Assembly (NCBI RefSeq): GCF_000002075.1
Contig: NW_004798094.1
Coordinates: forward strand, 23,430-83,345
Source of the DNA: Aplysia californica
Taxonomy: Eukaryota
Direction of reading: 5' to 3'
DNA length: 59,916 bases
Shown here: piece after piece, positions 1 to 59,916 of the stretch
Layout of the letters: every line of letters starts with the position of its first letter
How positions within the stretch are numbered: the stretch's first letter is position 1
The notes under the pieces: model-generated
The model's input: the letters and a program-made list of their open reading frames with translations, nothing else
Databases searched by the model: none
Told to the model about the DNA's origin: nothing
Made by a program: the position numbers and the translations under genes

Positions 1-449
1 GTAAGTTTGTTGTTTGTTTTGGGTTGGGTTTTTTTTTGGGGGGGGTTGTTGTTGATTTATTTTTATTTTTTTGGGGGGAAGGGAGAGTCTTTTGTTGTCT
101 GGAGGAGGGGGTTTGGGGTGCTATTTGTCATTTTTGGCTCTTTAAAGTTACCGGTACCAAGACCATTGGGTGAGGAACTAAATTATGTTCTATATCTGCT
201 CCATCAAAAATGTAAGACTTTGCGGAGTCGTTATTGAAACATTCAAAGAGTTACGTTTGAAAAAGTTTGTCACGTTGTGAAACTCTAAATCTTTGATGTC
301 TAAGTCCTCAAAACTAGGTACTGCATGAGCACAATATAGAACTATATAGTTCTGAGGTAGCGATACTTGTGATATGTGTACGTATGTTAGAAGTTTGATT
401 TCCTTTTACTGTTTCTCCGGTTTTATAAGTGATATTGTCTACAGTGTTT

Positions 450-975
450 AAGATTTTGTTTCTTTTTTAAGTTGTGGTTTTAGAAAATTTGCTTCTGTTT
501 GAAGATGTATTTTTAGAATTGATTTTTTGAAGATGTTGTTTTAAAATTGATTTTTAGAAATGTGACTTTAGAATTTTGTTTTGTTTTGTTTTTGAAGATG
601 TGATTTTAGAAATTTTTCTTTTTTTCAGATGTTGGTTTAGAATTTTGTTCTTTTTTTAATAGGTGATTAAAATGGGGGTTTTTTTAGATTTGGTTTTAGA
701 ATATTTATCTTTTTATCAAGATGTAGTTTCTAATTTTTTTTTCTTTCTATTAAGATATAGTTTTAAGTTTGTTTTTCTATCTATTAAGATGTGGTTTTAT
801 TTTAGAATTGTGTTCTTTTTATTAAGATGTGTTTTTAGAACTTTTTTTTTTTTCTTTTTTATTAAGAAGTGATTTTAGAATTGTCTTGTTTTTATTTAAG
901 GTGTGGTTTTTAATTTTTTTCTTTTTATTAAGATGTGGTTTTAGAATGTTTTCTTTTTATTAAGATGTGGTTTTG
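450..975. repeat. Degenerate T-rich minisatellite (~30-37 bp, TTAAGATGTGGTTTTAGAA core)
   Basis: Many visible degenerate units. Confidence 0.8.
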
Positions 976-1009
976 GAACTTTGATTTCTCTTTTCTGCGC
1001 GCCTCCCAG

Positions 1010-1115
1010 TTGTACGGGGTGACGTGGTGGACTAGGGTGGACCACTCGGACAAGCTACAGAACGAGGACGATGGTGACAGATCCTTTCAGATGAGGAATG
1101 GAGATTTTCCTACTG
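1010..1115 (+). CDS. SLC5A (SGLT/sodium:solute symporter) family gene, penultimate coding exon (LYGVTWWTRVDHSDKLQNEDDGDRSFQMRNGDFPT)
   Basis: Window opens on a donor GTAAGT (pos 1). Polypyrimidine + CAG acceptor at 1008-1009, GTGAGT donor at 1116. LxxxTWWTR resembles the post-TM13 loop of SLC5A1/9/11. Confidence 0.75.
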
Positions 1116-1162
1116 GTGAGTGAGCTCCACCCCCCCCCTCCCCTCCAACTACCCTCCTAACT

Positions 1163-1194
<32 letters not shown>

Positions 1195-2539
1195 TTCCTT
1201 CTCTCTCTCTTTCCTATCTATCTATCTACATGTATCTATCTATCTACATCTATCTATCTATCTATCTTTCTCTCTGTTTCTCTATTTCTCTCGTCAGTAC
1301 AGAGGATTGGGGGGGGATTGTCACTACTCTCGGAAATAAATCTAGAACCTTTACTTTTCTCACCGGAATCTGAGGTGAATGTAGAGCTTAGGCTTTCTGC
1401 CGTCGTATGCAGAAGGCCCGCCTCCAAAATGATCTAAGTAATTGTGTTGATGGGCACACTGTAAAGCGTGGGTGTGCGCTATATGAATGCTATACAGTGA
1501 AACCTGTGTAAAGCGACAACTCATTGTCAAGGAGAAAAGTGGCCATATGCACACAGGTGGCCGTCTCAGGCAGGACTGATCAAAATGAAGGAAGCAATTA
1601 ATCACTCTCTTCTGAGGCTCAAAGCAGGGTAAATCTCAGGCTGTAGACTGCCGTAAAGCTAATTCAAGAGTTTTTGTTTTCTTTGGGGGGGGGGGAAAAG
1701 GCTGTGGGTGGTGTTAGAAGGGTTTGTTGATTTGTTTTGGGTTTGGTTTTTTTATTTTGATAAGCTTGACATTTTCTTTTTGTCTCTGACTTTGTGCAAG
1801 GGTAAAATGAACGAAATATTATGTAAGTAAGACGATGAAAACCGAGTGCCAAGGTAAAACAAACACACAGGTCGTCACCACTCGGAGAACGAGCGATGCT
1901 TCTGTCGCAAGTTCACGTTAACGCCCATTGTTATTTTGTTACAGATAAGGTAAACAAAACAGTGACCAGTTACCTCTGATACCACTAAGTTCATGAGTTG
2001 AGGGCGGGGCTTATAGGTTTTGACTAACGCCAGCTTTAAAAGTAGGAGTTGGTTATGACGGATCACATGCTTCCCTCAAAAGCAGTTGAACATTTATCGT
2101 TAGACGTACCCATTAGTCAACTTGCGTAAACATTCATTGGCGGGACTAACAGTAACGACAGGTGAATGAATTATCATGACAGCCCGTCCACAGCGTGAGG
2201 GGCCGATTCAAAATTTATGACAAATCGTCGGGCGATGAGTGACCACGCCTGGCCGCCTGGGAGAGGTAAATTTGACCGTGGGTTGATAAAATAAGGTGGC
2301 TGCGGCCGCGTTGCGCAGGTGACCATTTTACAGTTAAATTATAATATTTAGAAAAACGCAAGGATGAAATGGAAAGTGGCCGTTAGTATAGGACCAGGTG
2401 GCCGTATTAGACAGGAGGCCGTCATTGCAGGTTCGACGATATTATTATTACTATTATTATTATTATATTTATTAACACTATCATCCTTATTACCAACATT
2501 ATCATTCTTTCTTTATTCATTATTATTATTATTATTATA

Positions 2540-2572
<33 letters not shown>

Positions 2573-2618
2573 ATAATTATTATTAGGCTATAATTATCAT
2601 CATCATCTCATCCAAAAG

Positions 2619-2884
2619 ATGACGAGACTTCCTCACGTGACACTCGCAAAGACGAGGAAGACGACGACGAGGACAGCGACGACGAGGAAGGGAGATGCCA
2701 ACGTTGGGTGAACGCCGCATGCGGAATGCCCAAAGCCCAGGCCAAGAATAAACAGACGGCGGCCATTACGCTCAACGAACGCAGAAGTTTCCTCATCGAG
2801 AACCCGAGATGGGAGGCCATCTTGAATATCAACGCTGCCTTGGGGCTCTCAGTGATGGCGTTTTTAATTGGATACTATCGTTAG
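2619..2884 (+). CDS. SLC5A family gene, terminal coding exon (...EGRCQRWVNAACG...FLIENPRWEAILNINAALGLSVMAFLIGYYR*)
   Basis: In phase (1) with the previous exon. Acidic loop, then ExPxWxxxxNINAxxxxxVxxFxxGY as in the SGLT C-terminal TM helix; TAG at 2882-2884. The acceptor (AAAG) is weak. Confidence 0.8.
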
Positions 2885-3429
2885 AAGTATCATAGATGTA
2901 AAATTACATAGATTTAGTATAATACATGTAATTAGAGACTATGAATGCCCTGGGAAATGTTCACCCATAGTAAGATTGCGAAGAATGGCGTCACTTGGTG
3001 GTGAATAGAGAAAGAGGAGGGGGTGAAAATGGCATCATTTGCATACTGGCAGCCACAAGAAGAGTGAGAACTTTTCCAAGTGTGCTCGGGCCTTACACGT
3101 TGTCAGATAGTGTACATAGTATTGACTTAAATGAGTACATTATGATTATTATTAATATCAGTATCATATTAACGCCATGTCGTGCAATTTATGTAGATAG
3201 CTTTGGTTACGTTTTACTTTACCGTACTAGCTGTCATTATTTGTCCAAGTGTATGTTCATAATAATATATATTGTAGACAATGACCACAATTTTCTTGGA
3301 CAAATGAACGAGCTTTTTGATAGTACCACTAAGTCACACTGAATATGCCCGAAAACTGACGAAATGTTTCATCATAGCACATTTTTTGAAGGGGGGGGGG
3401 TATCTGCATTTTCAAAAGACAATTGAGAC

Positions 3430-3955
3430 AACAGAGTTTTGTTCATAAGACGCATGCTGTGTATCCCATGGACAGCTAGAAAAACAATAAATGAAGAAGA
3501 CTTTGTCTTGGTTGAAGCAAATTGCAGAAGATAGTTTATGACGAATATAGGCCTACAAAAGCAACAGGCAAAGTTGATTGGACACACAATGAGGAAAGAA
3601 GTATTGGAGAATATTGTAACAACAGCCAAGTTTGATGGAAAGTGAGTAAGAGGCAGACAAGAGGGAAAAGATAGTTTTAGTAAGAATTTGATTTCACTTG
3701 CAACACAATAAGGTCATATAAGTGCCGAAGATTAGAGGTGTTACAAGAGAGTAACAAACCCGAAAAAGGAGGGAAGATAAAGACTATAGATGTTTGACAG
3801 GAAAAAAGAAGCAAACCACACCAAAGCACCCGCGCAACCACCTACAGAGGGAAAAGATGCTGAACAAGTTGACAACATATCTGGAAACAGCAAGAAAGAC
3901 AGACTCCATCGATCGCTGCAACGTAAGACAGAGTGAAGTGGAGGTCCATGATGAT
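3430..3955 (+). mobile_element. RTE-clade LINE 3' fragment
   Basis: RRML.IPWTARKTIN..., GHTMRKE.LENIVTT; homologous to 53790-54345. Confidence 0.7.
3673..3845 (-). mobile_element. 5'-truncated non-LTR 3' end (I-clade-like tail) inserted in an RTE fragment
   Basis: 13-bp TSD AGAGGGAAAAGAT (3660-3672 / 3846-3858); similar copies at 10363-10544, 17500-17760, 37780-37900, 38675-38860. Confidence 0.75.
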
Positions 3956-6745
3956 TTTCAAAAGTATTTATTTAGCATCCATTGACACAACACAATTATT
4001 ATTTATCCAGTTTATGAGGTGGGCCCCTTCAAACATTCACTTAGTTCTGAGTAAGATGCTGCAGTCCAAAAGACAGGAAGAGATTTTAGAAGCATTAACT
4101 TTTATTCCATTAAAGAAAAAAAACTGTTACTCCATTACAACGCCGCTGGTCTTCCTACTCATCATTGCTATCTGTCAATAAGTCACACTATAAATTATTG
4201 CCAACCTGTCAGCTTTTTGCTTCATCGTCAAAAGACGTGGTGAATATTATTATTACTTTTCTCATCCTGATACCAACAAAATCATAATCTAATTAAAGTT
4301 TGTTCTGTTCGTGTTGTAGCTGCTTTTGGCTGTTGGTTTGTTGTTTGTTTGTTGTTGGTTTTTTTGCGGCCCGGGGGGGGGGCTTCTGTTTGGTTTTGTT
4401 TTGCAGGGTTTTTTTTAGTCTTCATCTAAAATAACGGAATCTGGGTTGTTGTACTTCTTTTTTAAGCCTCATCCTTTCTATCTCAAAGGAAGAGGATGTG
4501 TGTCTGAGATCAGAGTACTGTACGCAAAAGAAACGGAGGCTATTGCGCCCTGTGTGCATTGCAGAAAGTTTCATTAAATCTCCATAGGACTGATATTGAG
4601 GGGTTTTTTGCATTTGATTCCTGCAAGGTTTTCTTTAAATGGGAGGGCAAACGATGCCATTTTACCACTGTTTGATCAAATCTTACAAAATCAATAAATG
4701 TGTGCATTTGATTTTCTAGTTCTGGTGGATATAANNNNNNNNNNNNNNNNNNNNNNNNNNNNNNNNNNNNNNNNNNNNNNNNNNNNNNNNNNNNNNNNNN
4801 NNNNNNNNNNNNNNNNNNNNNNNNNNNNNNNNNNNNNNNNNNNNNNNNNNNNNNNNNNNNNNTTTAGAAGTAGCTAATATCCAACACCAAATGAGGACAT
4901 TGAATTATCACGTAAACGACACAACTTTCTGAGGATTATAACATCTGTGATTTTATTCTTGTTTGCGTCAATAATAAGTCCCAACATGCGTATCAGATCA
5001 GTGCTCAGATGGTATTACTATTACTTGCATGTTCACAATGATAGACCGGTATAGAATCATAATAGATTGAATTGACATAGCGCACATACACACTCAAACA
5101 GAGGAGAAATCCTTTAGAACTATCAAATATATAATGTTATAGTCATTACACTTCGCACAAAATGGTAAGACGATAATTTAATCTAGGATTATAATAATGG
5201 ATTTGAAAGGGAGAAGTTTAGTGTAACAATCTGCCTGAAACCCTAAGTGTGGAATAAGAGCATTACAGTAGACAGACAAACTAACCTGGCATGGCATGGT
5301 GGAATCAGGCGCTCATCAATTTTTCATATCATCTTTAAAGTCAGTTCATTTGCCTTGCTATTGGTGAAAAAAATATCGATCTATGTTGAATGGAAGTCGA
5401 GATATTTTCGATTGAAGGAGGTTAGGGTCGCCTGCTTTCAGACGTAAAATTTGCGAGAAAATGGCCGCCAAAGTGTGTTAATTTCGATAGCTTCAAACTC
5501 CTTGGAAACTGAAAGTTTGCACATTTTGTGCTTTTAATCAATGATTTTCAGTAAAAATCAACGCGGGAATGTGTTTTTAAATAGATATAAAGGGTGTTGA
5601 GCTAAAAAAAAGAAAATTAAAAAAAAATGGCCTGAAGGCCAGAAACATGCCAGTTTCTTTGATTTAATGATTTCTAAGAGCGCCTGATTTCACCACGATG
5701 CATGACAATTGATGACCGGGGACCAACACAATACGATGATGATTGTCAAAGCAAACAAACACATGTCGCCATTATAGTTTCTCAGCAGCAAAACAAAAAC
5801 AATGAGAATCGCATGATATAATTATTACTCTTGTGAAACGTGTTCCTAGGTCGAGGAATTATCATCTCATGATACTGAGTGACATAATTATTATTCAGTT
5901 GTGTGACATTGAAATTGTAGTGAAATCAGGCTCTAGTCAAAACAATGAAATCGAAAGAAAAAAAACACAACTGTGTCCCCCGTTGAGCAATTTTTATCGA
6001 TACTTTTCATTCTTTTTTTTCTTAAAAAGAAAAACGCGCACTTCTGGGTGGATATTTACTTTTTTTTTTAAACAACGTTGATTAAAAGTACAGAAATTAA
6101 TATAAATTTATAGCAATATTGAAAGACACCCAAACTTTGGAAATCATCAAATTCTGGCCGGCATTTTCTCGCTAGTTTTACCTCTGTCGCAAAGCAATCC
6201 CTACTTCCTTCAATCGTGCATATTCATGTCGCGACTTCAGTGCTTTCTTGTCGTGTCTACGTTTTTTAAACATTGAAAATGTGACTTCTTCTTAAGCTCA
6301 CTCTTTGTTATGAACTGTTCTCAGTTATTAAAAATGGAGATACGACAAAAAAAAGTACTGAGGTCGCCATATCTATACATGATCTAATAAGTCGACTTCT
6401 ATTCAAGATGGATGGGTTTTATCCATCATGAGCAAAACAAATTGACAATCTTTCATCTTATTTAATAACCCCAACTCCAAATCCCCAAAATTGACGAGTG
6501 CCTGATTCCACAGTTTCATCGAAACAACATTCTATAGGCTTCAGACAAGCCTAGTGTATTTACGACACCAGACCCCGCTCACCCAAGGAAATCTGAAGAA
6601 AAAACAAAACAAAAAAACAAACCGCAGTTCGTTTTGCAATGGCTACTATAGAAATGGGAACTGTCCTGTATTAAGTTACTCCAGTTTCCAATTTTTGAGA
6701 GTTTTGTAACAACTTTCAGGCTGTTGAAAAATAAATATGTCACGA

Positions 6746-7172
6746 TGTGGTGAAATCAAGCGTTCGTCAATTTTTGGGCACATGGGGTTATTGGTATTAT
6801 CTTAAAGCTTGTTCATTTGCCTTCCTTTTGGTGGAAAAAATATCAATCTATTTTTAACAGAAGTCGAAAATTGCGATTGGAAGAAGTCAGGGTCGCCTGG
6901 TTTCAGAGGTAAAATCAGCGAGAAAATGGAAGCCAAAGTTTGGTAACTTTCATAGCTTGAGAGTCCTTGGAAACTGAAACTTTACATTTTTTTGCGCTTT
7001 TAAATAATGATTTTCTCAGTAAAATCCACGCACAAATATTATGTTTTAAATGGTAGTGTGCCAAAATAATAAAATTAGAAAAAAAAAATTGCCCACCAGC
7101 TAAAAAAAAGCCTATTTCTTTGATTTCATTATAGCCTAATGATGAGCGCCTGATTTCACCACGATGCCTCAC
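6746..7172. mobile_element. MITE family A (~430 bp; TIR GTGGTGAAATCAGGCGCTC); other copies 5297-5700, 5917-6513, 13275-13560, 23132-23528, 33478-33905, 36063-36487, 58355-58768
   Basis: Repeated TIR pair and shared internal sequence in both orientations. Confidence 0.8.
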
Positions 7173-9019
7173 ATCAATCTTCCTTTCGAGCCCCAAGATG
7201 TAACGGTTCAGGACATTTTTCTGGAGACTTCCAGTTTTATTCTTTAAGTAACCCCCATTTTTTTGCGACTGGAATTATCAATCAGTTTTCAAAGGGATTT
7301 ACACCAAAATCGGCCTTAAACACTGAATAAACTAATTAAGTACTTACACCAAAAAAAATTTTTTTTTAAATTTGAATTGGTACAAGACAACACAAAGTTT
7401 GCGATGTGTAAAAGCTGCAAGAATCAGTACACTGAAATAAATGACAATAATAATAATATCTTCCAAGTATGATGTTTGGCAGAGGTTCTATACGAAGAAA
7501 GCATTGGGAATTTTAGAAAGCAATATCCAGATAAGATATCATTTTCCAAACAGAACCAGAAACTCCAGACTAATCAGTCTCCCCTCCCCCCCATTAATAA
7601 CCCCCCCCCCCCCCCCACACACACACACACACACAAAAAACAACAACAATCAAAGAATAAAAATCTAAAAAATTCCAGCACATTGATTAAACTTAAACAA
7701 AATCAACACAACATAGCCTTGAATAAGACATCTAGTTGATGGAAATCACAGGTTACATAATAATTATTTTTAAAGAGAAAATCAGCAGATAATATTATGT
7801 AGCATAGGCCTACTTGAGACAGTTGAGATTACCCAGAGCATACATTTGTAAATAGCGATTACAACATTTAAAAAAGAACAACAAAAAAACCCTGAAAATA
7901 TAGCATGTGTATGTCTTGCTCTATTGATGGTCCTTTAGGTATAGAAGACATTTAACTAGTACCTTAGAATAACAAAGTTTTATCTGACATTTAAGTAAGG
8001 ACGTTTTGGGTTATCAAGACCGTGAGGTCAGAAACCAAATCTGCTCTATCAAAACCGTAAGATTATTCAGAGTTGTTTTCAAGATATTCAAAGAATTGCA
8101 TTCAGAAAAAAAAGACCTTTGGCGCTCATATGACTTAATGCGTTGCAAGCGCAGTAAAAATTATACTAAAACAAACAAACAAAAAAAGACCTTGACATGT
8201 TGTGAAACTCAAAATTTTAAACGTAAAAAAATGCTCAATAGGTACTGAGAAGATACATGTAGACATGTGTAATTCGACTAGGGTAGCGATTTGTCTGATA
8301 CAACTTGTCTGCAGAATCTTGTTTGTTCATAAAATCAGTCAAACCTGAGGGCACATATCAAACTAAAGTACGTGCTTTGCCAAGAATTAATAGCTCATAG
8401 CCCCTAAAGCAGAAAAAAAAATATTCCTCGGTCTGATTNNNNNNNNNNNNNNNNNNNNNNNNNNNNNNNNNNNNNNNNNNNNNNNNNNNNNNNNNNNNNN
8501 NNNNNNNNNNNNNNNNNNNNNNNNNNNNNNNNNNNNNNNNNNNNNNNNNNNNNNNNNNNNNNNNNNNNNNNNNNNNNNNNNNNNNNNNNNNNNNNNNNNN
8601 NNNNNNNNNNNNNNNNNNNNNNNNNNNNNNNNNNNNNNNNNNNNNNNNNNNNNNNNNNNNNNNNNNNNNNNNNNNNNNNNNNNNNNNNNNNNNNNNNNNN
8701 NNNNNNNNNNNNNNNNNNNNNNNNNNNNNNNNNNNNNNNNNNNNNNNNNNNNNNNNNNNNNNNNNNNNNNNNNNNNNNNNNNNNNNNNNNNNNNNCAACA
8801 AAATATAAAATAAGATGTAAGTATGTTTATCAAATATTTTCTTTTTCTTTGTTTTGGTAAAAGAATAACGCTCCAGATACTTGAGAAGTAGAACAGATAC
8901 CATTAGAATACGTTTCCTGCACAAAAATATGTTATTTTGATTTACACATATTGTATAATGTCACATATTTATATTATAAAATGTCCTGAGTTTTAACACC
9001 AATCACATCATAATAGTAA

Positions 9020-9360
9020 CGAAAACATGCCATAGCCCAGAAACAAAATTTTCACAAAAACACGCCACGACCCAGAAAAAATCACCAAAAAACACGCCAT
9101 GATCCAGAAAGAATCACAAAAAACACGCCATGACCTAGAAAAAAAATCACCAAAATACACGCCATACCCAGAAATAATCACAAAAAACACGCCATGACCC
9201 AGAAAGAATCACAAAAAACACGCCATGACCCAGAAAGGTTCACAAAAACACGCCATCACCCAGAAAGAATCACAAAAAACATGTCATGACCCAGAAAGGT
9301 TCACAAAAACACGCCATCACCCAGAAAGAATCACAAAAAACATGTCATGACCCAGGAAAA
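9020..9360. repeat. ~30-bp minisatellite (AAAAACACGCCATGACCCAGAAAGAATCAC)
   Basis: About 11 tandem units. Confidence 0.9.
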
Positions 9361-9619
9361 AAATCCCTCACAAAAAAACCCAACCCACACAAGCAGCTTG
9401 TTTTGTAGAGAAAAAAAAACAGACACAGTCAATCTGGCTTCATATCGCAAAAGTCGCTAAACCATACATTTTTTATTGTGCCTTCCTGACTTTACAACTC
9501 AGCCTTTTACTCGCTAAAAGAGTGGAGAAACAGGACTGATATATTTTAAAATTTAATATTTGGGGGGGTGGGGGTGCATGATAGTAATTTTTACAAAATA
9601 TGTTACTACTAATCAGAGG

Positions 9620-9725
9620 AACCATTCGTGGGGGACATTGACCAAGATGGCCCAAAACAGACAGAGCTGGAGATCATTTGCTGCTGCCCTAAACGCCAGA
9701 TGGCGTAACGGGTAGTAAGTAAGTT
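9620..9725 (+). mobile_element. RTE LINE extreme 3' end
   Basis: WGTLTKMAQNRQSWRSFAAAL followed by (GTAA)n. Confidence 0.6.
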
Positions 9726-9899
9726 TGTAATCAGAGAAAAAAGAAATTTGAGAATGACTGCTTCAGTTTGAGCGCCTAACCTTCTGCTGTGCTGTATGTC
9801 TGGATCAGGATATGGTCTCTGGAAATGGGCAAGAATCAAAAGGCTTTACCACTGGGGAGCTTCTGTGAAGTCATGAGAGCCTTTCCCGTCTTTCTTTGT

Positions 9900-10260
9900 G
9901 GGTTTTTTTTAAGTGTTTTGCGGCGCTCGTAACTGCATAAGATCATATGAGTGCACGGGATACACCAAACACTTTCAGTCGGTAGGAAATTTTGAATTTT
10001 TCCTGGGTGGCGGCCAAAGGCTATTCTTACCCATTTTGGACCCCAAGGGATCTTTAATGTGAGCAACTTGAATACAGGAACCCCCCCCCCCCCGAGATTT
10101 TTCGCCATTGTCCGAAAATGGAATATCTAGATCTTTCTTGCCATAACATTAGGAGTGTGGCTGAAAGACAGAAATAAGGAGCCAAGGAGAAGCAGTAGAA
10201 AGGCTGCAGAAAGAGTCAGGAGCCCAGAGAAGGGGGCAAAGGAGGAGAGGGGGAGGGGGC
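9900..10260 (-). mobile_element. SINE family 2, truncated copy
   Basis: Reverse complement of body and tail. Confidence 0.75.
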
Positions 10261-10703
10261 CTCCTGTCTGAAGGGATACAAGACTTGGAACCTCCTTGCA
10301 CCATGCAACAGTACATTCCCGTCTCTATTTGTACTATATGACCATATTATTCTCTTGAATAGTTTAGTTTTAGTAGAGGTTTTACGGCGCTTGCAACTGC
10401 ATAAGGTCATATGAGCGCCAGAAGATTAGAGCTGGTGTTACAAGAGAGTAAAAAACATAAAAAAGAAGGAGGGGAGATAAGGACGATAGATGTTTGATAT
10501 GAAAGAAGGAGCAAACCACACCAGAGCACCGGCCAACCACCCACATTCTCTTGAACAGTGACGCAAAAGGGGTTTAAACTACATGAATGGCTTCAGTAAA
10601 TAGTTTAAAAGAGTCAAGAACACAAACTGTACTCAACATGTCGGATTCAGTGGTGCAGGCTTATTCTAACTATGTGTACAACATAAAGGGTTCAGAAAAA
10701 CAC

Positions 10704-10744
<41 letters not shown>

Positions 10745-11624
10745 TCAAACAAACAATTAATGAGACTTGTAGTTTATACATAATATGTAGTACAATAATA
10801 TTTTGTTATAATGCTGACAATCAACCAAAAACAAAAATAAAAACAGTAAGTGCAAGTATCACCTTCATAACAAACAATTAATTCAACATTAACACCCACT
10901 GATAGTGACCATTTAAATGGTAATTAAAACAGTGGTGCATGTTTCAAATACTAAAATTATAACTTCAGTCTTGTCTTGGTACACATTATGTGTGTGAATG
11001 ATAAAAGAGTGCAGATACAAAAGCTGTAGACTGAAAATCTGAATACATTAATTAACTCATTTACGATAATATCATTATAATTATGATTTTTCTATTACTC
11101 TAACATAATAGTTGGGGGGGGGTTTCCCCGGAGCTCTGCAACAACACATTCGAAAGTACATCTCTAACCTTAGATGCTTCTTAGTTTGGCAATAGTGGTC
11201 GTGTCTTATTATAGACTAATTGTAGCAAAAGAGTTGAAACATTGTGTAAATTAAATTAAATACCACAGCCTCACTCAAAGTTTGCGAGTGAGGGATAAAA
11301 TGCATTTTTTGTTCATGTTTATAATTTCAGGGAGTAAAATTAATAAATCTAAAACTTCAATTTTCCCTTCCACACATTTCAAGACAGTTCAACTGTTTAA
11401 GGACATAACGGACACATGATAATATTATGTTTTATCAGAATATGGGTAATAGTGATAAGTGAGTGCTGCACATTTTGAACAATCATACACAAATCAGAAA
11501 CACAGATTCGTAAATTTCACAAGTAAGTGAAAATGGAGCAGCTTTTAAATGCTAAAACTGAGGCAAACTTTTCTCCACCACAATTGGTCTCATCGAGAGC
11601 AGCAGAAGCCACAAGTCATCTTAA

Positions 11625-11954
11625 CTCTTTCACTACCGCCAGCCGTGTTTCATGACTTGTGTTACTCCCAACGCTGGACTGCGAATCGTGTTTCACGGCT
11701 CTCCACTTGCTGCTTCAAAACCACACCTACTTTTGTAATAAATCAAAACTGAAATCTCAAGCTGGAGAATGAACGTTTTTGGAAACATTTTGAGATAGGT
11801 CATTATTTCCCCTTTATTTTCCTTTATAATACATGTGGCCGATGTTGAAAATTGAACTCAGAATCTTTAATTTGTCCGAGGGCAGACAGAATCAGAAAGT
11901 AGGTCACAGATAGGGCCTGGTACAGGTGAGGAAAACCCCGTGGTAGTGAAAGGG
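11625..11954. mobile_element. piggyBac-like MITE
   Basis: TTAA|CTCTTTCACTACC...GGTAGTGAAAGGG|TTAA. Confidence 0.7.
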
Positions 11955-12059
11955 TTAACCTTTAAATTCTTCCAAATTCTTCTATTTGGCTGAAGAAATA
12001 TTCTCCTCTGTGGATGTATTGGTCATCGTCAGATGTTGACGGACGAGCTATTATTATTA

Positions 12060-12530
12060 TCTCCCCATCTGTCAGCTGGGATTTCACTCATTATCTCATT
12101 GTTTAAGAAAGCAACATCCTTGCATTCCGGACACATCCATTGATGCTCCGTTGCTCACTCCAAAATGTCGCTGAGAGTCTTTCTATTGATTGTGCCAGTG
12201 CATATCTGTTTGAACGTTCTTCTGTTCTGCCCTGCAAGGATGCCAGATTTTCGGCTTCCTATCTGCACTCCCAAAACCACCATCCTCTCCGCAGCAGTAC
12301 TGTCCTCTGCCTCCTTATCTTTCTCTTCAATCAGGTGATCTCTTCAATCAGGTGACGAACGAGAAATTTCAGGATCTCAACCCTGTTTGGTTAAACCATG
12401 CCGTCAACTGAGGTGGCCTCACCAGCCAGTCTGTCGGTTTTTTTCATTTCCTTTTTAAAATGCCTGCATGGCTGGAATGTCATACGCAACACAACATGGA
12501 TCTGCTTGGCCCTGACAGGCACAGTAAAAG
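12060..12530 (-). mobile_element. Degenerate non-LTR retrotransposon fragment (RNase H C-terminal motif)
   Basis: Minus strand IP.HAGI...GNEKTDRLAGEA across frameshifts. Confidence 0.5.
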
Positions 12531-13097
12531 CTGCCTATCTCCTATATCATCTCTACATTGTGTCAGAGTCAAAGGGGACATCACAGATTGACAATCTATT
12601 GTCATCAACCAAGCATTTTTTAAAATTAGATAAAGACCCATACAGTATATAATATATAAAAATCACAGCCAAAAATACAAGAATACATGTTATACAATAA
12701 TACCCACTGCACACAAACTCATAACACAATTTCAATTTTTACAAAACAATTTTTTTCAACGATTTATGCAGAATAAGTTCTGTTTGATCAAGACTTTTGC
12801 TAGCAAAAACAAACAAATTTGGCAATTGGAAATCAAATTCATGCTCTTTCATTTCTTTGGGTAAAATATAATATTGATATCAAATCTAAAGATAATACTT
12901 CACTTGATCATTCCTTCATCAAAAAATCTAAACTTTCAGCACAAAATGTTTTAAATAAATCATTTTGACTGCAGTACCACAATAGAAAATTATCTCTTAC
13001 AAATGTAACAATCTTACCAGAATTGTGTGGTAGTAAAGAAACCATTGGTCACAAAGTGTTCATAAAACTGTAACAGTTTTGGCTGTGCACGTACGCC

Positions 13098-13244
13098 TCA
13101 CGATTCCTGGTTCATCAAGTTCAGCAGTTCTCCCTCGTCTGTCGTCTTGGGTGGCAGTTTCTTCGCTTTCGTCACGGCAGCTCCAGACGCGATGAGCAAA
13201 CCGTTGCTGGTGAAGGCACAGTGCTGTGCCAAGTCAGTGATAGC
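13098..13244 (-). CDS. WDR38: WDR38-like terminal exon 8 (AITDLAQHCAFTSNGLLIASGAAVTKAKK...NQES*)
   Basis: Poly-T CAG acceptor, TGA stop; matches recalled WDR38 C-terminal DVAHTCAFTPDGKILVSGAA. Confidence 0.85.
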   Translation of the reverse strand, partial: AITDLAQHCAFTSNGLLIASGAAVTKAKKLPPKTTDEGELLNLMNQES

Positions 13245-14049
13245 CTGAAAAAAAAAAACATTTGTAAAGTATCATGGTGAAATCAGGGGCTCATAAAAAA
13301 ATTGAATTAATATTTTGGGGTTTTTTCCTCAACACCTTTTATGTCCATCTAAAAACACATTTCTGTGAGGATTTTTACTGAAAAACATATTTATTAAAGG
13401 CACAAAATATTTTCAGTTTCCAAAGACATTCAAGCAATGGAAATAACCAAATTTTGTAGGTCAATTTCTCGCTAACATTATCTCTGAAACCAGTGACCGT
13501 CACCTCCTTCCAACACAAATATTTCACCTCCTATTCTTGATCTAGATGGACATTTGGTCGCTTTTAAGTACAAGGGAGCTATTCCGAAAAATGCTGTTTT
13601 GAGAAAATTGAAGGTAAAGTTTTTGCCCTTGTTTAGTTTCTTTAAAAAACAAGGAGAGTTTTCTCTATAACCAAACAAATATAAACAACAATGTAACTAA
13701 ACTTCTCCTATAGGTAGGATAATTCCCACTTTTGGTGTAGGTCAAGATTTCTGAAGACCCCCGAAATCTGGGTTAGCCTGCTTGTCCTTAAAAGAGACCA
13801 TTTTTTCTTCGAAAGATAGACAAATGAACAAGCTTTAAAATTATACCAATAACTCCACTTGCTCAAACCCTGCCGAGTGTCCAATTCCATCACCTTGTGA
13901 CACAAATGGGAGGCATTGGAGTGATATCTGAGGTGCTCGTCTATATACAGAAATCTAAGAAAACGGCATTAATTTTTTCTTCCCGCTTGGCATAAAAATT
14001 TATTGATTTCTACACTAAGAAATTTGCTGCAACATATATGGCTCTTTTC

Positions 14050-26297: not shown

Positions 26298-27982
26298 CCA
26301 TATCATCATCATCAGGCTAGAATACAAAAAGAAGTAAACCGAAAACCACACTCATAGATTAGGCCTACTTTACTATTTCCTTTGAATTTATTACTGGATC
26401 CCGAGAATCGTGCTATAACGGACATTTGGCACCGGTCCCCTCCCTCTCATTATAACAAGATTCCACTGTACCAAATTACACTGCGTTTCACGACTACAAA
26501 GAGATCGAAACATTAAAAAATTCATATATAATCAGTCCATATAGGACAGCCCCCCCCCCTCTCTTTCTCTCTCTCTCTCTCTTACTTTTCCTCTCTCTCT
26601 TTCTCTTAGTTTTTCTCTCTCCATCTTACGTCCCCAGGGCCGCCCCACCACCTGAACCCCTTTTTTTGCATGGTCTATATTCCCTCCAATACCGTTGCCC
26701 ACTGCCCGGCCCTACTTTTATATTAAATTCTTTGTTAAAAGGGGTCACCACGGTCGGCGTCCATTTGTTGGGCAGATCGTAGAAACCGAGGAAGGCCAAG
26801 GTCGAATTGCTTGTCTGCTTCGCATTCGATACACCTAGTGATTGTGCACCACAGAATTCTACACTTAATGTAAAATTCTGTGTTGTGCATGGAGTTTGAG
26901 TCCAAATAGCCACGGTAGGCTCGAGTCCGAATACCCGTGAAAGGCTGTTCGGACTCGAGTCCGTATAGCAGCGGTCAACCTAAATTACATTTAAATGTAA
27001 GAGTCATCCAGCAAAAAATAAAATCTTTCATGTAAAAAAAAAAAATCTCTCTCGATACCTAGCCTATTCTTTGCTGCTTCAAAAAATCAAATCTTAAAAG
27101 AGTCTTAGAATCAAATCAATGCGGGACTTTTTCGGTAGTTCCCACCCCCCTTATTTGAGCCTAGATCTACATCTAGATCTATACTATACGTTTGATGTGC
27201 GGCAAGCTAAGATATCAAACTTAACAACTGCAAAACGTCAAATTATTTATAGTAAAAATTCAGGGAGCCCCCCACCATATTTTTGTTAGAGGGGCTTGTT
27301 GTACTCTTGGGGTCAAAACCGGCAGAGATAACAATTGCGGGGTGGAAACTACCGGAAAAGCGCCATCAATGCTTCATTAAAAGTTTGACTCGCTGATTGT
27401 TTCCTTACCAATGTGCTTCGGTGGTAATAATAGCCTAGCCTAGTGTGATGCCCTGGCATGATTGAGAATGGAGATTCTTCTCTGGCTTCACATGCAGGCA
27501 GGTAAGGTGTGGTATATGATATCCTATTATTCTCCCCAAGCAGGAATTCTTGCACAAATATGAGAGTACTGTTCGATGTACAGGTTGGCGGGGTTTGCAG
27601 ACCTGCCACTCGTGATTCATCCTGATTTAAAAGGGATGGATAGGCCTATTATTCTCAATTTTTTTCCCAAGTCTCATGCATCCTCATTTCCCCGATTTGG
27701 ATCACGATGCTTCGTGATTCTTTTTAGTTTCATCAATTGCATTGAATTTGTATAGAAAACTTACTCTGCCTTGTCTTTCGCAGGAAGCACCAGTTTGCCG
27801 TTTTCAGGTGGAATGATAATTTCCTAAAATTTCGATTTTCACCCGGTAACTTCAAGTAAAGGGGAGTAAAAGAAGAAGCATAAAAATGTATTTCAAAGGT
27901 CACATATATAGGCCTATGCTTTAATATACTTTTCAAATGACTTTCTTTTTTATTTTATTCCTGATCTTTGTTTCCTTTACAG

Positions 27983-28127
27983 AAAGGAGCAGGAGGCATG
28001 CGGGGAGGTTTTGGACAGAATGTTGTCTACCCTGAGTGCCCCCGTAGTCCTGGAGCACTTCCACTCACACATTCTGACTTGGCTGAACTTGCCAGACGAG
28101 CGAGTGCAAGTGTTGTGTTTGCCTTTG
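27983..28127 (+). CDS. PSMD5: PSMD5 exon 2 (KEQEACGEVLDRMLSTL...PDERVQVLCLPL)
   Basis: TTTACAG/GTGAGT; aligns to recalled human ..CVSILERLL..HPDDSVKILTL. Confidence 0.85.
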
Positions 28128-29019
28128 GTGAGTTTAGTTTTATGTTTTTAAATAGTTTTGGTTAAGTCTGTNNNNNNNNNNNNNNNNNNNNNNNNNNNNN
28201 NNNNNNNNNNNNNNNNNNNNNNNNNNNNNNNNNNNNNNNNNNNNNNNNNNNNNNNNNNNNNNNNNNNNNNNNNNNNNNNNNNNNNNNNNNNNNNNNNNNN
28301 NNNNNNNNNACACACACACCACTCACAAAAATATCTGTCATACAAATGTAATAAAAAACATTTACTTTTTCTCGACAAGTAGATATAGACAGAAGTAAAT
28401 GGCAGCCATTTCTGACACCAAATAACTTTCAACTCCTCCAATAGTAAATGTCTGTACTATTAGTATTAAAGATAAATGTTGGGTTTTTTTGTCCATCAAA
28501 AGCAAGACAAATGAACAAGCTTTACAATATAAGAGTGATCAAATCTTTTGATTCATTCAAATGTCAGCTGAAGTCGTTTCAGTTTTTGAATTAATAAGAT
28601 GAATATTTGCAGTGATTTTCTTTTAGTCGAAACACAAAGTTTTATGTTACTGTTGTACGTTATACTGTATTGTAAAGCTCTCAGAGCCTGTGTACTTTAA
28701 TCAGGGTTGAGTGCTATATATAAATCTCATTTTTTGTTATTATTAATTACACCAATAACTTCATTTACCCCAAAACTGATGAGTGCCTGAAATGTTTCTG
28801 GGTGTAGTTTGACTTCCCTACTTGGCATGTTCCTTACGTATCATTCTATGTTGTTTACCTTTTCAACTGCCAGGTTCTCAGACTCACAACTTCTGTAAGG
28901 TTATTTGTTCGAATCTCCTCAGGGGCCGGACCGATGTTGTCTCTTTGGGAATGACACTTTGCGCAAATTTTCCTCGTTTCACCCTGGTGGTAATTAGGTT
29001 TCCGGCTACAGATAAAGAA

Positions 29020-29385
29020 AGATCTTATTTTGTCAGTTTGTTAGTGTTTTAGCGCCTATAAATGGCTGCTTGCACCGCATGCTTCCCAGGAAGTTGAAGC
29101 TGTTTCAGAATGCTCTCAGGTCTGCTGGGGTAATAGTATAGATTATGAAGCGCATAGAGCTTGCTGTTGAGCAGGGATTTGCGCTATACAAATGCTATCT
29201 ATTATTATTATTAATCTTGTCAGTTTGTTAGTGTTTGAGTCCACAGCTTGGACAGCATGCTTCACAGGAAGCGGAGAATGTTCCAGATTGTCTTGGGTCT
29301 GCTGGGGTTATGATAGTAGTAAAGTACATAGAGTGAGCATGCTGTTGAGTGTATGTGCTATATAAATGTAATTTTTAATTATTAT
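29020..29385 (+). mobile_element. Two tandem 3' halves of SINE family 1
   Basis: TTTGTTAGTGTTT...GCGCTATACAAAT...(TTA)n occurs twice. Confidence 0.7.
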
Positions 29386-29885
29386 TGTTAAAAGTTGACT
29401 CTGTTTAAGGTTTAACCTCTTTAAGTACTTATGGTATCACAACTGTAAATTTTTGGTCATGAGAGTATTAGATAATAATAGCTCGACCCCCCGCGGCGGT
29501 GCTACTCACTGAAGTGTCTTTAGGCCATTCCCAAATGGGGACATTAACCCTGTTCTTATGTGCAGTAGAATTGATAATTGTAAATCGGCTGATTCATCAA
29601 GGTCATGCTGATAACTGTGCCTGAACTGCAACAGAGAACTGCTGCTTTTTCTTTTCCTAATCCGTACTGTCATCGTTTTCCTCTACTCCTTTTGTATGTT
29701 TGTCACACTCTTGCGACTCGCTAGTTCAGAGGTTCCTTAATAGTCGAAGCTGACTTTGTGCTGTTGAATCGAAAGAGGTGAGCAGAGTAAGCCTGATTCC
29801 CTGTAAGGACTTTCCTGTTGACATCCACCCCTTGGTGCTCATATGACCTTCTGCTGTTGCGAGCACCATAAAACCTCTACTAAAA

Positions 29886-30260
29886 CAGACTTTCATCAAC
29901 AGATGTATGATGAGTATTCTAAGAATTAAGTGGCAGGATAGAATAAGAAATGAAGAGTTGTGGGAAAGGACTGGACAAAAGGATAGAAGTAGAAATAGGA
30001 CTAAGAAAGTGGCGATGGATGAAACACGCCTTAAGAAGGCCCAGCGGAAACATCACAAGACAGTCACTGCAGTGGAACCCACAAGGAGCATGAGGCAGGG
30101 GTAGGCCACAGGAAACATGGAGGAGGTGCGTGGAAAGGGACATGAGAGAGATGAAGCTCACTTGGAACAAGCTTAGAAGGATGGCCCAGGACAGAGATAA
30201 ATGAAAGGAGTTTGTATGTGGCCTATACCCTGCCAGGGGTGAAAGGCATTGATGATGATA
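29886..30260 (+). mobile_element. RTE-clade LINE 3' fragment
   Basis: ILRIKWQDRIRNEELW, WNPQG..RGRP..TWRR; (TGA)n end. Confidence 0.8.
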
Positions 30261-30296
30261 ACAACCGATAATAATAGCTCTTGTGTTGTCCCCCAG

Positions 30297-30429
30297 TTAA
30301 CGAGACTGAGCCGCGATGCCCCGGAGAGCTTGTGTCAGCACACTGACCTGGTTCTGGCAGTCGTAAGTCTTCTCACTGCCGACAGTTTGGATATTGGACC
30401 CGCGGCTGCGGCCATTCTCACACACATGG
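30297..30429 (+). CDS. PSMD5: PSMD5 exon 3 (LTRLSRDAPESLCQHTDLVLAVV...AAILTHM)
   Basis: CCCCAG/GTAAGT, phase 0->1. Confidence 0.83.
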
Positions 30430-30810
30430 GTAAGTCTTTTTATGCTGATGTTCTGATCTATCCAACCAAAATCTACCTTAAACCATTCACTGCTGACCTA
30501 TATTCCCTGCCCTATGCTGACCTTATTTCCAGGAATAGCACTCAAACGGTGATCCTTTTAAAGTGCTATTTACTCTGTGGTAGTGCATCAAATGCATGAC
30601 AAAGTCTATATCATTGTAAAGAGAAATGAATGAACGGCTATCATCTTCAGCAAAAATTTCTTCGATAGCTTGATACGTTGAGAGCTTTCATCGCGAGTAA
30701 TCAGCCATAGCTCGGAGCTAGAGTGAGACGCTAGAACTGTGAAGAGAGAGTGACTGTTCAGTGACGCTATAATTCAAGCTATTTCGGTCATAGTTGGTCT
30801 AACTAGGGAA

Positions 30811-32834
30811 CACGGCTGTTCCACTCAGGATCGCTTAGTTGCCGGCCGACCTGACCTCCGAGACGAGGTCACGCCCCGGTCACGCTACCTGCGGGCGCTC
30901 GGCCTCGCGGTCAGCGGCTCCCCCGCAATGTTATGTTTTGTACACATAAAACAACACCAGTTCTTATGAAAGCCGAGAAAGTCAATGAAACAACAACCAG
31001 ATGATCACATGAAGACGAAGGTGTAGTTTACGACAGTATAATTTTTATCACGGAGAAGTAAAAGAAAGTGTTGTTTAAAAGAGGGGGAATGTGGCGTTCG
31101 CAATAGATTGGTTATTACAAACAAACATGTTTTTAAAAAAAATAATTAAAAATAAACGGACCGACAGATTGTTACAGTCTTAATTTTCAGCTCACAGTCA
31201 GACTTTGAACTTTCAAACACACTTACGTTTATGAGGTAGGACCAAAATGTCTTGTTGCTATTGTTGATTAATGCACACAGTCTTGTCAATGAGTGGGAAA
31301 ACACTTTTACTTCTACCAGCAACCGACTGCCTAACTTTGTTAATTATATTTGTTCTTCGTTTTCTTGTCGGTGAGCTTGCTAAGTCAGATGATATTCTGT
31401 GTGTGACTGTCCTTTGAAACACTAATGGCTGTCCTTTTGTTTTGAACCTCAACTGTCCTTTTCGTCTGAGATGTGTTAAGCTTTCATCTGATCAGATGTG
31501 TAGATCTAGCAACTTTTACTTCTAACGGCGTGAGTAGCTCTGTGTCCGATTTCAAAAGTGTTGACTCTAATGTCGTTTCATGTTTGACTAATGGGGAGCT
31601 GGTACTGTCTGTGAACTGTTTCGTCTTCGTTTTAGGTGTGGATGTCAAAATATGAGTTTCTGGTGAAATGTAAAATGAGTCTTCGTCTGTATGTGTAAAT
31701 GTGCTGTCAATGGATTGAGTGGTAAAGGGCTGAGCACCATCGCCTATACTTACAGAGGAAACATCTGGGGTGGGGGTTTCCGTTATGCTCGCAGACTCCA
31801 CTCCCATAAGAGCGGGGGACGGACAAGGCAACTCGTGTCCTTCCGTAAGCAAAGGAATGCGTTCTTTAATGCACCCTTTGCTAAGTTTAACACAGCGAGC
31901 ACACACAGAGCACTGGTTAATGTTTATGCTTGCGTCGTAAGCAGACCAAACATAGGCACTGTCTTCTACACATTTCTGTGCGGACTTCAAAGCCGCATTT
32001 GTAATTTGCTTCAGTGGTGCGTATATTCGCGAGCCACATTTCCTGCACTGAGTGTTGGAATGCTTGTCGCTGTGTCGTTGTCAATGTTCAGTCTATAATA
32101 TTGCAATAAGTCAGACTTAAAGTGTTTCCACAAAAATCGACGCTGCTTAGAAACTTTATTTTTTAAACTTCTTCCACCAGAAGTACGACACTACTTGTTT
32201 AAATTCTCAAAGTGGATGTTATAAGAGTGTTTCATCTTTGATGTTAAAAGGCTCTATAATTATAAACACACAAGAAAGTCTGACGGCAAGTTCTCGCTTC
32301 ACAGCGTTTTTCTTTGCACCGAACATTGCACTAGACTAGTCACATAAAGTGCGCTAGTTCATGGAAATTTAGCTCCTACCCTGAGATTTTTCACCACAAT
32401 GGAGAGAATAGATTTATGAAAAGAAATATGAAGGTTAAAACAAAAATTGTCGGTTCGAATTATTAAAATTCTCTTTTAAATCCAAGAACTTCAATAACAC
32501 AGAGCTGTACAATAGTGGTAGTATATAGGTATCCCAACGGAGTATAAAACGAGATAGAAACTGGTTTCAAACTACGGGTTATAGAGGAGATGCTGAGCTT
32601 TTATTTGGTATACAACACTCCTAGGTTTACGGGATGGAGAAAGGGAGTACTATGCTGTAAATTCCAGTTAATTTCTGGAAATTGTACCCTTTCCGCGAGG
32701 AGCGGTCAGATCTAGGGATAGGCCGGTGAAAGTGGCGTAACGCGTCGAGATTTATTACCTTCCGCCAGGGGTCAGAAGGGTCAGACGGGCTACAACTAAG
32801 TGCGCCGCTCGGAGAGTGAAACTGAACAGCCGTG
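30811..32834 (-). mobile_element. Internally deleted Chapaev/N-RAG-TP-like DNA transposon in PSMD5 intron 3
   Basis: Perfect 11-bp TIR CACGGCTGTTC...GAACAGCCGTG, extending imperfectly (CACTC, CTTAGTTG). Flanks GGGAA/GGCAA form a TSD with 1 mismatch. Internal decayed transposase N-terminus. Confidence 0.75.
31258..32235 (-). pseudogene. Decayed transposase N-terminal part with RAG1-N-terminal-like Cys/His motif
   Basis: Reconstruction across stops and frameshifts: MKHSYNIHFENLNK*CRTSGG...DLLQYYRLNIDND/DKHSNTQCRKC...VWSAYDASININQCSVC...LTPLEVKVARSTHLIR*/LRFKTKGQPLVFQR. Confidence 0.7.
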
Positions 32835-33227
32835 GGCAAACTAAAGCTTCTCTAACTCAAGAAGAAAAGAGCTTTCTGGGGAGCCCACTCTTGATACTAA
32901 ATTGCAATTACCAGCTGAGTAGGAAACAAAACAAAATAGCGATATTGCCGGGCGTACACTGTACGTCTACAGTTCATATGAGGGCCCGATTTATGGACGT
33001 ACTCCGCAGGCTGAGTAGCAGTGAAGCGGTTAAAATCAGTTTTGTGTATAATGTCAAGTTTTTTTTTCTATTGTCTCTGTTTTTGAATGAGTGAAGGGAA
33101 CTTCAAGAAGATCTTTCTCTGGGCTTTTTTTTCTTTTGGCTGTTAGGGGGGGGGGGGAGATTATACGTTTTACACTTTTTTCTTTGCATGTTGTCTGTGG
33201 GTTTTTTTTCAGGTTTCTGCATACTTG

Positions 33228-33432
33228 CGTCCTTGGTGTAGAGGTTAGGGGCTTTGCCTTAATACTCTGAAGGCCTTAGTTCAAAGTCCTTGTGGGTTTG
33301 ACATTTTTATCAAGTATCCCTGTCTTTCTGCTGGGACGTTTTATTTATCTCAGCCTAGTTTGACTGTGATAGGCAGAGTGGAATCCCGCCTCCAAAATGA
33401 TCTAAGTTGTGTGATGGGGGGCATAAAACAAA
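33228..33432 (+). mobile_element. Degenerate tRNA-headed SINE (family 3); its tail also occurs at ~1400-1465
   Basis: TGGTGTAGAGGTTAG head; CCCGCCTCCAAAATGATCTAAGT tail shared with 1417-1440. Confidence 0.55.
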
Positions 33433-34218
33433 AGGAGTGCCTGCCTGCATCTTTATGGGGTTTGTGATATTTATATTTGTGAGGCATCGTGGTTAAATCA
33501 GGCATCCGTCAAAATTATTAAATTTTAAAAACGGGCATTTTCCCTAAGGCGAATTTTGATTTTTTCTTTTCTTTATTTCTTTATTTCAACACCTTTTATG
33601 TCCATTTAAAAACACATTTCTGGGTGGATGTACTGAAAAACATTGATCAAAGGCACAAAATTTTATAAATCTGCAGTTTCAGTGGTCGTTCGAGCTTTGG
33701 AAGTCATTAAACTTTGGCAGCCATTTTCTCATTAATTTTACCTCTGATACCAGGCATTCCCCCACGCCCTTCAATCACAAATATCTCAACTTTTATTCAA
33801 GATTGATGGATATTTTTTCATCGAGAGCAAGAAAAACGAACAAACTTTAAAACAATAGCAATAACTCCATAAACCGAAAAACTGATGAGGGCCTGATTCC
33901 ACAGCACCGTGATGCATATTAATTATGTGAAACGTACTGACAAAATGAGTTACTTCTCGGATTTGAGAACTATGGAAATAGATACATCACGCTTATCAGT
34001 GAATTTTTTACAATTTATAAGTATGAAATAATGAAAGGCGTGTTATACTTAAAGAATATAATATTAATGTGGCATCAATAGAAAATCTACAAATTTGACC
34101 CCAGTGTTAATTTTTTGCCAATACTTCCATTTGTGGATTGCGAGAAGTAACTCTTTTTGTCAGCATGCCTCACATAGATCTATACATTTATTGTCTCTAT
34201 TACCTTTCTTTAATACAG

Positions 34219-34322
34219 GGAGAAACCCGAGTGGCCTTCAAGTATTATTCAATGAGCAAACAGTACAGCACCTGAGAGCTGCCATGCAGAGGACCGACAC
34301 CTGTCGGTTCCGCGTCTACCAG
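34219..34322 (+). CDS. PSMD5: PSMD5 exon 4 (GRNPSGLQVLF...TDTCRFRVYQ)
   Basis: ACAG/GT; matches conserved DIVRYRVYE motif. Confidence 0.88.
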
Positions 34323-35402
34323 GTTTGGCGGTTTGCTTTTTGTTGTCCGAGACTTGGTCATTTCTCAGTGGAAATGTATTGTTCTGCCATCAGTTTGTTT
34401 TAGTCGAGTTTTTGCGGCGCTCGCAACTGCATAAGGTCATATGAGCGCCAATGCCATCAGTTTTAAAGTATAGTATACTTGCGCAGTTTTTATAATTTTA
34501 CAGGAGAGCCAAAAATCTGACTATTGTTTCAGAGATTGCAAACTTTTTGCAAACATTCCAGGTCAAAGTGTTAAAGAATACAATTTTGATATTGAATTCT
34601 TTATTATCTTTCCTAAAGTAAATGTTGTTTTATTGATAACAACATTGTTTCTTGGCTCTCATGTAAAATTGTTAAAGCTGCGTATGCTGTATTATTTTAG
34701 TGACGAGGACGTTGGTGTCAGATGCGGGGAAAGAGAACTGGCATTGTTGTTCCTGGGATAGGAAGGTATTTATTGTTACTCCTAAGGTGGCAGTTTTTAC
34801 AGGAGGGATGGAGAGATTTTTCTTTTTGTTTTACAGTTGAATATGAATTTGTGTGAGTCTCATTTTAACATTTTATGACAGTTTACTTAGGGGCAGATAT
34901 TCTTAAGATTTCAGGTGAGAAAAAAGAATCTAGATATCTTGTGTGCGGCCTTTTGCGCTTTGGCAGACGATTTTAAAGCAGTTTGCCTGGGCAGTAGACA
35001 TAGAGTAGAAGAAGTAGTTAGACCAAGTAGGCCTACTACTTCCCATCCTTCAGATCTTCACCTCCTTGATATATGCCCAAGGAGAGACTTGGTCAGTACG
35101 TTCAATGAGTGAAAGCGAAGAACGGACTGACCGTGTCTCTGTCGCCCTGCTGTGAAAATACAATTCTTTGCCTCGGGCATCGGCAGACAATCCCAGCTCG
35201 GTGTTGGGGATGGCAATCTCAATGAGAAAGAAAGAGCTCTAGTCTAGGCTCGCCCCACCCCACCTCCGCCCTAGACCCACCTCCGCCCTAGACCCACCCC
35301 TGGGTGTAGCTATTGTTTCTAGGCCTCCACCCTGCCAAAATGGTTACACTGTACCTCTGATAAAGTGAACACTTTCTTCTGGTCACAAAGAGTTCACTTT
35401 AA

Positions 35403-35642
35403 CCCTGTCCGTACGTCATGTTTTACTATCGTATCCATATGTCGTGGGGAACTTTGTGCCACCATTTTCAAAGAGGAAATTTACTCGTTAAACCGATCCG
35501 TGCGCTTTACATAGCAGTCTGTCAAAATGACTTTTTGAGAAATACTGAAAGTTTCAAAGAGATCTTCGTACTAGAAGTATTCTAAAATATGAAGAACACA
35601 ACCCTGGGGGTACAAAATGACCCCCAGGGCGTACAGATAGGG
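35403..35642. mobile_element. piggyBac-like MITE (TTAA|CCCT...AGGG|TTAA); inverted copy at 15329-15570
   Basis: TTAA target duplication, TIRs, two copies. Confidence 0.8.
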
Positions 35643-35690
35643 TTAAGCGGATTCCACTATTATTATAACATTTCACCACGCTGCCCTCAG

Positions 35691-35943
35691 ATTGCCACAG
35701 ACCTCAGCATGCTGGCGCCGGCGGCTCTCGACGCCTGCGTCTCCTCGGGCGTGCTGCAGCAGCTGATCAACGAGATGCAGAAAGACGACATCCTGGTACA
35801 GCTCAACGCCATCGAGCTCCTCTCCGACCTGGCGCAGTCCCCGCACGGCCTCGTCTTCCTGGACCAGCACGGCATCGTGGGAAAGCTGGAAGAGATGATG
35901 GTCGGCGTCAGTGACAATCCAATGTCTGGTCTTCTCTTACCAG
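35691..35943 (+). CDS. PSMD5: PSMD5 exon 5 (IATDLS...SGVLQQLINEMQKDDILVQLNAIELLSDLA...GLLLP)
   Basis: CAG/GT; GC-rich codon usage; conserved DDxLV motif. Confidence 0.9.
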
Positions 35944-37118
35944 GTTGGGAATTCTTTAAGAAGACAATAATGACAATGACAATCTTTATTCATCTCGCAG
36001 GGACCGTGTCCCTAATGATAATAATGATGATAATAATAATAGGAGTAATAGTAATAGATAAATGTGAGGCTGCATGGTGAAATCTGGCACTAGTCAAAAT
36101 AATGAAATCGAAGAAATCAGTATTTTTCAGCCAGTTTGGAATTTTTTTTTGAATTTGTGTTTTTTGACTCAATACCTTGTAAGTCCATTCAAAATCATTC
36201 TAATGTGTAGATTTCATGGAAAAACATTGATTAAAGGCACGAAAATGTTAATTTTCAGTTTCCAAGGATTCTTGAGCTATGGAAGTCACCAAACTTTGGC
36301 GATCCCTTTCTCACTAATTTTACTTCTGAAACCAGGTGACCTCACCTCCTTCAATCGCAAATATCTCGTCTTTTATTCAAGATAAATGGATTTTTTTTTC
36401 ATAAGATGCAAGGCAAATTACCAACCTCTAAGATAATACCTATAACTTCGTATACCCAAAAATTGACGAGCGCCTGATTCCGCCACGTCGTGACATAAAT
36501 AGCATTTGTATTGCACAAATTCTCGCTGAACAGCAAGCAATACAATTCCGTTCAAAAAACCTTCATCCAAGGGAAGTATATCAAAGGTGTTGAGAGAACA
36601 GAAACTGATTGGATCAGTCCTAGAATAGGGAATCTTGAAACATTCGTGATAATCTCTCAGAGAGGAGCTAATGCCTGCCCTCGGATATAACTCGTGTTAC
36701 AGGAAGAGTAAAAATGGTTACAGAAAAAGGGAAAGACTGAAAATGACTTATTGTTTACTGAATTTATTTCATGCAACATAGAACAGAGCTCATGATGTGT
36801 GTTTCCTAAGACTAGCCGGAGTAGATGTAATAGTTCAGTCATTATTGCTAGTTCTGAATCTTTGTCTTTTTAAGAAATGTAATGAAGAAATGATGGGTAA
36901 AGTTACTCTAAAGTGTTATCGTACACGAGAATTAACTATTCCACTAGAACTATAAAAAAAAAGAATTAATTTTAAAGAAAAATTTTTTAAACTATTCCAA
37001 TGGGGCTGTTCACGGACACATACATGTGTTGAGTTATTTCAGAGCCTGGATCTGTAGTTGAATTAGTTTTGGGGGGAGCTTGGATTAGAAAAAGACTAAA
37101 GACTCTATTATAGCTTAA

Positions 37119-37382
37119 CTCTTTCAACCCCGTTGGCGGTAATAACCCTGTTCCCCACCGGATGCTGGGAGCGCCCAATACTAGTGACAACTGTTTCATT
37201 TTATTTAGTGCTCGTTTTTGCTTGTTTTTCGGAACTATTCCCGATCAGAGTTTTTTTAGGAGTGACTAAACCTTTGTGTCTGCAATTTAGATGTTGGAGG
37301 CAAGCTTTTGGGGTTATAATGAGACATAGTGACTGAAGAAAAAACTCAGGGAAACGGTGGAAAAAACTCATGGTTTCAAGAG
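37119..37382. mobile_element. piggyBac-like MITE (TTAA|CTCTT...AAGAG|TTAA); second copy 40333-40586
   Basis: TTAA flanks, shared internal GCTGGGAGCG..ACTAGTGACAAC. Confidence 0.78.
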
Positions 37383-37494
37383 TTAATGTGTACCCTTGAT
37401 TCTTTGAATCGGAACAGTTTGTTATTTTACTGTATTTTGTATCCTTTTGAATTTGTTTGTCATTCTCAAATTTTTTGCTTTTCCTTTCGACCAG

Positions 37495-37683
37495 GTCTCA
37501 TAAAATTTTTTGGAGGTCTCGCCAGACATCATCCAAAAGAGGTTCTCTCCAAATTTGACAATTTCGTTCGCTTGGTCCTGATGAACGTGTGTGGAGGGGA
37601 CGCCAGTCTTCAGGGGGTCTCCGTGGACACTTTGGCTTTTATCTCTTCCACGCCGGAGGGGAAACTGGCCCTGGAAAAACTTG
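37495..37683 (+). CDS. PSMD5: PSMD5 exon 6 (GLIKFFGGLA...VSVDTLAFISSTPEGKLALEKL)
   Basis: CCAG/GT; PGxxKFFG and VDT..EGK motifs. Confidence 0.9.
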
Positions 37684-38537
37684 GTGTGTGAGTCGTGCTT
37701 TACAGGGCTGTGTTGTGTTTCTTTCTTTTTTTCTTTCTTTCTCTCTCTCTTTTTTTGTTTTGTTTGTTTTTTCTTAAAGTAAGAGTGTTACAGCACTTGC
37801 AACATAGTTAGGTCATGTAAGTGCCAAAGATTAGAGGTGTTACTAGGGAGTAGTGAACAAATAAAATAAGGAGAAATGAGGACGACAGATGTTTTCACCC
37901 CCGTAGTGTGTGTCTACGAAAAAGTCGTTTCTGCTTGTTCTTCCTCAATTCTAAAAAACAGAACTTGTCTCATTTTTATCTACATGGCGTGATTCATTGG
38001 TCAAATCATGTTCTTTTTTTTTTATGAAAGTAAATGTGAATTGTTTTTTAAAAATACAATTGAACATGATTTAACAACCACCTGTCCGAGACTAAAAACT
38101 GTTCAAATGACAAACACCCCCCTCCCCCTCCCCCCCTTTGTGTTTTTTCTCTTTTATTATTATAATGACACAGTCCGAGATGACCACGTTTCTTTGCAAC
38201 AGTGGGTGGCACTTGTACTTATATAACCCATTTGTACTGCAAGTGTTGTAAAACTCAAAAATAGGGTTGACTGTAGCTAAAAAAATCTACATGCTGATAC
38301 TGTGACTGTTTTGCAGCCTCAATGGTTCTAAAGTAGTTTGCTAAGATAATGGCTAGTTTTTTTTTTTTTTTGGGGGGGGGGGTTTGTTGAAACGTTGTAG
38401 GCCTACTCCTGTGTGTTTTTTGTTGCTTAAATGTAAGATTGTACATATTGATATTGTCGGGGTACTTTCTGAATAGTTTGTGACGTTGCAAGATGAAGCC
38501 GAATCTCAATGAATTTGAAACTTCTGTTTGCTTTCAG

Positions 38538-38647
38538 GGAACCCCATGACTGAGTGCATACAAGGGATTGGCTCCTTGATTCAGACAGGATCATCGGAGC
38601 TGAAGGTCCGAGCTCTGCGTGCCATGTCCAGTATTGTTTATTTACAG
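38538..38647 (+). CDS. PSMD5: PSMD5 exon 7 (GNPMTECIQGIGSLIQTGSSELKVRALRAMSSIVYLQ)
   Basis: TTTCAG/GTTAGT; ELKxR motif. Confidence 0.88.
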
Positions 38648-39434
38648 GTTAGTGATGAGTAGCCATGCTTCGAGCACTCGGGTGTTTGGCGGGGCGCTCT
38701 CTGGTGTGGGGTGCTTCTTCTTTCCTATTAAACATCTATCGTCCTTATCTCCCCTTCTTCTTTTTTATGGTTGTTACTCTCTTGTAACATCTCTAATCTT
38801 CTGGCACTCATATGACCTTGTGCAGTTGCGAGCACCGTGAAACCCTCTACTAAAACTAAAAGACGTTTGTGTCGGTGAATGCGCAGCGGGGTTGTCATCA
38901 GGTTGTGAAATGTTTGCTGCTCTGTTTGCTTTCAGAAATACTGGCGTCTGGTTAGATGAGATAAGATAAGACTAGAGGCATCTTTATTGTTTAGATCCTG
39001 GCATATTGGTTTGGTGTTTCACCTTGTACACACACCCATACGTACTTGAACACACCCACTCGCACTCACATGAACACATAAACATATACACACACGCACA
39101 CACACACACAAACTTGTACACACACAGGATCATTGTAATTGGTGAGTAGTATACAAAGTACAAGAAATGATGAAGTGACTTTGAATGTATTTTGATTTCT
39201 TTCTGTGTGGGGTTTTTTTTTTTTAAAGGACGTTGAGACCATAATTGGTATAGTGGAGACTAGACTTCTGAATAAAAAACAAGACATTCTCTACCTCTCA
39301 GTACAGGTTGGCACTGACACGTAGGCTTGAAGCAGCCTGATCTAAATTGTGTTGTGGTTGAGGGAGGGGGTGTAATATCATGTACAGTTGCAATATCTTT
39401 TGTTATCGTTTATCATCGAATCTTTTGTGCGCAG

Positions 39435-39830
39435 GTCGAGCATCAGACGGTGGAACTGCTGACCTTGACAGAGCGTTGGTTCGGCACCTCCATGTCGCTT
39501 CCGTTTGACTCGGTGTGGTCGATAGCCCAGCAGCCGTTCTCCGACCTCCGGATCCCCGCCCTCCACCTCCTGCAAAGCGTGGCGCTGTGCCCGTGGGGGC
39601 AGAAGCTCATGAACAATTGCCCCGGCTTCCGGGAGTACGTCCTGGACAGAGCCACGGAGAACACCAAGGAGGGAAAAGATGAGAAGTTTGAGCTGGTTCG
39701 GATCCTGGCCCATTCTCCGACGGCCGTTGAGATTTTGGGGCGGCCGTATCATGTGAAGTTGATGGAGTATTTCAACCAAGGCCCATTTTTTGTCTTGGCG
39801 CAGTCGGAGGTGGCTTTGGAGGGAGAATGA
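39435..39830 (+). CDS. PSMD5: PSMD5 terminal exon 8 (VEHQTVELL...QPFSDL...PGFREYVLDR...QGPFFVLAQSEVALEGE*)
   Basis: GCAG acceptor, TGA stop; QPF, PW, PGF.EY..DR and GP motifs. Spliced total 502 aa, close to human S5b length. Confidence 0.92.
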   Translation, partial: VEHQTVELLTLTERWFGTSMSLPFDSVWSIAQQPFSDLRIPALHLLQSVALCPWGQKLMNNCPGFREYVLDRATENTKEGKDEKFELVRILAHSPTAVEILGRPYHVKLMEYFNQGPFFVLAQSEVALEGE

Positions 39831-41204
39831 ACGTACGGAATCAAAAGTTAAACCAGATGATGTTGACAGTTTTTTGGGGTAACAGGGAGTGAAAGAGGGT
39901 AATGTTTGTTCTTTGAAGAATGAAAGTTTTTTTTGGGGGGGGGTTTGGTTTTTGAAAGAGAGAAAGTGGTGAAATGTGAAATAGAGCTTGGGCTTCACAT
40001 ACACGAATGCTCTAACTAAACTCTTTGTTTGTCCGTACCGACAGTGGGTGGTGTCTTTGAAGATGTCAGTGAATTGTTCGTGCAAGTCGAAACCAGTACT
40101 GTTTGTTTTAGTGAAAATGAAGTGCCGGTACCAAAGTGTCATTCCAGTCTGTGATATTCTGCAGAAAATTTGAATGGTTTGCATGGTTGCTGATTGTGCC
40201 GTCTGGAATGATTTCTCCTTTGTTGCTGTGCTTCTATTCTGTCTCCAGGTGTCTGTTCTATCTCAACATTGCTAGATGTAAACTTAAAGTGAAACTCGAA
40301 TATAATGAAGGTTGTCCTTGTTTATGAGTTAACTCTTTGAACCTCATCGGAAGCTGGGAGCGTCCAGTACTAGTGACAACCATTTCGTTTTACTTAAGGC
40401 TAGTTTTTGTTTTTTTTTGGCACTATTCCCGAACCAAGTTTTTTAATAATGACTAAGCCTTTGTTTCCGCTATTTAGAAGTTGGAGGCAAACTGTTGGGG
40501 CTATAATGAGACACAGTGCACTAGGTTCAGGTGATTAGAAAAAAATTCCGAGAAAACGGTGGAAAAAACTCAGGGGGCTTAAAGAGTTAAAGCTTTACCG
40601 GCTAGTGACATTTCAAATTGAATCGAAACTTGGGGAAAAATGTATGGAAATACGGTTATAATGAATGTTTTACCCTTGGAAACAAATTAAAAGTACAAAG
40701 CTATTACAATAAATTTTTCAGCAAGACATAAATTAATGTTGTTTTTATAAATGTTTAAATTCTTCATTACTTTCATTTTCCTTTTCATTGAGTAAGTTTT
40801 GTTAAGTACATGAATGGTGAGAGTTCAAAATATGGGAGAGAGACTTCAAAGTGAGACTTTCACACTGTCACAAGTTTCAGATTATAACTGGTAGGGGTAA
40901 GCGAGATATTTTCAAGAAAGATGCCTTTGTTTTATCCTTTGTTTTCCTGTGACACTTAACAGTATCAGAACTTGTGAGCTTGTTTTTTCCATGGTTTGAA
41001 TCTTTTTCTGCTTTAGTCGTTTTTATTCCTTTGTGCAGATGATCTTACGATGTTGTGGTCAGTTTTTATTATATCTTTATCATACGATCTTCCTCCTTCT
41101 CTTCCCCCTCAATCTAAAGAGAATGAATGTTGTGGCCTTATAAAACTTATTGCACCATAAGTCTACCGTGTAGATCTATCTATCTGTTCATGCAAAAACT
41201 GTTC

Positions 41205-41560
41205 AGTCACCAAGATTGTAGATTTTCTACTTTCTGTCTGCAAAAGAAACAAGATTGTGTATGTAAAGAGGTCAATTTAATGCTTTTGATCTTTGTCAAG
41301 AGAAAAATTAAGCTTTGATCCTAAACTTATTAGTAGATTTTCTGTTCTTTCTGTCTGCAAAAGATTCAAGATTGTATGCTAAGAGGCCAATTTATTAATG
41401 CTTTGATAAGTGTCAAGAGAAAAAATTAAGCCTTGATTCTATACTTGTTTGTAGATTTTCCTGCTTTCTGTCTGCAAAAGAAGCAAGATTGTATACAAAG
41501 TGGCCGATTTAATGCTTTGATCTTTGTCGAGAGAAAAATGAAGCATTGATTCTATACATA
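41205..41560. repeat. ~120-bp tandem repeat, 3 units
   Basis: GTAGATTTTC..TTTCTGTCTGCAAAAGA..GTC(A/G)AGAGAAAAA x3. Confidence 0.85.
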
Positions 41561-42381
41561 GTTGTATTACTGTTACTGTTCGTGATATTATTACATTGTT
41601 AAGGGTAACAATTGCCTGGTGTGTTCTGCTATACGCCTACTGAGATTTGTGTTAACAGACGTACTTTTGTTTTGCTTGTTCTGTTTTGAGGTTGTTATTT
41701 TTTTTTCTTAAAGACTTTTAACGCTTTATTTGTGTGCTGTTGGGGTTTGCAGGAATTAGTTTTTGTGTTGCAGTATTTGGGTTTTTGTTTGTTTGTTTTG
41801 TTTAATGTATTATTTTTATCTTATTTGTTATTAAGAATTTTTTTTCTAGAAAGAGAGTTCACTTGCAATAATTTTATAATTTTATACTGTTTTAGTACTA
41901 GATCTAGTATATAAATTCTCCTTTTGACAAATTACTAGAAGTTCTAGGTCGCATTTTTCTTCCCGTTTAACATTAACACTTTAACTTCAAATTAAGAGTT
42001 ATTTTTTGTAGATTTTTCGAGTTACTAGTTATATTATATCTTTAACCTTAACATTTTTTATTACTAGTTACTTTTACCTTCTTTTATTCTTTTATTGCGT
42101 GTTATATTTTGGTTGGCCGTAATGTAAGTAATAAATGTTTCATGATTCATCGTGATATTGAAAATTGTAATAGATTTCCGTTCCTTTTGTCCCGACCCAG
42201 TTCATTTTCACTTTCACCCACCATTGCTTGAAATTAAAGAATGCGATCTGAATGCTGTATTTCATATGAAATTTATTGATTGTTGTTTTCTTGTGGAGGG
42301 GGGGGGGGGATTTTGATCTTGCGTTGCTGCTTTTTTTTCGAGGGGGGAGGGGGTTGTACATTCTTGTACTGTTTATTACTT

Positions 42382-43374
42382 GGGGACCGTTCACAAATGA
42401 CATCACAAGGGGAGGGGGGGGTAGTCCTTACAAAGCTGACGTCAACCAACCTTGATGCTCTTAAAAGTTGGGGAAAAAAAGAAAAGAAAGGAAGATCTTA
42501 TATGAAGATCATACGCGGAAATCTGTCCCCGTGGTTTTATGCACCCCGCATAATTTAGCAAGATATGATCATTTTTTTCATATTTTCTGATTATTTTCCT
42601 TTATCATTCTTTGTTAGAATTATTTCATAATTTCACATTTTTGGGCTCAATTTACATAATTTCAGAATTTTTCTTGCTTAAAACGACGGGGACAGGTAAA
42701 TATAAAGTGCACCCTGTTCAGGTTCTATCTGAATGTACATGTGCATACTGGTTGACGTCAGCTAGGGTGGGAAGGGGGGGTTGTTGTTGTTGTTAGCCAT
42801 CCAGTAGCATCTGAGCGGTCACTCTTCTGCATGATGCCATTCGGTAATAGTTGCATGTTTGTTCTAATTGTTGTCTTGAGGAGTAGAGGCAATTAGATGT
42901 GTGGGGTAGCTTGGGAAGAAAACATCCCCTTAAATCAGTTAGTTTTCTACAGAAAAACAGATGATGTTCCACTGTCTCTGAGGGGTAGTCACATAGTGGG
43001 CAGGCAGCAGACTGCTTTACTCCTATTCGGTTGAGATGTTGGTTGAGGGGTACATGTTGTGTTCTAAGTTGGAAGATTATGGATTGATCTCCCCTCCTCA
43101 ACTCATTGATTGGATCTTTGACCAGTGGTTTATTCATGTGGCCATACATCCTCCTTCCTGTCGTACCTGTGGCCCAATCATTCATCCACTCTTCCTTGAG
43201 GTTTGACTTGATCATTTGGCAGCAGGTGGTGTAGAGGGGGGGGGGGGGTCTGTGAAAGATAACAAAAGATGGCGGGGAGGGGGGGGTCTGTGAAAGATGA
43301 CAGAAGATGACAAGGAGGGGGGAGGGGCATTTTTGGACAAATTTTAGCTGACGTCATTTTTGTGACCGGTCCCT
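42382..43374. mobile_element. TIR element (GGGACCGTTCACAAATGAC / GTCATTTTTGTGACCGGTCCC) hosting a nested MITE and LINE fragment
   Basis: Imperfect inverted termini bracket the two insertions. Confidence 0.55.
42781..43215 (-). mobile_element. I/R1-group non-LTR retrotransposon 3' fragment with CCHC zinc knuckle
   Basis: IFQLRTQHVPLNQHL.RIG...CPLCDYPSETVEHHLFFC; stop followed directly by (CAA)n. Confidence 0.8.
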
Positions 43375-43732
43375 TGGTTTCAGTATCAGTAAAATGCAGG
43401 AGTGTGGGAAATGAGACACCCATTGGACGAGCATGAAGGTGGCAGAATAAATAGCGGGTCTGGCAGTTGAACGGGGTTCCTTTTGTTAATAGCCATATTA
43501 ACAGCGGCTTGGGAACATTCCTTTACAAGGACTTGGACGTCAAACTACTTTTTGGCAATTGCCAAAAACAGGTCTCTTATACCGTTAGTTCATTCATTAG
43601 ATGAAGAACTAATCAAAATTGGTTTGCTAGTTTCGATTTAATGACGTTTTTGTCATTTTTAGATTTAACACCAAAAAAGAGCCCCGACATAGTGGGTTTA
43701 CCCCCCTCGGAGATAAAGATGGAGATCATTCG

Positions 43733-44235
43733 GAGGCTCTCATGGCCTGGAGGTTATGGTGTTGGCCTCTCATTTAAAGGTCCCGGGTTCGAATCTGGGT
43801 AGCGACCGAAAAATGTTCTAAAAAATATCTCCTTTCACCTCCTTTCCTGCTCTCTTGCAATGTTCTGTGGTCTGCTTTCGTCTCCACTTTCCCTCCTCAC
43901 CTCCTTTGCCCCCTCATCTGGGCTCCTGACTCTTTCTGCAGCCTTCTACTGCTTCTCCTTGGCTCCTTCTAAATGCTGTTTTTCAGCCACACCCCTGATC
44001 TTCTGGTAGGAAAGATGTACACCTAGCCTTCTCGGACAAGGGCGAAAAATCTCGGAGGTCCCGTCTGCATGCTGTGCACGTTAAAGATCCCTTGGTGATC
44101 TAAAATCAATCATAGTAGGCTTCGGCCGCCACCCTTGCAAAATTCAAAATTTCCTACAAACTGAATGTATGTGTCCCGCCCGCTCATATGACCTTATGCA
44201 GTTGCGATCCCCGTAAAACGCTTACCGAAAAAAAA
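43733..44235 (+). mobile_element. tRNA-derived SINE family 2 (Deu/Nin-like central domain, I-clade-like tail)
   Basis: A/B boxes (GGTTCGAATC), CGGAGGTCCCG..GCACGTTAAAGATCCC core, GCTCATATGACCTTATGCAGTTGCG tail. Confidence 0.85.
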
Positions 44236-44368
44236 TGAAGTCATTCCCCTATCCACCACACGGGGACGTGCTGGGTTGAGTATTATAACATTACGTCGTA
44301 TGTTCATAAACGACAAGAAACCCGGCAACGAAAAAAAAGAAAAGATAGCTCATCTAAAAATGGCCAAT

Positions 44369-44549
44369 CTGTCCCCGCGGTTTTATGCCCAAAAAAATTA
44401 TGAAGTTATGCAAACTGAGCCCAAAAAACGTGAAATTGTGCGATTCTGTTAATTTTAACAAAGAATGATAAAGTTAAATGATCAGAAATTATGCAAAAAC
44501 GATCAAATTTTGCTAAATTATGTGAGGTGCATAAAACCCTGGGGACAGA
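44369..44549. mobile_element. ~180-bp MITE (CTGTCCCC.GGTTTTATG TIR); other copies 42522-42695, 45635-45790, 52560-52640, 52837-53015
   Basis: TIRs and repeated AAATTATG motifs. Confidence 0.72.
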
Positions 44550-45144
44550 CCCAAGCAAAAAGAACAATCGTTTTATCGCAAGCAAGCAGTCTGGTTTGAA
44601 AAGTAAAGTACCGCGTAAAGGAGATAAAAACAAAACAAAGAAAAAAGAACCAGTAACATCTGTTCTGCATACTGTATCACTGTACATATGTATTTAATCT
44701 GACCCAATGTGCAGACTTCAACATAAGTCAAGGACCTGACAGACAGCCCTTATTTTATTTATTTTTAATCCGAAAAAAAGACAGCAAGGAATGTTTCAAA
44801 ATTTTTTGCTCTGAAAATGTTAATGGGGTTACCAATGCGTACTGCAAAGCTTATTATTTTGCGAGAGAGACAGAGAGAGAGACGCATACACAGACACACA
44901 CATAGACTAGAGAGAGAGAGAGAGAGAGATAGTAGTTCATACAAGAGACAAGAACATTCGCTTCTCTCAAGACATACCAGGTTTCAACGTGCATTGGGTG
45001 TGTCCGGTTCAAATCCGAATGAGTGGGGACTTTTTTCTTTTTTAAAAAGAATTTCAGTAAAGATTTTTATGGCACTTACAACACATTTAGAAGTCGTCTA
45101 AGGGCTGAAGATTAAGATGTTACAAGAGAGTAACAATTACAAAA

Positions 45145-45545
45145 CCATCACGTGCAGCAAGGAAATCTTCGGGGAATTTTAGCCATATTTGCCTTTTTTT
45201 ATCGATTTGTGTGCGACACCATGGACATTCCTCAATTAAAATTTCCTCTGCACGTGATAAACGGACGTATGGTCTCCAACTGTGCTCACTTTGGTGGCAA
45301 TATAACTTATATTATTATTAGCCGCCGTTTGCGCAAAATCCAGTATCGCATCAACATGCCACTAATCGTGCCTCAGCTTTGGCATGGCTGCTGGAGGAAG
45401 TTGGAGCCCGAGAAGTTGCCAGAAGGCTTGCCAGTGTCACATTCTGTCGTTGCCCGCCTGAGGCAGCGCCATCAACTTCTCAAGCCACTGGATCAGTCCA
45501 AGAACGCCCACGTGCAGGTCGACCCATGAAAACCACTCAGAGTGT
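45145..45545 (+). mobile_element. Tc1/mariner 5' fragment (HTH DNA-binding region)
   Basis: GAREVARRL...QATGSVQERPRAGRPMKTT. Confidence 0.7.
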
Positions 45546-45829
45546 TTGCAAGCGGTCCTTAACTTATTATGTTGGTCTATACTACGAATTAAAGTAAGCA
45601 ATTACTAAGACTATCTCCGTCGTTTTGTGCGAGAAAAATTCTGAAATTATGCAAATTGAGCCCAAAAATGTGAAATTATGCACGTGTGTTAATTTTAAAA
45701 AAGAATGATAAAGGAAAATAATCAGAAATGATGCAACAAATGATCAAATTTTGCTAAATTATGCGGAGTGCGTAAAACCACTTGGACAGCTAAGAACCTA
45801 AGAGTGCATCCATCCGTTTGTTTGTTTTT

Positions 45830-46340
45830 GTAAAGTGTTTTACGGCGCTCGCAACTGCATAAGGTCATATGAGCGCGCGGGACACACCTAATACTTTCAG
45901 TTGGTAGGAAATTTTGAATTTTGCCCGGGTGGCGGCCGAAGCCCACTCTTATCGATTTTAGACCTCCAAGGGATCTTTAACGTGCGCAACTTGCGCACGG
46001 GCCCTCCGAGATTTTTCGTCCTTGTCCGAGAAGGCTAGGTGTAGATCTTTCTTACCAGAAGATCAGGGGTGTGGCTGAAAGACAACAGTTAGAGAGAAGA
46101 AGCGAATGAGTAGCAGTAGAAAGGCTGCAGAAAGAATCAGGAGCCCAGAGAAAGGGGCAAAGGGGGTGGGGACAGAAAGAGGAGACGAAAGCAGACGACA
46201 GAACATTGCAAGAGAGCAGGAAATGAGGTGAAAGGAGACAAATTTAGAGAAGAAAATGTTCCGGTCGCTACCCGGATTCGAACTCGGGATCTTTTGAATG
46301 AGAGGCCAGCACCTTAACCTCTAGGCCACGAGAGCCCCCC
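45830..46340 (-). mobile_element. SINE family 2, full-length copy
   Basis: Reverse complement of the 43733 copy. Confidence 0.85.
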
Positions 46341-46728
46341 ACCCGTCCCCATATATCCGTGGTTAACAAGTAAGGAAATCGAAGTAATCCGACTCCATTA
46401 GCATAACCTCACGGATTTTTTATTGTAATAAAACAGACAATTAATTTGACAATTTCTGTAGCGCTCGCTCCATTGTATAATCATACTACCGCTCGCTAAG
46501 CGCTTTACAATACCTTCGCTTTTACATAACGTTGTATGGGCCTTCTATTCACACAATGATACATTTTGAACGTGATNNNNNNNNNNNNNNNNNNNNNNNN
46601 NNNNNNNNNNNNNNNNNNNNNNNNNNNNNNNNNNNNNNNNNNNNNNNNNNNNNNNNNNNNNNNNNNNNNNNNNNNNNNNNNNNNNNNNNNNNNNNNNNNN
46701 NNNNACACATAGACTAGAGAGAGAGACA

Positions 46729-46763
<35 letters not shown>

Positions 46764-47397
46764 CTAGTAGTTCATACAAGAGACAAGAACATTGGCTTCT
46801 TTCAAAACATACCAGGTTTCAACGTGCATTGGGTGTGTCTGGTTCAAATCCGAATGAGTGGGAACTTTTTTCTTTTTTAAAAAGAATTTCAGTAAAGATT
46901 TTTATGGCACTTACAGCACATTTAGAAGTCGTCTAAGGGCTGAAGATTAAGATGTTACAAGAGAGTAACAATTACAAATAAAGCATTAATTTCGGTTTGG
47001 TAGGAATCAATTTTGAATTTTGCTCAGGTGGTGGCCAAAGCCTACTCTTGTCGATTTTAGGACCACTAAGGGATCTTTAACATGCACAACTTTCCCACGG
47101 TTTGGGGGGCGGAAAATTGCGCAAGTTTTATCCTGTAATGCAAAGGATTACTCAATAAGCCGCCCTTCCTTTGTACGGTAAATTACGCAGGTTTCTTAGT
47201 TTGGTATCGATTATGAGGTATCTGTGGTCAAACAGAATCCTGACCTCGACGCCTCGTCCATGTTTATCTGTTTGAGAGTTCACTGAAATTAGTTCAAGTA
47301 GTAGACTGCTCTACCAGGCTTGGTGTTGGAGGGGGTACATTGTGTAGCTGAAAGTACTCGGGCAAGTTTGTCTCAGAAGAACCAGAAAATAAGTAAA

Positions 47398-47558
47398 TGT
47401 AGTGACTCTCCGAACACTCAATTAACTCACAACACAGCAGCTGACATGATCATGACTTCGCACGGACTTGCGAAGTGCTCACACGAAAAACACCACCTGA
47501 CCCGACTGTCCTACACGGGCAGTCGAGTAGAAACTCCAGTGAGTAAAGACCTTCCACA
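47398..47558 (+). repeat. 5' LTR (161 bp, TG...CA)
   Basis: TGTAGTG...CCACA; direct repeat at 51870. Confidence 0.93.
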
Positions 47559-47559
47559 T

Positions 47560-47572
47560 TGGGGACCCCGAC
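47560..47572 (+). promoter_or_regulatory. Primer-binding site, tRNA-Trp-like (TGGGGACCCCGAC)
   Basis: One mismatch to TGGTGACCCCGAC; 1 nt after LTR end. Confidence 0.8.
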
Positions 47573-47678
47573 AAGTTGAAACGCAATTTCAACTTTGTGT
47601 GTTCTTGTCTTGGATTATATTTTGAATTATATTTGAACGGACTTGCGTTCTCGTCACAACCCTTACCAGCCTTTCAAA

Positions 47679-50600
47679 ATGTGTGAACAGGATTATAAAG
47701 TAAGTGCAGTTTCTATTAAACTACCAACATTTTGGACAGCTGGGCCGGAAGCTTGGTTCGCCCAAACTGAAGCGCAATTCGCTCTGCGAAATATAACCCA
47801 AGACGAAACGAAATACTACCATGTTGTCGCCGCTCTCGACAACGGCACAGCAACTCGGGCACTTTCAATTTTAACCAACCCACCAGAAGTCAACAAATAC
47901 AGCACTCTGAAAACATTTTTGTTGTCGTCACATAGTTTGTCTGATCCGGAAAGAACATCAGCGCTCTTTAAATTACAGGAGTTAGGAGACCGTAAGTCGT
48001 CAGAGTTAATGGACTCTATGTTAGGCTTACTGGGAGCGCACGAACCGTGCTTCCTTTTCACACACTTATTCCAACAACAGTTGCCTGAATACGTGAGAGC
48101 CCCCCTGGCAACATTCGACCATCTCGACTGCCGCACGTTAGCACAAGAGGCCGACAAATTATTCCTTGCCGTTGCTCCACCCGCGACACTACTGACCGTA
48201 GATCGCACAACGGCTGCTAGCAAGCTCAGACCTTGCCACTCGACAGGTCTATGCTTTTACCACCATAGATTTGGATCAAACGCCCAAAAATGCCTTCCGC
48301 CAAGCAGTTACAAAGCCTCCAAAAAAGCACCTGCTGCGTTCAGGGAAAAGAGTAGGTGGATCAGCAGAATTCAGTCTGGCTTCAGAACCTTCTGTTGACT
48401 CACAAAAAGCTCAATTGATTATCAGGGACTCTGTCTTTGGCCGCTGTTACATCATCGATACGGGAGCCCAAGTTTCGGTTCTTCCTGCAACATGGCGGGA
48501 CAAACAGGCGAACACTTCAGGCTCTCCACTTTTAGCCGCAAATGGTAGCAAAATCAATACATATGGTGCGCTCAACACCACCATTCGTTTCCAAAACAAT
48601 GCTTTCGACGCCAGGCTTGTCATCGCCGATGTAAAGCGGGCCCTACTTGGTGCTGACTTTCTTCGCCGCCACAACCTACTGGAAGACATTCGTGATCAGA
48701 AACTGATAGAGGCACAATCTTTCAAAGTATACCCATGTACTATCAGTCAGATTTCAGATATCTCAGCTAGCCATAGTGGACCCAGAAAGCAACAAATTTA
48801 GGAAGATATTAACAGAGTTTCCTGAAATCCTCGAGCCAACCTTTTCGGCCTCCGAAGTGAAGCACGATGTTTCTCATTTCCTCCCCACCACTGGTCCACC
48901 CGTACATAATAATAAATAATAATAATAGGTAGCATTTGTATAGCGCATATCCCCGCTCAGCAGCAGGCTCTATGCGCTTTACACTAAATTATTACCCCAG
49001 CAGACCATAGAACACTCCGAAACATTCTCAGCTTCCCGGGAAGCATACAGTGCAAGCAGCCGATTAAGCGCTCAAACACTAACAAACTGACAAGATCTTT
49101 CGCTGTCTATAGCCGGGTACCCATTCCCACCTGGGTGAAGTGAGGAAAATTCGTGTAAAGTGCCTTTCCCAGGGACACAACGTCGGGCCCTTGACGGGAT
49201 TTGAACCCACGACCTTACGGTTGCGAGTCCGAGAGCCTAACCGACGCCACCGACCAAAGCACGTGGACTACCCCCAGACAAACTAACCATTGCCAAAGCT
49301 GAATTCCAGAAAATGGAGGAAATGGGAATTATTAGACGATCTAGCAGTCCCTGGTCTTCACCTCTTCACATGGTTCCGAAAGGTAATGGAGACTGGCGAC
49401 CTTGTGGCGACTACCGTGGACTCAACAATAGAACGACCCCAGATCGTTATCCGATTCCCCAAATTCAAGACTTCTCAGCACGACTCGCTGGCAAAAGTAT
49501 TTTCTCCAAAATATACCTCGTTCGAGGTTACCACCAAATCCCAGTTGCGCAGGAGGACATTCCGAAAACTGCCGTCATCACACCATTCGCCTATACGAAT
49601 TTCTACGCATGCCATTCGGCCTTAGAAACAGACATTCCAGCGTCTTATGGACTCCGTCCTGCCTGACATTTCGTGCGCATTCATCTATCTAGGTGATATA
49701 CTCATTGCCAGTTCACCAGCAGCTCAACATATTAAAGATCTACGTAGTACGACAAGTTTGCGAAAGACTCAGAGAAGCGGGCCTAGTTGTTAGGTTAGAA
49801 AAATACGTGTTTGGAGTGACCGAAATCCAATTTCTAGGCCATCGAGTCACACTAGATGGATCTACCCCACTCCCTTCCAAAGTCAAAGCTACGGAAGAAT
49901 TCCCACAGCTAGCCACTTACAAAGCACTCCAAGAATTTCTGGGAATGCTAAACTTCTACCATTGCTTTCTGCCTCTAGCTGCATCAGTACTACGCCCTCT
50001 CTACGAAGCTCTGAAAGGAGAAAAAAGGAAAACAAAACTTTGCTGGACGGAACAGATGACTACAGCGTTCCAGGCCAGCAAACGTTTGCTTGCCGACTGC
50101 ACTCTCCTCTTGCATCCCAGAACAAACGTTCCTATCGCCTTAACCACCGATGAGTCAGATCACGCAGTTGGCGCTGTCTTCGAACAATATGTCGATGAGG
50201 CCTGGCAACCTTTAGCATTTTTCAGCAGACAACTTCGAGAGACAGAACAACGGTACAGCACATATGATCGGGAGTTATTAGGACTCTATCTTGCCGCCCG
50301 TCACTTCCGATTTTTGCTTGAGGGTAGGTGCTCCACAGCGTTCACCGATCATAAACCTCTGGTGGACGCTATGTCCAAGTTATCCCCACCCTGGTCAGCT
50401 CGCAAGCAACGTCACCTGTCATTCATCTCAGAATTTACCACGGACATACGGCACATTTCAGGGAAGGAGAACCATGTTGCAGACTGTTTGCCCCGAACCA
50501 TTTTCCAGACCACATTAGGAATGGACTACAAAGCAATGGCTGAAGCCCAATGCACTGACACCTCTTCTCCAGACGACAGCGCCTCTTCCCCAGGATTGCG

Positions 50601-51835
50601 CACAGTTTCAATGGCTATCGAATCTGGAGGACCAGAACTGCTGTGTGACATTTCGACCGGACATCCTAGACCAATTTTACCTCCAGCATTTCGTCGACAG
50701 GTCTTCGATTTGTTTTATAGCCTCTCCCACCCAGGAAGGAAGGCTACAGTCCGCCTGATTTCCCAGAGATTTGTTTGGCATGGGCTAAGGAAGGAAGTCA
50801 GCAAGTGGGCCAAGGAATGTACGGACTGCCAAGCTTCCTAAGTGCAAAAGCATACTAAGGCACCCATCGAGAAGATTTCAGTGCCTGAAAAGAGGTTCAG
50901 TCACGTTCATGTCGATTTTGTAGGTCCTTTAACCCCATCGCAGGGCTTCATTCACCTCTTCACAATCATCGACAGAACGTCACGATAGCCAGAGGCTATC
51001 CCACTCAAGGACACCTCGACAACAGAATGTGGCCGTGCGCTAATCAATAACTGGATCGCTTGTTTTGGGATCCCCATCGACATCACATTCGACAGATGCC
51101 CTCAGTTTACTTCTGCCTTGTGGAGAGAGATGGCCGAGCGCCTTGATACCAATCTTCATCATACAACAGCCTATCACCCTCAATCCAATGGACTGATTGA
51201 GCGATTGCACCGGTCCGGTCTTAAGAGTGCTCTCAAAGCAAGACTCCAAAGCCCGAACTGGCTCGATGAACTGGAATGGGTACTGCTAGGTTTGAGGACT
51301 GCCCCAAAAGAGGACCTGGGAACTTCTTGCGCTGAGCTAGTTTATGGAGAACCACTCAGAGTACCGGGCGAATTTTTTACCCGTGACACTTCACATTTGA
51401 TCCCAAATGCAGTCACAACTAGCCAAGGCGACATCACTGCACTGTGCACCTACCTCCAACATCCACTCGTCACTAGACACAGCAAAGTTCGTGTTCATCC
51501 GCTGCGACGCTCATCAAAAAACCCTACAGCGCCCGTGTACTGGTCCGTACAAGGTTTTAGAAAGGCATGATAAAACCTTTCTTGTCGATCTAAGTAGTCA
51601 CGCGGAACACATCTTTGTCGACCGATTCAAACCAGCTTTTGAATGTGTTGCTCAAGCACCAAGACGTGGGCGACCTCCGTCTTCATCGCTTGTGAATCCA
51701 AGCGCAAATACTAACAATTCAACCCAGCCTACCCAAGCTGTACAATCCGCTCCTGTTACTCTTCAGGAACCACAACAAGCAGGCTGGAAGGTCTCACGTT
51801 CAGGACGTATCGTGAGACCACCTCCCCGATTCTAG
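47679..51835 (+). pseudogene. gag-pol of the Gypsy element, disrupted by frameshifts, stops and a SINE
   Basis: ORF track segments 47643-48398, 48271-48801, 49313-49666, 49693-50841, 51118-51570, 51407-51835. Confidence 0.9.
48906..49254 (-). mobile_element. tRNA-derived SINE (family 1; CORE-like centre, L2-like tail, (TTA)n end) inserted into Gypsy pol
   Basis: B-box GGTTCAAATCCC; GTAAAGCGCATAGAG...GCGCTATACAAAT tail; splits PPVH|[11 protein letters not shown]. Confidence 0.88.
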
Positions 51836-51869
51836 AACCTCCTGTCATGTCAGCGCTGGAGGGGGGCCA

Positions 51870-52020
51870 TGTAGTGACTCTCCGAACACTCAATTAACTC
51901 ACAACACAGCAGCTGACATGATCATGACTTCGCACGGACCTGCGAAGTGCTCACACGAAAAACACCACCTTACCCGACTGTCCTACACGGACAGTCGAGT
52001 AGAAAACTCCGGTGAGTAAA
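51870..52020 (+). repeat. 3' LTR (terminal 11 bp missing), preceded by polypurine tract GGAGGGGGG
   Basis: 4 substitutions + 1 indel relative to the 5' LTR. Confidence 0.92.
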
Positions 52021-52319
52021 ATATAAGTATAATATTAGCGGCTTTGTATAAATACATGTGTATGCCCGATGCAATTTAGTGGCGCTCAAAAGGGAACTTA
52101 AAATGGGGGTTTTCGTGACAGAGAAAGAAAGAAAAATATGTATACAATGAAATGAAATAACAACAGTCTTGATAATTGGTTAGCGGAGGAGGATGGGACC
52201 AAGGAGGCCAAAGGCAACAGGTGGCACCCGAACGTCATCCAGCTACTGGTTGCAAGAGTGGACTTATAGAACACCAGGTGCCACTGAGTGTGAGAGTGGG
52301 ATGCGTAGAACAATTCTGT

Positions 52320-52715
52320 TTTCGCCCTTGTCCGAGAAGGCTTGGTGTAGATCTTTCCTATCATAAGATAAGGGGCGTGGCTGAAAGACAGCAGTAAGAA
52401 GGAGCCAAGGAAAAGCAGTAGAAAAGCTTGCAGAAAGAGGCAGGAGCCCAGAGGAGGGGGCAAATGAGTTGAGGGGGTTGGGGCAGAAAGTGGAGACGAA
52501 AGCAGACGACAGAACTTTCCTAGAGAGCAGGAAAGAGGTGAAAGGAGCCGTCGCTATCTCTGTCCCAGGGGTTTTATGCACCCCGCATAATTTATCAAAA
52601 AAATTTTGGGCTCAGTTTTCATCATTTCAGAATTGTTTTTCTCCACAAACCAGATTCGAACACGGGACCTATTTAATGAGAGGCGAACACCTTAACCTCC
52701 AGGCCACGAGAGCTC
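52320..52715 (-). mobile_element. SINE family 2 5' half, interrupted by a MITE fragment
   Basis: Body 52320-52550, head 52650-52715. Confidence 0.7.
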
Positions 52716-53779
52716 CTTTGCCTATCTCCGAAAGGACAAGATAAAATGGGAAACTTCGTGTAAGGTAAAGTGTCCTTCCTAAAGACACAACGCAGTCCGT
52801 CCCGAGTTGAGCCACAAAGCCCTTCTTACCCTGAACCTGTCCCCACGGCTTTATGAAAAAAAAAATCATGAAATTACGCAAACTGAGCCCAAAACTGTGA
52901 AATTATGCGATTCTGTTAATTTTAATAGAACAATAAAGGAAAATAATCAGAAATTGTGAGAAAAAAAATCAAATTTCGCTAAATTATGAGGGGTGCATAA
53001 AACCCCCGGGGACAGTTTAACCCACAATCTCACCATTTCGAGTCAGACTACGGTAGCCTAACCCCAAGACTACCAATGCCACCACACTTGCGGTGCGATA
53101 TGAACGACACGTCCTGTTAGACATTACATTAGAATGTCAATAACGACCTAAAAATAGCAAAAATGTAAAAACCAAAATAGACTCACGAGCGTGTGGCGTT
53201 ATCTCAGTCTGTTCCACCGCTCCGCAAGCTACATGAACAATGAAAGTTCCGGGTCAGTTTGAGAGGAGAAAAGAATTTATCAGCGAAATTGTCTTGCTGG
53301 TCAATAAGTAAGCCTTCCTCCTCGAAGATTGTTGCGAGCCTCGGTCTTTATACTGACTCTCTCTTCGACAATATAATGATAAGATGGATGATAGGGGACA
53401 TTATCAATCTATTTATAGGTGGAAAACTAGTCAAAGTTGTCTCGAACATACAGTTTGGCGCGAAGATGTTCTGAGATGACGTTGCGGCCGTGCACTTGTA
53501 GGGAGTGGATAATGTTCATAGCGGTTTTACAACTAATTTCAATAATACGCAGTTTTCTCATAAAGGTATGTAACTATTTTAAGTTGCATATATATTATTA
53601 TATGATATATATATGAAAAACTTTTTTTTCAATGAATAAACTAGGTGGACTAATAATATAGCGGATCATACCTTCACTCAGAGTCGTGCAAGGACTTTTA
53701 TAGGACAGAGTTTACAGAAAGTAAACACTGGATTGACAGGCCAACATTCGATGACGCAATCTCGAAGAGACATCGTCAT

Positions 53780-54345
53780 CATCATCCTCCGGTGCCTTGC
53801 CGACTTGCGTGGGCGATCATGGACCTCCACTTCACTCTTTCTTGTGTTGTAGCGATGGTGTCTGTCGTTCTTGCTGTTCCCAGTCATGTGGTCAACTGGT
53901 TCAGTATCTTTTCCCTTTGTCTGCTTCTATCTCTCTTTCCATCAAACTTGCCTGTTGTTACAATATGCTCCAATGCTTCTTTCCGCATTGTGTGTCCAAT
54001 GAACTTTGCCTGTCGCTATTTTTATGATATTCGTCACAGATCTATGCTGTCGTCTGCAATTTGCTTCAACAAAGGCTTCTTCATTAAATTTTGTTTCTTA
54101 GCTGTCCATTGGATACGCAGCATGCGTCTTATGAACCACAACTCTGTCTCCTCAGTTTTCCTTTCCAGCTATCTATTGATTGACCATGTTTGGCACCCGT
54201 ATAATAGGACTGGTCACTGGCTCTATGAAACTTTTCAGTACTCTTTTTCTTGTTTCCAGCTTGATGTTTGTAAGTATCAGTTTCATTTTGTGGAAGGTTG
54301 TTTTTACTTGGCAAATGCGGCTTTTAATTTCGGTGTGACATTCTA
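53780..54345 (-). mobile_element. RTE-clade LINE 3' fragment
   Basis: Minus strand LLYGCQTWSI, RRMLRIQWTAKK, GHTMRKEALEHIV; (GAT)n tail. Confidence 0.75.
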
Positions 54346-54429
54346 AAGAGTAATAACGGTATTTTCAGGGACTAAAACCTCGTTTCTTCAGGACTAAGTC
54401 CATCGACCTTTAGACTGGCAGTCTCTATT

Positions 54430-54760
54430 TGCCCCCTCCTCTGGGCTTCTGACTCTTTTTGCAGCCTTTCTACTGCTACTCCTTGGCACCTTCTTACTAT
54501 TGTCTTTCACCAACACCCCTAATCTTATGATAAGTAAGATCTACACCTAGCGTTCTCGGAAAAGGGCAAAAAATCTCGGAGGTCCTGTTTTCAAGTAGCG
54601 CACATTTCAATTTTGGTGATTGAAAATCGATAAGAGTGGGCTTCAGTCGCCACCAGGGCAAAATTAAAAATTTCTACCCACTGAAAATGTTTGGTGCGTC
54701 CTGCACGCTCATTTGATCTTATGCAGTTGTGAGCGCCGTAAAACACTAACCAAAAAATAA
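54430..54760 (+). mobile_element. SINE family 2, 5'-truncated copy
   Basis: Same body and tail. Confidence 0.8.
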
Positions 54761-54905
54761 TAATAAAATGGTCGCATTTTGCATTGTTTGGTAGGCAGGC
54801 TTTGGCCCCGCCAATCAGTTGCAATCTGGCCTGAGAAGGATACAACCTCCGAGCAGAAAGACCGTGATATCAGATTAAAGCTTCTCCCTACACAAGAATC
54901 GAACT

Positions 54906-55437
54906 GGGGGCTCTCGTGGCCTACAGGTTAAGGTGTTCGCCTCTCATTCAAAAGGTCCCGGGTTCTAATCCGGATACCAACGGAAAATTTTCTTTTCTAA
55001 AATTGTCTCCTTTCACATCCTTTCCTGCTCTCCAACGAAGTTTTGTCGTTTGCCTTTGTCTCCACTTTCTGCCCCCACCCCTTCACGTCCTTTGCCCCCC
55101 TCATCTGGGCTCCTGATTCTTTCTGCAGCCTTTCTACTGCTACTCCTTGGCTCCTTCTTGCTGCTGTCTTTCAGCCACAGCCCTAATCTTATGGTAGGTA
55201 AGATCTACCCCTAGCTTTCCCGGACAATGGCGAAAAATCTTGGTGGTCCCTTGTGCAAATTGTGCACGTTAAAGATACCTTGGTGGTTCAAAATAGATAA
55301 CAGTAGGCTTCGGCCTCAACCCGGGTAAAATTCAAAATTTCCTACCAACTGAAAATGTTTAGTGTGTCCTTATATATGTGCTCATATGACCTTATGCAGT
55401 TGTGAGCACCGTAAAACATTTTCCAAAAAAAAAAAAA
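54906..55437 (+). mobile_element. SINE family 2, full-length copy
   Basis: GGGGCTCTCGTGGCCTA head through A-rich end. Confidence 0.85.
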
Positions 55438-56659
55438 GGATTCGATCTCATGTATTCTGCGTGCAACAGCAGAGCATAATTATGTAACCACTGCACCACA
55501 GAGGCGAGTTCCCTAGTTTTGTCATCGTGAGCATAGATCAAAAATAAAAAAATCTATTCCATGGTCGTTTTAAAAAAGAACGAAGATTTCATAGTTCATA
55601 GTAACAAAATGTTGTTTTAATTTGTGATGCGTGCTAACGACATTTAAATTAGCTAATTTATTGTGCAAAAATCAACTTTAGGGTCAAATTTTTCGATTTT
55701 CCATTGATGCCGTATGCTGTATTCTTAAAATCTAGCATGCCTTTTGTTATTTTCATACTTATAAACTGTAAAAAAAAAATAAACATCACCTTAAAGCTCG
55801 AATACGTGAAACAACTCCTTTTGTCAGCACACTTCACATTTGGTTATTTGATCGACATCTTTGAGTAGCGATCTACTCAGCGCATAAATCTTCTTTGTTG
55901 CATGAAATCAATGAAGGGTGAAGGGTGGAGTTTTTGCAGAACACATTCGCGGGCAATGTAGCGATATACTCACACGCGTGCAGAGTGCTTCTTGTCTGGG
56001 AAAATAACTTGTGTCTTGTTCTTTAACTTTCTCGGACACAAGTAAGCGCAACTGTGGGTATTCTTTTATTTACTGTGTCAAAAGATTGAGTTTGGAATGA
56101 TAATGAAGTCTTTTTTATTACTTCTTGTCTTGGAAAATAACTTGTGTTGATCTGTTTCACTTTTTCGGAAACAAGTAAGTACAGCAGTTGTTTGCTTGTC
56201 TGTTGTTGTTTTTTTAATTGGGTCAAAAGATAGTTTGGAATGATATAAAGTAAAGTCTTTTATTTTTCGTTTATGTAGGTGATTTCAAACAAAGGCTTTT
56301 TGTGACTTTAATGGTAGGTTCCCTGAAGCGTAGGGAGACAGAACTAATGTAATCAGTTGCAATACCGTACATGAACCTATATCATGAAATACATGTATTT
56401 TACATGGCACACGAAAGCAAGCACACGNNNNNNNNNNNNNNNNNNNNNNNNNNNNNNNNNNNNNNNNNNNNNNNNNNNNNNNNNNNNNNNNNNNNNNNNN
56501 NNNNNNNNNNNNNNNNNNNNNNNNNNNNNNNNNNNNNNNNNNNNNNNNNNNNNNNNNNNNNNNNNNNAATATATGAATCACTGAGGGCAATATTATATTT
56601 CATCCAAATTATACATTTGCCCATGTTTATGTTTACCTATCAGAATGGTGAATTTTTTA

Positions 56660-57410
56660 AAAACCTAAGCCTTTGTCTTTAATTAATATGAATGTAGAAG
56701 TAGACAATTTTTGTATTATGCTATAGGTAAGCTTATATAGATATCAGGTATGACATGGCTTTTTCGTTTCTGTTCAGAGTTTCAGTTGACTTATATAGAT
56801 ACATACTCGAAAGAGCAATGCACATTGAACGCTTATTCTGACAATAGCCTTATACTAGATGGTTTACAAAAATATTAACCTAAGCCTTTGTCTTTAATTA
56901 ATATGAATGTTGAAGCAAATTATTTTTGCATTATGCTATAGATATGTAAATATCAGATATGACATGGCATTTTCGTTTCTGTTCAGTTTTACTGTGATTC
57001 TGAAAGGGAAAGTTTGTTTTATATTTTAATCGATTTGAAGACTGTCTTGCATGCACGGAAGTACAGAGTCACCTTCGTATTGAGTTTTAGATTTGTGTCT
57101 TCACCGTCGTATTACAGAAGATGTGGGTTGGAGTCCCGTTGACATAATTTGATATTATGTCGCATTTCCGTCGTACTCAGAATTGATTAAAAATGTTTAA
57201 GACCACAAGTAAAAAAATAAAATAAAAAGCATTATAAACGACCCATCACACCCCCTTTCCACGCAACATTTTACGATCGCGCAGCGGCAGATATGAACCT
57301 CTAAAAACAAAGAAAGAAATATATAAAAGAAGTTGATTTTTTTACCATCTAGTATAAGGCTATTATCAGAATAAGCGTCAGTGTGTATTGATCTTTCGAG
57401 TATGTATCTT
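56660..57410. repeat. Local duplication (56660-56780 vs 56877-56987) plus inverted partial copy (57340-57410 vs 56795-56865)
   Basis: AACCTAAGCCTTTGTCTTTAATTAATATGAATG occurs twice; CCATCTAGTATAAGGCTATT is inverted. Confidence 0.7.
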
Positions 57411-59473
57411 ATAACTCTTAATAAAGTCTTGTAATTAAATCCCTGCATGTGGTTGAATGAGGCATCTGATGTGATACCGATAATAAGTACTTTCTGTTAG
57501 CTTTACTTTTCCTTTCATAATATTGAACTTTAATGAGAGTAATATATAATTTAGATTTTTATGTTTATCTGCTTATTGTGTTTTTACTCTGATTTTTTTG
57601 GTGTTTTTTTTTTTTGGGGGGGGGGTAATCTAAACATTTCCACTGAGCAGGGCAGCTTTTTTTTTCATTCTTTTTTTCTTTTTTTTTAGTAGAAATAAAT
57701 TTTGAACGCTGCTTGAAAAGCAGTTTCGTTCCTAGCTTATTTTTCTTTAGATAAGGCACATCTTTATTGTCCAAATTATGGCACATTGNNNNNNNNNNNN
57801 NNNNNNNNNNNNNNNNNNNNNNNNNNNNNNNNNNNNNNNNNNNNNNNNNNNNNNNNNNNNNNNNNNNNNNNNNNNNNNNNNNNNNNNNNNNNNNNNNNNN
57901 NNNNNNNNNNNNNNNNNNNNNNNNNNNNNNNATGAAGTGCAGTAGTTATCATCAATAGCTCCCTTTTGATTTTGTTCGGCATTACTGTGTGGATTTTACT
58001 GGAAAAACAATGATTAAAGCTTTAAAAAATGTACATTTACAGTTTCCGAGGACTCTAAAGCTTTGGAAGTCTCCAAACATAGCAAAAAGTCCGGGTTTGA
58101 GCATCGGTTCAGACACGGATTTTGTTCGCCCCCTCCTGCCCACCCAGGAATAATGAATACCTGACTTCGAGTTGGGGAAGTAAAGGCGGCGTGGAAAGAA
58201 ATTGGCCACCCTACCACAATATTATGCCGAAGGCCCAGGAAGTTGTCTCACTAACAAGGCCATCCCCCAATGTCCGGATCGGATGCGGGAACAACTTTAC
58301 GTTACTGAAGAGTAACTTTCAATATAGTAACACACATAATAAGTGTCACGACGAGGTGGAAACAGGTGCTCGTCAATTTTGGGGCAAATAGAGTTATTAG
58401 TATCGTCTTAAAGTTTGTTCATTTGTCTTGCTTTCGTGGAAAAATTATCGATCTAACTTCTATAGAAGTCGAGATATGTCCGATTGAAGGTGGGGGTCAC
58501 CTAGTTTCAGGTTTAAATTAACGATAAAATGGCTGCCAAAGTTTGGAGACTTCCAAAGCTTTAGAGTCCTCGGAAACTGTAAATGTACATTTTTTAAAGC
58601 TTTAATCATTGTTTTTCCAGTAAAATCCACACAGTAATGTACTTTTAAATAGACATGAAAGGTGTTGAGCCAAAAAATAATACTTCGATAAAAATTGCCA
58701 AACGGGAAGAGAAATGCCTTTTTTTTCAATTTCATTATTTTGACAAACGCCTGATTTCACCACAATGCCTTGCCTATTGGTCACAGGTGTGCCCAGTGAC
58801 GTCACGGTGTCCACCATTGATTGGTAAACGCTATCTGCCACTAGCCCTGTTTACTTTAGCCAGGGATCTATAGAGGCATGAGACGACGGCAGTATCAAAA
58901 TTGCATAATTTTATATAAGGAGTACTTTTTTTTCTTTAGTTTTAGCAAGGTTTTACGGCGCTCACAAATGCATAAGATATCATATGAGCGCCAAGGGTTG
59001 GGTGTCAACAGGGAAGTCCAAACGGGGGAATCAGGCTTACTCTCTTCCCCTCTCTAGCCTCAACAGCACTAAGTCTGCTTCGACTATCAAGGCACCCTGG
59101 AAATATTAATTCACAAGAGACAAACTTACAAAAGAAAGGAAAAATGACAATAGTAAGGATGGCCAAAAAAAATCAGCAATTTTCCCTATGTTGTTCCGGC
59201 ACCGTATGAGCATGGCATTGATAAATGAGCCCATTTACAATTCTACTGTGGATAAGAACATGGTAATACCCCCTCCCCCTTTTTGGGAATGGTCTGAAGA
59301 CAACTCTGGGACTCTCGTGATCTTGACTACAACGACAAAGATCAAATGGCACAAGTTTGAGAAAGCCTTTCCAAGATGCTGACTGTAAAAGAGTTCTTCA
59401 TCAGGATTGTCCTCGAGACGCTGGAATGTCCGGTGAAATTCTCCTCTGGGTTCTCTGGGGAAAAAATGCTCTC

Positions 59474-59535
59474 GTGAGACATGAGACATGAGGCATGAGA
59501 CATGCGGCATGAGGCATGAGACATGAGGCGTGAGT
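59474..59535. repeat. (CATGAGR)n heptamer microsatellite
   Basis: Direct reading. Confidence 0.85.
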
Positions 59536-59916
59536 TTCTATGGCCAGGAAACTTAGATGTAAAAACCGTAACTCTATAATAATATAAATCTGCACGTGTT
59601 GCTTTGTAAAGAGTCGTTGACGTATTGGCAATCGAAAAAGTGAAGCCTGCCTGAGTTAAAAACCAATACCCTTAAAAAAAAATTAATCGCAGCAATGAGC
59701 ACAGCATATTGATTAATGTAATATATATATATCGGGGTGGAATAATGTGGAAATTTATATTATCGATTAAGAAAATGTGTATGAAGCAAGAGAAAAAAAA
59801 TTGTCTGTAAATATGCATTACGTAAGAAAAATGTGCTGAGGAAATGTGTATTACGCGACATGAATGTAATATATCATAGAAAAAAATATAGTTCTATATG
59901 CATATATATATATATA

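Follow-up and report, generated by a model that had tools for sequence, protein, structure and literature searches.

Positions 30811 to 32834 of the window analysed here, i.e., the whole stretch of 59,916 nucleotides taken from the genome of the sea slug Aplysia californica, hold what we read, with a probability of roughly 0.93, as a dead, non-autonomous copy from the Chapaev group of cut-and-paste DNA transposons (CMC/Transib-related and of the N-RAG-TP kind) that lies antisense in an intron of PSMD5. The assignment to the Chapaev group is made because of the CAC ends, the 4-bp target-site duplication (TSD), the Chapa finger and the motif pattern of the transposase core of this element family. 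Elements of this kind are already known in the literature, and as a copy this one is unremarkable; what is somewhat new is confined to the ends, which are of a 12/23 type. More broadly, the sea-slug genome holds a recently active Chapaev family in which a finger like that of the RAG1 N terminus and a core predicted to have the RAG1 fold occur with no RAG2. The features of the element and its surroundings are listed below by position in the window.

24979-25161 (weak match), 35688-35960, 37491-37673 and 39417-39824, plus strand: PSMD5 exons (PF10508), from Pfam matches
30807-30810, no strand: left TSD, GGAA, one mismatch to the right TSD; from the 4-bp TSDs at about 20 other copies
30811-32834, minus strand (that of the transposase remnant): the whole non-autonomous element, 2,024 bp; from at least 10 full-length copies with the same boundaries
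30811-30821, plus strand: terminal 11-mer CACGGCTGTTC at the gene's 3' end; from repeat analysis and copy comparison
30822-30833, plus strand: 12-bp spacer of the 3' end; from 22 copies and a genome-wide pattern search
30834-30841, plus strand: conserved inner motif CTTAGTTG, first base at nt 24 counted from the tip; from 22 copies and the genome-wide pattern
30852-30913, no strand: subterminal TGACC/GGTCA motifs (30852, 30867, 30878, 30909), enriched at the ends
31258-32235, minus strand: transposase ORF remnant, the first 316 or so codons as far as the junction (31303)
31302-31303, no strand: junction of a 2,000-bp internal deletion, with the 2-bp microhomology CA; from alignment to a long copy
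31861-32235, minus strand: what is left of the zinc finger (Chapa, RAG1-NZD-like), roughly the first 125 codons; from profile and alignment
32236-32792, minus strand: region upstream of the start codon (5' UTR and a presumed, putative promoter region), with GGTCA at 32704, 32770 and 32779
32793-32800, minus strand: conserved inner motif CTTAGTTG, first base at nt 35 counted from the tip; from 22 copies and the genome-wide pattern
32801-32823, minus strand: 23-bp spacer of the 5' end; from 22 copies and the genome-wide pattern search
32824-32834, minus strand: terminal 11-mer at the gene's 5' end (GAACAGCCGTG on the plus strand); from repeat analysis and copy comparison
32835-32838, no strand: right TSD, GGCA; from comparison of copies and their TSDs

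The exons that match PF10508 lie on the plus strand on both sides of the element, which is therefore intronic and antisense to PSMD5, where an earlier note made from the sequence had also placed it. A search of the window located no exons for PF10508 profile positions 64-181, and intron 3, the number given in that note, is a putative one.

The 11-bp inverted repeat that the same note had pointed out is perfect, CACGGCTGTTC at 30811-30821 being the reverse complement of 32824-32834. Taken alone it proves nothing, because perfect 11-nt inverted pairs are not unusual in 2.7 kb, and the surrounding 2.7 kb does contain others (I14 and I15). A chance repeat of this type is what one would suppose if the stretch were a decayed fragment of a host gene for a ZAD-type zinc-finger protein, a reading that can also draw on the weak likenesses to ZAD that are described with the finger below. 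The repeat is nevertheless real, because both of its boundaries recur in more than 20 genomic copies, where they are flanked by duplications. These copies come from a DNA search of the Aplysia californica assembly (927,310,431 bases in 4,332 contigs), in which at least 10 copies cover all 2,024 bases at 93-97% identity and some fifty further matches are partial or rearranged and include other deletion forms. In more than 20 copies the boundaries fall exactly at CAC and GTG, and about 20 copies sit between 4-bp direct repeats whose sequence varies from copy to copy (TCAC, CCTG, ACAC, TATA, TACA), so that the prediction of further copies with the same repeats and with TSDs has been borne out. 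The shared boundaries and duplications refute the reading as a host gene fragment, to which we give practically no weight, and the longer copies of the element run on into a DDE transposase.

Duplications of 4 bp are found in all informative copies of the element family, and the TSD of the window copy is therefore GGAA/GGCA, with one mismatch. This was one of two near-duplications offered beforehand; the other, a 5-bp TSD (GGGAA/GGCAA), is ruled out by the 4-bp duplications at about 20 copies. The TGACC motifs that had been remarked near both ends are likewise confirmed as a property of the ends: TGACC/GGTCA occurs 6 times in the outer 2x120 bp and once in the 1,784-bp middle of the element, a count that was reached in none of 20,000 composition-matched shuffles.

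Longer copies, for which the earlier note had proposed a search of the genome, do exist, and the structure of the window copy is best described relative to one of them, L032:979-5007, which is 4,029 bp long and lies on another contig. The window element is this copy minus its positions 493-2492, i.e., 2,000 bp, as seen in an alignment that places element positions 1-493 on positions 1-492 of the long copy and 492-2024 on 2493-4029. On the strand that corresponds to the minus strand of the window, L032 has ORFs of 622 aa and 291 aa that are split by a single frameshift; together the two pieces match full-length relatives of 896-1,009 aa, which gives a reconstructed transposase of about 913 aa. 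The window copy has lost the frame from about codon 317 and, with it, all of the second ORF piece, so that the finger and the linker are retained and the whole DDE catalytic core is lost; beyond the junction at 31303 the remnant frame enters the former 3' UTR and reaches a stop at 31258. With both ends kept and the transposase core missing, the window copy is a deletion derivative, in line with its earlier description as internally deleted, non-autonomous and lacking the DDE core. The minus-strand reading from the ATG at 32235 is also as described before. One stop, two frameshifts and one 6-bp insertion interrupt the ORF remnant. Comparison with L032 verifies the three lesions that had been postulated, namely a change of Leu codon 22 to TAG (window 32192), a Cys to Ser change at codon 26 (window 32180) and a frameshift, here a 1-bp deletion, at codon 63 (window 32068), and it adds a 1-bp insertion at codon 265 and the 6-bp insertion at codon 251.

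In a database search the transposase had 26 relatives, all of them with Pfam DUF1280; the L032 protein matches DUF1280 with an E of 1.9e-14, which is above the curated cut-off. The Pfam family RAG1_imp_bd (PF12560) gives no match for the L032 protein itself and matches one relative, P0025, with an E of 1.2e-8. By eye, the alignment of P0025 also has a RING-like Cys/His motif after the finger. A phmmer comparison of the single 622-aa piece with the PDB returned chance ribosomal L37 matches only. Two profiles were more informative, one (A1) made from the L032 protein and 13 homologues (14 sequences) and the other (A2), independent of A1, from 21 N-terminal paralogues of this genome. For both, the best PDB match is the mouse RAG1 NZD, 21wb_A (E 9.3e-6 with A1 and 4.2e-6 with A2), and full-length RAG1 comes next (E 0.04 and 0.004, respectively). 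The alignments pair the columns H...LCRxCG, D...HxxxCxxC and W...CxxC with those of the RAG1 NZD, and the His/Cys ligand columns are conserved across the relatives. At the level of sequence profiles, these results support a relationship between the N-terminal finger and the RAG1 NZD, as proposed in the earlier note, which had compared the reading with the RAG1 N terminus and with Chapa and had listed the ligand positions that are aligned here.

The AF2 model of the N-terminal domain has a pLDDT of 86, and in Foldseek and VIA-align searches its best folds are ZAD domains at a weak Z of 3-4; none is significant in these libraries, which are without the 21WB coordinates. These weak matches agree with a preprint on the structure of the NZD, because the preprint too reports a likeness to ZAD: it finds no solved homologue of the NZD, and only locally, in the first finger, a resemblance to ZAD (10.64898/2026.01.24.700457). 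The Pfam zf-AD matches are weak as well (E 0.028 for the protein itself; 5 of 14 relatives, best 4.3e-5). These ZAD likenesses are the ones on which the reading as a host gene fragment would draw. According to the same preprint, NZD-like "Chapa" domains are found only in Chapaev transposases (10.64898/2026.01.24.700457).

In the part of L032 that the window copy has lost, the motifs GGDHG, GDYDF, PCLWC, HMLERH and GEQG follow one another in this order, equivalent to D, D, C(2)C, H(4)H and E, and they are also present in P0001, the closest intact relative, which comes from another organism and is 51% identical. This series of catalytic and zinc motifs, shared with RAG1 and Transib, is a hallmark common to EnSpm, Mirage, Chapaev, Transib and RAG1 (PMC12730594), and catalysis would be carried out by D463, D533 and E245 of the second ORF piece. 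The fold of the core was modelled on P0001. Its full-length AF2 model (pLDDT 83) predicts a RAG1-like fold: 49 of 49 significant Foldseek matches are RAG1, amphioxus BbRAGL or HzTransib (best E 4.5e-15), with noise following. VIA-align superimposes residues 345-914 of the model on residues 460-1008 of mouse RAG1 with a Z of 29.8 and an rmsd of 4.1 over 463 residues. With several chains the alignment reaches back to model residue 280 against RAG1 residue 392, which belongs to the nonamer-binding domain (NBD), whereas HzTransib, which is without an NBD, aligns only from model residue 344. By sequence, Pfam gives no RAG1 core match and profile A1 reaches RAG1 via the N-terminal finger only; because sequence profiles do not reach the RAG1 core, the relationship of the cores rests on predicted structure.

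A core predicted to fold like those of RAG1, BbRAGL and HzTransib, a finger related to the RAG1 NZD, ends that start with CAC and ends that are unequal in a 12/23-like manner are all features to be expected if the element had come down from a genuine RAG-like (RAGL) or Transib transposon, of the direct RAG1-RAG2 lineage, and not from Chapaev. We consider this very improbable. A 4-bp TSD flanks about 20 copies, as against 5 bp for Transib and RAGL; CMC elements have TSDs of 2-4 bp. Pfam gives DUF1280 and not RAG1, and with the family profile no match to the RAG1 core is obtained. A RING finger and a RAG2-like ORF, both of which the earlier note had suggested looking for, were not found in the 4,029-bp element: no RING finger is encoded in this element family, and apart from the transposase pieces the long copy has only ORFs overlapping these pieces on one strand or the other, with no second, RAG2-like gene. 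The literature also describes Transib as without an NZD-like domain and Chapaev as having it (10.64898/2026.01.24.700457; PMC4411706). As compared with RAG1, RAGL and Transib (PDB 6oep, 6cg0, 6b40 and 6pqx; NZD 21WB), the family to which the window copy belongs is thus alike in its two-zinc N-terminal finger, as judged by profile, and in the predicted core fold with its NBD-like extension, and unlike in the absence of a RAG2 partner and of a RING, in the length of the TSD and in the lack of core similarity at the level of sequence.

Chapaev and Chapaev3 transposons are reportedly the subject of articles by Kapitonov and Jurka in Repbase Reports of 2007/2008. The present family shares with them the CAC...GTG ends, a TSD within the 2-4 bp range of CMC, an N-terminal Chapa finger related to the RAG1 N terminus, a single transposase gene and a large number of non-autonomous derivatives with internal deletions. 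In the classification of Kapitonov and Koonin, Chapaev and Chapaev3 are grouped with Transib, and the authors point to the Chapa domain as well as to a RING finger in some subgroups (PMC4411706); in contrast to those subgroups and to the relative P0025, this family has none. A further difference concerns the Chapaev3 elements of Anolis, which make 3-bp TWA duplications (PMC3014272) as compared with 4 bp and no consensus here. Also similar by description, as given in papers that cite Panchin and Moroz 2008 (PMC8355894, PMC8374863), is N-RAG-TP, a molluscan mobile element of Aplysia californica itself with a protein similar to the N-terminal region of RAG1.

The ends of this Chapaev family are the part of the analysis that goes beyond the description of a known kind of element. 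In 22 copies, both ends carry the terminal 11-mer and the inner motif CTTAGTTG (the CTTAGTT motif). On the downstream side of the gene (left in the window) this motif begins at nt 24, and on the upstream side (right in the window) it begins at nt 35. A genome-wide pattern search for the 11-mer plus the inner motif, in which spacers of 5-35 bp were allowed, gave 102 matches, and a control pattern that was included gave 0. Among the 100 matches listed, the spacer is 12 bp in 51, 23 bp in 48 and 22 bp in one, in counts to which the copies within one family contribute non-independently. By-eye reading of the matches listed finds at least 33 elements with both ends, each with one end of each kind. 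Two related families with the same terminal 11-mer account for the matches, namely this one and a C52-like family, for which the identity is 48% over the finger and about 69% over the core DNA, and in which the spacer sequences differ. The third family is represented by the P0001 element of the other organism (L087:3132-7312), which is 4,181 bp long, has the TSD AGAT and encodes an intact ORF of 918 aa (L087:4001-6757). Counted from the tips of this element, the inner motif CTTAGTTT begins at nt 24 on the 3' side and at nt 35 on the 5' side, and the terminal and spacer sequences differ. The 11-bp offset and its polarity are thus kept in three families at about 50% protein identity. For the loci of P0004, P0006, P0007, P0010, P0011 and P0020, which are single copies, the search for ends gave candidate short inverted repeats with no TSDs.

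It appears that the two ends may be recognised as an unequal pair of the 12/23 type by way of the inner CTTAGTT motif, in which case an NBD-like element would read this motif and one end of each kind would be required. The signals resemble those of RAG1 in that the ends start with CAC and are followed by an inner motif at spacers that differ by 11 bp; they are unlike them in that CTTAGTT is not an A-rich nonamer and in that the spacers are counted here from the 11-mer and not from a heptamer (16/27 if a heptamer is assumed). Unequal terminal inverted repeats are known for RAGL-A, RAGL-B and Transib (PMC10462144). A survey of the searchable literature, with Repbase Reports outside its scope, found no strict 12/23-type spacing of an inner motif for Chapaev.

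One could propose, tentatively and with the odds on balance against it, that Chapaev transposases pair ends with 12- and 23-bp spacers through the NBD-like element and without RAG2, and that both this geometry and the RAG1 finger predate the split between Chapaev and Transib/RAG. A more conservative account, in which the 12/23 difference is a neutral historical indel that was inherited by related families and has no role in end recognition, is a serious possibility that we would put somewhat short of an even chance. It gains from the fact that all 102 of the 102 matches derive from two related families with a common 11-mer and are hence not independent, and from the more distant relatives, in which the search for ends gave only candidate repeats. 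The neutral account fits less well with the persistence of positions 24 and 35 and of the polarity (the long spacer at the gene's 5' end) in three families, one of them foreign, while the spacer sequences themselves have diverged between families; the alignment of the NBD-like element with the RAG1 NBD in the P0001 model and the comparable unequal repeats of the RAGL and Transib elements cited above also speak for a role of the spacers. If the proposal of 12/23 pairing by Chapaev transposases were true, RAG-like transposons would not be where the unequal-signal geometry of V(D)J recombination first arose. The same unequal-end geometry in a sister group would bear on when the 12/23 rule arose, and Chapaev would offer a simpler, single-protein system in which to test that rule.

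The divergence among copies provides a view of the age and mobility of the family. Pairwise differences among the nine 2-kb copies compared range from 0.07 to 5.8%, with a mean of 4.3%; between the window copy and the copies most like it the difference is 2%. Only about 0.1% separates the copies on C278 and C153, which occupy different sites with different TSDs, and from this it follows that the deleted form has been mobilised very recently. The earlier notion of a family that was once mobile consequently holds as to mobility, and is amended as to a mobility that was ancient only. The 2 kb that encode the core are kept in only 2-4 copies, i.e., the near-identical C93 and C49 and two older partial ones. 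C93 and C49 differ by a K2P of 0.013 over the terminal 1.5 kb and are 98.8% identical over the 3.2 kb aligned; C49 is open at the site of the frameshift in C93/L032, is interrupted elsewhere and contains an assembly gap. The autonomy of the full-length form is argued from relatives, because every copy of the exact element family in the assembly lacks an uninterrupted transposase gene. The genome has at least 150 loci with the N-terminal finger, several of which lie inside open frames of 900-940 aa, and the finger-bearing transposon group is both diverse and partly intact in Aplysia californica.

The history that we would propose begins with an autonomous form of about 4.0 kb and a single transposase of about 913 aa, with an N-terminal finger, a disordered linker, an NBD-like helical element and a DDE core of the RAG1/Transib fold with C(2)C and H(4)H zinc motifs. 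This enzyme would cut at the CAC...GTG ends and make 4-bp target duplications. An internal deletion of 2,000 bp would have removed the core and so created the form seen in the window, which was probably amplified in trans by full-length elements, and the window copy would since have gained a stop, two frameshifts and about 4-5% of substitutions. As to expression of the element, four small sequencing runs, guessed to be RNA, contain most of its words, which amounts to a hint of transcription only.

Two of the 2-kb copies in the Aplysia californica genome, at loci L002 (G000:C278:304586-306609) and L003 (G000:C153:1240155-1242178), differ from one another by only ~0.1%, and yet they lie in different flanking sequences and are bounded by different target site duplications (TCAC and CCTG, respectively), which indicates that the internally deleted form of the element has been mobilized in trans very recently. 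For the 4-kb copy that retains the transposase core region (L032:979-5007), 63-77% of the sampled words were found in each of four small sequencing runs (X14, X18, X19 and X20; 47-53 million letters each), a share higher than DNA sequenced so shallowly would be expected to give. This hints that the longer element may be transcribed, the RNA nature of the runs being guessed.

The same genome encodes diverged paralogues of the Chapa finger, the RAG1-like N-terminal zinc finger of the transposase, at G000:C880:260992, C379:97324, C1039:201520 and C289:490681. These four fingers share 32-43% identity with that of the element family and sit within open frames of 809-941 aa, candidates for undamaged transposase genes that belong to further Chapaev families in this genome. 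Among the relatives of the transposase, P0025 (934 aa, from an ENA metagenome assembly) matches the Pfam family RAG1_imp_bd and, as read from the alignment alone, appears to carry a RING-type C3HC4 finger immediately after its Chapa finger; such a RING, if present, would mean that a DUF1280 core is joined to a finger and RING arranged as in RAG1.

The element family also has in common with the P0001 element of another organism (locus L087) a subterminal motif, which may be a second binding site for the transposase and which in most copies is arranged at the 5' end as three direct repeats, ~9 bp apart:

Window 30852-30913: subterminal TGACC/GGTCA
Window 32704-32783: subterminal TGACC/GGTCA
L087, element ends: subterminal TGACC/GGTCA

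One copy of the element is split by a ~6-kb insertion (L031:2164-8155, on G000:C526) whose ORFs (403, 540 and 660 aa) look, by eye, like those of a non-LTR retrotransposon; element positions 1128-1138 are duplicated as an 11-bp repeat flanking it. In a diverged copy (L036:1207-1435, on G000:C460), a ~58-bp segment (element positions 873-932) is present in ~5 tandem repeats. At G000:C65:197123-197368, two 12-type ends (12-bp spacer) stand back to back, facing outward with 187 bp between them, and may belong to two adjacent or rearranged elements.
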